In this document: positions 1 to 64,000 of the stretch, one piece after another
Position numbering within the stretch: the first letter of the stretch is position 1
Layout: every line of letters starts with the position of its first letter
Source of the DNA: Escherichia coli
GTDB taxonomy: Bacteria; Pseudomonadota; Gammaproteobacteria; Enterobacterales; Enterobacteriaceae
DNA: 64,000 nt
NCBI RefSeq assembly: GCF_030384885.1
Contig: NZ_CP128613.1
Reading direction: 5' to 3' (one strand)
The notes under the pieces: model-generated
What the model was told of the DNA's origin: nothing
What the model saw: the letters and a program-made list of their open reading frames with translations, nothing else
Databases searched by the model: none
Made by a program: the position numbers and the translations under genes

Positions 1-1298
1 CGTTTCATGGGTCAGCAGCAGGGCGATTAACGTCAAGCCAGCCATCGCCGCCAGATATAACCCCACCGCACCTAACCCGTAGTTAGTCTGCAACCAGGCT
101 GCGATATATGGCGCAACGGAAGCCCCAAGAATCGACGATACGTTGTAAGAGAACGATGCTCCGGTGTAACGCACTTCTGTCGGGAACAGCTCTGGTAACA
201 GCGCGCCCATCGGCCCGAAGGTCAGTCCCATCAGACTTAACCCCAGCAGCAGGAAGGCAAAAACCAGAATCGGGTTGCCAGAACCGAGCAGCGGGTTAAA
301 GGCGAACAGCGCGAACAGGATGATCAGCGTGGTGATGATTACCATGCTTTTACGGCGACCAAAGGCATCAGCCAGTAATCCGGCGACTGGCACCATCACG
401 CCAAAACCAATCACTGCCATCATCAGCATCCACAACACTTCGTTACGCGGCAGGCCAAGCCCAACTGGCGCGGCGGCGGTACTAAAGGTCATAGAGTAGA
501 CCGTCATGATGTAAAACAGCGTATAGGTTGCCAGCATAATGAACGTACCCAGTACGGTTACGCGAACATGTTTGGTCAGCAGCGTACCCAGCGGGATCTT
601 CACCTGTTTTTTCGCTTTAGCGACTTTCTCAAACACCGGCGACTCATGCAGCGATACGCGAACATACAGGCCGATAATGACCAGCACCGCCGAGAAGATA
701 AATGGCACCCGCCAGCCCCAGCTCATAAACTGCTCGTCGGTCAGTAGCCAGGAAAGCAGTAAGAAAGTGCCGTTGGCAAAGAAGAAGCCAATCGGTGCGC
801 CCAGCTGCGGGAAGGAGCCGTACAATGCACGTTTGCGCGGTGGTGCGTTCTCGGTTGCCAGCAGCGCCGCTCCGCCCCATTCGCCGCCTAAGCCCAGACC
901 CTGACCAAATCGAGCCAGTGCCAGCAGCAGCGGGGCGAAAATACCAATCGTGGCATAGCCCGGCAGCAGACCAATCACCACGGTCGAAATCCCCATCGTT
1001 AGCAACGAGGCGACCAGCGTCGCTTTACGCCCAACGCGATCGCCAAAATGACCAAAGACGGCAGAGCCAATAGGGCGCGCGACGAAGGCGATGGCGAAGG
1101 TGGCAAGCGACTGTAGCGTTGCTGCCGTAGGATCACCCTGTGGGAAGAAGATATGCGGGAACACAATAACGGCTGCCGTTGCGTAAATATAGAAGTCGAA
1201 GAACTCAATGGCTGTACCGATGAGTGAGGCAACCAGAACTTTATTACGTGAGTTTACCGGCGTAAATTCCTGGTTATTTTCGAGTGTTGTGGCTGTTG
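1..1298 (-). CDS. yhjE: MFS-family transporter YhjE; N-terminus and start codon present (ATG at 1296-1298 on minus strand), C-terminus runs off the left edge
   Basis: Open minus-strand frame from window edge to ATG; translation has multi-TM MFS character; position next to yhjD as in K-12. Not in ORF track because truncated. Confidence 0.8.
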
Positions 1299-1611
1299 CT
1301 TGCATAATCTTTTCTTATTTTTTGGCTAACGAATAGCCATATTACGCACAGCAAAAGTGATATTTCAATGTGTAACAAATCGCGGAGTTGGTCGAAAATC
1401 AGCCAAAAAGGGAATAATGTTTAAGCTGGTGATTTTTCTTCTATGAAATGCTTCACATAATTTCATAAATGGTGGATAAAACTGGTTTTAGGTTAAATAA
1501 AAGTTACCAACTGGATTTATATGCTGGAGTAATGAGTTGGAATGAAATTGTTTGCTCCTAAGAGATGACAGAAAAGGCTCTGGGGAAGAGTTTAAGTGGT
1601 TATGTGCGCAT

Positions 1612-1710
1612 GATAGCCGGATGCGATGCTGGCGCATTTTATCCGGCCTACGGGGAGCCAGGCCGAATAAATTCGTAGGCCGGATAAGGCGTTACGCTGC
1701 ATCCGGCATA
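1612..1710. repeat. REP/BIME-type palindromic repeats (two inverted REP units)
   Basis: GCCGGATGCG...CGCATTTTATCCGGCCTAC and GTAGGCCGGATAAGGCGTTACGCTGCATCCGGCA, typical enterobacterial REP consensus, between convergent/tandem gene ends. Confidence 0.6.
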
Positions 1711-1712
1711 TT

Positions 1713-2726
1713 TTAAGACTGCGTTTTCCCCGGCATTCTCGGGTCGTCTTTGTATTCGGCGGTGGCAATCCACGCCGCGCAAAACAGCGTCAGACGAGCG
1801 AAGAAGTAGAAAAACGCCATCAGTCCCAGCACGGAGCCAAATGCTGCGCCAGACGGAGATTTCATCAGCGATGGCAGTGTGTAGGTCATCACGATTTTAA
1901 TCACTTCAAAACCTATAGCAGCAAGAAATGTTCCGCGAATTAGCGCTTTTTTGCGCGGACGGTGGCGCGGCAATCGCCAAAAGATCCAGAAGAAAAGCAG
2001 ATAGTTGGCGAAGATGGAAATCGCAAGACCAATCAACCGCCACGTTGGTTTCAGCCACTCAATGCTGTTCAGGTGCAGGGCGCTAATAATCATTTGCTGC
2101 GCCGAACCGGCAACCGAGGTGATCGAAAGCGTCACAATGAGCGCAATCAACAAACCAATCAGCGAAATAAAATCACGCAGATATTTAACCCAAAATTTTT
2201 CCTGATCCTGTGGCGAACGTTCCCAGACATCGCGCGATTGAGCGCGAATCGCTTCACGCAGGTTACCCATCCAGTTGATGCCGGAATAAAGCGCCACCGC
2301 CAGGCCGACAAGCCCTACCGTCGTACGCTGTTGAACGGCGGTATTGATGGTGTTTTTCAATGTAGCTGCCAGCGTCGGATCGCTAATATTTTGCAGAATT
2401 TTGTCGAAGATATCCTGCAGCAGCATCGGATGGGAGGCCAGAACGAAACCAGCGGCGGCAAACGACACCATCAAAATCGGAATCATCGACAAAAATGAGA
2501 AATAGGTGATAGCCGCACCAAACTGATTACCCAGCCGATCGTTAAAGCGTTCAGTCGCGCGAATCAGGTGCGCAATAATCGGTTGGCGTTGGACTTTTTC
2601 GGCAGTAGTGGTGACGGTTTCCAGCGCCTGGCTAACTTTGCCGCCTTTCTCGCTATTATCCAGCGGTTTAATCGGCTCGAGCTCCAGATCCTGGGTGGGA
2701 CGTTTAATCTCGTTTTCCTGCGTCAT
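1713..2726 (-). CDS. yhjD: inner membrane protein YhjD (YihY/BrkB-family)
   Basis: 337-aa ORF, multi-TM, length and context match K-12 yhjD. Confidence 0.9.
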   Translation of the reverse strand: MTQENEIKRPTQDLELEPIKPLDNSEKGGKVSQALETVTTTAEKVQRQPIIAHLIRATERFNDRLGNQFGAAITYFSFLSMIPILMVSFAAAGFVLASHPMLLQDIFDKILQNISDPTLAATLKNTINTAVQQRTTVGLVGLAVALYSGINWMGNLREAIRAQSRDVWERSPQDQEKFWVKYLRDFISLIGLLIALIVTLSITSVAGSAQQMIISALHLNSIEWLKPTWRLIGLAISIFANYLLFFWIFWRLPRHRPRKKALIRGTFLAAIGFEVIKIVMTYTLPSLMKSPSGAAFGSVLGLMAFFYFFARLTLFCAAWIATAEYKDDPRMPGKTQS

Positions 2727-2774
2727 CCGCTCATTTATCCTTCTGTCTTTATCATTCTTAAAAAGTATAGTCTG

Positions 2775-3674
2775 TCAGTCTAGGTACTCTTTCATTACGC
2801 CAGCCAGCCACTGCATAAACAGGTTTACACGCCGGGAAAGCTCCCGACGCTGCGGATAAACCAGCGAAAGGGAGAGCGGCTCGGCACGGTAGCCAGGTAA
2901 TACTTCAATAAGCCGCCCGGCACGCAGGGCTTCGCGCACGGCAATGCGCGGGATCTGGATAATCCCCAGACCGGCAAGACCGGCGGCGAGATAGTTTTCG
3001 CTACTGTTTACCGTCAACATGCCGCCAGACTTAAACCACTGGACACCATTAACGCTGGCAACCTCAAAACCTAACGGATGTACGCCCAGGTGCGGTGTGT
3101 AACGCACTATTGCGTGTGAAGTCAGATCATCGGGGCTTTGCGGATAACCAAAGCGCGTCAGATAGTGCGGACTGGCACAGTTGACCATGGTCAGTTTGCC
3201 GAGGGGACGGGCGATAACGCCATCTTCCGATAACGCGCCAGTGCGTATCACGCAATCAAAACCATCATGAAGAATATCTACCGGACGGTCATGGCTACTC
3301 AGTTCCAGCTCAATTCCCGGATGCTGATAGAGAAATTCCGACAGGCGCGGCAGTAACAGGCTTTTCGCGATTCCTGGTGGGATGTCGATGCGTAATTTAC
3401 CGCTGATACTGGTGGCATCCTGTTGAAACAGACCGTCCAGTTCGTTGAGATTACTCAACACATCTTTTGCCCGTTGATAATAGGTCATGCCTTCTGGCGT
3501 GAGTTTGACCCGTCGCGTGGTGCGCTGGAGAAGCTGGGTGCCAAGTTGATGTTCCAGTGCCTGTATCTGGCGCGAAACGCTTCCCTTTGGCAAAGCAAAG
3601 AAATCCGCTGCGCGGGAAAAACTTTCCAGCTCCGCGACTTTGATGAACAACTGCATTGCGTGAATTTTATCCAT
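2775..3674 (-). CDS. yhjC: LysR-type transcriptional regulator
   Basis: 299-aa ORF with N-terminal LysR HTH (MQLFIKVAELESFSRAA) and substrate-binding domain. Confidence 0.9.
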   Translation of the reverse strand: MDKIHAMQLFIKVAELESFSRAADFFALPKGSVSRQIQALEHQLGTQLLQRTTRRVKLTPEGMTYYQRAKDVLSNLNELDGLFQQDATSISGKLRIDIPPGIAKSLLLPRLSEFLYQHPGIELELSSHDRPVDILHDGFDCVIRTGALSEDGVIARPLGKLTMVNCASPHYLTRFGYPQSPDDLTSHAIVRYTPHLGVHPLGFEVASVNGVQWFKSGGMLTVNSSENYLAAGLAGLGIIQIPRIAVREALRAGRLIEVLPGYRAEPLSLSLVYPQRRELSRRVNLFMQWLAGVMKEYLD

Positions 3675-4192
3675 TTCTTTGGCCGATTGTTGTTCACAGC
3701 GAAACAGTAACGCGCATATCGCATTGTTTATTGTTTTTCTAACATCTAATGCTGGGTTTCACAATGTTGTCATGACGAATGTGGCGATTTCTCAGTAGGA
3801 AAAGGGTGGAATAGCTTTATGAGAAAGGTGAATCCCCTTAAACAGAGCGTATTTTTCAGCGATTCCCTTTAAAGTGAACAGAGGACGTATTGGCTATTTG
3901 TGCTTATTTTTGTCTCATTGCCGTTTGTTATTTTGGCTTGTGGTCGCGGAATTTCATTTTTAATTGCATGCGTACTAGCCATCAATATAAGGAAATCCTC
4001 AAAATTGTTTTAAATAATGCCCTCGACATGTAATTTCAGGCGCTTAGCTGTAACTATTTATATCGGTAACTATTTTCTACGCGTCATCTCTGTAGAATGG
4101 CCACCGCCAAATGGCGAATTCTTATTTTTTCTCGCGGGTAATACCCTTCCACTACTTAAGTCTTTTTAACGTATTCAGGTGGAGATTCAGTT

Positions 4193-4795
4193 ATGCAAAT
4201 AGTCATGTTTGACAGGCAGTCAATATTTATTCATGGAATGAAAATCAGTTTACAGCAACGTATTCCAGGAGTGAGTATTCAGGGGGCCAGTCAGGCAGAC
4301 GAGTTATGGCAAAAGCTGGAAAGTTACCCTGAAGCCTTAGTGATGCTCGATGGCGATCAGGATGGTGAGTTTTGCTACTGGTTGCTGCAAAAAACCGTGG
4401 TGCAATTTCCTGAGGTTAAGGTGTTAATTACGGCGACGGATTGCAATAAACGGTGGTTACAGGAAGTTATTCATTTTAATGTGCTGGCCATTGTGCCTCG
4501 TGATTCAACCGTCGAGACATTTGCGTTGGCGGTCAATAGTGCGGCGATGGGGATGATGTTTCTGCCTGGAGACTGGCGAACGACGCCGGAAAAGGACATT
4601 AAAGATCTCAAATCGTTAAGCGCCCGCCAGCGGGAGATTTTAACCATGTTAGCGGCGGGCGAATCAAATAAAGAGATCGGCAGGGCGCTGAATATCAGTA
4701 CCGGAACGGTAAAAGCGCATCTGGAATCACTGTATCGCCGTCTGGAAGTGAAAAATCGCACCCAGGCGGCAATGATGTTAAATATCTCCTCCTGA
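4193..4795 (+). CDS. yhjB: LuxR/FixJ-family response-regulator-like DNA-binding protein
   Basis: 200-aa ORF, C-terminal LuxR HTH (LSARQREILTMLAAGESNKEIGRALNISTGTVKAHL). Confidence 0.9.
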   Translation: MQIVMFDRQSIFIHGMKISLQQRIPGVSIQGASQADELWQKLESYPEALVMLDGDQDGEFCYWLLQKTVVQFPEVKVLITATDCNKRWLQEVIHFNVLAIVPRDSTVETFALAVNSAAMGMMFLPGDWRTTPEKDIKDLKSLSARQREILTMLAAGESNKEIGRALNISTGTVKAHLESLYRRLEVKNRTQAAMMLNISS

Positions 4796-4808
4796 AGAGG
4801 ATAATTTT

Positions 4809-4838
4809 ACAGCCAGCAGGAAGTTAGCGGCTGGCTGT
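4809..4838. other. 9-bp inverted repeat (ACAGCCAGC / GCTGGCTGT) between convergent yhjB and treF stops; U-tract precedes rather than follows the stem on both strands, so not a canonical intrinsic terminator
   Basis: Read directly from sequence. Confidence 0.4.
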
Positions 4839-4845
4839 AAAAATA

Positions 4846-6525
<1,680 letters not shown>

Positions 6526-6778
6526 TTATCGGGCTTTTCTTTAAGGGTAGTCATTCGCTCCGCCTGGTGGGCGACAAAGCGTGCGGTGGATCACGTTTAT
6601 TAACTTGTCAAAAAATATAACGCACTAATATCAATAGAATTTATAAAAATACGGATTCCGTGTTGTTTTTCATTTTCAGAACATTCAATCCTGCTCTCGT
6701 CGCAATCATGATATGCCATCCCTGCTCTTTATAATAGGCACAGGCTATCTTATTGATAGTTTATATTCATGTAATTGA

Positions 6779-6792
6779 TTGATTCCTATCAA
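6779..6792. promoter_or_regulatory. FNR-type site TTGAT-N4-ATCAA upstream of yhjA
   Basis: Perfect TTGATtcctATCAA about 115 bp upstream of the yhjA ATG; yhjA is recalled as FNR/OxyR-activated. Confidence 0.55.
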
Positions 6793-6899
6793 AAAGCGTA
6801 TTTCCCTGTTTTTTATGATGGCTTTGTCTCGCAGAGACGTTTGCAGCATTCTGGAAAATTTTCTGGGTCACAATAACTCACCACCGTGAGGGAAGAATA

Positions 6900-8297
6900 A
6901 TGAAAATGGTCTCACGTATTACCGCGATCGGCCTGGCTGGCGTCGCGATTTGCTATTTAGGGTTATCTGGTTATGTGTGGTACCACGATAATAAACGCAG
7001 TAAACAGGCCGATGTTCAGGCATCTGCTGTCAGTGAAAATAATCAGGTTTTAGGTTTTCTTCGCGAAAAAGGATGCGACTATTGTCATACGCCTTCGGCA
7101 GAATTACCCGCCTATTATTATATTCCTGGCGCGAAACAGTTGATGGATTACGACATTAAGCTTGGATATAAATCTTTTAACCTCGAGGCCGTGCGTGCGG
7201 CTCTGTTGGCAGATAAACCCGTTTCGCAAAGCGATCTGAATAAGATTGAATGGGTGATGCAGTATGAAACTATGCCGCCAACGCGTTACACCGCGCTACA
7301 CTGGGCGGGTAAGGTGAGTGATGAAGAGCGGGCGGAAATACTTGCCTGGATTGCAAAACAGCGCGCGGAATATTACGCCAGTAATGATACTGCTCCGGAG
7401 CATCGCAATGAACCGGTGCAGCCTATTCCGCAAAAACTGCCTACCGATGCGCAAAAAGTGGCGTTGGGTTTTACGCTGTATCATGATCCCCGTTTATCGG
7501 CTGATAGCACCATTTCATGTGCACATTGCCATGCGTTAAATGCGGGTGGCGTTGATGGCAGAAAAACGTCGATTGGTGTTGGTGGTGCCGTTGGACCGAT
7601 TAACGCACCGACGGTCTTTAACTCAGTATTTAACGTTGAGCAGTTCTGGGATGGTCGTGCGGCAACATTGCAGGATCAGGCGGGGGGACCGCCGTTGAAC
7701 CCGATTGAAATGGCGTCGAAATCCTGGGACGAAATTATTGCTAAGCTGGAAAAAGATCCGCAGCTTAAAGCGCAGTTCCTCGAAGTCTATCCGCAAGGTT
7801 TCAGTGGCGAAAATATTACTGATGCTATTGCTGAATTTGAGAAAACATTAATTACGCCGGATTCCCCATTTGATAAATGGTTGCGTGGAGATGAGAATGC
7901 GCTGACGGTGCAACAGAAAAAAGGCTATCAATTATTTAAAGATAATAAATGTGCAACTTGTCATGGTGGTATTATTCTCGGCGGACGTTCTTTCGAGCCG
8001 TTGGGGCTGAAAAAAGACTTTAACTTTGGGGAAATTACGGCGGCGGATATTGGTCGTATGAATGTTACTAAAGAAGAGCGTGATAAATTGCGTCAGAAAG
8101 TACCCGGTTTACGTAACGTTGCTTTAACGGCACCGTACTTCCATCGCGGTGACGTGCCGACGCTGGACGGGGCGGTAAAACTGATGCTGCGCTATCAGGT
8201 AGGCAAAGAGCTGCCGCAGGAGGATGTGGATGATATCGTAGCTTTCCTGCACAGTCTGAACGGGGTATATACGCCGTATATGCAGGATAAACAATAA
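6900..8297 (+). CDS. yhjA: di-haem cytochrome c peroxidase
   Basis: 465-aa ORF with signal/TM start and CxxCH haem motifs (CAHCH, CATCH). Confidence 0.92.
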   Translation: MKMVSRITAIGLAGVAICYLGLSGYVWYHDNKRSKQADVQASAVSENNQVLGFLREKGCDYCHTPSAELPAYYYIPGAKQLMDYDIKLGYKSFNLEAVRAALLADKPVSQSDLNKIEWVMQYETMPPTRYTALHWAGKVSDEERAEILAWIAKQRAEYYASNDTAPEHRNEPVQPIPQKLPTDAQKVALGFTLYHDPRLSADSTISCAHCHALNAGGVDGRKTSIGVGGAVGPINAPTVFNSVFNVEQFWDGRAATLQDQAGGPPLNPIEMASKSWDEIIAKLEKDPQLKAQFLEVYPQGFSGENITDAIAEFEKTLITPDSPFDKWLRGDENALTVQQKKGYQLFKDNKCATCHGGIILGGRSFEPLGLKKDFNFGEITAADIGRMNVTKEERDKLRQKVPGLRNVALTAPYFHRGDVPTLDGAVKLMLRYQVGKELPQEDVDDIVAFLHSLNGVYTPYMQDKQ

Positions 8298-8408
8298 TTA
8301 ATTTGATCGCCTGAACAGGAATGTTTGGGCGATTTTTATTACGACAATAAAGTCTGTTTTTAATATTATCATGTTAAATGTTTATATTATAAAAAGTCGT
8401 TTTTCTGC

Positions 8409-8428
8409 TTAGGATTTTGTTATTTAAA
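8409..8428. promoter_or_regulatory. GAD box (GadE/GadX-dependent activation site) of gadA promoter
   Basis: Exact TTAGGATTTTGTTATTTAAA 20-mer about 80 bp upstream of gadA ATG. Confidence 0.7.
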
Positions 8429-8507
8429 TTAAGCCTGTAATGCCTTGCTTCCATTGCGGATAAATCCTACTTTTTTATTGCCTTCAAATAAATTTAAGGA
8501 GTTCGAA

Positions 8508-9908
8508 ATGGACCAGAAGCTGTTAACGGATTTCCGCTCAGAACTACTCGATTCACGTTTTGGCGCAAAGGCCATTTCTACTATCGCGGAGTCAAAACGA
8601 TTTCCGCTGCACGAAATGCGCGATGATGTCGCATTCCAGATTATCAATGATGAATTATATCTTGATGGCAACGCTCGTCAGAACCTGGCCACTTTCTGCC
8701 AGACCTGGGACGACGAAAACGTCCATAAATTGATGGATTTGTCGATCAACAAAAACTGGATCGACAAAGAAGAATATCCGCAATCTGCAGCTATCGACCT
8801 GCGTTGCGTAAATATGGTTGCTGACTTGTGGCATGCGCCTGCGCCGAAAAATGGTCAGGCCGTTGGCACCAACACCATTGGCTCTTCCGAGGCCTGTATG
8901 CTCGGCGGGATGGCGATGAAATGGCGTTGGCGCAAGCGTATGGAAGCCGCAGGCAAGCCAACGGATAAACCTAATCTGGTGTGCGGCCCGGTACAAATCT
9001 GCTGGCATAAATTCGCCCGTTACTGGGATGTGGAGCTGCGTGAAATCCCTATGCGCCCCGGTCAGTTGTTTATGGATCCGAAACGCATGATTGAAGCCTG
9101 CGACGAAAACACCATCGGCGTGGTGCCGACTTTCGGCGTGACCTACACCGGTAACTATGAATTCCCGCAACCGCTGCACGATGCACTGGATAAATTCCAG
9201 GCCGACACCGGTATCGACATCGACATGCACATCGACGCCGCCAGCGGTGGCTTCCTGGCACCGTTCGTCGCCCCGGATATCGTCTGGGACTTCCGCCTGC
9301 CTCGTGTGAAATCGATCAGTGCTTCAGGCCACAAATTCGGTCTGGCTCCGCTGGGCTGCGGCTGGGTTATCTGGCGTGACGAAGAAGCGCTGCCGCAGGA
9401 ACTGGTATTCAACGTTGACTACCTCGGTGGTCAGATTGGCACTTTCGCCATCAACTTCTCCCGTCCGGCGGGCCAGGTAATTGCACAGTACTACGAGTTC
9501 TTGCGCCTCGGTCGTGAAGGCTATACCAAAGTACAGAACGCTTCCTACCAGGTAGCTGCCTATCTGGCAGATGAAATCGCCAAACTGGGGCCGTATGAGT
9601 TCATCTGTACCGGTCGCCCGGATGAAGGCATCCCGGCGGTTTGCTTCAAACTGAAAGATGGTGAAGATCCGGGATACACCCTGTATGACCTCTCTGAACG
9701 TCTGCGTCTGCGCGGCTGGCAGGTTCCGGCCTTCACCCTCGGCGGTGAAGCCACCGACATCGTGGTGATGCGCATTATGTGCCGTCGTGGCTTCGAAATG
9801 GACTTTGCTGAACTGTTACTGGAAGACTACAAAGCCTCCCTGAAATACCTCAGCGATCACCCGAAACTGCAGGGTATAGCCCAGCAGAACAGCTTTAAAC
9901 ACACCTGA
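8508..9908 (+). CDS. gadA: glutamate decarboxylase alpha (PLP-dependent)
   Basis: 466-aa product starting [12 protein letters not shown] at internal ATG of the 487-aa track ORF; PLP-lysine region [19 protein letters not shown]. Confidence 0.95.
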
Positions 9909-10276
9909 TAACATAATTTTGTAAAAACCGAATGCCCCGACCTTAAAAAACAGGTGGGGTATTCGGTTACTTATTCATGCAATAATATATTGGCTGTTTA
10001 TTCATCGTGTTGATAAGATATATGTTATATGAATGTTATTAAGGGTGGCAGGACCGTTTAATATCACAATAAGGGATTATTTGCTTACTAATAATTTCTC
10101 TGCGTTTTTAACGCCTTTTTTTGTATTATAAATCCAGTTATCCAGCCCGATTATCATCACACATCATCATCCTGTTTTCCCGCTTCGTTTAAATTTATTT
10201 ATCAATCAATTTGACTTAAGAGGGCGGCGTGCTACATTAATAAACAGTAATATGTTTATGTAATATTAAGCCGACT

Positions 10277-11101
10277 ATGCAATCACTACATGGTAATTGT
10301 CTAATTGCGTACGCAAGACATAAATATATTCTCACCATGGTTAATGGTGAATATCGCTATTTTAATGGCGGTGAACTGGTTTTTGCGGATGCAAGTCAAA
10401 TTCAAGTGGATAAGTGTGTCGAGAATTTTGTATTAGTTTCAAGGGACACGCTTTCATTATTTCTCCCGATGCTCAAGGAGGAGGCATTAAATCTTCATGC
10501 ACATAAAAAAGTTCCTTCGTTACTCGTTCATCACTGTACCAGAGATATTCCTGTTTTTCAGGAGGTTGCGCAACTATCGCAGAATAAGAATCTGCGCTAT
10601 GCAGAAATGCTCCGTAAAAGAGCATTAATCTTTGCGTTGTTATCTGTTTTCCTGGAGGACGAGCAGTTTATACCGCTGCTTCTGAACGTTTTGCAACCGA
10701 ACATGCGAACACGAGTTTGTACGGTCATCAATAATAATATCGCCCATGAGTGGACATTAGCCCAAATCGCCAGCGAGCTGTTGATGAGTTCAAGCCTGTT
10801 AAAGAAAAAATTGCGCGAAGAAGGTACGTCATATTCACAGTTGCTTACTGAGTGTAGAATGCAACGTGCTTTACAACTTATTGTTATACATGGGTTTTCA
10901 ATTAAAAGAGTCGCAGTGTCCTGTGGTTATCACAGCGTGTCGTATTTCATTTACGTTTTTCGAAATTATTATGGGATGACGCCCACAGAGTATCAGGAGC
11001 GATCGGCACAAGAATTGCCGAACCGTGACTCGGTGGCAAGTATTGTTGCACAAGGGAATTTTTACGGCACTGACCGTTCTGCGGAAGAAATAAGATTATA
11101 G
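10277..11101 (+). CDS. gadX: AraC-family acid-resistance regulator
   Basis: 274-aa ORF, C-terminal AraC HTH, AT-rich, position after gadA. Confidence 0.92.
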   Translation: MQSLHGNCLIAYARHKYILTMVNGEYRYFNGGELVFADASQIQVDKCVENFVLVSRDTLSLFLPMLKEEALNLHAHKKVPSLLVHHCTRDIPVFQEVAQLSQNKNLRYAEMLRKRALIFALLSVFLEDEQFIPLLLNVLQPNMRTRVCTVINNNIAHEWTLAQIASELLMSSSLLKKKLREEGTSYSQLLTECRMQRALQLIVIHGFSIKRVAVSCGYHSVSYFIYVFRNYYGMTPTEYQERSAQELPNRDSVASIVAQGNFYGTDRSAEEIRL

Positions 11102-11112
11102 TTTTTACCCAG

Positions 11113-11220
11113 ACATAAAAAAAACCCGGCATAGGGGACCGGGAAGAGGATAGTCTGCCGTCTCCAGACTAATAAACCGTTATAACACTCCCTGTTGGCA
11201 CGGGAAACTTTGTGCTCTCA
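11113..11220 (-). ncRNA. gadY: small RNA GadY (antisense to gadX 3' end); coordinates approximate
   Basis: GC-rich dyad (CCCGG...CCGGG) followed by a U8 tract on the minus strand immediately downstream of gadX stop, in the gadX-gadW spacer. Confidence 0.5.
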
Positions 11221-11468
11221 GTAAGTTAAATATAACTTTTACTGGAGATAAGATCAGCCATTTTTTTATAAACATAAGCTATGCGCTGTGTGAAAATATA
11301 TTCTTCTTGCATTTTCTTATTATCAATTAACTGTTATGTCAAACTACTTTTTGGATAACTTTTGGTCCTACCAAATATGGCAGTTTATGCACGAAGAAGC
11401 GGTCTGGCATCATTTCATTAGTATACTGAAATTGAAATAATCGCAGTAATGAAATATAAGGGATAGTC

Positions 11469-12197
11469 ATGACTCATGTCTGCTCGGTGATCCTCGTTCG
11501 TCGTTCATTGGATATTCATCATGAACAGCAAAAAATATCGTTGCACAACGAAAGTATTCTACTGCTGGATAAAAATTTGGCAGACGATTTTGCGTTTTGT
11601 TCACCGGATACGCGACGACTGGATATCGATGAGCTGACAGTTTGCCATTACTTACAAAATATTCGTCAGTTACCGCGCAATTTAGGGTTACATAGCAAAG
11701 ACCGTTTGTTAATTAACCAGTCCCCGCCCATGCCTCTGGTGACGGCGATTTTTGATAGTTTCAATGAATCCGGAGTAAATTCGCCGATACTGAGCAATAT
11801 GCTCTACCTTTCCTGTTTATCTATGTTTTCTCATAAGAAAGAACTAATCCCCTTACTTTTCAATAGTATCAGCACTGTTTCAGGAAAAGTTGAACGCCTT
11901 ATTAGCTTTGATATCGCTAAACGTTGGTATCTACGCGATATCGCGGAAAGAATGTATACCAGCGAGAGTCTAATCAAAAAAAAGTTGCAGGACGAAAATA
12001 CCTGTTTCAGTAAAATATTACTCGCTTCCAGGATGTCGATGGCCAGACGATTACTCGAGTTACGTCAAATTCCTTTGCATACTATTGCTGAAAAATGTGG
12101 GTATAGCAGTACGTCATACTTTATAAACACATTTCGACAATATTATGGTGTAACGCCACATCAGTTTGCGCAACATTCGCCGGGTACCTTTTCCTGA
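11469..12197 (+). CDS. gadW: AraC-family acid-resistance regulator
   Basis: 242-aa ORF, AraC HTH, paralog-like to gadX. Confidence 0.92.
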   Translation: MTHVCSVILVRRSLDIHHEQQKISLHNESILLLDKNLADDFAFCSPDTRRLDIDELTVCHYLQNIRQLPRNLGLHSKDRLLINQSPPMPLVTAIFDSFNESGVNSPILSNMLYLSCLSMFSHKKELIPLLFNSISTVSGKVERLISFDIAKRWYLRDIAERMYTSESLIKKKLQDENTCFSKILLASRMSMARRLLELRQIPLHTIAEKCGYSSTSYFINTFRQYYGVTPHQFAQHSPGTFS

Positions 12198-12558
12198 CCT
12201 ATTTCGTATTTGAATATTGGTCAGGATCTCGCACCTGCTTCATGTGAAACTCTTTCCTGATGATTTTGCCGGGCTACCGGCAAGATCTCTTTCGCAGTAT
12301 GCCAGGCGGTATAGGTATTTTCAGGAGGAAAAGACTCGGCATGTTTGGGATTATTAAGCTGACAATTCATACGATTACGGGAATGTGGGTCAGTATTGTG
12401 CTGTTCAAATTGATGACGAATGGCTGGAGTGGCTTCTACTTTCAGTGCTGTGTACTAAGCCTGGTATTCCTGACGGTCAGCTGGTTGTTGAGTGGTGAAT
12501 GGTTAGCAGGAAAGAGTAAGGCTGAACCCTCACGTTCAACCTTACTCTCATTTACACG

Positions 12559-24172: not shown

Positions 24173-25186
24173 TTAAAATAGCATTTGAGTCAAATAGCCC
24201 ATCAAGATAGCCATACCTAAGATAACCGTCAGGAATGCAACTATCATCGGTATTCTGAACATTGATTTAAGTAATATCACTTCCGTCAGACTTGCGCCGG
24301 CACTGCCGATGATTAATGCCATTAATGCTCCCAGACCCATTCCTTTTGTCATCAGAACAGATGCCAGAGGGATAACCGCCTCTGCCCGGATATACAGCGG
24401 GATTCCGACAACGGCGCTCAATGGGATGGCGAAGGGATTATCTGCCCCTGCATGAGCGGCAATCCACGCTGAGGGAATAAAGCCATAAATAAAAGAGCCT
24501 ATTAATACCCCTAACAAAAGATATGGCAGTACATCTTTAAACTGTTGCAACGCATCTTTGGTGGCTAGTTTTATGGGATTAATACTTACCACAGCTTTGG
24601 TACTGCAACAGTTTACTACCGGTTTCTCAATGGCTTTAGCCGCTGGACTACAGCAACTCACTTTTATTGGCGTATATGTCGTCCCCGGCGAAGTTTTGGC
24701 TGGAGAGCAACAATTTGCTGATGAGCTTTTACTGGCAATGATATGACGTTCAAATCTCAGAGAATCCAGGATAATACTGGCAAGTACGGAGACGCCGGCG
24801 GCGATAATCGCGTACAACAAGGTAACTTTCCAACCAAAGGTCACCCACATTAACCCGACGATAATGGGATTAAGTAACGGTGAAACAAATAAAAAAGTGA
24901 GAGTCGGACCAAACCCGGCTTTCGCTGACAACAATCCACGTAGCATGGGTATTGTCGAGCAACTACAGAACGGGGTAACGGCTCCCAACAGAGCAGCCAG
25001 GAGATAGCCTCTCCCTTTTCTGGCCCCCATCATCTGCTGGATTTTATGGTCTGGCACCTTTTGTCTTATCAGGCTGACACCGGCACTAATCACCATAAAC
25101 AGCAAAGAAAGCTCGACGGCGAGAAACACAAACATCTCTGCGGCATCTTGCAGCATCGCAAGCCAACTACTCATAAGTAACCTCAT
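24173..25186 (-). CDS. ArsP-like permease (DUF318-type) with TPFCSCS motif and a Cys-rich loop
   Basis: 337-aa multi-TM ORF; motif AVTPFCSCSTIP; hydrophilic loop with three CC pairs (NCCSP, VSCCSP, VNCCS); divergent from an ArsR-family gene. Confidence 0.75.
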   Translation of the reverse strand: MRLLMSSWLAMLQDAAEMFVFLAVELSLLFMVISAGVSLIRQKVPDHKIQQMMGARKGRGYLLAALLGAVTPFCSCSTIPMLRGLLSAKAGFGPTLTFLFVSPLLNPIIVGLMWVTFGWKVTLLYAIIAAGVSVLASIILDSLRFERHIIASKSSSANCCSPAKTSPGTTYTPIKVSCCSPAAKAIEKPVVNCCSTKAVVSINPIKLATKDALQQFKDVLPYLLLGVLIGSFIYGFIPSAWIAAHAGADNPFAIPLSAVVGIPLYIRAEAVIPLASVLMTKGMGLGALMALIIGSAGASLTEVILLKSMFRIPMIVAFLTVILGMAILMGYLTQMLF

Positions 25187-25196
25187 TGAATAAAAC

Positions 25197-25256
25197 TATA
25201 TTTCCAGAATAATCGAAATGAAGTTCAGATCAAGATATTTCTGGTATTATCGAAAT
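25197..25256. promoter_or_regulatory. candidate operator: two about 23-bp direct repeats in the divergent permease / ArsR-like promoter region
   Basis: TATATTTCCAGAATAATCGAAAT (25197-25219) and GATATTTCTGGTATTATCGAAAT (25234-25256). Confidence 0.35.
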
Positions 25257-25281
25257 ATCAACCAGACAGAGGGGGTGACAC

Positions 25282-25602
25282 ATGCAATTGGAAGAGGTCG
25301 CTAAGGCACTGAAAGAGTTAGGTCATCCGACCCGTTTGTTCATATTTAAGCATCTGGTCAAAGCGGGGGAACAAGGGTTGCCGGTCGGTGAGTTGCAAAA
25401 GCAGCTTGGGATACCCGGCTCTACACTCAGTCACCATATTTCAGCACTGGTATCGGTAGGGTTGGTCAAACAAAACCGTGAGAGTCGGACGCTGATGTGT
25501 GTTTCGCAATACGCAATGCTGGAAGCGATAATTGAATTTTTATGTGAGGAGTGCTGCGTAAACAGCAAAACAGATGGCGAAGGAGCCACGAAGAACAAAT
25601 AA
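25282..25602 (+). CDS. ArsR/SmtB-family metalloregulator with C-terminal Cys cluster
   Basis: 106-aa ORF; winged-helix HTH (VGELQKQLGIPGSTLSHHISALVSVGLV); C-terminal FLCEECC. Confidence 0.8.
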   Translation: MQLEEVAKALKELGHPTRLFIFKHLVKAGEQGLPVGELQKQLGIPGSTLSHHISALVSVGLVKQNRESRTLMCVSQYAMLEAIIEFLCEECCVNSKTDGEGATKNK

Positions 25603-25622
25603 GGGGGCATATCCCCCTATAG

Positions 25623-26048
25623 TTATTTCAGGCGTTTACCCGCTTCATCAACCACTTTTTCGCCATCTTCCTTGGTGAACGCGCCTTGTTGCGCATCTGG
25701 CAGAATTTCCAGCACCACTTCTGAAGGGCGGCACAGGCGAGTTCCTAGCGGCGTCACCACAATCGGGCGATTAATCAGAATCGGGTGCTGAAGCATAAAG
25801 TCGATTAACCGATCGTCAGTAAATTTATCTTCTGCAAGGCCCAGTTCCTCATACGGCTCGACGTTTTTACGCAACAGCGCGCGTACGGAAATCCCCATAT
25901 CGGCAATGAGTTTGACCAGCTCATCGCGCGTTGGCGGTGTTTCCAGATAATAGATAATGGTCGGTTCTGTACCGCTGTTGCGGATCATCTCCAGCGTATT
26001 ACGCGACGTGCCGCAGGCCGGGTTGTGATAAATAGTAATGTTGCTCAT
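25623..26048 (-). CDS. arsC: arsenate reductase (glutaredoxin-coupled)
   Basis: 141-aa ORF, catalytic Cys in HNPACGTSR. Confidence 0.95.
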   Translation of the reverse strand: MSNITIYHNPACGTSRNTLEMIRNSGTEPTIIYYLETPPTRDELVKLIADMGISVRALLRKNVEPYEELGLAEDKFTDDRLIDFMLQHPILINRPIVVTPLGTRLCRPSEVVLEILPDAQQGAFTKEDGEKVVDEAGKRLK

Positions 26049-26060
26049 ATCAGTATCTCA

Positions 26061-27350
26061 TTACGATGTGAAAGAGAGACGAAGCGCCAGCGCGGTAAGC
26101 GTCACAAACAGCACCGGCAGGGTCATGATAATCCCTGTACGGAAGTAATATCCCCAGCTGATAGTCATATTCTTCTGCGAAAGTACGTGCAGCCAGAGCA
26201 GCGTTGCCAGGCTACCAATCGGTGTAATTTTCGGCCCCAAATCGCAGCCAATCACGTTGGCATAAACCATCGCTTCTTTGATGACACCAGATGCCGTGCT
26301 GCCATCAATGGACAACGCGCCAACCAGTACCGTCGGCATATTGTTCATAATAGAAGAGAGGAAGGCGGTGAGGAATCCGGTGCCGAGCGTCGCCGCCCAC
26401 AGGCCGTGATCCGCCAGCACGTTGAGTACGCCAGAAAGATATTCCGTTAGTCCGGCATTGCGCAGGCCGTAAACCACCAGATACATGCCGAGCGAGAAGA
26501 TGACAATCTGCCAGGGGGCACCGCGCAGCACTTTACCCGTATTAATCGCATGGCCGCGTTTAGCGACGGCAAATAATATCAGCGCGCCTACTGCCGCAAT
26601 GGCGCTTACCGGAATGCCGAGCGGTTCCAGGACGAAAAATCCCACCAGCAGAAGCAGTAAAACAACCCAGCCAGTTTTGAAGGTGGCAGGATCTTTAACC
26701 GCTTCTACGGGAGATTTAAGCAGCGCCATGTCGTAGTTCTGCGGAATATCTTTGCGGAAATAGAGATGCAACATCACCAGGGTAGCCAGTATTGCAGCGA
26801 TATCCACCGGCACCATCACCGAGGCATATTCGCGAAAACCAAGGCCAAAGAAATCTGCTGAAACGATATTCACCAGGTTAGAGACAATAAGCGGCAGACT
26901 GGCGGTATCGGCAATGAATCCGGCCGCCATAACAAACGCCAGCGTAGTGCCTTTGCTGAACCCTAAAGCCAGCAGCATGGCGATGACAATCGGCGTCAAA
27001 ATAAGCGCCGCACCATCATTGGCAAACAGGGCAGCAACGGTAGCACCGAGCAGGACAATCCAGGTAAACAGCAAGCGACCGCGCCCATTGCCCCAGCGTG
27101 AGACGTGCAGTGCCGCCCATTCAAAAAAGCCGGACTCATCCAGCAGCAGGCTGATGATAATGACGGCAATAAACGCAGCCGTCGCGTTCCAGACGATATT
27201 CCACACCACCGGAATATCGCCCGGATGGACCACGCCAGTAACTAACGCCAGTACGGCGCCCAGTGTCGCACTCCAGCCGATGCCTAAACCTTTCGGCTGC
27301 CAGATAACCAATACGATGGTCAGGACAAAGATAGCGCCCGCCAGTAACAT
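26061..27350 (-). CDS. arsB: arsenite/antimonite efflux pump
   Basis: 429-aa product from internal ATG ([10 protein letters not shown]...), 12-TM ArsB. Confidence 0.95.
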
Positions 27351-27404
27351 CATGCCTCCTGGATAAAACACATTCGAATATTCATATGTGTTTAGATAAA
27401 TTTT

Positions 27405-27758
27405 TTAACTACAAATATTCTTACTGTCTGCGGAACAATTTTGTCTGACGAGGTTACGGACAATCACCTGAACCTTTTCCTGTTCGCATCGCCAGGCCTG
27501 CTCAATAATTTTCGCCGCCCATGCTGGAATATGCGGCGATAAGCGATAATGAACCCACTTACCCTGCTTGCGGTCCAGCAATAGCCCACTTTCACGCAGT
27601 AATGCCAGATGGCGGGAGATCTTGGGCTGCGACTGATCGAGGGCAGTGCAGAGATCGCAGACGCATAACTCTCCCAGTTCGCTGAGCAGTAAAACGATGC
27701 CCAGACGGGTTTCATCGGCAAGAATTTTGAACAATTGGATGGGTAACAGAAATGACAT
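27405..27758 (-). CDS. arsR: arsenic-responsive repressor
   Basis: 117-aa ORF with ELCVCDLC As(III)-binding motif in HTH. Confidence 0.95.
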   Translation of the reverse strand: MSFLLPIQLFKILADETRLGIVLLLSELGELCVCDLCTALDQSQPKISRHLALLRESGLLLDRKQGKWVHYRLSPHIPAWAAKIIEQAWRCEQEKVQVIVRNLVRQNCSADSKNICS

Positions 27759-27910
27759 ATTGCGCTCCTGATTGTTGCAGGTAGTGTCTCTCTTCGAAGC
27801 GGATAAGTCAAAAACATATATGTTTTAACGAATGTGTAAGTGCAGAGGAAGGTAATAGGTGTGAATTAAGCGTTGGGTGTTCATTTGAAAGGAAGTCTGA
27901 ATCAGGATGT

Positions 27911-27994
27911 AAAAAAACCGACTTTGCGTCGGTTTTTTACTCTTCAGCCAGAGTTGGTGGCTCTGGCTGGAGTGAGAATGCCCACATCTAACGG
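27911..27994 (-). ncRNA. agrB: antisense sRNA AgrB (antitoxin-type RNA for dinQ); ends approximate
   Basis: Repeat unit homologous to dinQ leader; minus-strand hairpin CCGACGCAAAGTCGG followed by U7 (plus 27911-27932). Confidence 0.55.
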
Positions 27995-28144
27995 TTCAAT
28001 ACTATTAGCCAGTGGCTAACATTGCAAGCGTTAGCGATTTCTTCAGCTGGCGAAGGGACAGTTTGCTATACATGGTGGTGAAAGAGGATTGATATACTTT
28101 CATCGGGTCGCTGCCGTACCAAGCCTTGTCCGAATCCGGACGTA

Positions 28145-28229
28145 AAAAAACCGACTTCGCGTCGGTTTTTTTACTCTTCAGCCCAGAATTGGTGGCTCTG
28201 GCTGGAGTGAGATAGCCATCATCTAACAC
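28145..28229 (-). ncRNA. agrA: antisense sRNA AgrA; ends approximate
   Basis: Second copy of the repeat with hairpin CCGACGCGAAGTCGG followed by U7 on the minus strand. Confidence 0.55.
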
Positions 28230-28289
28230 ATCAATGCTAATACCATACTGAAACTATTGCAAGGACGTGCTGGTTTTATAACCCGCAAG

Positions 28290-28309
28290 TACTGTATAAT
28301 TATCCAGTT
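28290..28309 (+). promoter_or_regulatory. LexA box overlapping extended -10 (TGTATAAT) of dinQ promoter
   Basis: TACTGTATAATTATCCAGTT: CTGT-N8-CCAG, one mismatch to the LexA consensus, overlapping a perfect TATAAT. Confidence 0.6.
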
Positions 28310-28500
28310 AGCTCTGAGGCATTTTCACTCTGGTAATGCGCATAAACGCTTTCAAAGTCCTGGTCAGAAGTACGGGTGGTGCCGTTAACTGATGCTCTGG
28401 CCGGAGTGAGATTGCCCACATCTAACAATGAGGCATGCGCCGTGACAGGCAGTGGATGAGTAAGCGGATGCATTCTCACTCCATCGCATGGAGAAAACGG

Positions 28501-28584
28501 GTGATTGATAAAGCAATCATCGTTCTTGGGGCGTTAATTGCGCTGATGGAACTGATCCGCTTCCTGCTTCAGCTTCTGAACTGA
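28501..28584 (+). CDS. dinQ: LexA-regulated membrane toxin peptide DinQ (27 aa, GTG start)
   Basis: GTG-initiated frame encoding VIDKAIIVLGALIALMELIRFLLQLLN; below the 60-aa cutoff of the ORF track. Confidence 0.75.
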   Translation: MIDKAIIVLGALIALMELIRFLLQLLN

Positions 28585-28601
28585 TAGCGGAAACGTAACT
28601 A

Positions 28602-28634
28602 AGGGCAAAGAGCACACCACTCTTTGCCCTTTAA
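28602..28634. terminator. stem-loop between convergent dinQ and gor (11-bp stem AGGGCAAAGAG/CTCTTTGCCCT)
   Basis: Perfect 11-bp inverted repeat with 7-nt loop immediately downstream of both stop codons. Confidence 0.5.
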
Positions 28635-28637
28635 CAT

Positions 28638-29990
28638 TTAACGCATGGTAACGAACTCTTCTGCCGCCGTTGGGTGAATGGCGACGGTATTGTCGAAGTC
28701 TTTTTTGGTTGCGCCCATCTTCAGCGCCACTGCGAAGCCCTGCAACATTTCATCCATACCAAAGCCAATGCCGTGAATACCGACAATCTTCTCTTCCGGT
28801 CCAACGCACACCAGTTTCATGCGGCACGGCTGGCGGTGCGTGGTGACGGCGGTATACATCGCGGTGAAAGAGGATTTATACACTTTCACCTGATCGTCGC
28901 CGTATTGCTCGCGCGCCTGCGGTTCCGTTAAACCAACAGTCCCAATCGGCGGATGGCTGAAGACCACGGTCGGAATATTGCTGTAATCCAGATGCTCATC
29001 CGGCTTGTTATTAAACAGGCGTTCAGAGAGGCGGCGGCCTGCTGCAACTGCCACCGGTGTCAGTTCCACTGCGCCCGTGTTATCGCCCACCGCGTAAATA
29101 CCTTCAACGCTGGTATTTTGATATTTATCGACGACGATATAGCCTTTTTCGTTGGTTTTTACGCCAGCGGCTTCGAGGTTAATGTTGTCATTGGCAGGCT
29201 CACGACCAATCGCCCAAATCAGGCAATCCACCGTTTCACTGCGACCATCTTCCAGCTCCAGCGTCAGGCTGCCATCAGCATTTTTCACGACCGCTTTCGG
29301 GATGGCGTTGGTGTGCAACTGCGGACCTTCGGCGTTCATCACTTCGACCAGCGTTTCAGAGATCATCGGGTCGAAGCTGCGCAGCGGCGCATGTTTACGA
29401 ACAAACAGATGCGTCTTTGCGCCGAGGCCGTTAATCACACCCGCCAGTTCAACGGCGATGTAACCCGCGCCAACAACCGCTACACGCTCTGGCAAAGCAG
29501 GAAGGGCGAAGAAGCCATCGGAATCAATACCGTATTCCACGCCCGGAATATCCGGGTGGCTCGGGCGACCGCCGGTGGCGATCAGGATATGATCGGCCGT
29601 GATGGTTTCGCCGTTTACTTCAATGGTTTTGGCATCAACGAAGCGGGCAAAGCCTTTGATTACATCAACGTTATTTTTACCGAGCACGTTTTCATAGGAG
29701 GTATGAATACGGTCGATATAGGCGGTACGGCTGGCGATCAACGTTTCCCAGTTGAACTTATTGATGGTGGTATCGAAACCATAATCCGGGCCGTACATGT
29801 GGATCGCTTCACGGATTTGCGCCGCGTGCCACATCACTTTTTTCGGCACGCAGCCAACATTCACGCAGGTGCCGCCCAGTTCTTTGGCTTCAATCAGCGC
29901 GCATTTCTGACCGTACATAGCCGCGCGGTTGATGGAGGCGATACCGCCGCTGCCGCCGCCGATGGCGATGTAATCATAGTGTTTAGTCAT
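28638..29990 (-). CDS. gor: glutathione reductase (NADPH)
   Basis: 450-aa ORF, FAD motif GGGSGG and redox-active CVNVGC. Confidence 0.95.
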
Positions 29991-30061
29991 GACATATTGT
30001 CCTTATCGTTGATTACCGCGATTGTAGCGCGAGACGTAATAGGTGCCAGCAATGGCTGCAA

Positions 30062-30904
30062 TTACTCTGGCACGATCCAGCTTACGGTGGCATGTCCGGT
30101 GCCAGCCGGAACCAGTTTGCTATGCAACCACGGCAACACGTTATTCATCTGCTGTTCCAGCTTCCACGGCGGGTTAATCACAATCATGCCGGAAGCGGTC
30201 ATGCCACGGCGATCGCTGTCTGGCAATACTGCCAGTTCAATTTGCATAATCTTGCGAATACCGGTCGCTTCCAGATCGTGGATCATGCGCTTGATTTGCT
30301 GACGCAGCACCACTGGATACCACAGCGCGTAGACGCCTGTGGCAAAACGTTTATACCCCTCGTTAATGCCGCTGACCACCGCCTGATAGTCGGTTTTCAT
30401 TTCATACGGCGGGTCGATAAGGATTAAACCACGGCGAGAAACCGGCGGCAGCTTGGCTTTAAGCTGCTGGAAACCGTCGGCTTTTTCCACGCGCGCACGG
30501 CTGTCTTTCTGAAATTCAGAGCGCAGCAACGGGTAATCGCTCGGGTGCAGCTCGGTCAGTTGTAGACTGTCCTGCTCGCGCAGTAGCTGGCGAGCAATCA
30601 ACGGCGAACCTGGGTAGTAACGTAACTGCCCGCTACGGTTAAAATGTTCCACCACGCTGATGTACGGTTCCAGCTCCGCAGGCAGATCGTCCTGCTGCCA
30701 GATACGGGCGATACCTTCGAGATATTCGCCGGTACGCTCGGCATGTTCACTGCCTAACTGATAACGCCCCGCACCCGCGTGGGTATCCAGATAGAGAAAC
30801 GGTTTATCTTTCTCTTTCAGTGACTCGATGATCAGGCTCTGAACGGTATGTTTAAGGACGTCGGCGTGGTTGCCAGCGTGAAAGCTGTGGCGATAACTGA
30901 GCAT
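30062..30904 (-). CDS. rlmJ: 23S rRNA m6A2030 methyltransferase
   Basis: 280-aa product from internal ATG (MLSYRHSFHAGN...). Confidence 0.88.
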   Translation of the reverse strand: MLSYRHSFHAGNHADVLKHTVQSLIIESLKEKDKPFLYLDTHAGAGRYQLGSEHAERTGEYLEGIARIWQQDDLPAELEPYISVVEHFNRSGQLRYYPGSPLIARQLLREQDSLQLTELHPSDYPLLRSEFQKDSRARVEKADGFQQLKAKLPPVSRRGLILIDPPYEMKTDYQAVVSGINEGYKRFATGVYALWYPVVLRQQIKRMIHDLEATGIRKIMQIELAVLPDSDRRGMTASGMIVINPPWKLEQQMNNVLPWLHSKLVPAGTGHATVSWIVPE

Positions 30905-31015
30905 GGGTAAAGGTGTTCCGGTAAGTAAAAATCGGCCCGTATTCGGGGCGCACAAAAGCCTATCAGGACAGTATACCGAAAAGAGGCCGTCGCCGCGAAA
31001 GCGTAACGTTTCTCA

Positions 31016-31044
31016 TTGAAATTCACTACACTTAACCCCATGCT
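31016..31044 (+). promoter_or_regulatory. sigma-32 (heat-shock) type promoter for prlC
   Basis: TTGAAA-N14-CCCCATGCT about 60 bp upstream of prlC ATG, matching the sigma-32 consensus. Confidence 0.55.
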
Positions 31045-31106
31045 ACACACATTATGTAAAGCGCCTGTTGAGCGCTTCCTTAACCTCTTTAACCAGGACT
31101 GCGCTA

Positions 31107-33149
31107 ATGACGAATCCGTTACTGACTCCCTTTGAATTGCCTCCGTTTTCTAAAATTCTCCCGGAACATGTGGTTCCAGCCGTGACGAAGGCATTGAATG
31201 ACTGCCGCGAAAATGTGGAGCGCGTAGTAGCGCAAGGGGCACCGTACACCTGGGAAAATCTCTGCCAGCCGCTGGCGGAAGTGGACGATGTGTTGGGGCG
31301 TATCTTCTCCCCGGTCAGCCACCTGAACTCGGTGAAAAATAGCCCGGAACTGCGTGAAGCCTACGAACAAACCCTGCCACTGCTGTCGGAATACAGCACC
31401 TGGGTAGGGCAACATGAAGGGCTGTATAAAGCGTACCGCGATCTGCGCGATGGCGATCATTACGCCACGCTGAATACGGCGCAGAAGAAAGCGGTTGATA
31501 ACGCCCTGCGTGATTTTGAACTCTCTGGCATCGGTCTGCCGAAAGAGAAACAGCAACGCTACGGCGAAATTGCTACCCGTCTTTCCGAGCTGGGCAACCA
31601 GTACAGCAACAACGTCCTTGATGCGACGATGGGCTGGACCAAACTCGTTACCGACGAAGCGGAACTGGCGGGTATGCCAGAAAGCGCGCTGGCGGCGGCA
31701 AAAGCCCAGGCCGAAGCGAAAGAACTGGAAGGCTACTTGCTGACGCTGGATATCCCAAGCTATTTGCCGGTAATGACCTACTGCGACAACCAGGCCTTGC
31801 GTGAAGAGATGTATCGCGCTTACAGCACCCGCGCTTCCGATCAAGGCCCGAACGCCGGTAAGTGGGACAATAGCAAGGTGATGGAAGAGATCCTCGCTCT
31901 GCGTCACGAACTGGCGCAACTGCTGGGCTTTGAAAACTACGCCTTTAAATCTCTGGCTACCAAAATGGCGGAGAACCCGCAGCAGGTGCTTGATTTCTTA
32001 ACCGATCTGGCAAAACGCGCACGTCCGCAGGGTGAAAAAGAGCTGGCACAGCTGCGCACCTTCGCCAAAGCCGAATTTGGCGTCGATGAGTTGCAGCCGT
32101 GGGATATCGCATACTACAGCGAAAAACAGAAACAGCACCTCTACAGCATCAGTGACGAACAGCTGCGTCCGTACTTCCCGGAAAACAAAGCGGTTAACGG
32201 CTTGTTTGAAGTGGTGAAACGTATTTACGGCATCACCGCTAAAGAGCGTAAAGATGTTGATGTCTGGCATCCGGATGTACGTTTCTTCGAACTGTATGAC
32301 GAGAACAACGAACTGCGCGGCAGCTTCTACCTCGACCTGTATGCCCGTGAAAACAAGCGCGGCGGGGCGTGGATGGATGACTGTGTAGGCCAGATGCGTA
32401 AAGCCGACGGTTCGCTGCAAAAACCGGTCGCGTATCTGACCTGTAACTTCAACCGCCCGGTGAATGGTAAACCGGCGCTGTTTACGCATGACGAAGTAAT
32501 CACGCTGTTCCACGAGTTCGGTCATGGTCTGCATCATATGCTGACCCGCATTGAAACCGCCGGTGTATCCGGGATCAGCGGGGTGCCGTGGGATGCGGTC
32601 GAACTGCCGAGCCAGTTTATGGAAAACTGGTGCTGGGAGCCGGAGGCGCTGGCGTTTATCTCCGGTCACTATGAGACTGGCGAACCGCTGCCGAAAGAAC
32701 TGTTGGATAAAATGCTGGCGGCGAAGAACTACCAGGCGGCGCTGTTTATTCTGCGTCAGCTGGAATTCGGCCTGTTCGATTTCCGTCTACATGCAGAATT
32801 CCGTCCGGATCAGGGGGCGAAAATCCTCGAAACCCTGGCAGAAATCAAGAAACTGGTTGCCGTGGTGCCGTCTCCGTCCTGGGGCCGCTTCCCGCACGCT
32901 TTCAGCCATATTTTCGCCGGTGGTTATGCGGCAGGTTACTACAGCTACCTGTGGGCTGACGTACTGGCGGCAGATGCCTTCTCACGCTTTGAGGAAGAGG
33001 GTATTTTCAACCGTGAAACCGGGCAGTCGTTCCTCGACAGTATCCTGAGCCGTGGCGGTTCAGAAGAGCCGATGGATCTGTTCAAACGCTTCCGTGGGCG
33101 TGAACCGCAACTGGATGCGATGCTGGAGCATTACGGCATTAAGGGCTGA
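31107..33149 (+). CDS. prlC: oligopeptidase A (M3 metallopeptidase)
   Basis: 680-aa product ([11 protein letters not shown]...), zinc motif HEFGH. Confidence 0.95.
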
Positions 33150-33156
33150 TCATTCA

Positions 33157-33909
33157 GTGAAAATCTGCTTAATTGATGAAACAGGCACCGGAGACGGTGC
33201 CTTATCTGTTCTGGCGGCTCGCTGGGGGCTGGAACATGATGAAGACAACCTGATGGCGCTGGTGTTAACGCCGGAGCATCTTGAATTGCGTAAGCGCGAT
33301 GAGCCAAAACTTGGCGGCATCTTTGTTGATTTTGTTGGCGGAACGATGGCGCACCGTCGCAAATTTGGCGGTGGACGCGGTGAGGCGGTGGCGAAAGCGG
33401 TGGGCATTAAAGGCGATTATCTCCCGGACGTGGTGGACGCTACCGCAGGACTGGGGCGCGATGCCTTTGTGCTGGCTTCGGTCGGCTGTCGTGTGCGGAT
33501 GCTGGAGCGTAATCCAGTCGTTGCCGCGCTGCTCGACGACGGCCTGGCGCGTGGTTATGCGGATGCGGAAATCGGCGGCTGGTTGCAGGAGCGTTTACAG
33601 TTAATCCACGCCTCCAGCCTGACGGCGCTGACTGATATTACCCCCCGCCCGCAGGTGGTCTATCTCGACCCGATGTTCCCGCATAAGCAGAAAAGCGCGC
33701 TGGTAAAAAAAGAGATGCGCGTGTTCCAGTCGCTGGTGGGGCCGGATCTCGACGCTGATGGATTGCTGGAGCCTGCACGCTTGCTGGCGACCAAACGCGT
33801 GGTGGTAAAGCGCCCGGACTACGCGCCACCGCTGGCGAATGTCGCCACGCCAAACGCGGTAGTTACCAAAGGGCATCGCTTTGATATTTATGCAGGTACG
33901 CCGGTGTGA
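33157..33909 (+). CDS. rsmJ: 16S rRNA m2G1516 methyltransferase
   Basis: 250-aa product from GTG at 33157 ([10 protein letters not shown]...), immediately after prlC. Confidence 0.85.
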
Positions 33910-33957
33910 AAGTAAAGCAGGGTAGCGTTATCGCTACCCTGCTTTCTGCAAGAATAA

Positions 33958-45679: not shown

Positions 45680-46747
45680 ATGGATAAGAGTAAGCGCCAT
45701 CTGGCGTGGTGGGTTGTCGGGTTACTGGCAGTGGTTGCTGTCGTGGCATGGTGGCTGTTGCGCCCGGCAGGTGTGCCGGAAGGCTTTGCCGTCAGCAATG
45801 GGCGTATTGAAGCGACAGAAGTGGATATCGCCAGCAAAATTGCCGGGCGTATCGACACCATTCTGGTGAAAGAAGGCCAGTTTGTTCGTGAAGGTGAAGT
45901 ATTGGCGAAGATGGATACTCGCGTGTTGCAGGAACAGCGACTGGAAGCCATCGCGCAAATCAAAGAGGCACAAAGCGCAGTTGCCGCCGCGCAGGCTTTG
46001 CTGGAGCAACGGCAAAGCGAAACTCGCGCCGCACAGTCGCTGGTTAATCAACGCCAGGCAGAACTGGACTCCGTGGCTAAACGTCATACGCGTTCCCGCT
46101 CACTCGCCCAACGAGGGGCTATTTCTGCGCAACAGCTGGACGACGACCGCGCCGCTGCTGAAAGCGCCCGTGCTGCGCTGGAATCGGCAAAAGCCCAGGT
46201 TTCGGCTTCTAAAGCGGCTATAGAAGCGGCACGTACCAATATCATTCAGGCGCAAACGCGCGTCGAAGCGGCACAAGCCACTGAGCGGCGCATTGCCGCA
46301 GATATCGATGATAGTGAACTGAAAGCCCCGCGTGACGGACGCGTGCAGTATCGGGTTGCTGAACCAGGCGAAGTGCTGGCAGCAGGCGGTCGGGTGCTGA
46401 ATATGGTCGATCTCAGCGACGTCTATATGACCTTCTTCCTGCCAACCGAACAGGCGGGCACGCTGAAACTGGGCGGTGAAGCACGGCTAATCCTCGATGC
46501 CGCGCCAGATCTGCGTATTCCGGCGACCATCAGTTTTGTCGCCAGCGTCGCCCAGTTCACGCCAAAAACTGTCGAAACCAGCGATGAACGACTGAAACTG
46601 ATGTTCCGCGTCAAAGCGCGTATCCCACCGGAATTACTCCAGCAACATCTGGAATATGTCAAAACCGGATTGCCGGGCGTAGCGTGGGTGCGGGTGAACG
46701 AAGAACTTCCGTGGCCTGACGACCTTGCGGTGAGGTTGCCGCAATGA
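45680..46747 (+). CDS. yhiI: HlyD-family membrane fusion protein
   Basis: 355-aa product from internal ATG; N-terminal TM then coiled-coil-rich periplasmic domain; stop overlaps rbbA start (ATGA). Confidence 0.88.
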
Positions 46748-49479
46748 CGCATCTGGAACTGGTTCCCGTCCCGCCTGTCGCGCAACTGGCGGGCGTGAGC
46801 CAGCATTATGGAAAAACCGTTGCGCTGAACAATATCACTCTCGATATTCCGGCCCGCTGCATGGTCGGGCTGATTGGCCCGGACGGCGTTGGGAAGTCGA
46901 GTTTGTTGTCACTGATTTCCGGTGCCCGCGTCATTGAGCAGGGCAACGTGATCGTGCTGGGCGGCGATATGCGCGACCCGAGGCATCGCCGTGACGTCTG
47001 CCCGCGCATTGCCTGGATGCCGCAGGGACTGGGCAAAAACCTCTACCACACCTTGTCGGTGTATGAAAACGTCGATTTTTTCGCCCGCCTGTTCGGTCAC
47101 GACAAAGCGGAGCGGGAAGTCCGAATTAATGAGCTGCTGACCAGCACCGGGTTAGCACCGTTTCGCGATCGTCCGGCAGGTAAACTCTCCGGCGGGATGA
47201 AGCAAAAGCTGGGGCTGTGCTGTGCGTTAATCCACGACCCGGAATTGTTGATTCTTGATGAGCCAACAACGGGGGTTGACCCGCTCTCTCGCGCCCAGTT
47301 CTGGGATCTGATCGACAGTATTCGCCAGCGGCAGAGCAATATGAGCGTGCTGGTTGCCACCGCCTATATGGAAGAGGCGGAACGCTTCGACTGGCTGGTA
47401 GCGATGAATGCCGGAGAAGTACTGGCGACTGGCAGCGCCGAAGAACTGCGGCAGCAAACGCAAAGCGCCACGCTGGAAGAAGCATTTATAAATCTGTTAC
47501 CGCAAGCACAACGGCAGGCGCATCAGGCGGTAGTGATCCCACCGTATCAACCTGAAAACGCAGAGATTGCCATCGAAGCGCGCGATCTGACCATGCGTTT
47601 TGGTTCCTTCGTTGCCGTTGATCACGTCAATTTCCGCATTCCACGCGGGGAGATTTTTGGCTTCCTCGGTTCGAACGGCTGCGGTAAATCCACCACCATG
47701 AAAATGCTTACCGGACTGCTGCCTGCCAGCGAAGGTGAGGCGTGGCTGTTCGGGCAACCGGTTGATCCAAAAGATATCGATACTCGCCGTCGGGTGGGCT
47801 ATATGTCGCAGGCGTTTTCGCTCTATAACGAACTCACCGTGCGGCAAAACCTGGAGTTACATGCCCGTTTGTTTCACATTCCGGAAGCGGAAATTCCCGC
47901 GCGAGTGGCTGAAATGAGTGAGCGTTTTAAGCTCAACGACGTTGAAGATGTTCTGCCGGAGTCATTGCCGCTCGGCATTCGCCAGCGGCTTTCGCTGGCG
48001 GTGGCGGTGATTCATCGCCCGGAGATGTTAATCCTCGATGAGCCAACTTCTGGCGTCGATCCGGTGGCGAGGGATATGTTCTGGCAGTTAATGGTCGATC
48101 TTTCGCGCCAGGACAAAGTGACCATTTTCATCTCCACCCACTTTATGAACGAAGCGGAACGCTGCGACCGCATCTCACTAATGCACGCCGGAAAAGTGCT
48201 TGCCAGCGGTACCCCGCAGGAACTGGTTGAGAAACGCGGAGCCGCCAGTCTGGAAGAGGCATTTATCGCCTATTTGCAGGAAGCGGCAGGGCAGAGCAAC
48301 GAAGCCGAAGCGCCGCCTGTGGTACATGACACCACCCACGCGCCGCGTCAGGGATTTAGCCTGCGACGTCTGTTTAGCTACAGCCGTCGCGAAGCACTGG
48401 AACTGCGCCGCGATCCGGTACGTTCGACGCTGGCGCTGATGGGAACGGTGATCCTGATGCTGATAATGGGTTACGGCATCAGTATGGATGTGGAAAATCT
48501 GCGCTTTGCGGTGCTCGACCGTGACCAGACCGTCAGTAGCCAGGCGTGGACGCTCAATCTCTCCGGTTCCCGTTACTTTATCGAGCAGCCGCCGCTCACC
48601 AGTTATGACGAGCTTGATCGCCGGATGCGTGCGGGCGATATCACCGTGGCTATTGAAATCCCACCCAATTTCGGGCGCGATATCGCGCGGGGTACGCCCG
48701 TGGAACTCGGTGTCTGGATCGACGGTGCGATGCCGAGTCGCGCCGAAACGGTAAAAGGTTACGTGCAGGCCATGCACCAGAGCTGGCTACAGGATGTGGC
48801 GAGTCGGCAATCCACGCCCGCGAGCCAAAGCGGGCTGATGAATATTGAGACACGCTATCGCTATAACCCGGACGTAAAAAGCCTGCCAGCGATTGTTCCG
48901 GCGGTGATCCCGCTGTTGCTGATGATGATTCCGTCGATGTTAAGCGCCCTTAGCGTAGTGCGGGAAAAAGAGTTGGGGTCGATTATCAACCTTTACGTGA
49001 CTCCTACCACCCGTAGCGAATTTTTGCTTGGCAAACAGCTACCGTACATCGGGCTGGGAATGCTGAACTTTTTCCTGCTCTGCGCCCTGTCGGTGTTTGT
49101 GTTTGGCGTGCCGCATAAAGGCAGTTTCCTGACGCTCACCCTGGCGGCGCTGCTGTATATCATCATTGCCACCGGAATGGGGCTGCTGCTCTCTACTTTT
49201 ATGAAAAGCCAGATTGCCGCCATTTTCGGTACGGCGATTATCACGTTGATTCCGGCGACACAGTTTTCCGGGATGATCGATCCGGTAGCTTCGCTGGAAG
49301 GTCCGGGACGTTGGATCGGCGAGGTTTACCCGACCAGTCATTTTCTGACTATCGCCCGCGGGACGTTCTCGAAGGCGCTGGATCTGACTGATTTGTGGCA
49401 ACTTTTTATCCCGTTGCTGATAGCCATTCCACTGGTGATGGGCTTAAGCATCCTGCTGCTGAAAAAACAGGAGGGATGA
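46744..49479 (+). CDS. rbbA: fused ABC ATPase(x2)-permease, ribosome-associated ATPase RbbA
   Basis: 911-aa ORF with two Walker A motifs ([18 protein letters not shown]), two LSGG signature motifs and a C-terminal ABC-2 permease domain. Confidence 0.92.
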
Positions 49480-50603
49480 TGCGCCATTTACGCAATATTT
49501 TTAATCTGGGTATCAAAGAGTTGCGCAGTCTGCTCGGTGATAAAGCGATGCTGACGTTGATTGTCTTCTCGTTTACAGTGTCGGTGTATTCGTCAGCGAC
49601 CGTCACGCCAGGATCATTGAACCTCGCGCCGATCGCCATTGCCGATATGGATCAATCGCAGTTATCGAACCGGATCGTTAACAGCTTCTATCGCCCGTGG
49701 TTTTTGCCACCGGAGATGATCACCGCCGATGAGATGGATGCCGGGCTGGACGCCGGGCGCTATACCTTCGCGATAAATATTCCGCCTAATTTTCAGCGTG
49801 ATGTCCTCGCCGGACGCCAGCCGGATATTCAGGTGAATGTCGATGCCACGCGCATGAGCCAGGCATTCACTGGCAACGGTTATATCCAGAATATTATCAA
49901 CGGTGAAGTGAACAGCTTTGTCGCGCGCTACCGTGATAACAGCGAACCGTTGGTATCGCTGGAAACCCGCATGCGCTTTAACCCGAACCTCGATCCCGCA
50001 TGGTTTGGCGGGGTGATGGCGATCATCAACAACATTACCATGCTGGCGATTGTGCTGACCGGATCGGCGCTGATCCGCGAGCGTGAACACGGCACGGTGG
50101 AACACTTACTGGTGATGCCGATAACGCCGTTTGAGATCATGATGGCGAAGGTCTGGTCGATGGGGCTGGTGGTGCTGGTGGTATCGGGATTATCGCTGGT
50201 GCTGATGGTAAAAGGCGTGCTGGGCGTACCGATTGAAGGCTCGATCCCGCTGTTTATGCTTGGCGTGGCGCTCAGTCTGTTTGCCACTACGTCAATCGGT
50301 ATTTTTATGGGGACGATAGCGCGTTCGATGCCACAACTGGGGCTGTTGGTGATTCTGGTGCTGCTGCCGCTGCAAATGCTTTCTGGTGGATCCACGCCGC
50401 GCGAAAGTATGCCGCAGATGGTGCAGGACATTATGCTGACCATGCCGACGACACACTTTGTCAGCCTCGCGCAGGCCATCCTCTACCGGGGTGCCGGATT
50501 CGAAATCGTCTGGCCGCAGTTCCTGACGTTGATGGCAATTGGCGGCGCGTTTTTCACCATCGCGCTGCTGCGATTCAGGAAGACGATTGGGACAATGGCG
50601 TAA
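49479..50603 (+). CDS. yhhJ: ABC-2 family permease
   Basis: 374-aa product from the ATG overlapping the rbbA stop (gATGAtg); multi-TM. Confidence 0.85.
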   Translation: MRHLRNIFNLGIKELRSLLGDKAMLTLIVFSFTVSVYSSATVTPGSLNLAPIAIADMDQSQLSNRIVNSFYRPWFLPPEMITADEMDAGLDAGRYTFAINIPPNFQRDVLAGRQPDIQVNVDATRMSQAFTGNGYIQNIINGEVNSFVARYRDNSEPLVSLETRMRFNPNLDPAWFGGVMAIINNITMLAIVLTGSALIREREHGTVEHLLVMPITPFEIMMAKVWSMGLVVLVVSGLSLVLMVKGVLGVPIEGSIPLFMLGVALSLFATTSIGIFMGTIARSMPQLGLLVILVLLPLQMLSGGSTPRESMPQMVQDIMLTMPTTHFVSLAQAILYRGAGFEIVWPQFLTLMAIGGAFFTIALLRFRKTIGTMA

Positions 50604-50611
50604 TTACGGGC

Positions 50612-53414
<2,803 letters not shown>

Positions 53415-53418
<4 letters not shown>

Positions 53419-54359
53419 GCGTGCGCTCCTTCATGACGACGAATGCGCGGGTCCAGCGCGGCGTTGAGCAAATCGACAATCAAATTACAGACCACAAAAA
53501 CCACCACCATCATCAGCGTAAAGCATTGGATCACCGGATAGTCACGGTTGAAAATCGCCGACACCGCATAGCGCCCGACGCCCGGCCAGGCAAAGATGTT
53601 TTCGATAATCATCGTCCCGCCAATCAGTTCGCCAATGTGCATCCCCACGGCGGTGATCATCGGCAGCGAGGCATTGCGCAGGATATGGCGGCGTTCGGTC
53701 TGTTTGTCGTTCAGGCCGCGCAGTCGCGCCCAGGTCACATGACGCTGACCCGCGACGTCCAGCATACTGGCGCGCAGCAGACGCGCGTTAATCGCCAGCG
53801 ACATAAAAGCGATGGAAACCGCAGGCAAAATGATATGCTGCCAGCCGCCGTAACCCATCGCGGGCAGCCATTGCAGATACACTGAAAATGCCATCACCAG
53901 TAAAAACGCCAACCAGAAGTTAGGCATCGACACGCCAAGAAACGCGATAATACGCACGGCGAAATCCGGCAGGCGGTCGCGATGGCGCGCCGCCCAGATG
54001 CCGAGCGGCACGGAAGTGAGCAGAATTAACACTAGCGCCGCGCCCGCCAGTTCCAGCGTGGCGGGTAGGAAGGTCAGCATATCGTCCAGCACCGGGCGTT
54101 GGCTGGCGAATGAGATACCAAAGTCAAGATGCAGCGCTTTCCACAACCAGGTTCCGTACTGCACGTACAACGGCTGATCCAGCCCCAGCATGGTGCGGGT
54201 AGAAGCCAGCATTTCCGGCGTCGGCGGCAGGTTAGACAGACGCAGATAATCGAGCGCAGGGTCACCGGTGCCGAGGCGCAGCATCAGAAAAATGATCACC
54301 GAGGCGGCGAGCACCATCGGGATCAGCAGCAGAAAGCGGCGTAATACATAACGCAACAT
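53415..54359 (-). CDS. nikB: nickel ABC transporter permease
   Basis: 314-aa multi-TM ORF. Confidence 0.93.
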
Positions 54360-55933
54360 TAAGGTTTCACCGGTTTAATTTGTTCGAACGGGATTTCGGT
54401 GGCGATCGGCGCGTAGGGGATGTTACCCAGTTCCGGTTTTGAAACCACCATCATTGAGATATAGCTGATGGGCAGATAAACCGCCTCGTCATGCAGACGG
54501 GTCAGAATGTCGCGATACAGTGCCTGACGTTGTGTTTCGTCGTGTGTCGCCAGCACTTCGCCAATCTCTTTATCAATCAGTGGCTTGTCGGCTAAACCTT
54601 GCTGTGCCTGGAAGTCAGCGTGCGACGGTACGCGCATTGAACTCAGGAAGGCGTGTGGATCGTATGGCGCGCCCCAGGTACGGTGGAAAATCATGCCAAA
54701 ACGACCGTCGCGCTGACGAGCATAGATACTGCTCTCTTCTTCGCCGATCAGCGTGACATCCGCGCCAATCTGGCGCATATCAGCCTGAATGATTTCGGCC
54801 ATTGATTTGCTTAACGCATCGGTGCCGATGAACGACAGTTCAATGCGCAGCGGCTGACCATTTTTCTCGCGGATGTCTTTGCCTGCGGGCAGCGTCCAGC
54901 CTGCTTGTTCCAGCAACGCTTTCGCTTTCTGCGGATCGTACTGGCGCGGTTTCAGGCCGAGATTGGCATAGGGCACGGAAGGGGCAAACAGGGTGTCGGC
55001 GACCTGCTGGGTGCCATACAACGCGTTATCGATCAGCGATTTTTTGTTTACCGCGTAATTGAGAGCTTCACGTACGGCCAACTCGTTGGTGGGGGCTTTT
55101 GCAGTATTGAGCGCCAGCATCACGGTTTCGATCGGCTGTGACAGTTGGGTGTGGTAAGCCGGGTTCTGGCTAAAGTGGGCGAAGGTATCGAGCGGTAATA
55201 GCCCTTCATTACCGTATAGCAGATCGATATCGCCGGTTTCAAACGCCACCGCGCGGGTGGTCGGGTCCGGGATCACGTTAAAAGTGATCTTTTTAATCGC
55301 CGACTTTTCGCCCCAGTAGTTTTCGTTACGGACGAAGACATCGTATTGATTCAGTTTCGATTCCTGCAAAACCCACGGCCCGGTGCCAATCGGCGCTTTA
55401 ATCCCGTTCATGGTTTCATTATTTTTAAACTGCGAGGGGGCGATAAAGCGGAAAGGACGGGGCAGGGCCAGTTCTTGCAGGAAAGGGTAGTAGGCGCTTT
55501 TCAGGGTGATTTGCAGCTCGGTTTTACTGAGAGCTTTGACATCAACAATCTGGTTTGCCAGCTCCAGCCAGGCGTGACGTTGACGGTTGTCGAGCACAGC
55601 GCGGAAGTTTTCTGCCGCGGCCTCTGCATCAAACGGTTCACCGTTAGAGAATTTCACATCATCACGCAGGGTGAAGGTCCAGGTTTTGCCATCTTCTGAA
55701 TGGGTCCAGCTTTTTGCCAGCCACGGGCTCACCGAGCCATCTGCCTGATATTTCACCAGTGGTTCATAAACCATGCTCTGGGCGAACATCTGGTTGGGTG
55801 TGTAAAGGTGCGGGTTTAGTGGCCCGACATTCACCGGCCAGGCGGTGGTGATTTCATCTGGTGCAGCGGCATGGACGATAAAAGACGCACAAGCCAGCAG
55901 CGCAAATAGAGTGCGGCGGAGTGTGGAGAGCAT
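54359..55933 (-). CDS. nikA: periplasmic nickel-binding protein
   Basis: 524-aa ORF with signal peptide, family-5 solute-binding protein. Confidence 0.93.
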
Positions 55934-55970
55934 GGTAACCCCAATGGATTAAAATAGATGGCGGAAATAA

Positions 55971-55998
55971 GTATGACGATTTTAAATATTCGTCATAC
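55971..55998. promoter_or_regulatory. NikR operator GTATGA-N16-TCATAC upstream of nikA
   Basis: Exact GTATGAcgattttaaatattcgTCATAC dyad about 40 bp upstream of nikA start. Confidence 0.75.
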
Positions 55999-56043
55999 TG
56001 ATAACCTGTTCTGGATCAATAGATGGGCAGTCGGATAGGCTGA

Positions 56044-56631
56044 TCAGTTAATTGAATCGATCCATTGCACACTGTCGGCGGTGAGCGTAAAGGGAGTAGG
56101 GGTGCAGATCGCCAGACTTAAATTTTCAAGCTGACAATGGCTGACTGACAGCGAGGACTGATAGGTGCTGTCTACGCTGACGATTTGCCAGGCGCTGCCG
56201 CCACGTTGTTTAACGATGGCTTCTTTGCGTGTCCAGATGCGCCAGAACATTTCCAGTTGCTGATCTGGATGCACGGCGTCCATCTCGGCATGTTCTCCGA
56301 GGCTGAACACCGCGTTCGCCAGCCAGCGCCAGTTGGCACGCGGGCGAATCACTTCGATATCGCAGCCGACTTCGCCCTCATCGCTCAACAGTAGGGCAAT
56401 ATCGTCACCGCTATGGCTTAAGTTGAACCATAGCGGCGTTTCCGGCGCGAATGCAGGTTTGCCTTGTTCGCCATAGATGATCTCCGGTAGCGGGGAAAGC
56501 GTGTGTGAAAGCAATGCACGCCCCGCCAGCCAGCGTTCGCGCCGTGGGCCTTGCGGTGCTTGCTCGCGCAAAGCCGGTGGCAGTGGAGCTGCGCTTAAGG
56601 TCGAAACTTTCCCCAGAACTATCCGATACAT
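56044..56631 (-). CDS. acpT: 4'-phosphopantetheinyl transferase (holo-ACP synthase 2)
   Basis: 195-aa ORF, Sfp/EntD-type PPTase; start codon 1 nt from upstream KS stop. Confidence 0.9.
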   Translation of the reverse strand: MYRIVLGKVSTLSAAPLPPALREQAPQGPRRERWLAGRALLSHTLSPLPEIIYGEQGKPAFAPETPLWFNLSHSGDDIALLLSDEGEVGCDIEVIRPRANWRWLANAVFSLGEHAEMDAVHPDQQLEMFWRIWTRKEAIVKQRGGSAWQIVSVDSTYQSSLSVSHCQLENLSLAICTPTPFTLTADSVQWIDSIN

Positions 56632-56632
56632 A

Positions 56633-57862
56633 TCAGGGCCAACGTTTTATGATGATGGATGTATTAATGCCGCCAAAGGCAAAGTTGTTACTCTGCAAAA
56701 ACTCACAATCAATCTTGCGCGCTTCATGCATGATGTAATCCAGCTCGCCACAGTTAGGGTCTGGTTTATTCAGGTTTAGCGTAGGCGCAAACCAGCCTTC
56801 TCGCATCATTTGCAGACTCATCCAGGCTTCGAGCGCGCCACAGGCACCAAGCGTATGACCAAAATAACTTTTCAGCGAGGAGAGCGGCACATTATCACCG
56901 TAAATGGTTGCTGTCGCCAGACTTTCTGCCACATCACCACGATCGGTCGCCGTACCATGCGCCGAAATATAGCCGATATCACTTGCACTTAACCCGGCGA
57001 TTTTTAACGATTTTTCCATACAATATTGCATGGTCTCACGCTGAGGCTGGGTAATATGTGCCGCGTCGCAGTTGGTGGCAAAGCCAACGATTTCACCGTA
57101 AATGGTCGCGCCGCGCGCTTTGGCGTGCTCCAGTTCTTCGAGAATCAGCGTGCCTGCGCCTTCGCCAATCACCAGCCCGTCGCGGTTTTCATCGAACGGT
57201 GAAGGGGTGGTTTTCGGCGCGTCATTATGCTGGCTGGTGGCGAAAAGCGTATCAAATACCGCCGCTTCTGAAGGGCATAACTCTTCGGCGCCACCAGCAA
57301 CCATCACCGTTTGATAACCGTGACGAATGGCTTCCCACGCATAACCGATCGCCTGGCTGCCGGAGGTACAGGCGCTGGAGGTTGGGATCACCCGTCCGCG
57401 CAGGCCAAAAAATAGCCCGGTATTAACGGCGGTGGTGTGCGGCATCATCTGCACATAGGTGGTGCCAGTGATGTTGTTCGTGTGCTTTTCCGTCAGCATG
57501 GTGGCGAACTCGCTCACCGGACCGGTACTGCCGGTCGATGAACCGTACGCAATGCCCGTTTCACCGCTGGTTAATATCGGATCGCCAATCAACCCTGCCT
57601 GCTCTAACGCCAGCTCGCTGGCTCGGGTCGACATTTGCGACACGCGGCCCATCGCACGGATACGCTTGCGGGTGTAGTGCTCCGGTAGTGTGAAATCATC
57701 AATCGGCGCGCCAAGCAGGGTGTGCAGACCATCGTAGACCTGCCACTCCGGCATTTTGCGTACTGCATTCTCATACGCCAGCAGGCGCGCGGAAACGTCC
57801 TGCCAGTTTTCACCAAAGGCAGTCACGCCGCCCATTCCTGTAATTACCACGCGACGTGTCAT
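56633..57862 (-). CDS. beta-ketoacyl-ACP synthase (FabB/FabF-like; apeR-position KS)
   Basis: 409-aa ORF; active-site Cys in SSACTSGS, His motifs in SAHGTATDRGD and FGHTLGACG. Confidence 0.85.
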   Translation of the reverse strand: MTRRVVITGMGGVTAFGENWQDVSARLLAYENAVRKMPEWQVYDGLHTLLGAPIDDFTLPEHYTRKRIRAMGRVSQMSTRASELALEQAGLIGDPILTSGETGIAYGSSTGSTGPVSEFATMLTEKHTNNITGTTYVQMMPHTTAVNTGLFFGLRGRVIPTSSACTSGSQAIGYAWEAIRHGYQTVMVAGGAEELCPSEAAVFDTLFATSQHNDAPKTTPSPFDENRDGLVIGEGAGTLILEELEHAKARGATIYGEIVGFATNCDAAHITQPQRETMQYCMEKSLKIAGLSASDIGYISAHGTATDRGDVAESLATATIYGDNVPLSSLKSYFGHTLGACGALEAWMSLQMMREGWFAPTLNLNKPDPNCGELDYIMHEARKIDCEFLQSNNFAFGGINTSIIIKRWP

Positions 57863-58590
57863 AACATCCCTCCGTTGATGGAAATAACCTGGCGGGTGAC
57901 GTAACCCGCAATATCAGACATTAAATAGCTGGCAAGCCCGGCAACTTCTTCCGCCTGGCCCATGCGTTTCATGGGGATCATCGACATTGCCTCTTTCAGA
58001 GCGCTCTCTTCCATTTCGATCATCCCGGTATCAATAAGCCCCGGCGCGATGCAGTTGACGGTGATTTTGCGCTTCGCGAGTTCGATAGCCAGTGCTTTTG
58101 TTGCGCCGATAATTCCGGCTTTGGCAGCGCTGTAGTTCACCTGGCCGCGATTGCCCATTACGCCGGAAACCGAGGACAGCGTGATGATGCGTCCACCCTG
58201 GCGTGCGCCGATCATCGGCATAATGCACGGCTGAATGACGTTGTAGAAACTGTCGAGGTTGGTGTGGATCACCGCATCCCAGTCGTCATCGCTTAAAGCC
58301 GGAAAAGCGGCATCGCGGGCGATCCCGGCGTTACTAACCACGCCGTACCAGGCACCGTGTTGCGCGATCTCGTGCTCCAGCACTTCCCGACACTGTTCGC
58401 GGTTTGCGACGTCGAAACTGAGCAAACGCCCGTTACCACCGTTGGCGACAATGGTATTCAGCGTTTCCTGAGCGCCTGTGGCGTCACGGTGATAGTGAAC
58501 GCCAATATTAAAGCCGTCTGCCGCCAGTTGGCAGGCGATGGCGCGACCAATGCCTTTGCTGGCACCAGTAACCAGAACTGAACGACTCAT
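57859..58590 (-). CDS. 3-oxoacyl-ACP reductase (SDR, FabG-like; apeQ-position)
   Basis: 243-aa ORF; Rossmann TGASKGIGRA, SDR catalytic YSAAK. Confidence 0.88.
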   Translation of the reverse strand: MSRSVLVTGASKGIGRAIACQLAADGFNIGVHYHRDATGAQETLNTIVANGGNGRLLSFDVANREQCREVLEHEIAQHGAWYGVVSNAGIARDAAFPALSDDDWDAVIHTNLDSFYNVIQPCIMPMIGARQGGRIITLSSVSGVMGNRGQVNYSAAKAGIIGATKALAIELAKRKITVNCIAPGLIDTGMIEMEESALKEAMSMIPMKRMGQAEEVAGLASYLMSDIAGYVTRQVISINGGML

Positions 58591-59054
58591 CAGGACGCTC
58601 CTTGTTGAAACAGGGTGGTAAGTTCTTCCGCGGTCGGCTGGAAGGTGTTAATGCGGCCCGTTGCCTCGCCGTCGTTGATGCTGCACTCAAAACTACCGAA
58701 GCGTTCATCTTGCATCAGCAGTTTGACGGTAATGGTCAGCGTCTGGCCTGCGGGCAGAATGCCAGCGGCGCAAAGCAATTCACGCGCGCCCAGTACCATC
58801 CCTAACTCAATACTGTTTTTGCCCTGCTGGTGGCGATGCCAGCCAGACCAGACGCCGACGGTTTGCGCCATCAGTTCAAGGGCAAACCAGCCAGGGAGAT
58901 TGCCGTCCGGGTCGAGAAACGGTGCCAGTACACCACTGGGCGAAACCGTCACGCGGCACACGGCGCTGTCATCGCTGACGCTCACCACTTCTTCCAGCAG
59001 CAACATGGGCGCATCGTGGGGCAGATAAGCGCCGGGTGATAAATAGTGGCTCAC
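58590..59054 (-). CDS. hotdog-fold 3-hydroxyacyl-ACP dehydratase (FabA/FabZ-like; apeP-position)
   Basis: 154-aa ORF, hotdog dehydratase-like, translationally coupled to neighbours. Confidence 0.75.
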   Translation of the reverse strand: MSHYLSPGAYLPHDAPMLLLEEVVSVSDDSAVCRVTVSPSGVLAPFLDPDGNLPGWFALELMAQTVGVWSGWHRHQQGKNSIELGMVLGARELLCAAGILPAGQTLTITVKLLMQDERFGSFECSINDGEATGRINTFQPTAEELTTLFQQGAS

Positions 59055-60229
59055 GAAACCCTCCCGAGCAGAATGCTGGCGTTATTGCCGCCAAAGGCGA
59101 AGGAATTGGACAGGATCACCGGACGTGCCAGCGGCTGTGGTTTTTCGATAATGCCGCACGGTGGCAGCGTGGGATCGCGTGGCGACAGGCTGAAGTCCTG
59201 AGCGGGCAGCGGTAAATCACGCTGTAAGATCAACATACTGATTGCCGCCTCGGTAATGCCCGCCGCGCCCAGCGTGTGTCCGGTCAAATGTTTGGTGGAG
59301 CTGCACGGTACGCGTTCGCCAAACAGGGCGTTAACCACTATTGATTCAATCTGGTCGTTGAGTTGTGTGGCGGTGCCGTGCAGGTTGATATAGCCGACGT
59401 CATCTGGCGTAAGCTGCGCATCGGTCAGCGCCTGGTTAATAGCGCGGATTGCCCCTTCGCCCTGCGGATGCGGGGCCGAAATATGGTAAGCGTCGCTCGA
59501 TTCACCAACGCCCAGTAACGCGATGGGCTGCGGTTCACGGGTCAGCAGCATTAGCCCCGCGCCTTCGCCAATGGTGATGCCCGCACGGTCACGACCAAAC
59601 GGCTGACATAAGGTTGGCGACAGCGATTCGAGGCTGTGAAAACCGTTAATTGGCATCCGGCTCAGGGTGTCTGCGCCACCCACAATGGCGGCATCGACCA
59701 GCCCCGCTTCGATAAGCCTGCGCCCGCTGATCATCGCTCTGGCGCTGGAAGAGCAGGCGGTTGAAAGAGTATATGCCGGGCCGTCGAGCGCCAGCCAGTG
59801 GCTGAGAAAACGCGACGGATCGCCGAGTTCCTGCTGCGCGTAGTGCCATGTGGTGCTTGGCTGCCCGTGGGTGCGCAGGTTAACGTGCGTGTCGCCTTCA
59901 TGCAGGCCGGAGGTGCTGGTGCCAAGCACAATCGCAATGCGCTCGCGGCCATATTTTGCGATGGCGTCATCAACCTGCGGCTGGATCTGCGCCAGCGCCG
60001 CCAGCAGGATCTGATTGTTGCGCGAGCGGTGCGCAGCGAATTTTTCCGGGATAAGCGGAAGCTCGCCATCCACGCCAGCCAGGACCGCCTGCGGATGCCC
60101 CTGCAACCAGCCTGCGCGTGGGCGCATTCCGGGAGCAACACCGCGAGTCAGGTTGGCTGCGATCTCATCAAGATTATTTCCCAGGGCGTTGATCATGCCA
60201 ACGGCGGAAATATAAATCATATTAGTCAC
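59051..60229 (-). CDS. beta-ketoacyl-ACP synthase (apeO-position KS)
   Basis: 392-aa ORF; thiolase fold, Cys in STACSSSARAM, HGTATQLND, GHTLGAAG. Confidence 0.85.
   Translation of the reverse strand: MTNMIYISAVGMINALGNNLDEIAANLTRGVAPGMRPRAGWLQGHPQAVLAGVDGELPLIPEKFAAHRSRNNQILLAALAQIQPQVDDAIAKYGRERIAIVLGTSTSGLHEGDTHVNLRTHGQPSTTWHYAQQELGDPSRFLSHWLALDGPAYTLSTACSSSARAMISGRRLIEAGLVDAAIVGGADTLSRMPINGFHSLESLSPTLCQPFGRDRAGITIGEGAGLMLLTREPQPIALLGVGESSDAYHISAPHPQGEGAIRAINQALTDAQLTPDDVGYINLHGTATQLNDQIESIVVNALFGERVPCSSTKHLTGHTLGAAGITEAAISMLILQRDLPLPAQDFSLSPRDPTLPPCGIIEKPQPLARPVILSNSFAFGGNNASILLGRVS

Positions 60230-64000: not shown

Follow-up and report, generated by a model that had tools for sequence, protein, structure and literature searches.

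A pair of divergently transcribed genes, encoding a permease and an ArsR/SmtB regulator and located between arsC and a yhiS-like gene of Escherichia coli, was identified in this study as the likely equivalent, in Escherichia, of the SpArsR-arsP module of Shewanella putrefaciens, i.e. a self-contained system that would confer resistance to trivalent organoarsenicals. Judging from sequence relationships, the pair probably protects the cell against organic arsenic compounds. The type of module (SpArsR-arsP) is already known and what is new, as far as sequence comparison reaches, is its identification in E. coli. In RefSeq the two products bear only the names "permease" and "ArsR/SmtB family transcription factor", and public annotation is silent on an organoarsenical role of the pair. 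The E. coli pair was also not found in the literature when searched for by gene neighbours, RefSeq protein accessions or plasmid types (the last search being poorly targeted).

The window, i.e. the whole 64,000-nt stretch of E. coli DNA that was analyzed, carries both open reading frames at the positions and in the divergent arrangement given by the initial annotation (Table 1). The regulator gene is convergent with arsC, and the gap of 20 bp between them contains the hairpin AGGGGGCATATCCCCCT. The pair constitutes a transcription unit of its own, and the neighbouring arsRBC operon is a separate unit devoid of the pair's operator. Co-regulation of the pair with arsRBC was considered and rejected, because the operator copies are confined to the pair's own intergenic region and the hairpin separates the pair from arsC. 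Across the interval queried (24064-25622), E. coli strain 2013C-4282 is 100% identical to the window.

Table 1 Features of the permease/regulator pair and its surroundings, with positions in the window.
Feature	Position	Strand	Remarks
Segment missing from K-12 MG1655	23909..25622		1714 bp, replaced by 312 bp
ArsP-type permease	24173..25186	-	longest ORF 337 aa; RefSeq start at 25174, 4 codons later, giving 333 aa
Hydrophilic central loop of the permease	24545..24754	-	about 70 residues; three CC pairs (24707-24712, 24650-24655 and 24605-24610)
TPFCSCS (Cys74, Cys76)	24956..24976	-	residues 71-77; putative substrate-binding thiol pair at a membrane-helix break
Divergent control region	25187..25281		95 bp, separates the permease and regulator genes
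Predicted operator box 1, ATATTTCCAGAATAATCGAAAT	25198..25219	+	22-bp imperfect palindrome, nearer the permease gene
Predicted operator box 2, ATATTTCTGGTATTATCGAAAT	25235..25256	+	agrees at 21 of 22 positions with a box of the arsP promoter fragment (Shewanella) used in the SpArsR biosensor
SpArsR-type ArsR/SmtB regulator (putative repressor)	25282..25602	+	106 aa; Cys73, Cys91 and Cys92 conserved
Codon 88 of the regulator	25543..25545	+	TGT (Cys) here; the major E. coli allele has CGT (Arg)
Cys91-Cys92 of the regulator	25552..25557	+	putative two-thiolate site for trivalent organoarsenicals; aligns with AfArsR Cys95/96 and SpArsR Cys101/102
GC-rich hairpin AGGGGGCATATCCCCCT	25602..25618		terminator-like on both strands; between the regulator gene and arsC
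Canonical arsRBC operon (inorganic arsenic)	25623..27758	-	arsR 27405-27758, arsB 26061-27350, arsC 25623-26048

In the 64-kb window the predicted 22-bp operator box gave two matches (0.00 expected), both within the pair's intergenic region, while in Shewanella, with up to three mismatches allowed, three matches were found, all of them in the arsR-arsP intergenic region and none elsewhere in the 16-kb locus. The divergent control region is conserved in the E. fergusonii, plasmid, Citrobacter and Aeromonas copies, and both boxes are kept in five other lineages. Promoter-like hexamers were not enriched (3 found vs 2.7 expected from shuffled sequence).

The permease is a full-length match to PF03773 (ArsP_1; E-value 1.1e-52, model positions 4-293 of 294). 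Eight transmembrane (TM) segments in a 4+4 arrangement were predicted from hydropathy, and the helices of the AlphaFold2 model (pLDDT 88.6, with about 50 in the disordered central loop) agree with them; a 4+4 layout is also described for the PF03773/ArsP family (PMC7176098). The ArsP-like character proposed initially is borne out by 52% identity to the product of the Shewanella arsP gene that SpArsR controls, and the two proteins share TPFCSCS as well as a loop with three CC pairs. Neither the permease sequence nor, in a Foldseek search, the confident AlphaFold2 model had a match in the PDB (best Foldseek E-value 0.96). In the model, the helix break falls at residues 67-70 (333-aa numbering). 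The heptapeptide TPFCSCS, which is identical in Campylobacter ArsP, corresponds to the C(S/T)C motif, located in a TM segment and preceded by tPF, that is reported for ArsP cluster 2 (Yang et al. 2015, PMC4435449). Its presence had been correctly read by the initial annotation, but its description as an ArsP signature was not upheld: across the sequences compared the motif is family-wide, and it does not discriminate between substrates.

The hydrophilic loop does contain the three CC pairs that had been noted (residues 159-160, 178-179 and 193-194 of the 337-aa protein). The number of such pairs in relatives of the permease ranges from 1 to 4, and the median count of loop cysteines is 5 in its own clade versus 0 in a thioredoxin-linked clade. 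Based on hydropathy and the positive-inside rule, a plain 8-TM model would place this loop on the side of the membrane opposite to the very basic first loop, whereas in an alternative topology, with helices 88-113 and 281-302 re-entrant, the Cys-rich loop would be cytoplasmic.

The 106-aa regulator was assigned to the ArsR/SmtB family by NF033788 (61.2 bits, cut-off 55) and by two Pfam matches (HTH_20, E-value 2.9e-14, and HTH_5, E-value 1.6e-6). As stated in the initial annotation, it has the family's helix-turn-helix and lacks the R773-type (type 1) CVC...C site (Cys32/34/37), which in the neighbouring 117-aa ArsR was recognized by the motif ELCVCDLC. Its best relative of solved structure is AfArsR of Acidithiobacillus ferrooxidans (6J05; E-value 2.6e-10), with Cys91-Cys92 aligned to the As(III) ligands Cys95-Cys96. 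A still closer relationship links it to SpArsR of S. putrefaciens, which is described as MAs(III)-selective and unresponsive to As(III) (PMC13236881, PMC11868830, PMC12124457), with Cys101/Cys102 reported as the MAs(III) ligands (Chen, Nadar and Rosen 2017, via the same three papers), and which is reported to control the arsP promoter (PMC12124457). The SpArsR sequence was rebuilt from the biosensor construct given in the supplement of PMC12124457, with the frame restored at two missing bases, and was considered valid since it matches Shewanella genomes exactly and yields the expected Cys101/102 numbering. The two regulators share 57.6% identity over 92 ungapped residues, and Cys83, Cys101 and Cys102 of SpArsR correspond to Cys73, Cys91 and Cys92 of the window protein, all three being conserved; the comparison with an MAs(III)-selective ArsR, proposed at the outset as a check, thus returned a relative rather than an unrelated protein. 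In S. putrefaciens 200 the module is represented by Sput200_1227 and Sput200_1226.

The C-terminus of the regulator reads ...FLCEECCVNSK, and its CEECC cluster had been likened to the As(III)/MAs(III) sites of other ArsR proteins. This likeness applies to the CC pair, which aligns with the AfArsR and SpArsR ligands, and not to the first cysteine. Cys73, Cys91 and Cys92 are invariant throughout the regulator subfamily (alignment A2), while codon 88 is CGT (Arg) also in the E. fergusonii, plasmid, Citrobacter and Aeromonas copies, and the corresponding residue of SpArsR is Gln. The first cysteine of the cluster is a lineage-specific Arg88Cys change (CGT to TGT) and the conserved site comprises the CC pair and Cys73. 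No cysteine follows the CC pair in the window regulator or in SpArsR, and Cys88 of the window allele lies three residues upstream. Being placed at i-3/i-4 from Cys91-Cys92 in the same helix, with a spacing comparable to that of the Cys32/34/37 site of R773 ArsR, Cys88 could turn a two-coordinate, MAs(III)-selective sensor into a three-coordinate one that also responds to arsenite, although we rate this as quite improbable. If true, the change would broaden induction of the permease, and the Cys88 allele would be a natural, population-level case of the step from two to three cysteines that has been proposed for the evolution of ArsR proteins.

In the mechanism that we propose, a dimer of the 106-aa repressor would bind the two 22-bp imperfect palindromes and thereby silence its own gene together with that of the permease. 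MAs(III) or a reduced aromatic arsenical (e.g. trivalent roxarsone) would then bind the vicinal Cys91-Cys92 at the end of the dimerization helix and release the repressor from DNA. The organoarsenical would subsequently be exported by the permease, with Cys74-x-Cys76 at the intramembrane helix break and with substrate capture probably performed by the Cys-Cys-rich loop. Together with the separately regulated arsRBC operon, the pair would provide cover against both organic and inorganic arsenic. The composite locus suggested by the initial annotation is in this respect supported by the homologies and by the operator shared with Shewanella, with the addition that the pair is its own unit and occurs alone on plasmids.

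The genomic contexts of the pair are in part consistent with this proposal. In E. coli and E. fergusonii the pair directly follows arsC, as it does in Citrobacter, in which it is carried as prophage cargo behind arsRDABC; in Aeromonas tecta it adjoins arsD-arsA-gapdh-arsJ-arsC. In 5 of 80 species, arsH (TIGR02690, 406 bits), which encodes an MAs(III) oxidase, was found beside the same type of regulator. Genes for ArsB, ArsC, ArsA and ArsD were not found within 10 kb of the pair on any of the three plasmids examined or in the majority of the 80 species loci (a panel that leaves out Acr3, ArsM and ArsI), and the pair stands alone in most other genera, including most marine ones. In 17 of the 80 loci, mostly from Vibrio, the regulator gene is followed by sigZ, in some cases with a gene for a GST ending in CC or with a MAPEG-like gene, and these neighbours hint at a wider role in thiol-reactive stress. 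The three metagenomic representatives were mostly short contigs offering little context.

Such contexts lead to another reading, namely that the permease has a general role in the export of soft metals or thiol-reactive compounds (Cu, Zn, Cd, Hg, As(III)/Sb(III), electrophiles), that the repressor senses thiol-reactive species in general, arsenic being one inducer among several, and that the proximity of arsRBC is historical. Vicinal cysteine pairs bind many soft metals, which speaks for this reading, as do the sigZ, GST and MAPEG-like neighbours, the isolated occurrence of the pair on plasmids and in most marine genera, and the CSC motif and fold common to the SO_0444 Cu/Zn family and SaoE, the sole NCBIfam matches of the permease. 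However, the scores of these matches are far below the curated cut-offs (NF033936, 108.7 bits vs 300; NF040736, 83.4 vs 325), and they were not accepted as an assignment of function, since the product of Shewanella arsP shows the same sub-threshold pattern. Moreover, SO_0444 is predicted to be under a putative orthologue of ZntR (MerR-type) and not under an ArsR protein, the closest characterized regulator is the one reported to be MAs(III)-selective and unresponsive to As(III), and ArsH and ars operons recur next to this regulator type. We therefore regard a general exporter as unlikely and favour a role in organoarsenical resistance.

The pair is present in about 41% of complete E. coli genomes, its exact permease sequence occurring on 893 contigs and the exact regulator sequence on 538. 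It is ancestral in Escherichia and was deleted in K-12, where, in line with the initial statement that no gene lies between arsC and yhiS, alignment revealed the replacement listed in Table 1. The 312 bp found in K-12 consist of REP-like sequence and a 62-bp, 77%-identical remnant of the regulator 3' end (window positions 25509-25570). Diverged copies reside on several hundred conjugative or mobilizable plasmids of E. coli, Salmonella, Citrobacter and Klebsiella, and all copies carry the same two generic names in their annotation. Among the matches listed, several plasmid records name chicken or other poultry, an observation taken from the records only. The absence from K-12 and from over half of the complete E. 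coli genomes, together with an IS1 insertion that breaks the pair in some strains, could be taken to mean that it is a decaying or silent remnant, functionless in E. coli and kept through linkage to arsRBC. This is highly improbable in view of the intact state of both ORFs, the wide spread of their exact sequences, the conservation of the TM core, Cys ligands and operators from Escherichia to Aeromonas and Shewanella, and the retention of the pair in E. fergusonii and its dissemination on plasmids. Equally hard to credit is a permease that takes up a nutrient containing sulfur or a metal and is controlled by a BigR-type redox/persulfide-sensing ArsR, for although the sequence gives no transport direction and the regulator matches BigR weakly in NCBIfam, the score of 38.6 bits is far below the cut-off of 155, the cysteine positions fit SpArsR and AfArsR (BigR's cysteines were left out of this comparison) and the characterized PF03773 members are exporters.

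Most work on resistance to methylarsenite and to reduced aromatic arsenicals (roxarsone, arsanilic acid, nitarsone) has dealt with Campylobacter and with bacteria of soil and marine origin, and the usual host in the arsenic field is the K-12 strain AW3110. The host of the SpArsR biosensor is likewise a K-12 strain, MG1655 with arsRBC deleted (PMC12124457). K-12 hosts have lost the pair, which amounts to a blind spot in the model host. If the organoarsenical function holds, the pair would be an unrecognized mobile resistance determinant of gut Enterobacteriaceae. It could then promote the co-selection of resistance plasmids in settings with past or present use of arsenical feed additives, and it would be relevant to the way in which gut E. 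coli deals with methylarsenite released by neighbouring microbes. The locus may also serve as a test system, with Arg88 and Cys88 as two natural alleles of the sensor and with a pair-free K-12 background.

Comparison with the Shewanella module revealed common and unique features. The divergent repressor/permease arrangement, the near-identical operator boxes and the presence of adjoining inorganic-arsenic genes are shared. The intergenic region, in turn, is 95 bp long with two boxes in E. coli and 222 bp long with three boxes in Shewanella, and the extra Cys88 of the window allele is not found in SpArsR. Furthermore, the Shewanella module is part of a large ars/arr island that encodes another PF03773 permease as well, while the only such neighbours in E. 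coli are arsRBC.

More distant is ArsP of Campylobacter (TC 2.A.119.1.1), for which export of MAs(III) and trivalent roxarsone, though not of As(III), is reported in C. jejuni (PMC6205960). The 315-aa sequence used, taken from an arsP-arsR-arsC-acr3 operon found via published primers, is 36% identical to the window permease over the full length (E-value 3.5e-69), and the initial proposal to compare the two is thus answered by a clear homology. Both proteins belong to PF03773 and have 4+4 TM segments, and Cys65/Cys67 in TPFCSCST of Campylobacter ArsP correspond to Cys74/Cys76 of the window permease. Its central loop, however, carries one CC pair (Cys169-170) instead of three, and it groups with other representatives at 44-51% core identity in a clade that neighbours that of the window permease but differs from it. 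Campylobacter arsP is also the first gene of its operon and is controlled by an ArsR of the CVC type, which shares only 26% identity with the window regulator. On the regulator side, AfArsR has a type 2 As(III) site whose vicinal Cys95-Cys96 end the C-terminal helix, as Cys91-Cys92 do in the window protein, but its third ligand, Cys102, lies downstream and completes an S3 As(III) site, whereas the window family has no cysteine downstream and the window allele has Cys88 upstream. Finally, the SO_0444 Cu/Zn transporter and SaoE share the Pfam superfamily and the CSC motif with the window permease, which scores below the cut-offs of both.

A permease gene and a divergent regulator gene, separated by 95 bp, were found between arsC and a yhiS-like gene, where the initial annotation had placed them. 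This pair probably constitutes a module of the SpArsR-ArsP kind, which would sense and export trivalent organoarsenicals beside arsRBC under separate regulation. The gene order, in the K-12 orientation, is gor, dinQ, arsR, arsB, arsC, the pair, the yhiS-like gene, slp and dctR, and a 1559-bp query (24064-25622) matched E. coli strain 2013C-4282 at 100%. The regulator gene is convergent with arsC, and the 20-bp gap between them holds a GC-rich hairpin with a terminator score on both strands. The yhiS-like ORF (22369-23592) is intact and encodes 407 aa (33.5% G+C, no NCBIfam match); this gene is split by IS5 in K-12, and RefSeq annotates it as frameshifted in the matching strain.

Features of the permease-regulator pair in the window
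Feature	Position	Strand	Details
Permease ORF	24173..25186	-	337 aa; RefSeq start 25174 gives 333 aa
Regulator ORF	25282..25602	+	106 aa
Predicted operator box	25198-25219		22-bp imperfect palindrome ATATTTCCAGAATAATCGAAAT; intergenic
Predicted operator box	25235-25256		22-bp imperfect palindrome ATATTTCTGGTATTATCGAAAT; intergenic

The regulator belongs to the ArsR/SmtB winged-helix proteins, and its closest relative of solved structure is Acidithiobacillus ferrooxidans ArsR (AfArsR; 6J05, E 2.6e-10). Its Cys91-Cys92 align on Cys95-Cys96 of AfArsR, two of the three As(III) ligands of that protein. The regulator also aligns without gaps with SpArsR of Shewanella putrefaciens (57.6% identity over 92 residues), so that Cys73, Cys91 and Cys92 correspond to SpArsR Cys83, Cys101 and Cys102; these three positions did not vary among nine aligned subfamily members. 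The proposed resemblance to As(III)/methylarsenite (MAs(III)) sites thus held for the CC pair, which falls on the ligand pairs of both proteins. The C-terminal CEECC was present and CVC absent from this small regulator, as reported, and within CEECC the CC pair was conserved but the first cysteine, Cys88, was not. Arg occupies position 88 in at least 1000 contigs with the major E. coli allele, as well as in the E. fergusonii, plasmid, Citrobacter and Aeromonas copies; SpArsR has Gln there. The Arg88Cys allele (CGT to TGT, 25543-25545), which adds one more thiol to the CC pair, three and four residues ahead of it, and could conceivably widen the response to As(III), was found in 538 contigs and was missing even from a strain 99.2% identical over the interval. 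This allele is specific to the lineage of the window.

A degenerate operator motif derived from the two boxes of the window occurred in its 64 kb at these two sites only (0.00 expected), and the boxes were conserved in E. fergusonii, two plasmid lineages, Citrobacter and Aeromonas.

PF03773 (ArsP_1) matches the permease over its full length (E 1e-52). An NCBIfam search returned no match above cut-off and only two below it, with 108.7 bits for the SO_0444 Cu/Zn efflux family, where 300 is required, and 83.4 bits for SaoE, where 325 is required; a preprint by Haft describes the CSC core as the most conserved motif between these two families. The reported TPFCSCS (residues 71-77) and three CC pairs in the hydrophilic loop were all located. 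The reading of TPFCSCS as an ArsP signature was not borne out: the heptapeptide is present in nearly all PF03773 representatives examined, down to about 30% identity, and is therefore a marker of the superfamily and no indicator of organoarsenical specificity. A confident AlphaFold2 model (mae078be5d45e; pLDDT 88.6, pTM 0.85) predicts two repeats, helix breaks at TPFCSCS (67-70, numbering of the 333-aa form) and PLYIRAE (261-263), and a disordered loop at 150-199. Foldseek of this model against solved structures gave no relative (best E 0.96) and a PDB sequence search no matching chain; the PF03773 family is still without an experimental structure. Across the window (loop at 24545-24754) and the comparison loci L002, L003 (plasmid), L006, L010 (Citrobacter) and L018 (Shewanella), the loop varies by lineage in CC pairs (1 to 4), cysteine count (6 to 10) and length (78-125 residues), while the transmembrane core is conserved. 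These differences indicate that the loop evolves by acquiring and losing short CC repeats rich in Ser/Thr/Pro.

A scan with the regulator alignment, taking one genome per species, yielded at least 593 loci, and the best 80 of these were analysed. They come mostly from Vibrio, Photobacterium, Shewanella, Colwellia, Psychromonas and Aeromonas. A permease with the Cys-rich central loop lies within 5 kb of the regulator in 52 of the 80, usually divergently. sigZ follows the regulator in 17 (NF007215, 231.7 bits), and some of these loci also encode a MAPEG-like protein or a GST whose sequence ends in CC. Such regulator-sigZ loci may represent a thiol-reactive stress regulon around the same sensor. 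The main rival explanation for the pair, a broader role in the export of soft metals or thiol-reactive compounds, is rather unlikely. Independent support for trivalent organoarsenicals as the inducer class is provided by arsH, which recurs beside this type of regulator (5 of the 80 loci; TIGR02690, 406 bits, cut-off 292) and whose product is described in PMC6205960 as oxidising these compounds. arsD-arsA was found in 6 loci. In Citrobacter sp. Cu233, Enterobacter sp. Bisph1 and Hafnia paralvei (L073, L077, L078) a regulator-arsH-sigZ-arsD-arsA string, regulator first, adjoins a divergent arsRDABC operon, and the Cys-loop permease is absent. SigZ ends in a Cys-rich tail (EECC...C..C) in L035-L037, L042, L046, L049, L054, L059, L067, L069, L074 and L091, mostly Vibrio loci.

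Of 5426 complete E. coli genomes, 2221 carry the pair (at least 80% query coverage), and most copies are 95-99% identical. E. fergusonii has the order gor-dinQ-arsRBC-pair-treF; the pair beside arsC therefore predates both the E. coli/E. fergusonii split and the acid-fitness island. Alignment of the interval confirmed that K-12 has no gene between arsC and yhiS: MG1655 carries a 312-bp spacer (L005 4664-4975) in place of window 23909-25622, comprising a 62-bp remnant of the regulator 3' end (window 25509-25570, 77% identical) followed by REP-like sequence. This remnant is a deletion scar and shows that K-12 once had the pair and lost it, rather than never having carried it.

In Citrobacter a lambdoid prophage carries, as cargo, a 69%-identical copy of the pair behind arsRDABC; in L010-L012 (1230-7092) these genes lie between replication genes (lambda P, DnaT-like) and dinI, rusA and lysis genes. 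Among the matches listed, about 630 plasmid records, mostly from Escherichia, Salmonella, Citrobacter and Klebsiella, hold copies with 60-80% identity at the amino-acid level; of the 1000 matching plasmid records listed, 639 were typed as conjugative. Three inspected plasmids carry regulator and permease together, with no ars genes and with flanking IS26, IS1 or ISL3. On one, pZ1323CEC0005_1-4 (NZ_CP148477.1), dinQ/agrA/agrB-like sequence (L003 2539-2991; 75-78% identical to window 27911-28604) precedes the pair beyond IS1, so the order is that of the chromosome minus arsRBC. This arrangement suggests capture from a related enterobacterium whose chromosome has a gor-dinQ-(ars)-pair locus. The public records examined annotate both genes only generically, and a literature search on the enterobacterial pair found no paper. 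The pair is of interest for its prevalence in E. coli and spread on plasmids, and for its absence from K-12, the assay host in a biosensor study (PMC12124457).

Comparisons with two known systems supported the proposal of an ArsP-like permease with an ArsR bearing a cysteine site of the As(III)/MAs(III) type. C. jejuni ArsP is described in PMC6205960 as effluxing MAs(III) and trivalent roxarsone, not As(III). The Campylobacter ArsP compared here is a stand-in for the assayed protein, encoded on a metagenome contig found with the published arsP primer (PMC3774448); besides this permease of 315 aa, the contig encodes an LMW-phosphatase ArsC and a CVC-type ArsR, and it matches the published arsC and acr3 primers exactly. 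Its ArsP has Cys65 and Cys67 within TPFCSCST and a loop CC pair at 169-170, and is 36% identical to the window permease over the full length (E 3.5e-69). It clusters with a different set of representatives, to which its core is 44-51% identical; in the sample compared, its next-nearest neighbour is the window clade.

The second system is closer. SpArsR of S. putrefaciens 200, as presented in PMC13236881 and PMC11868830, keeps only the vicinal Cys101/Cys102, without a third ligand, and responds to methylarsenite, not arsenite; it is Sput200_1227 and regulates the promoter of the neighbouring gene arsP, Sput200_1226 (PMC12124457). The biosensor construct in the supplement of PMC12124457 supplied its coding sequence together with the 222-bp native fragment of the arsP promoter; the text there is two bases short, and the frame was repaired before translation. 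The resulting 105-aa protein has Cys at 83, 101 and 102, in agreement with the publication, and was matched exactly in Shewanella genomes. In Shewanella sp. W3-18-1 (L018 8416-12903) a second unit lies directly downstream of SpArsR and comprises an LMW-phosphatase ArsC, a CVC-type ArsR, a PF03773 permease without loop cysteines, Thioredoxin_3, GAPDH and an ArsJ-like MFS protein. This second permease, adjoining the Thioredoxin_3 gene, is only 29-30% identical, and two paralogues with only 30% identity to each other therefore coexist in one island. The product of the gene divergent from SpArsR is a PF03773 permease of 332 aa that is 52% identical to that of the window (BLASTP E 9e-113) and shares with it three CC pairs in the central loop. 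In the 16-kb Shewanella locus the operator motif occurs three times, in each case within the SpArsR-arsP intergenic region, and one occurrence matches at 21 of 22 positions. The window and Shewanella modules correspond in their regulators and ligand residues, in the operator and the target gene, and in how the genes are arranged.

Follow-up and report, generated by a model that had tools for sequence, protein, structure and literature searches.

Two conserved pseudo-palindromic repeats between an ArsP-type permease gene and an ArsR/SmtB-family regulator gene of Escherichia coli as probable operator sites of the adjacent repressor

What purpose is served by a pair of similar sequences placed between two divergent genes next to the arsenic resistance operon of Escherichia coli, which protein would read them, and in response to which signal? 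The stretch of DNA that raises this question (64 kb, referred to below as the window) is 100% identical to the chromosome of E. coli strain 2013C-4282, and the gene pair with the repeats is sited between slp/yhiS' and arsCBR-dinQ-gor. RefSeq names the two genes 'permease' (24173-25174, minus strand) and 'ArsR/SmtB family transcription factor' (25282-25602, plus strand); the regulator gene is convergent with arsC, and the pair directly adjoins arsRBC. An earlier note on this DNA had proposed that paired direct repeats in the promoter region form an operator through which the adjacent ArsR-family repressor controls both genes. Our analysis argues in favor of this proposal, and we put the probability that the two repeats are operator sites of the adjacent 106-aa ArsR/SmtB-family repressor at roughly 0.8.

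Repeat 1 (TATATTTCCAGAATAATCGAAAT, 25197-25219) and repeat 2 (GATATTTCTGGTATTATCGAAAT, 25234-25256) share 18 of their 23 bases and enclose a 14-bp spacer (25220-25233), in agreement with the earlier description, and a repeat finder returned the same pair as 22-mers with 82% identity and a start-to-start distance of 37 bp. The length of the intergenic region had been given as 95 bp, which is accurate if the permease starts at its first ATG (25186), but the more likely PGAP start at 25174 extends the region to 107 bp. None of 2000 dinucleotide-preserving shuffles of this 107-bp region contained a non-overlapping pair of 22-mers with at least 18 matches, and the best pair per shuffle had 12.9 matches on average and 17 at most (n=2000); the repeat pair exceeds chance. 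Moreover, the pattern ATTTC-N8-TCGAAAT is found at just these two places in the window.

Although the term direct repeats is accurate, each copy is better described as a pseudo-palindrome of about 24 bp, ATATTTC-N10-GAAATAT. Because the repeats are internally dyad-symmetric, they would represent two dimer-type operators rather than simple direct repeats. The partial inversion of their centers, also noticed before, is real, since TTCCAGAA, read as its reverse complement TTCTGGAA, agrees with TTCTGGTA in 7 of 8 bases. Candidate operator site 1 on the permease side (25200-25219, core ATTTCCAGAATAATCGAAAT) has a core that is kept in the alignment of the class with 37-bp spacing; it scores nearly equally on both strands (32 bits on the plus and 30 bits on the minus strand) and fits the permease-side family consensus TATATTTCYAGAATnnTCGAAATATA. 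Candidate operator site 2 on the regulator side (GATATTTC-TGGTATTATC-GAAATATC, 25234-25259, core 25237-25256) reaches a PWM score of 35 bits, forms a perfect 8-10-8 inverted repeat with the arms GATATTTC and GAAATATC, and is identical in a plasmid copy of the region with 84% overall identity. Since an inverted-repeat arm as long as that of site 2 arose by chance in 75 of 2000 shuffles, this palindrome alone is just suggestive.

The regulator has hundreds of homologues, and a scan of one genome per species supplied 80 loci encoding them, which span Escherichia, Aeromonas, Vibrio, Photobacterium, Shewanella, Endozoicomonas, Psychromonas, Thalassotalea, Pseudovibrio, Desulfobulbus and others. Upstream of nearly all 80 regulator homologues the motif is discernible by eye. 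A lack of conservation in orthologous loci had been named in the earlier note as evidence that would speak against an operator, and the opposite was found: the motif is kept from E. coli to Aeromonas, Vibrionaceae, Shewanella, Endozoicomonas and a Desulfobulbus MAG, whereas the flanking intergenic DNA is not. A PWM built from the sites in the regulator upstream regions was then used to scan the whole loci (473 kb, cut-off of at least 14 bits), which yielded 132 matches in the 400 bp that precede the regulator and 10 elsewhere in the 473 kb; the scores in the regulator upstream regions are partly circular because the matrix was seeded there, but its silence elsewhere is not. All 10 outlying matches come in pairs and precede, by 75-150 bp, a permease homologue whose gene does not diverge from that of the regulator; the two members of a pair are about 50 bp apart (164 bp at one locus). 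In the 64-kb window, the PWM scan gave no match at the canonical arsR promoter or anywhere besides the two sites. A motif that is conserved in this manner, and confined to the promoters of regulator and permease genes, supports the idea that the adjacent repressor would act on both genes.

The number of sites tracks the arrangement of the genes. At a threshold of 17 bits, the 42 loci with a divergent permease carry two sites in 30 cases, three in 11 and one in a single case (at least two sites in 41/42), while the 32 loci without a permease nearby carry one site in 23 cases, none in 7 and two in 2, with several of the seven loci that lack a site of at least 17 bits showing degenerate copies. 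In the loci without permease the single site lies about 47 bp ahead of the regulator ATG, and the equivalent of site 2 is found at about the same distance in most of the 80 loci. Where three sites are present, as seen in Vibrio, two of them lie close to the permease with a spacing of 50 bp, and the remaining one is at -43 relative to the regulator. The basic unit appears to consist of two sites for the permease promoter plus one for autoregulation, and in compact divergent regions the regulator-side site appears to be common to both promoters.

Most two-site loci have their sites 49-50 bp apart, counted from start to start; this distance is 37 bp in E. coli, its plasmid copy, Aeromonas and Desulfobulbus, and only 25 bp in Kangiellaceae. 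We considered cooperativity between two sites on one face of the helix and dropped it, as the spacings of 25, 37, 49-50 and 63 bp hold no single phase. When the regions of the 37-bp class are aligned, the columns without variation are located in the two cores, in a TCAA flank and in the ribosome-binding site, and the remaining spacer is variable. The family consensus of the permease-side sites reads TCTAT-ATTTC-YAGAATnn-TCGAAAT-ATA, and that of the regulator-side and single sites AT-ATTTC-TrgTAWTA-TCGAAAT-AT. The half-sites are invariant across the family, and so is the recognition helix (STLSHH) of the regulator.

The 106-aa regulator (25282-25602, plus strand) belongs to the ArsR/SmtB winged-helix family according to Pfam (HTH_20 53.8 bits and HTH_5 29 bits, both over the cut-off), NCBIfam (HTH_metalloreg 61.2 bits, cut-off 55) and its PDB sequence matches, which are ArsR/SmtB members without exception. 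Alignment of 19 diverse homologues revealed that the recognition helix S47-T-L-S-H-H52 is invariant, as are C73, E90, C91 and C92, and both the C91/C92 pair and C73 are present in 80 of the 80 loci. The vicinal cysteine pair is situated at the C-terminal end of the last helix, where it aligns with DQCC of SpArsR and with NCC of AfArsR. No cysteine follows C92 in the regulator of the window, whose tail VNSKTDGEGATKNK is Cys-free, and a third cysteine comparable to C102 of AfArsR is accordingly missing, as in SpArsR-type regulators; in addition to C73, this allele has C88 three residues ahead of the pair, i.e. one helical turn before C91/C92, where other E. coli alleles have R88. Some relatives do carry a cysteine 5-6 residues past the pair (ECCVNEQC in Vibrio, ECCSGTDDC in Citrobacter/Hafnia).

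SpArsR from Shewanella putrefaciens 200 is the closest studied relative on which the assignment of a signal could be based. Chen, Nadar and Rosen reportedly presented it in 2017 as an MAs(III)-selective ArsR. Two papers describe a regulator that responds to methylarsenite and not to arsenite, and whose defining pattern is a cysteine pair without a third ligand like C102 of AfArsR (PMC11868830, PMC13236881). A biosensor paper from 2025 gives the SpArsR coding sequence together with 222 bp upstream of S. putrefaciens arsP, and reports that SpArsR represses this fragment when it drives gfp in E. coli K-12 lacking arsRBC; 1 µM MMAs(III) raised expression to 73% of the no-repressor control, whereas 50 µM As(III) reached only 9% (PMC12124457).

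The E. coli regulator and SpArsR share about 54% identity over residues 15-92 (tblastn) and an identical recognition helix, IPGSTLSHHISAL. E. coli C91/C92 correspond to SpArsR C101/C102 and C73 to C83, SpArsR having a 10-residue N-terminal extension, and both genes adjoin an arsP-type PF03773 permease gene (Sput200_1227/Sput200_1226 in Shewanella); C88 of the window allele is a difference from SpArsR. The S. putrefaciens arsP fragment, the text of which was taken from a PDF supplement with letters dropped in the coding part and may hold small errors in the promoter, contains the ATTTC-N10-GAAAT motif of the E. coli type twice, as ATTTCTGGAATTATGGAAAT (26.7 bits) and ATTTCTGGTATTATCGAATT (29.5 bits). 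The latter is located just ahead of the arsR ATG and has 22 consecutive bases in common with E. coli site 2, namely the first 22 of that site. The arrangement differs, as the two strong sites in the Shewanella intergenic region of about 220 bp lie 108 bp from each other and are joined by a degenerate copy about 50 bp from ATTTCTGGAATTATGGAAAT, in contrast to two sites 37 bp apart within 107 bp in E. coli. Taken as it stands, this homology and the motif in the SpArsR-repressed arsP promoter fragment fit the earlier suggestion that the regulator would answer to As(III)/MAs(III), and the E. coli pair is probably a version of the methylarsenite-sensing system already studied in Shewanella.

Other members of the family help to place the regulator. 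The nearest solved structure by sequence is that of AfArsR from Acidithiobacillus ferrooxidans (PDB 6J05, E 3.8e-14), whose As(III) ligands C95/C96 align with C91/C92; the E. coli regulator has nothing equivalent to its third ligand C102, and AfArsR in turn has no cysteine at the position of C73. As the third cysteine of the C95/C96/C102 site is absent, we did not file the regulator as AfArsR type 2. NdArsR from the arsRM operon of Noviherbaspirillum denitrificans HC18, which is MAs(III)-responsive, shares about 34% identity with the E. coli regulator and, like it, ends its last helix with CC and has a cysteine at the C73 position. It differs in its recognition helix (STLAFHLRELVS) and in its promoter, where a single site ATTTCCAGTATTTTGAAAT reads TTGAAAT in place of TCGAAAT, and it governs the methyltransferase gene arsM where the E. 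coli pair has a permease. The canonical E. coli ArsR of arsRBC (27405-27758), 2 kb off, also has the ArsR/SmtB fold and is an arsenical-responsive repressor; unlike the 106-aa regulator, it senses through ELCVCDLC in the DNA-binding domain (type 1 site), its promoter is without the motif, and its gene forms an operon with its targets instead of a divergent pair.

Imperfect inverted repeats bound by ArsR/SmtB dimers are known from SmtB (smtA/smtB) and from CzrA-type 12-2-12 operators, and the smtA/smtB divergent promoter region contains two such sites, similar to the E. coli pair. The half-sites differ, being of the TGAA type in SmtB/CzrA and ATTTC here, and they are further apart here (N10 between arms of 5-7 bp). 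An imperfect inverted repeat overlapping a promoter, as is usual for such operators, is also seen in the present region, where the overlap is with -10- and -35-like hexamers recognized by consensus match only.

The divergent partner is a 333-aa permease (24173-25174, minus strand, PGAP start 25174) that belongs to the ArsP family, with a score of 179.7 bits against Pfam ArsP_1 (PF03773; cut-off 32.3, E 9.5e-53). It contains VTPFCSCSTIPM, and the TPFCSCS motif is kept in 46 of 46 neighboring homologues; its central loop has many Cys pairs and no His. By homology, we regard it as an arsP-like efflux pump. Two other identities were rejected: an SO_0444-type Cu/Zn efflux protein (NCBIfam 108.7 bits, cut-off 300) and SaoE, which belongs to a selenoprotein locus (83.4 bits, cut-off 325). 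For SO_0444 the predicted regulator is SO_0443, a putative ZntR orthologue and not of the ArsR type (PMC3219624). Permease homologues (38-84% identity) stand beside the regulator in 48 of the 80 loci. A divergent PF03773 gene and the shared motif are present here, and the regulator may control this permease in the manner of SpArsR-type systems.

Where the sites lie relative to the promoters was derived from consensus matches and conservation, which is how all of the following hexamers were assigned. For the permease, the candidate -35 element is TTGATC (25228-25233, minus strand), chosen by its position and by the conservation of the flank, and the candidate -10 element is TATTCT (25206-25211, minus strand), 16 nt past TTGATC in the center of site 1. 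Two-site loci conserve a gTCAA flank (T 72%, C 88%, A 97%, A 84%) on the left of the regulator-side site, and in the 37-bp class this flank is invariant; it is not conserved in single-site loci, where C drops to 35% compared with 88% at loci with divergent permease; on the minus strand this flank would supply the -35 sequence TTGAC. At the counterpart positions, Vibrio has TTGATC-16-TATAAT and the S. putrefaciens fragment TTGAAA-17-TATTAT.

For the regulator, the candidate is an extended -10 element, TGGTATTAT (25242-25250, plus strand), in the center of site 2. The regulator-side and single sites have a conserved TAWTAT center (T 91%, A 97-100%, T 78-100%, A 61-84%, T 91-100%), which the permease-side sites do not share. 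A -10 element embedded in the regulator-side operator fits because TAWTAT is specific to these sites and they keep a fixed distance to the ATG, and an extended -10 inside site 2 seems the most consistent reading of the regulator promoter, for which no convincing conserved -35 was found among the loci compared. As alternatives, a promoter scanner proposed TTGAAT-16-AATAAT (regulator) and TTGATA-18-TATCTT (permease); the former is TTGACA-16-AATAAT in the plasmid copy and is not kept in Aeromonas. The Shine-Dalgarno sequences are GAGGGGG for the regulator (25269-25275, plus strand), the GG of which is conserved in the 37-bp-class alignment, and GAGG for the permease (25181-25184, minus strand), 8 nt upstream of the start at 25174.

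We therefore picture the following mechanism, in which each pseudo-palindrome of about 24 bp would be occupied by one winged-helix dimer. Site 2 would hold the regulator -10-like TGGTATTAT and abut the permease -35-like TTGATC, while site 1 would extend over TATTCT, the -10-like hexamer of the permease, and over the probable start of its transcript; because the two sites overlap both promoters, two bound dimers would close the back-to-back promoters together. Transcription is predicted to begin near 25199 on the minus strand and near 25257 on the plus strand. A trivalent arsenical, by homology most likely methylarsenite, would bind the C-terminal pair C91/C92, to which the invariant C73, and C88 of this allele, may contribute further parts of the site. 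Once it has bound the arsenical, the repressor would be released from its sites, which would allow expression of the arsP-like permease and of the repressor. Binding by the E. coli protein we infer, and as the main inducer we favor methylarsenite, with some caution, by comparison with SpArsR.

The only serious rival to this mechanism leaves the operator sites with the regulator and changes the signal: the E. coli inducer might be As(III)/Sb(III), sensed via C88 or C73, another thiol-seeking metal (Cd, Hg, Cu(I), Ag) or an electrophile. We regard this as rather unlikely, though it deserves attention. The window allele does place C88 beside C91/C92, where other E. coli alleles have R88, and C73 is present at 80/80 loci. 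The permease loop with Cys pairs and no His is as expected for soft metals, and the nearest NCBIfam models of the permease concern Cu/Zn and heavy-metal efflux, both scoring far under their cut-offs. Ars genes are neighbors in only about 7 of the 80 loci. Elsewhere, as in many marine loci, an ECF sigma factor gene or GST, MAPEG or glutathione synthase genes take this place, which means that the inducer met in nature may vary among lineages. Against a different inducer stands SpArsR, which has the same Cys pair and helix and answers MMAs(III) far better than As(III), as well as the location of the E. coli pair directly beside arsRBC and of the relatives in Aeromonas, Citrobacter/Hafnia, Desulfobulbus and Endozoicomonas beside arsA, arsD or an arsH-like gene.

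It is very improbable that another transcription factor, such as the canonical ArsR of arsRBC or a global regulator, binds the repeats and that the ArsR-like neighbor is incidental. The adjacency to arsRBC and the AT-richness of the sites, which resembles that of many global-regulator sites, would be compatible with this, and the assignment of the sites to the 106-aa protein comes from comparing sequences. However, the motif tracks the regulator family where arsRBC is absent (plasmids, Vibrio, Shewanella, Desulfobulbus), has no match at the canonical arsR promoter or in the rest of the 64-kb window, and recurs as a single site at a fixed distance from the regulator ATG even without a permease; moreover, SpArsR alone represses a motif-bearing fragment in E. 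coli lacking arsRBC. Known boxes of global regulators argue in the same direction, as the halves of the Zur box are reversed (GAAAT...ATTTC) and Fur boxes are not known to contain ATTTC/GAAAT.

That the repeats are duplicated promoter elements (-10, -35 or UP-like AT-rich DNA) or a chance repeat to which no repressor binds finds some encouragement in the -10-like hexamers within both sites and in the AT-rich region. This origin we consider excluded, because 0/2000 shuffles reproduce the repeat and because the conserved ATTTC and TCGAAAT are unlike sigma-70 hexamers, with a dyad symmetry kept across distant taxa; furthermore, the permease-side half-sites are kept though the -10 position differs between the 37-bp and the 49-50-bp classes. 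Finally, a short AU-rich hairpin could form from each site, but a role as RNA hairpins in 5' leaders (attenuator, riboswitch or stability element) is rejected as negligibly probable, with no Rfam match (E up to 1), a folding z of 0.21 with 118/200 shuffles folding at least as well, a half-site sequence that is conserved across the family with no compensatory changes, and a position of the sites upstream of the likely transcription starts.

The operator reading gives a likely function to a gene pair that carries merely generic names in RefSeq. If it is a true methylarsenite-inducible efflux module, it would provide defense against an arsenic-based natural toxin on top of the classical arsRBC, and its promoter and regulator would be a ready-made native E. 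coli biosensor part, while the operator consensus would permit regulon prediction across hundreds of genomes. The finding is an incremental addition to a well-studied family and introduces no new principle, the combination of SpArsR-type arsR and arsP being an already known kind of system. A literature search on the divergent permease/ArsR-like pair of E. coli yielded nothing besides the listing by Castillo and Saier (2010) of ArsP homologues of E. coli, Aeromonas and Yersinia in ars operons (PMC2963123), and the chromosomal and plasmid copies of E. coli appear to be uncharacterized in the searchable literature. The ATATTTC-N10-GAAATAT consensus and the modular layout may be previously undescribed. 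We hold it doubtful that two propositions are correct jointly, namely that the operator and its layout (two sites about 50 bp apart at the permease promoter and one 47 bp ahead of the regulator ATG, merged into a shared pair with spacings of 25, 37 or 49-50 bp in compact divergent regions) are undescribed, and that C73 (SpArsR C83) is an unrecognized part of the sensing site, in which case the R88C exchange of this allele would create a C88/C91/C92 triad that widens the MAs(III) response to inorganic As(III).

The permease/regulator pair is accessory in E. coli, and K-12 lacking arsRBC carries no native copy of it. The 107-bp intergenic region was found in 2385 of 5426 complete E. coli genomes, and in many E. 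coli genomes the match to a 1.6-kb query is confined to the arsC end. A diverged copy with about 83-84% identity is carried by 634 PLSDB plasmids of Escherichia, Salmonella and Klebsiella, the majority of which are conjugative. Where the regulator gene and arsC converge, they are separated by a G+C-rich hairpin, AGGGGGCATATCCCCCT (25602-25618), which is likely a bidirectional terminator.

The C-termini of the regulator homologues encoded at loci L004-L083, which come from the genomes of other species, fall into two groups, with and without a third cysteine after the CC pair; C73 is invariant in both. In the former, the extra cysteine is located 5-6 residues past the CC pair, as exemplified by ECCVNEQC in Vibrio and ECCSGTDDC in Citrobacter/Hafnia, and the cysteine spacing of the latter motif equals that of C95/C96/C102 in the As(III) repressor AfArsR. 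The third cysteine is absent from the regulators of E. coli, Aeromonas, and most Shewanella, and likewise from the methylarsenite (MAs(III))-selective SpArsR. Its presence may mark the regulators that respond to As(III), and its absence those that are selective for MAs(III).

Allele comparison revealed that codon 88 of the regulator (25543-25545) encodes Cys in the window allele (FLCEECC), while Arg88 (FLREECC) is found in other E. coli, in E. whittamii, and in plasmid alleles. Cys at this position also occurs, independently of the E. coli window allele, in Endozoicomonas homologues. On the last helix of the regulator, C88, C91, and C92 would share one face, and they might form a three-Cys site in this allele. 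The intergenic allele of the window was detected at an identity of at least 99% in only 14 E. coli records.

The gene neighbours of the regulator homologues vary between loci. An ECF-type sigma factor gene directly follows the regulator gene on the same strand in most of the Vibrio loci (15 of the 18 hits; loci concerned: L021-L027, L033, L036, L037, L046, L060-L062, L070, and L075), and the two ORFs overlap or abut; this arrangement suggests that the sigma factor in Vibrio is also gated by the repressor. In L071, L078, and L079 (Citrobacter, Enterobacter, and Hafnia), L007 (Aeromonas), L010, and L057, the regulator adjoins genes for an arsH-like FMN reductase, arsD, and arsA, or arsA alone, and arsA is located upstream of the permease gene in L057. 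The neighbour in Kangiellaceae and some other loci is a eukaryote-type glutathione synthase gene, and GST or MAPEG genes are found beside the regulator in further loci.

The hydrophilic loop joining the two halves of the permease ranges, across the homologues in L004-L081, from a minimal CGSSC to as many as four CC pairs, with His almost absent, and the full-length ORFs comprise about 300 to 383 aa. This variation agrees with the two ArsP size classes already noted by Castillo and Saier (PMC2963123). A diverged copy of the regulator/permease pair is carried by plasmid pMCR1_025943 (L003, 4335-5897), and its permease, with 377 aa, possesses a longer Cys-rich loop. This copy keeps both operator sites and has a better -35-like hexamer, TTGACA; it is flanked by Tn3, IS1, and IS26 remnants as well as the mph(A) macrolide resistance genes. 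The diverged pair was found in 634 PLSDB plasmids, which are large, mostly conjugative resistance plasmids.

At the window locus, the longest permease ORF on the minus strand spans 24173-25186 and starts at 25186 (MRLLMSSW...), while PGAP places the start at 25174 (MSSW...), with GAGG 8 nt upstream; the latter start gives an intergenic length of 107 bp rather than 95 bp. RefSeq lists a yhiS-like ORF adjoining the permease gene (22369-23592) as a frameshifted pseudogene; a Pfam search with this ORF returned no match. The regulator gene and arsC converge, and a G+C-rich hairpin, AGGGGGCATATCCCCCT (25602-25618), predicted to be terminator-like on both strands, is positioned exactly between their stop codons.

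Follow-up and report, generated by a model that had tools for sequence, protein, structure and literature searches.

We asked what is encoded between arsR and gor in an Escherichia coli chromosome, a position at which an initial annotation had proposed a dinQ-agrA-agrB type I toxin-antitoxin locus. The stretch of DNA that was analyzed, hereafter the window, is 64,000 nucleotides long; in it, arsR (27405-27758, minus strand) and gor (28638-29990, minus strand) flank an intergenic region of 879 nt. Rfam, the NCBIfam DinQ model, RefSeq annotation and synteny with K-12 all bear out the proposed identity, and we conclude that E. coli dinQ-agrAB, a chromosomal type I toxin-antitoxin locus, almost certainly occupies this region in intact form. 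It is a known locus: published K-12 work, which used Northern blotting and primer extension as well as SHAPE, in vitro translation and RNase III assays, has documented its mechanism (PMC3567139, PMC5066626). Our own results concern the sequence elements, the families they belong to, their complementarity and how the +1 leader folds; the regulatory steps we infer from the K-12 experiments.

Based on gene calls and alignment to K-12, the position between arsR and gor is the canonical K-12 site. The K-12 MG1655 gor-dinQ-agrA-agrB-arsR interval aligned to the window with 96% column identity and conserved synteny, and all three annotated K-12 genes map within the locus: agrB projects to 27911-27991, agrA to 28144-28226 and the dinQ coding sequence to 28501-28584. 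The alignment also shows that the two sRNA copies had been named in the right order, AgrB and then AgrA. Positions 27760-28640 are 100% identical to the chromosome of E. coli 2013C-4282.

The locus had been recognized from a unit of roughly 60 bp that was said to occur three times. A repeat finder identified this direct repeat family on the plus strand at 27948-28007, 28183-28242 and 28382-28441, with the second and third copies sharing 83% and 60% identity with the first. When the 879-nt intergenic region was compared with itself using BLAST, the two sRNA units aligned over 119 nt at 85.7% identity (27895-28011 vs 28128-28245, E = 7e-32), the agrB unit aligned to the dinQ leader at 93.9% (27960-27992 vs 28394-28426, E = 3e-10) and the agrA unit aligned to the dinQ leader at 88.2% (28195-28228 vs 28394-28427, E = 2e-7). 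Thus, the count of three copies holds, whereas the length does not, as the unit common to all three is only ~33-34 nt. BLAST found no fourth copy in the 64-kb window. The triplicate repeat is real and far beyond chance.

Rfam identified two sRNA genes on the strand opposite dinQ, both belonging to family RF02891. The arsR-proximal gene, agrB, lies at 27909-27991 on the minus strand (90 bits, gathering score 40; full length, 1-84), and its dinQ-proximal paralogue, agrA, lies at 28142-28226 on the same strand (86.6 bits vs 40); each match spans the entire model, with its internal stem-loop and terminator hairpin. The agrB transcription start site (TSS) is at 27991; its RNA has a 5' antisense region of 32 nt and an internal stem-loop, and its Rho-independent terminator hairpin occupies 27909-27938. 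For its part, agrA has its TSS at 28226 and its terminator hairpin at 28142-28174. ViennaRNA folds have energies of -34.3 kcal/mol for AgrB and -30.0 kcal/mol for AgrA. These folds and the Rfam consensus structure confirm that each sRNA copy ends in a minus-strand hairpin followed by a U-run. In K-12, both sRNAs have been detected experimentally (PMC3567139).

A simple terminator scan picked up neither agr terminator because the A/U runs pair into the hairpin stem, and a simple promoter scan picked up neither the agr promoters nor the dinQ promoter because only 8 of 12 positions match. The agr terminators and promoters were therefore taken from the Rfam structure, the folds and direct reading. 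Read in this way, the putative agrB promoter (27999-28027, minus strand) consists of a -35 element TTGCAA at 28022-28027, a 17-nt spacer and a -10 element TAGTAT at 27999-28004. The putative agrA promoter (28234-28262, minus strand) has the same arrangement, with TTGCAA at 28257-28262, a 17-nt spacer and TAGCAT at 28234-28239. Each -10 element is located 7 nt from the TSS. The agrB reading agrees with the “consensus-like -10 and -35” elements described for K-12 (PMC3567139).

On the plus strand, a predicted LexA operator, TACTGTATAATTATCCAGTT, lies at 28290-28309 in the form CTGT-N8-CCAG and overlaps both the -10 element and the TSS of dinQ. It has four mismatches (16/20 identical) to the 20-nt consensus TACTGTATATATATACAGTA and is identical at 19 of 20 positions to the K-12 operator, for which a heterology index of 4.83 is reported (PMC3567139); the sole difference, G to A at 28298, is towards the consensus. 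The -10 element under this box, at 28295-28300, is a perfect TATAAT, compared with TATGAT in K-12. The initial annotation had placed a LexA-like box over an extended -10; the box and the overlap stand, whereas the extended -10 is not the canonical TGnTATAAT, because the TG at 28293-28294 directly abuts the hexamer, one base out of register. A second, weak LexA operator, with a heterology index of 13.82, has been reported for K-12. A tentative candidate for its counterpart in the window, TGCTGGTTTTATAACCCGCA at 28268, has eight mismatches to the consensus.

The primary dinQ transcript (~330 nt; 28307-28636, plus strand) begins at G28307, and the +44 processing site corresponds to U28350. Both positions were carried over from the K-12 numbering, which places the GUG start at +195 (PMC5066626), through an alignment without indels across the transcript region. 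Within the leader, element 1 of the published model (+16 to +28; PMC5066626) corresponds to 28322-28334. By the same numbering, and in line with complementarity and duplex energies, the AgrB/AgrA target (+88 to +119) is at 28394-28425; it is the third repeat copy and contains both element 2 (28400-28412) and an 8-nt block that varies among strains (28412-28419). Elements 3 and 4 (28473-28484 and 28488-28493), which form the Shine-Dalgarno (SD) hairpin, are identical in sequence to K-12, and the SD sequence GGAG at 28490-28493 is 7 nt before the GTG at 28501. In the minimum free energy (MFE) fold of the +1 RNA, nucleotides 94-105 are paired with 28-17 (elements 2:1) and the SD hairpin is closed (173-178 with 182-187); this predicted fold matches the published model. 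The MFE fold of the +44 RNA lacks the published 2:3 duplex for both the window strain and K-12. The complementarity between elements 2 and 3 is itself present as an inverted repeat (I5, 12/13), and the alternative 2:3 pairing can be traced in I3 as well as in I5.

The dinQ coding sequence (28501-28584, plus strand) has a GTG start and 27 codons, and its product, VIDKAIIVLGALIALMELIRFLLQLLN, is annotated as DinQ (WP_010362367.1) at this very position in the RefSeq record of the source genome. The peptide matched the NCBIfam equivalog NF041472 with 51.9 bits against a cutoff of 30. It is a single-pass hydrophobic peptide and a putative toxin, identical to K-12 DinQ at 26 of 27 residues; the difference is Leu16 to Met (A28546). 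The third repeat copy had been placed in the leader of a 27-codon, GTG-initiated reading frame for DinQ, and its position at +88 to +119, the NF041472 match and the RefSeq annotation all support that placement. Downstream, a hairpin terminator at 28601-28631, assigned to neither strand, is common to the convergent dinQ and gor; it was found as inverted repeat I6 and as a terminator-like site in the scan.

The initial annotation had staked its proposal in part on complementarity between the repeats and the dinQ leader in RNA-RNA folding, and this complementarity was evident: the 5' 40 nt of AgrB formed a duplex with the dinQ mRNA at -63.6 kcal/mol, compared with -27.5 ± 2.8 kcal/mol for shuffled AgrB 5' ends. 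Because folding duplexes between whole-length sRNA and mRNA over-extends them with large loops, we compared alleles using restricted segments, namely the 5' 36 nt of each sRNA against dinQ +80 to +125. Within the window, AgrB is complementary to dinQ +88 to +119 at 30 of 32 positions (-59.1 kcal/mol) and AgrA at 28 of 32 (-49.1 kcal/mol); within K-12, the corresponding values are 31/32 (-58.2 kcal/mol) for AgrB and 25/32 (-42.7 kcal/mol) for AgrA. Pairs formed across the two strains, with the sRNA from one and dinQ from the other, were mutually poor (25/32; -37.9 and -46.2 kcal/mol).

In K-12, LexA represses dinQ, and only the +44 form of the mRNA is translated, yielding a 27-aa inner-membrane peptide; an excess of DinQ depolarizes the membrane, reduces ATP levels, extends nucleoid compaction and diminishes conjugal recombination (PMC3567139, PMC5066626). 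When K-12 AgrB binds, the SD hairpin closes and translation is blocked, and a substrate for RNase III is created (PMC3567139, PMC5066626). By analogy, LexA would hold the dinQ promoter off in this strain until DNA damage lifts repression, and the primary +1 mRNA would be translationally inert, with element 1 paired to element 2 and the 3:4 SD hairpin closed. AgrB would be made constitutively from its own divergent promoter, and its first ~32 nt would pair with dinQ +88 to +119, re-closing the SD hairpin and creating a substrate for RNase III; this pairing would keep DinQ low. AgrA is a tandem paralogue of weaker complementarity. Nothing in the window contradicts these steps as transferred from K-12.

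Compared with K-12 dinQ-agrAB (Weel-Sneve et al. 2013, PMC3567139; Kristiansen et al. 2016, PMC5066626), the window locus has the same site, gene order and orientation, two AgrB-family sRNAs, a LexA box over the -10 element, identical elements 3 and 4 and SD sequence, a GTG-initiated 27-aa DinQ and a terminator common with gor. The two loci differ in the -10 element and residue 16 of DinQ (TATGAT and Leu16 in K-12; TATAAT and Met16 here), in the number of complementary positions (AgrB 31/32 and AgrA 25/32 there; 30/32 and 28/32 here), and in the 8-nt block, which is GAGTTCTT in K-12 and (A/T)TGCCCAC here, at agrB and in the dinQ leader alike. At agrB, the 8 nt that follow GGAGTGAGA are AATGCCCAC, as opposed to AGAGTTCTT in K-12; in the dinQ leader, the block is ATTGCCCAC, as opposed to AGAGTTCTT in K-12. 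The agrA block, ATAGCCATC, is the same in both strains. The AgrB/dinQ duplex of the window has one extra U.U mismatch at dinQ +106 (28412). In K-12, a primary RNase III cut was mapped at dinQ +106 (PMC5066626).

The close relative EC42405, the nearest to the source genome, has the same agrB/dinQ allele pair and also carries the U.U mismatch at 28412. Among 5,426 complete genomes, a 70-nt segment of the window's dinQ leader was matched with at least 99% identity in 11 and with 95-99% identity in 116; judged by sequence, this dinQ-leader allele is rare and matched to agrB. DinQ L16M (A28546) was found in no other of the 5,426 complete genomes: positions 28486-28600 are 100% identical only in the source genome, and EC42405 differs there solely at 28546. 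Both A28546 and A28298, the substitution that changes TATGAT to TATAAT, appear to be private to the source genome.

Structural variants of the locus also occur. UPEC132 and FCI29 lack the ~200 bp that separate the agrA and dinQ-leader copies of the repeat, whose starts are 199 bp apart, and a single hybrid repeat is left. The agrA and dinQ promoters are lost through this deletion, as are the LexA box and the leader's initial ~87 nt; the dinQ ORF is still annotated in both genomes. The dinQ leader 70-mer was present in 4,450 of 5,426 genomes and the dinQ ORF region in 5,422. Evenly spaced rows of the genome listing gave rough shares of ~70% for two agr copies, ~15% for one copy and ~15% for the promoter deletion.

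Two other systems offer comparisons. [quoted passage not shown] The sequences are unrelated, the tisB-istR-1 antitoxin is not duplicated, and the two sRNAs act differently, IstR-1 by blocking a ribosome standby site and AgrB by re-closing the SD hairpin (PMC5668327). The dql genes of Enterobacteriaceae (Kristiansen et al. 2016, PMC5066626) have a related 5' untranslated region with elements 1-4 and encode a related peptide; however, the window peptide is DinQ proper, with only 13.5 bits to the DqlB model (cutoff 35), and the window locus occupies the canonical arsR-gor site. A pattern scan of a genome collection found leader-type copies of the core motif in Serratia, Pantoea and one further Enterobacteriaceae genome and an sRNA-type copy with the same terminator in Citrobacter amalonaticus. 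Another ~20 matches in unrelated phyla were set aside as the chance level expected for 16 specified bases.

To describe the pairing block across genomes, we compared 16 distinct haplotypes, comprising E. coli spread over the similarity ranking together with E. albertii, E. whittamii and Escherichia sp. E1V33; this sample, from about 20 loci, is small and non-random. At least four classes of dinQ target block could be distinguished: GAGTTCTT, to which K-12 belongs; xTGCCCAC, the class of the window; ATGCCATT/ATACCATT; and TAGTCGTC. In every sampled genome, one sRNA copy fits the genome's own dinQ leader, apart from a near-fixed C.A at position 9 and differences that are mostly G.U. Within genomes, non-pairs sum to 17, compared with 39.2 ± 5.0 when the dinQ leaders are permuted among genomes (0 of 20,000 permutations as low), and 96.6% of the cells in the concatenated sRNA-dinQ alignment are paired. 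Eight of the 32 pairs have changed on both sides, giving 29 compensatory cells vs 9.8 ± 2.4 after shuffling (0 of 500). In two-copy genomes, the best-matching copy was taken as the cognate one, which biases these counts. Gene conversion between the paralogous repeats, without selection for pairing, could also yield this co-variation.

The copy that fits best is not the same throughout. K-12, this strain, GPEC1354, SC434, O139 and GPEC1337 favor the agrB-position copy; O157:H7 H2495, SCAID WND2, CFSAN061771 and E69 favor the agrA-position copy by both mismatches and duplex energy. For E. whittamii, the agrA-position copy is better when mismatches are counted, and the two copies tie in duplex energy (-56.4 vs -56.6 kcal/mol). 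Genomes with a single copy, E. albertii among them, have the proximal (agrA-position) copy alone.

Three other explanations of the locus were weighed against these results. One holds that the repeats are inert relics of duplication and that an ORF of 74 amino acids, or an antisense ORF of 59 amino acids, is the real gene. Both ORFs are open in this strain, and PGAP calls a 57-aa version of the 59-aa ORF (ORF59) as a “hypothetical protein” and a CDS resembling the 74-aa ORF in GPEC1354. The 74-aa ORF (28005-28229, minus strand) does exist in the window; however, it fully overlaps agrA, including the terminator hairpin, and a stop codon or frameshift interrupts its frame in 7 of the 11 loci compared (K-12, SC434, SCAID WND2, CFSAN061771, E69, E. 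albertii and E. whittamii). We therefore reject it as a protein, in agreement with the initial annotation, which had called it an artefact overlapping agrA. As an added detail, it also covers a fragment derived from gor. This decayed fragment (28029-28133, minus strand) lies between the agrB promoter and the agrA terminator, just 3' of the latter; the E. albertii locus, which has a single agr copy, carries it too. Its nucleotide core (28067-28118) aligns with gor at 28853-28904 over 52 nt at 82.7%, and the middle of the 74-aa ORF shares 12 of 21 residues with Gor 363-383 (BLASTP, E = 4e-7) and weakly matches TIGR01421 at positions 358-392. For ORF59, a profile search found no protein family match, and its most variable residues, which carry non-synonymous changes, coincide with the RNA-pairing block, so it is probably an annotation artefact as well. 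Taken with the experimental detection of the sRNAs in K-12 (PMC3567139), these observations leave the coding explanation barely credible.

Another explanation is decay: in this strain the locus would be a remnant, and the extra mismatch, L16M and the consensus -10 would reflect relaxed selection. The substitutions at 28298, 28412 and 28546 are compatible with decay, although the mismatch at 28412 is common to EC42405, and roughly 15% of complete E. coli genomes lack both promoters, so the system is dispensable. Nevertheless, the promoters, terminators, SD sequence, start codon and elements 1-4 are all intact, the Leu-to-Met change is conservative within a hydrophobic helix, and the nearest relative retains the same agrB/dinQ allele pair; we regard decay as very improbable. 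It is also possible, though unlikely, that the locus is as described and that AgrA and AgrB both act as antitoxins here. The rise in AgrA complementarity relative to K-12, to 28/32 and -49.1 kcal/mol, together with the fall in AgrB complementarity to 30/32, points in this direction, as does the better fit of the agrA-position copy in the four E. coli strains named above (and, by mismatches only, in E. whittamii). Against this, AgrA retains three mismatches within the 8-nt variable block and four across the 32 nt, the AgrB duplex is still better by 10 kcal/mol, and K-12 AgrA altered neither the SHAPE reactivity nor the translation of +44 dinQ (PMC5066626).

The intact dinQ-agrAB locus, with AgrB as the presumptive antitoxin in this strain, remains our preferred reading; the extra U.U mismatch at dinQ +106 and the L16M change in DinQ weigh against it. 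Whether the co-variation has a wider meaning is an evenly balanced question for us: the 8-nt block may be a polymorphic “lock and key” whose cognate antitoxin copy switches by lineage, with AgrA ancestral rather than generally degenerate. Gene conversion among the three repeats, combined with selection for pairing, would then create new specificities, and the same repeats would also mediate the deletions that silence the locus. In the literature examined, we found no published description of allele co-variation or of a switch in cognate copy; T1TAdb notes only that the more stable of two predicted antisense RNAs is picked.

For the locus itself, the analysis adds nothing new; it does show that a module of a short ORF and sRNAs hidden from the open-reading-frame track can be recognized from sequence alone. 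The co-varying alleles are a modest side lead of specialist interest. Natural alleles in which a trans-encoded antitoxin and its target are matched amount to ready-made compensatory-mutation evidence for pairing, and they suggest that the roles of AgrA and AgrB defined in K-12 may not be valid for all E. coli, including O157:H7.

We compared the repeat copy in the dinQ leader (28394-28425) with those in agrB (27960-27991) and agrA (28195-28226), and examined the corresponding copies in comparison loci from other genomes (L002-L014, L017, L022, L026, L038, L040, and L050). Within the antisense/target region, an 8-nt block (28412-28419 in the dinQ leader) has at least four allele classes among the sampled Escherichia loci, and at this block the dinQ leader co-varies with one of the sRNA copies in its own genome. 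The best match to the dinQ leader is the agrA-position copy in O157:H7 H2495, E69, SCAID WND2, and CFSAN061771; in E. whittamii, this copy is best by mismatch count only. In K-12, AgrA is regarded as a degenerate copy; however, the agrA-position best match in other lineages runs contrary to this view.

The RefSeq/PGAP annotation includes a 57-aa "hypothetical protein" (WP_001353597.1) on the minus strand at 28300-28473, antisense to the dinQ 5'UTR. Every sampled Escherichia locus keeps this frame open, but WP_001353597.1 has no family match and its variable residues fall on the RNA-pairing block; the annotation is probably an artefact.

In a comparison of 5,426 complete E. coli genomes, two substitutions in the window are apparently private to the source genome. 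The substitution at 28546 changes CTG to ATG and causes Leu16Met in DinQ, whereas that at 28298 changes TATGAT to TATAAT, which makes the dinQ -10 element a perfect consensus and also moves the LexA box one base nearer its own consensus. UPEC132 (L015, 960-1010) and FCI29 (L016, 1180-1220) lack ~200 bp between the agrA and dinQ-leader repeat copies (compare window 28195-28425); the deletion takes out both promoters and the LexA box, yet the dinQ ORF annotation persists. Among complete E. coli genomes, roughly 15% apparently have this deletion, and approximately a further 15% carry only a single agr copy.

Three matches to other known sRNAs in the window, all on the minus strand, exceed their Rfam gathering thresholds: GadY (11112-11225; 150 bits), ES205 (17004-17075; 105 bits), and ES036/CssrF (37005-37045; 42 bits).

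The core motif GGAGTGAGA-N8-ATCTAAC is also present beyond Escherichia (L034, L037, L046, and L047). The Citrobacter amalonaticus copy (L034, ~7857-7940, reverse complement) is of the sRNA type and shares the terminator, and a LexA-like box lies nearby; leader-type copies occur in Serratia sp. H1w (L037, ~520-710, reverse complement), where the motif lies upstream of a DinQ-like peptide, in Pantoea, and in another Enterobacteriaceae genome. These copies are presumably dql loci. Two short contigs, one of 424 nt in an Acinetobacter haemolyticus assembly (L019) and one of 1,061 nt in a Lachnospiraceae MAG (L023), contain the agr/dinQ sequence of E. coli with the allele ATGCCATT; contamination by E. 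coli DNA or mis-binning is the most likely cause.

The interval from the agrB promoter to the agrA terminator holds a decayed piece of gor coding sequence (28029-28133, minus strand; core 28067-28118), corresponding to Gor residues ~358-392. In E. albertii, the lone agr copy likewise has the gor fragment beside it; this arrangement suggests an old duplication that took in part of gor.

Follow-up and report, generated by a model that had tools for sequence, protein, structure and literature searches.

Variable loci that lack an integrase and lie between Escherichia coli core genes, often called hotspots, have reportedly been described by Touchon et al. 2009 and Oliveira et al. 2017. The site between yhhJ and nikR resembles these loci in that it holds unrelated cargo within sharp and invariant boundaries, with no tRNA gene and no integrase. 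The same site is known as rhs position 9, which is defined by nikR/yhhJ in Table 3 of Jackson et al. 2009 (BMC Genomics 10:584; PMC2935791). These authors traced position 9 to one origin, in the lineage of K-12, HS and ATCC8739. In K-12 the RhsB locus consists of an rhs core, a C-terminal tip, the immunity gene yhhH and the ISAs1/H-repeat transposase yhhI. The 64-kb stretch of DNA analyzed here (the window) shares the flanking genes, their converging orientation and the chromosomal position with this locus, but it contains none of the RhsB components. The genes of the window at this junction are the following.

46744 to 49479, plus strand: rbbA, ribosome-associated ATPase / ABC transporter component (911-aa open reading frame, upstream of yhhJ)
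49479 to 50603, plus strand: yhhJ, ABC transporter permease (374 aa, ending ...FRKTIGTMA; TAA stop at 50601-50603)
50604 to 50611, no strand: spacer TTACGGGC, the 8 bp between the two stop codons and the unoccupied island site
50612 to 51013, minus strand: nikR, nickel-responsive repressor (133 aa; TAA stop at 50612-50614)
51018 to 51824, minus strand: nikE, last transporter gene of nikABCDE (from the list of open reading frames)

The plus strand at 50592-50620 reads ACAATGGCGTAA, then the spacer TTACGGGC, then TTAATCTTC, with yhhJ and nikR converging on the spacer. Bases 50604-50611 were read directly, and the stop-to-stop gap of 8 bp given in a preliminary description of this DNA is exact. 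The neighboring genes are readily identified: rbbA is collinear with its annotated counterpart in strain 2013C-4282, yhhJ matches the yhhJ annotations of both 2013C-4282 and MG1655, and the NikR proteins of several Escherichia species are 100% identical to the one encoded here. The nikABCDE operon extends to about 55933 and is collinear from nikE to nikA with the 2013C-4282 annotation. The spacer itself is free of REP sequence and too short to form a hairpin. A terminator and promoter scan of 50200-51100 placed no such site within the 8 bp, and the single weak terminator-like match in that interval lies antisense in nikR, 200 bp from the spacer, and is at chance level. An Rfam search of 49000-52000 at permissive thresholds gave zero matches, and ARAGORN detected no tRNA in 45000-57000. 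Since only 8 bp without a hairpin separate the two genes, the yhhJ and nikR transcripts presumably end within the coding region of the opposite gene.

Comparison with K-12 located the difference precisely. In MG1655, nikR ends at 3,618,989 and yhhJ at 3,625,679, and rhsB, yhhH, the pseudogene yrhC and yhhI lie between them, as the preliminary description states. A local blastn alignment of the window with MG1655 was unbroken on both sides of a single break at window positions 50607/50614 (positions 15676/8988 of the MG1655 locus, L001), where K-12 alone carries about 6.69 kb of DNA; K-12 thus does not have the same tight junction. The absence of RhsB was confirmed for the whole window: tblastn of MG1655 RhsB against the 64 kb gave no match at E<=1e-3, tblastn of YhhH and YhhI gave nothing, and the only blastn match to the 6.7-kb K-12 block was an 87-bp REP-like stretch near 37 kb. 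Homologues of the HicA/B proteins and of the PTS-island proteins, which occupy the site in other strains, were likewise not found within the 64 kb. The junction in the window therefore has no feature of an Rhs element of the RhsB type and is an unoccupied rhs position 9.

Other departures from K-12 that had been pointed out in this DNA are also real. An uninterrupted 407-aa open reading frame corresponds to yhiS (22369-23592, minus strand), which is split by IS5 in K-12, and one of 535 aa to yhiL (41823-43430, plus strand), which is a pseudogene in K-12. The yhiS homologue of the close relative 2013C-4282 is annotated as frameshifted. The extra islands comprise a 1.7-kb segment at 23911-25623 and a cluster of the aryl-polyene type from 56651. 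The former lies between yhiS and arsC and has no MG1655 counterpart; its equivalent in 2013C-4282 is annotated as a permease and an ArsR/SmtB-family regulator. The latter follows acpT, covers 56651-64000 of the window, is absent from MG1655 and is also found in strain 123. The 2013C-4282 annotation of this region lists ketoacyl-ACP synthases, FabG2, ApeP/ApeI dehydratases, an MMPL transporter, a LolA-like protein and glycosyltransferase genes, a predicted gene set with the pattern of an aryl-polyene-type cluster.

The background of the window is not merely non-K-12. Throughout its 64 kb the window is collinear with 2013C-4282 at 99.2-99.3% identity, and its identity to MG1655 is 95.0-96.4% over the full length, with the housekeeping genes gor and prlC included. 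None of the genomes in the complete-genome collection matches the window identically. Strain 2013C-4282 is among the complete genomes of Escherichia cryptic clade I in Okuno et al. 2023 (PMC10100065), in which genomes of clade I had an average nucleotide identity (ANI) of >98.3% to one another and of >95.9% to E. coli sensu stricto. These two identity ranges assign the window to cryptic clade I and not to its sister lineage, E. coli sensu stricto, as judged from the 64 kb and not from whole-genome ANI. The description of this DNA as non-K-12 was accordingly true but understated. The absence of RhsB, which had been offered as a marker of that background, is undiagnostic: RhsB is missing from the site in 61% of complete E. 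coli genomes.

This figure comes from a census in which junction-specific megablast queries were run against 5,426 complete E. coli genomes, of which 5,425 gave a match. The empty state was queried with 208 bp across the yhhJ-nikR junction. The counts, each out of 5,425, were as follows.

Empty (yhhJ-nikR query): 165 (3%)
hicAB only (hicB-nikR query): 1,491 (27%)
hicAB adjoining yhhJ, in any combination (yhhJ-hicA query): 2,073
PTS island adjoining nikR, with or without hicAB (GntR-nikR query): 1,635 (30%)
RhsB (rhsB-nikR query): 2,115 (39%)
RhsB (yhhI-yhhJ query): 2,113

Subtraction of 1,491 from 2,073 leaves about 582 genomes that carry hicAB and the PTS island together. The site therefore has five states (empty, hicAB, PTS, hicAB plus PTS, and RhsB), and the mutually exclusive counts of 165, 1,491, 1,635 and 2,115 add up to 5,406 of the 5,425 genomes. 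Unlike the mere absence of RhsB, a fully empty junction is uncommon. The frequency of RhsB also differs from the picture of Jackson et al. 2009, in which position 9 is specific to the K-12/HS/ATCC8739 lineage, whereas RhsB occupies the site in 39% of the complete genomes here. The census also bears on the possibility that the tight junction is an artefact, produced by collapse of a repeat-rich Rhs region in the source assembly. Short-read assemblies can collapse Rhs cores, which exist in multiple copies. However, a collapse would leave partial Rhs sequence, of which the window has none, and the identical junction is present in 165 independently finished complete genomes, including the collinear 2013C-4282. 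On the strength of these finished genomes an artefact was rejected, its probability being close to nil.

Apart from one 81-bp stretch described below, the blocks that fill the site are mutually unrelated, and the composite state is simply the sum of hicAB and the PTS island. Their sizes are 0.8 kb for hicAB, 5.9 kb for the PTS island, 6.6 kb for the two together and 6.7 kb for RhsB. The hicAB toxin-antitoxin pair stands alone in NZ_CM135829.1 and in APEC 102026. The PTS island, a sugar-uptake island, stands alone in Ecol_AZ159, where it encodes a GntR regulator, PTS IIA/IIB/IIC, an FGGY kinase, an HPr-like protein and a class II aldolase; strain 123 carries both blocks. The name of the 'frz' operon of extraintestinal pathogenic E. 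coli (ExPEC) was considered for the PTS/aldolase island and set aside. The regulator and the kinase family of frz are presumably unlike those of this island. No flanking genes of frz are given in PMC12928451.

Two database entries that surfaced at this site deserve comment in their own right. NZ_CM135829.1, a 4.83-Mb sequence labelled 'DH5alpha', carries hicAB and not RhsB and is thus unlike a K-12 derivative at the site; the label is probably wrong. The metagenome-assembled genome 'Citrobacter sp. HRGM_Genome_0066' contains two contigs (L013 and L017) with an E. coli-like nikR whose protein is 100% identical; one contig has hicAB at the site and the other the PTS island. The bin seems to combine E. 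coli strains under a mistaken Citrobacter name.

For each of the cargo states, similarity to the empty allele ends within a few bases of both stop codons. Repeats common to the left and right junctions, or target-site duplications, were found in none of the states, and no integrase is annotated in the hicAB and PTS blocks. The sole mobility gene among the cargo is the ISAs1-family yhhI within the RhsB block. With tRNA, att-like repeats and integrase all absent, the site is not an insertion site of the integrase/tRNA type. Descriptively, it is a multi-allele variable locus between conserved core genes.

These observations are relevant to the earlier suggestion that the junction pinpoints an Rhs insertion hotspot. 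If the site were a dedicated target for Rhs elements, the window would represent a naive target. The site is indeed among the 11 catalogued rhs positions, and RhsB is its commonest single occupant (2,115 of 5,425 genomes). However, three Rhs-free cargo states have identical boundaries and jointly outnumber RhsB, a single origin was deduced for position 9 by Jackson et al. 2009, and no target duplication is visible. Furthermore, an 81-bp REP-containing stretch beside yhhJ is common to the PTS-only and RhsB states, which indicates that RhsB entered an already elaborated spacer and not a bare 8-bp site. It is very unlikely that the site is a dedicated Rhs target. The suggestion was correct as to a catalogued rhs position and too narrow as to the cargo, given that hicAB, PTS and hicAB plus PTS share the boundaries and that only one Rhs type is found there.

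The empty allele is not confined to the window and its close relative. The spacer TTACGGGC is found in 2013C-4282 (clade I) and also in RMDEC465, Z0117EC0005 and N96. It reads TTACGGGG in A0 34/86 and TTACGAAG in SCPM-O-B-8794, whose flanks are 93-94.5% identical to those of all others. The empty spacer thus occurs with lineage-specific SNPs in three backgrounds whose flanks are 3-7% apart. The flanks of A0 34/86 are closest to those of the PTS-carrying Ecol_AZ159 (yhhJ 99.1%, nikR 98.2%) and are not clade I-like, so its empty allele did not arrive recently from clade I. In a comparison of 11 genomes, flank identity and allele state showed no simple correspondence.

Outside E. coli, the site was surveyed with a NikR query in one genome per species, followed by local tblastn. 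The genes yhhJ and nikR converge and are adjacent in 12 Citrobacter loci and in Salmonella enterica subsp. diarizonae. The spacers of these outgroups measure 15-103 bp, with one exception of 471 bp, and mostly consist of REP-like palindromes. The exception, in Citrobacter amalonaticus AUH_CA_2023_1 (L024, 10403-10873), holds about five tandem REP/BIME-like units. In this respect the site recalls the REP/BIME spacers between converging enterobacterial genes, since REP-like palindromes are present in Citrobacter, in S. enterica subsp. diarizonae and in the yhhJ-proximal flank of the K-12 and PTS-only states, but the 8-bp spacer of the window differs in having no REP. Two Citrobacter spacers of 15 bp and 17 bp (L027 and L044) are also REP-free, so short empty spacers are not confined to Escherichia; that of L027 ends in GGGC, as does the spacer of the window.

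Occupied alleles are likewise found beyond E. coli. Four other Escherichia (E. albertii, E. whittamii, Escherichia sp. E1V33 and Escherichia sp. MOD1-EC7003) and C. amalonaticus S646 carry the PTS island at the orthologous site, and C. sedlakii carries the hicAB pair; RhsB was not found at the site among the non-coli loci tested. In MOD1-EC7003 (L019, 10403-17779) the PTS island beside nikR is followed within about 300 bp by sequence aligning with window positions 40388-41663. By this alignment, the block of yhiL, yhiJ, yhiI, rbbA and yhhJ (window about 41663-50612) is missing there. The occurrence of the PTS island and hicAB at orthologous sites in Escherichia and Citrobacter indicates a polymorphism that is older than the species and crosses their boundaries, and it is here that the yhhJ-nikR site differs from the integrase-free hotspots of E. 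coli, the same PTS/hicAB polymorphism being present in other Escherichia and in Citrobacter. Both the empty and the occupied alleles are old. We are quite confident that the window derives from a clade I strain and that its 8-bp junction represents an old multi-allele locus between converging core genes in its unoccupied form.

The direction of change is a more delicate question. The empty allele matches the gene order of Citrobacter and S. enterica subsp. diarizonae and is taken as the ancestral arrangement; we lean towards its retention in the lineage of the window over a clean deletion of the PTS island. On the other hand, parsimony on the Escherichia species tree would make the PTS-occupied state ancestral and the empty state a deletion. 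The Escherichia ancestor would in that case have carried the PTS/aldolase island, and one old deletion would have taken the island together with the REP-containing spacer and left 8 bp. The deletion allele would have persisted in, or recombined into, clade I, strains like A0 34/86 and the lineage of SCPM-O-B-8794. Such a secondary loss agrees with the distribution of the PTS island, which four Escherichia species other than E. coli and 30% of E. coli genomes carry here. It also agrees with the nikR stop codon: the empty and PTS states share TAA, whereas the RhsB and hicAB-only states have TGA. Moreover, the PTS-state intergenic DNA begins and ends with ATAC...GGTG, and joining these 4-bp ends would yield TTACGGGC after two substitutions. 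However, this 6/8 match depends on a post hoc split, is weak (roughly 0.04 as an estimate) and fits either direction. Most Citrobacter species and S. enterica subsp. diarizonae are island-free with the two genes adjacent, and the short REP-free spacers of L027 and L044, the former with its GGGC end, also speak against the need for a deletion. Secondary loss is possible, although we consider it the less likely course, and ancestral emptiness remains our preferred reading. For RhsB, the flank on the yhhJ side, which is like that of the PTS-only state, the absence from the tested non-coli loci and the placement by Jackson et al. 2009 together indicate that it is a late arrival and the youngest occupant.

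The manner in which the alleles move can be approached from the same data. Whole alleles, the empty one included, would be exchanged or lost through homologous recombination in the conserved flanks, with rbbA-yhhJ on one side and the nik operon on the other, and not through site-specific integration. In view of the missing integration signatures and the sharp boundaries, flank recombination is the most likely mechanism of exchange. The nikR DNA is unusually diverse among genomes of E. coli sensu stricto, with identities down to 93%, which is suggestive of such exchange: MG1655 and Ecol_AZ159 are 93.8% identical over 400 bp, compared with 98.0% on the yhhJ side. Old or introgressed alleles beside the hotspot may have left this diversity behind. 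A more far-reaching and rather speculative extension, to which we give limited credence, is that the empty, hicAB and PTS alleles predate the split of Escherichia and Citrobacter and have been kept or repeatedly swapped in both genera ever since. In that case the diversity of nikR would reflect balanced or introgressed variation, and RhsB would have joined the locus recently, in E. coli.

The empty yhhJ-nikR junction is in itself ordinary and already known. Given the lineage assignment by Jackson et al. 2009, the absence of RhsB from a non-K-12 genome is expected and was already published. The additions made here are modest and consist of an allele census of the site and the cross-species distribution of its cargo. 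The yhhJ-nikR site is a convenient integrase-free locus for studying island swaps by flank recombination, and PCR typing across it is possible as a simple marker.

Follow-up and report, generated by a model that had tools for sequence, protein, structure and literature searches.

The Sfp-type (group II) PPTase genes sfp and entD lie beside the genes of the carrier proteins that their products prime, sfp adjoining the srfA operon and entD residing in the enterobactin region. Both are separate transcription units or are set off by normal intergenic regions. Here, we investigated acpT, a gene with the same kind of product and neighborhood that, unlike sfp and entD, starts 1 nt after the last biosynthetic gene of its cluster. 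Termination-reinitiation coupling is known from trpE-trpD, trpB-trpA, and similar pairs, in which stop and start codons lie within a few nucleotides and the downstream Shine-Dalgarno (SD) sequence is weak. The junction between apeR and acpT has both features. However, it carries a 1-nt spacer (UGA-U-AUG) in place of the overlapping AUGA or UGAUG forms, and coupling is putative here.

The APE_Ec cluster of CFT073 and Nissle 1917 is reportedly the one described by Cimermancic in 2014. Its product class, an aryl-polyene (APE) outer-membrane lipid, was shown for the CFT073 cluster, in which apeR is c1186, the terminal ketosynthase, and which comes without a dedicated PPTase (Johnston et al. 2021, PMC8253772). 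The same paper describes pigment made from the CFT073 cluster in E. coli Top10, a cluster-less K-12 derivative. The closest described system to ours is O-island 138 with acpT in E. coli O157:H7 EDL933, which occupies the same position between yhhT and nikA with its genes in the same order. A link between AcpT and this cluster is already known, as later papers cite it, from De Lay & Cronan 2006 (Mol Microbiol 61:232; cited in PMC8253772 and PMC4103896). As summarized in PMC8253772, that study found that AcpT activates the O157:H7 ApeE/F homologues in vitro, and the island carrier proteins reported there as its substrates are Z4853 and Z4854. A 2014 survey of group II PPTases makes the same statement about AcpT and the cluster in weaker wording (PMC4103896).

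The window, the whole 64,000-nucleotide stretch of E. coli DNA that we analyzed, contains acpT and the adjoining cluster up to a truncated thioesterase gene; the remaining cluster genes lie beyond position 64000. The 1.8 kb covering both genes of the junction is 100% identical to E. coli 2013C-4282 (NZ_CP027579.1), and the record of that strain was used to complete the gene set. The locus is the chromosomal APE cluster between yhhT and acpT, which is O-island 138 in O157:H7. The O157:H7 strain is a different one from the window strain (equivalent here to 2013C-4282) and is about 5% diverged, with 95.3% nucleotide identity over the ketosynthase and acpT. RefSeq shows an identical 1-nt gap between ketosynthase and acpT in O157:H7 JEONG-1266. 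The features are as follows.

55934..56043, minus strand: acpT-nikA intergenic region, 110 nt (sequence)
56044..56631, minus strand: acpT, Sfp-type 4'-phosphopantetheinyl transferase, 195 aa (ORF list, PF01648, NF007676)
56629..56635, minus strand: junction TGA-T-ATG (direct reading)
56632..56660, minus strand: last ~20-30 nt of the ketosynthase gene, the very weak ribosome-binding region of acpT (anti-SD pairing); remains as a deletion scar in cluster-less E. coli (K-12), Salmonella, and Citrobacter
56633..57862, minus strand: apeR-type beta-ketoacyl-ACP synthase, 409 aa, last ketosynthase of the cluster (PF00109, PF02801, NF006587)
57859..58590, minus strand: FabG2-type 3-ketoacyl-ACP reductase, overlapping the ketosynthase start by 4 nt (Pfam, RefSeq, TIGR01831)
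58590..59054, minus strand: ApeP-family dehydratase (PF22817, E = 4e-40; RefSeq)
59051..60220, minus strand: apeO-type ketosynthase, ATG 1 nt past the DUF3261 stop (Pfam, RefSeq, NCBIfam)
60222..60806, minus strand: DUF3261 protein, apeN position (Pfam, RefSeq)
60803..63118, minus strand: MMPL/RND-type transporter, apeM position (Pfam, RefSeq)
63087..63692, minus strand: LolA-like protein, apeL position (Pfam, RefSeq)
63689..64000, minus strand: acyl-CoA thioesterase gene, cut by the window end (coordinates transferred from the 2013C-4282 record)

The cluster in 2013C-4282 comprises 18 same-strand genes that begin just downstream of yhhT and end with the ketosynthase, followed by acpT on the same strand and then by nikABCDE-nikR. 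Their products, from the yhhT side, are a small hypothetical protein, a methyltransferase, a chain-length factor, a lysophospholipid acyltransferase, two carrier proteins, a second hypothetical protein, an AMP-binding enzyme, an ApeI-family dehydratase, and a GT2 glycosyltransferase. A thioesterase, a LolA-like protein, an MMPL transporter, a DUF3261 protein, a ketosynthase, an ApeP-family dehydratase, FabG2, and the apeR-type ketosynthase complete the set. The APE hallmark set is present on one strand (ApeP/ApeI, a KS/CLF pair plus a third KS, two ACPs, adenylating enzyme, methyltransferase, LPLAT, GT2, thioesterase, LolA-like, MMPL, and DUF3261), as judged by Pfam matches for the part inside the window and by the annotation of the identical 2013C-4282 record for the remainder. 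The carrier-protein genes lie ~4 kb past position 64000, and both proteins contain an LDSID attachment serine motif. Thirteen of the 19 cluster junctions are at most 4 nt or overlapping, with gaps mostly between -32 and +11 nt, and the junction from DUF3261 to apeO has the same form as that of acpT (TAA-T-ATG). The flanking gaps are wide: 110 nt from acpT to nikA and 391 nt from yhhT to the first cluster gene. Within the acpT-nikA intergenic region lies a GTATGA-N16-TCATAC palindrome (55971-55998), which is of the NikR-operator type known from the nik promoter. The base composition of acpT (GC 0.565, GC3 0.607) fits both the 3' half of the cluster and the nik genes and so does not discriminate.

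The 409-aa ketosynthase is a complete protein that scores 779 bits against NCBIfam NF006587 (cut-off 470). At the nucleotide level, it is 93.6-93.7% identical to the ketosynthase that ends the island-borne copies in SCU-101 and Nissle 1917, and it is the orthologue of apeR. The APE_Ec cluster of CFT073/Nissle 1917, compared here through the SCU-101 and Nissle 1917 copies, has the same 18 genes in the same order as the window cluster. Its location differs from that of the window cluster: a genomic island associated with an integrase, at another chromosomal site. The SCU-101 copy, for example, lies beside an integrase gene and shows the same gene order at 93.6% nucleotide identity; its homology ends at the apeR stop, and a hairpin-like sequence follows there, with no acpT. 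Aryl-polyene lipid production has been demonstrated for the CFT073 cluster and is predicted for that of the window strain.

Next, we examined the junction itself. Both genes are read from the minus strand, which the earlier note on this DNA had left unstated. The ketosynthase ORF (56633..57862) ends in ...IIIKRWP* with its TGA stop at 56635..56633, a single T at 56632 forms the spacer, and the acpT ATG occupies 56631..56629. The reverse complement reads ...ATC ATC ATA AAA CGT TGG CCC TGA T ATG TAT CGG ATA GTT CTG GGG..., and the acpT ORF (56044..56631, 195 aa) begins MYRIVLGKV.... The earlier note had put acpT 1 nt from the last ketosynthase gene, and its coordinates prove exact, as TGA-T-ATG can be read directly. 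The start codon of acpT is sound: none of 14 orthologues departs from M1 and Y2, and the RefSeq annotations of 2013C-4282, O157:H7, and K-12 begin the gene at this codon. Stop and start codons (UGA-U-AUG) thus lie within the few nucleotides typical of coupled pairs. A gap of 1 nt is by itself unremarkable for an operon.

To place the junction in the family, we built an AcpT alignment and then analyzed 80 species-representative Enterobacteriaceae loci from GTDB genomes. A full-length apeR-type ketosynthase lies directly upstream of acpT in 52 of the 80. The gap between the two genes is 1 nt in 22 of these 52 loci, 2 nt in 28, 3 nt in one, and -1 nt in one, and the commonest junction type, TGATATG, is found in 18 species. 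The stop codon and spacer bases vary, while the stop-start distance is constant at -1 to +3 nt. Tight junctions occur in Escherichia, Citrobacter, Superficieibacter, Raoultella, Klebsiella, Kluyvera, Enterobacter, and Leclercia, as well as in Lelliottia, Silvania, Kosakonia, Pluralibacter, Cedecea, Huaxiibacter, and Phytobacter. The pair apeR/acpT therefore shows the combination of same strand, very short gap, and cross-species adjacency that serves as an operon criterion. Kept across 52 of 80 loci and many genera, the adjacency of apeR and acpT is ancestral in the family, the end of one gene has remained joined to the start of the other, and the tight junction is not accidental.

The acpT product matches Pfam PF01648 and the NCBIfam AcpT equivalog NF007676 over residues 1-195 of 195, at 395.4 bits with a cut-off of 174. 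Using (V/I)G(V/I/C)D…E and W/F-(S/T)-x-K-E-(A/S)-x-x-K as motif criteria, we found both PPTase motifs, VGCDIE (88-93) and WTRKEAIVK (133-141), which are invariant in 14 orthologues. The nearest solved structure is Sfp (1qr0). The suggestion that AcpT serves the cluster's own carrier proteins had in effect been published already, since the activation of the O157:H7 ApeE/F homologues in vitro, cited in PMC8253772, bears it out. Very probably, acpT encodes the PPTase for the carrier proteins of the ancestral APE operon.

We then analyzed the expression signals around the junction. The 22 nt upstream of the acpT ATG pair with the 16S rRNA tail at -1.5 kcal/mol, the third weakest SD of the 21 genes tested (18 cluster genes plus acpT, nikA, and yhhT). 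Values for apeR, FabG2, and ApeP are -8 to -11 kcal/mol, and the better cluster sites overall range from -5 to -11, while several other cluster genes likewise have a weak SD. acpT is thus without an effective SD of its own, as is expected of the downstream gene of a coupled pair. A consensus scan of 55800-58000, which would miss weak or non-sigma-70 promoters inside apeR, found no consensus promoter within ~420 nt upstream of acpT; its sole promoter-like site is at 57081..57053, ~420 nt upstream. No terminator-like site turned up near the junction or past the end of acpT in the same scan, and shuffled sequence gave promoter and terminator counts of the same level. The 141 nt around the junction have a minimum free energy of -29.1 versus a shuffle mean of -33.0 (z = +1.12), which is no significant fold that could sequester the acpT start. 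Coupling by structure unmasking was therefore rejected, as the junction folds no better than shuffles, and coupling, if real, would proceed by reinitiation given the unstructured start. The supplements of the SMRT-Cappable-seq work on K-12 contain no mention of acpT or yhhT. Microarray papers describe co-regulation of the O-island 138 genes (RpoS-repressed, and induced on epithelial contact) and do not mention acpT. Co-transcription of acpT with the cluster is very likely, and translational coupling to apeR, suggested by the spacing and the weak SD, is plausible.

The gene is also found without the cluster. A search of 5426 complete E. coli genomes matched acpT in 5425, with the ketosynthase adjacent in only 569. 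The ketosynthase occurs at any location in 824 complete E. coli genomes, so the cluster lies elsewhere in about 255, SCU-101 and Nissle 1917 among them. In about 85% of complete E. coli genomes, one of them K-12, apeR is absent and acpT is kept, with a 20-30 nt remnant of the ketosynthase upstream of it. We compared the window with the region upstream of acpT in K-12, as had been proposed earlier. In K-12, yhhT is followed by a 54-nt spacer and then acpT, and the last ~20-30 nt of this spacer are the recognizable 3' end of apeR (...CCATTAAACGTTGGCCCTGAT-ATG). A decayed ketosynthase 3' end is common to the K-12, Salmonella, and Citrobacter spacers (…ATTAAACGTTGGCCCTGAT-ATG), and the cluster-less E. 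coli sampled all match the window up to the same point, 56651. The spacing is 55 nt in Salmonella and 66-67 nt in the Citrobacter freundii group. In some Enterobacter and Leclercia, ~130 nt of apeR (42-49 codons) remain, and there is a further class of 84-107 nt. The sequences indicate at least four or five independent deletions of the cluster, with acpT spared each time.

acpT evolves under purifying selection with and without the cluster, as dN/dS is 0.05-0.16 both for cluster-bearing pairs and for pairs with the same deletion, and 0.11 for K-12 versus E. albertii (dS 0.32). Because this selection persists in cluster-less lineages, acpT can be expressed without apeR. The gene is evolutionarily separable from the cluster, since orphan acpT is selected, the island copy has no acpT, and the CFT073 cluster works in K-12. 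Pigmentation of Top10 by the CFT073 cluster means that carrier-protein priming works in trans, and linkage of acpT in cis is unnecessary for function, given an island copy without acpT that is functional in a K-12 host. In the light of these data, the assertion that acpT is not an independent gene goes too far: it is present in 5425 of 5426 genomes, mostly cluster-less, and is under purifying selection there. Its description as the terminal gene of the operon fared better. It is the last same-strand gene of a tight cluster, behind a conserved junction of at most 3 nt, but its dependence on that cluster was overstated, as it persists where the cluster is gone. Very probably, acpT is the terminal, co-transcribed, and plausibly coupled gene of an ancestral APE operon.

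We propose, with a probability of roughly 0.7, that acpT is the ancestral last gene of the APE operon, made on the same mRNA and probably translated by reinitiation, and that AcpT primes the carrier proteins of the cluster. Anatomy, conservation, and protein families come from the present analysis and AcpT activity from the literature; from these, we infer co-transcription and coupling. Under this proposal, acpT would be the ancestral last gene of the chromosomal APE operon found between yhhT and nikA in Enterobacteriaceae, and acpT and the cluster would share one polycistronic mRNA. Ribosomes ending at the apeR UGA would probably re-initiate two bases on at the acpT AUG; reinitiation is probable because an SD belonging to acpT itself is almost absent. 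A small dose of AcpT would then be made whenever the cluster is expressed, and it would turn ApeE and ApeF (Z4853/Z4854 in O157:H7) from apo to holo. It is possible, although we think it somewhat unlikely, that acpT is co-transcribed but translated independently, by low-rate de novo loading on an A/U-rich unstructured start, so that the spacing reflects compaction and no true coupling. The start region is indeed without significant structure, several other cluster genes also manage with a weak SD, and in K-12-type genomes, where no full ketosynthase gene precedes acpT, the 20 nt before its ATG are retained and acpT is still selected. However, an SD as nearly absent as -1.5 kcal/mol is difficult to reconcile with independent loading. 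The stop-start distance of -1 to +3 nt in 52 of 52 ketosynthase-intact species is the geometry expected of termination-reinitiation, and the 1-nt distance to the acpT ATG is preserved at the end of a short ORF even in K-12, E. albertii, and Salmonella.

A quite unlikely reading makes acpT a core gene in its own right, driven by a promoter within the 3' end of the ketosynthase gene and merely abutted by the cluster. The near-universal presence of acpT in E. coli, mostly without the cluster, and purifying selection on it in cluster-less lineages fit such a promoter, and the cluster-less spacers carry an extended -10-like TGnTAC(A/G)(A/C)T. In the cluster-bearing sequence, however, the TG of this putative element is absent (ATTAATACA) and the scan of the 420 nt preceding acpT gave no consensus promoter. 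Operon membership is favored by a tight junction that does not vary from genus to genus, and an internal promoter would supplement read-through, not exclude it. Insertion of a mobile island between yhhT and acpT, with K-12 as the ancestral empty site and the adjacency accidental, is highly improbable. It would suit the definition of the cluster as an "O-island" absent from K-12 and the near-identical cluster on an integrase-associated island in other strains. However, the ketosynthase remnants in the K-12, Salmonella, and Citrobacter spacers are deletion scars and not empty sites, some Enterobacter and Leclercia loci keep ~130 nt of the ketosynthase, and the junction is common to many genera. 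To judge from its title and the papers citing it, De Lay & Cronan 2006 also speaks against accidental insertion. We rejected insertion beside a core gene because of these scars in cluster-less genomes.

The preferred reading, acpT as the ancestral last gene of the APE operon, is a nucleotide-level, family-wide confirmation of the published link between AcpT and the O-island 138 APE cluster, and the finding is correct but ordinary because that link was published in 2006. For annotation and genome mining, the chromosomal Enterobacteriaceae APE cluster should be drawn to include acpT, and this explains why the CFT073-type island copy "lacks" a PPTase. Polar apeR mutations may also lower AcpT. Repeated deletions sparing acpT, together with selection on the orphan gene, are of modest interest for the unexplained role of AcpT in K-12. 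A tentative and rather unlikely reading is that the remnant ketosynthase 3' end has been retained and reshaped as the expression signal of orphan acpT, which would stay expressed on account of a function selected outside the cluster. The lineages concerned are those that have lost the cluster, namely K-12 and most E. coli, E. albertii, Salmonella arizonae/diarizonae, and some Citrobacter. One candidate for the signal within the remnant is a 14-18 codon relay ORF, from the yhhT stop to 1 nt before acpT, or an extended -10 (TGnTACxxT). On thin evidence, either the mini-ORF or the extended -10 could explain the continued expression of orphan acpT.

We also made several observations on the spacer of cluster-less genomes. 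No mention of a K-12 mini-ORF peptide or of a yhhT-acpT operon was found in the literature. An ORF of 17-18 codons occupies the spacer in K-12, E. whittamii, E. albertii, and Salmonella arizonae/diarizonae; in K-12, it has 18 codons between yhhT and acpT (MRRQVIRYALSFSIKRWP). It starts with an ATG that shares bases with the yhhT stop codon (ATGA) and terminates at the former apeR TGA, 1 nt ahead of acpT. An in-frame 3-nt indel separates the Escherichia and Salmonella versions. Some Citrobacter have a shorter mini-ORF, and in the C. freundii group it is disrupted. TGnTAC(A/G)(A/C)T is common to all spacers of this class and resembles an extended -10 element. Within Escherichia, the spacer is near-invariant, with 0-1 differences per 54 nt versus a dS of 0.25-0.32 for acpT.

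The yhhT-acpT spacer of cluster-less E. coli holds a decayed 3' end of the ketosynthase gene (K-12 locus L002, 4589-4642, minus strand), and the conserved part of this K-12 remnant corresponds to window positions 56632-56660, at the apeR-acpT junction. The length of the remnant differs by genus, from 20 to ~135 nt. Because the remnants differ between genera, we infer that the aryl-polyene cluster was deleted several times independently, with acpT spared each time. At three Leclercia and Enterobacter loci (L057, L073, and L079), ketosynthase matches directly upstream of acpT are only partial, from residue 218-301 onward, and yhhT was not found within ~4 kb. The clusters at these loci look like they are undergoing decay.

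The short spacers of the K-12 class share the motif TGnTAC(A/G)(A/C)T (on the minus strand of L002 at about 4615-4630, and where L029, L014, and L021 align with it; TGATACGAT in K-12 and TGCTACAAT in Salmonella), which by sequence resembles an extended -10 promoter. Escherichia species show 0-1 differences across the 54-nt spacer, compared with an acpT dS of 0.25-0.32. The spacer also contains an ORF of 17-18 codons (L002 4589-4645, minus strand; MRRQVIRYALSFSIKRWP in K-12), likewise present in L006, L008, L010, L029, and L030. The start codon of this ORF overlaps the yhhT stop (ATGA), and its end is separated from the acpT ATG by 1 nt. A 3-nt indel between Escherichia and Salmonella leaves its reading frame intact, and the frame is disrupted in the Citrobacter freundii group. 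One possible role for the ORF is that of a translational relay leading into acpT.

In cluster-bearing strains, a hairpin (AATGGCCAC…GTGGCCATT) lies 3' of yhhT, outside the window (35944-35975, minus strand, in the identical 2013C-4282 locus L001), and was not called by a simple terminator scan. A 391-nt AT-rich region also follows yhhT in these strains and contains a promoter-like site (L001 35809..35781). K-12-type genomes have neither the hairpin nor the AT-rich region, and their acpT would be read from yhhT instead. On the other flank, no terminator-like site was found between acpT and nikA (window 55934-56043), so the nik promoter region may receive read-through of cluster or acpT transcripts. 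This spacer carries a GTATGA-N16-TCATAC palindrome (window 55971-55998), which fits the NikR operator form.

Within the operon, the DUF3261-to-apeO junction (window 60220-60222, TAA-T-ATG) has the same 1-nt form as that at acpT, along with a weak Shine-Dalgarno sequence (-3.7 kcal/mol). The junction at acpT thus conforms to the pattern of the aryl-polyene operon.

A second version of the 18-gene cluster (about 93.6% nucleotide identity) occurs in E. coli SCU-101 (L003 18001-33022), near dgcT in a region that also encodes an integrase, and in Nissle 1917 (H64) as well. Here, apeR is the last gene; a hairpin (CCACATGG-ACATC-CCATGTGG) comes after it, and acpT is absent. In about 255 of the complete E. 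coli genomes, the cluster is present solely at sites away from acpT. Matches fall at 853 places in 840 records, which suggests two copies in about 13 records.

At 56044-57862 the window strain shows unusual divergence: of 5426 records, only 2 reach at least 99% identity, and the value for O157:H7 is 95.3%. Elsewhere in the window (41823-45314), a DUF4049 gene pair, tandem paralogues of 535 and 540 aa, lies between yhiM and yhiI.
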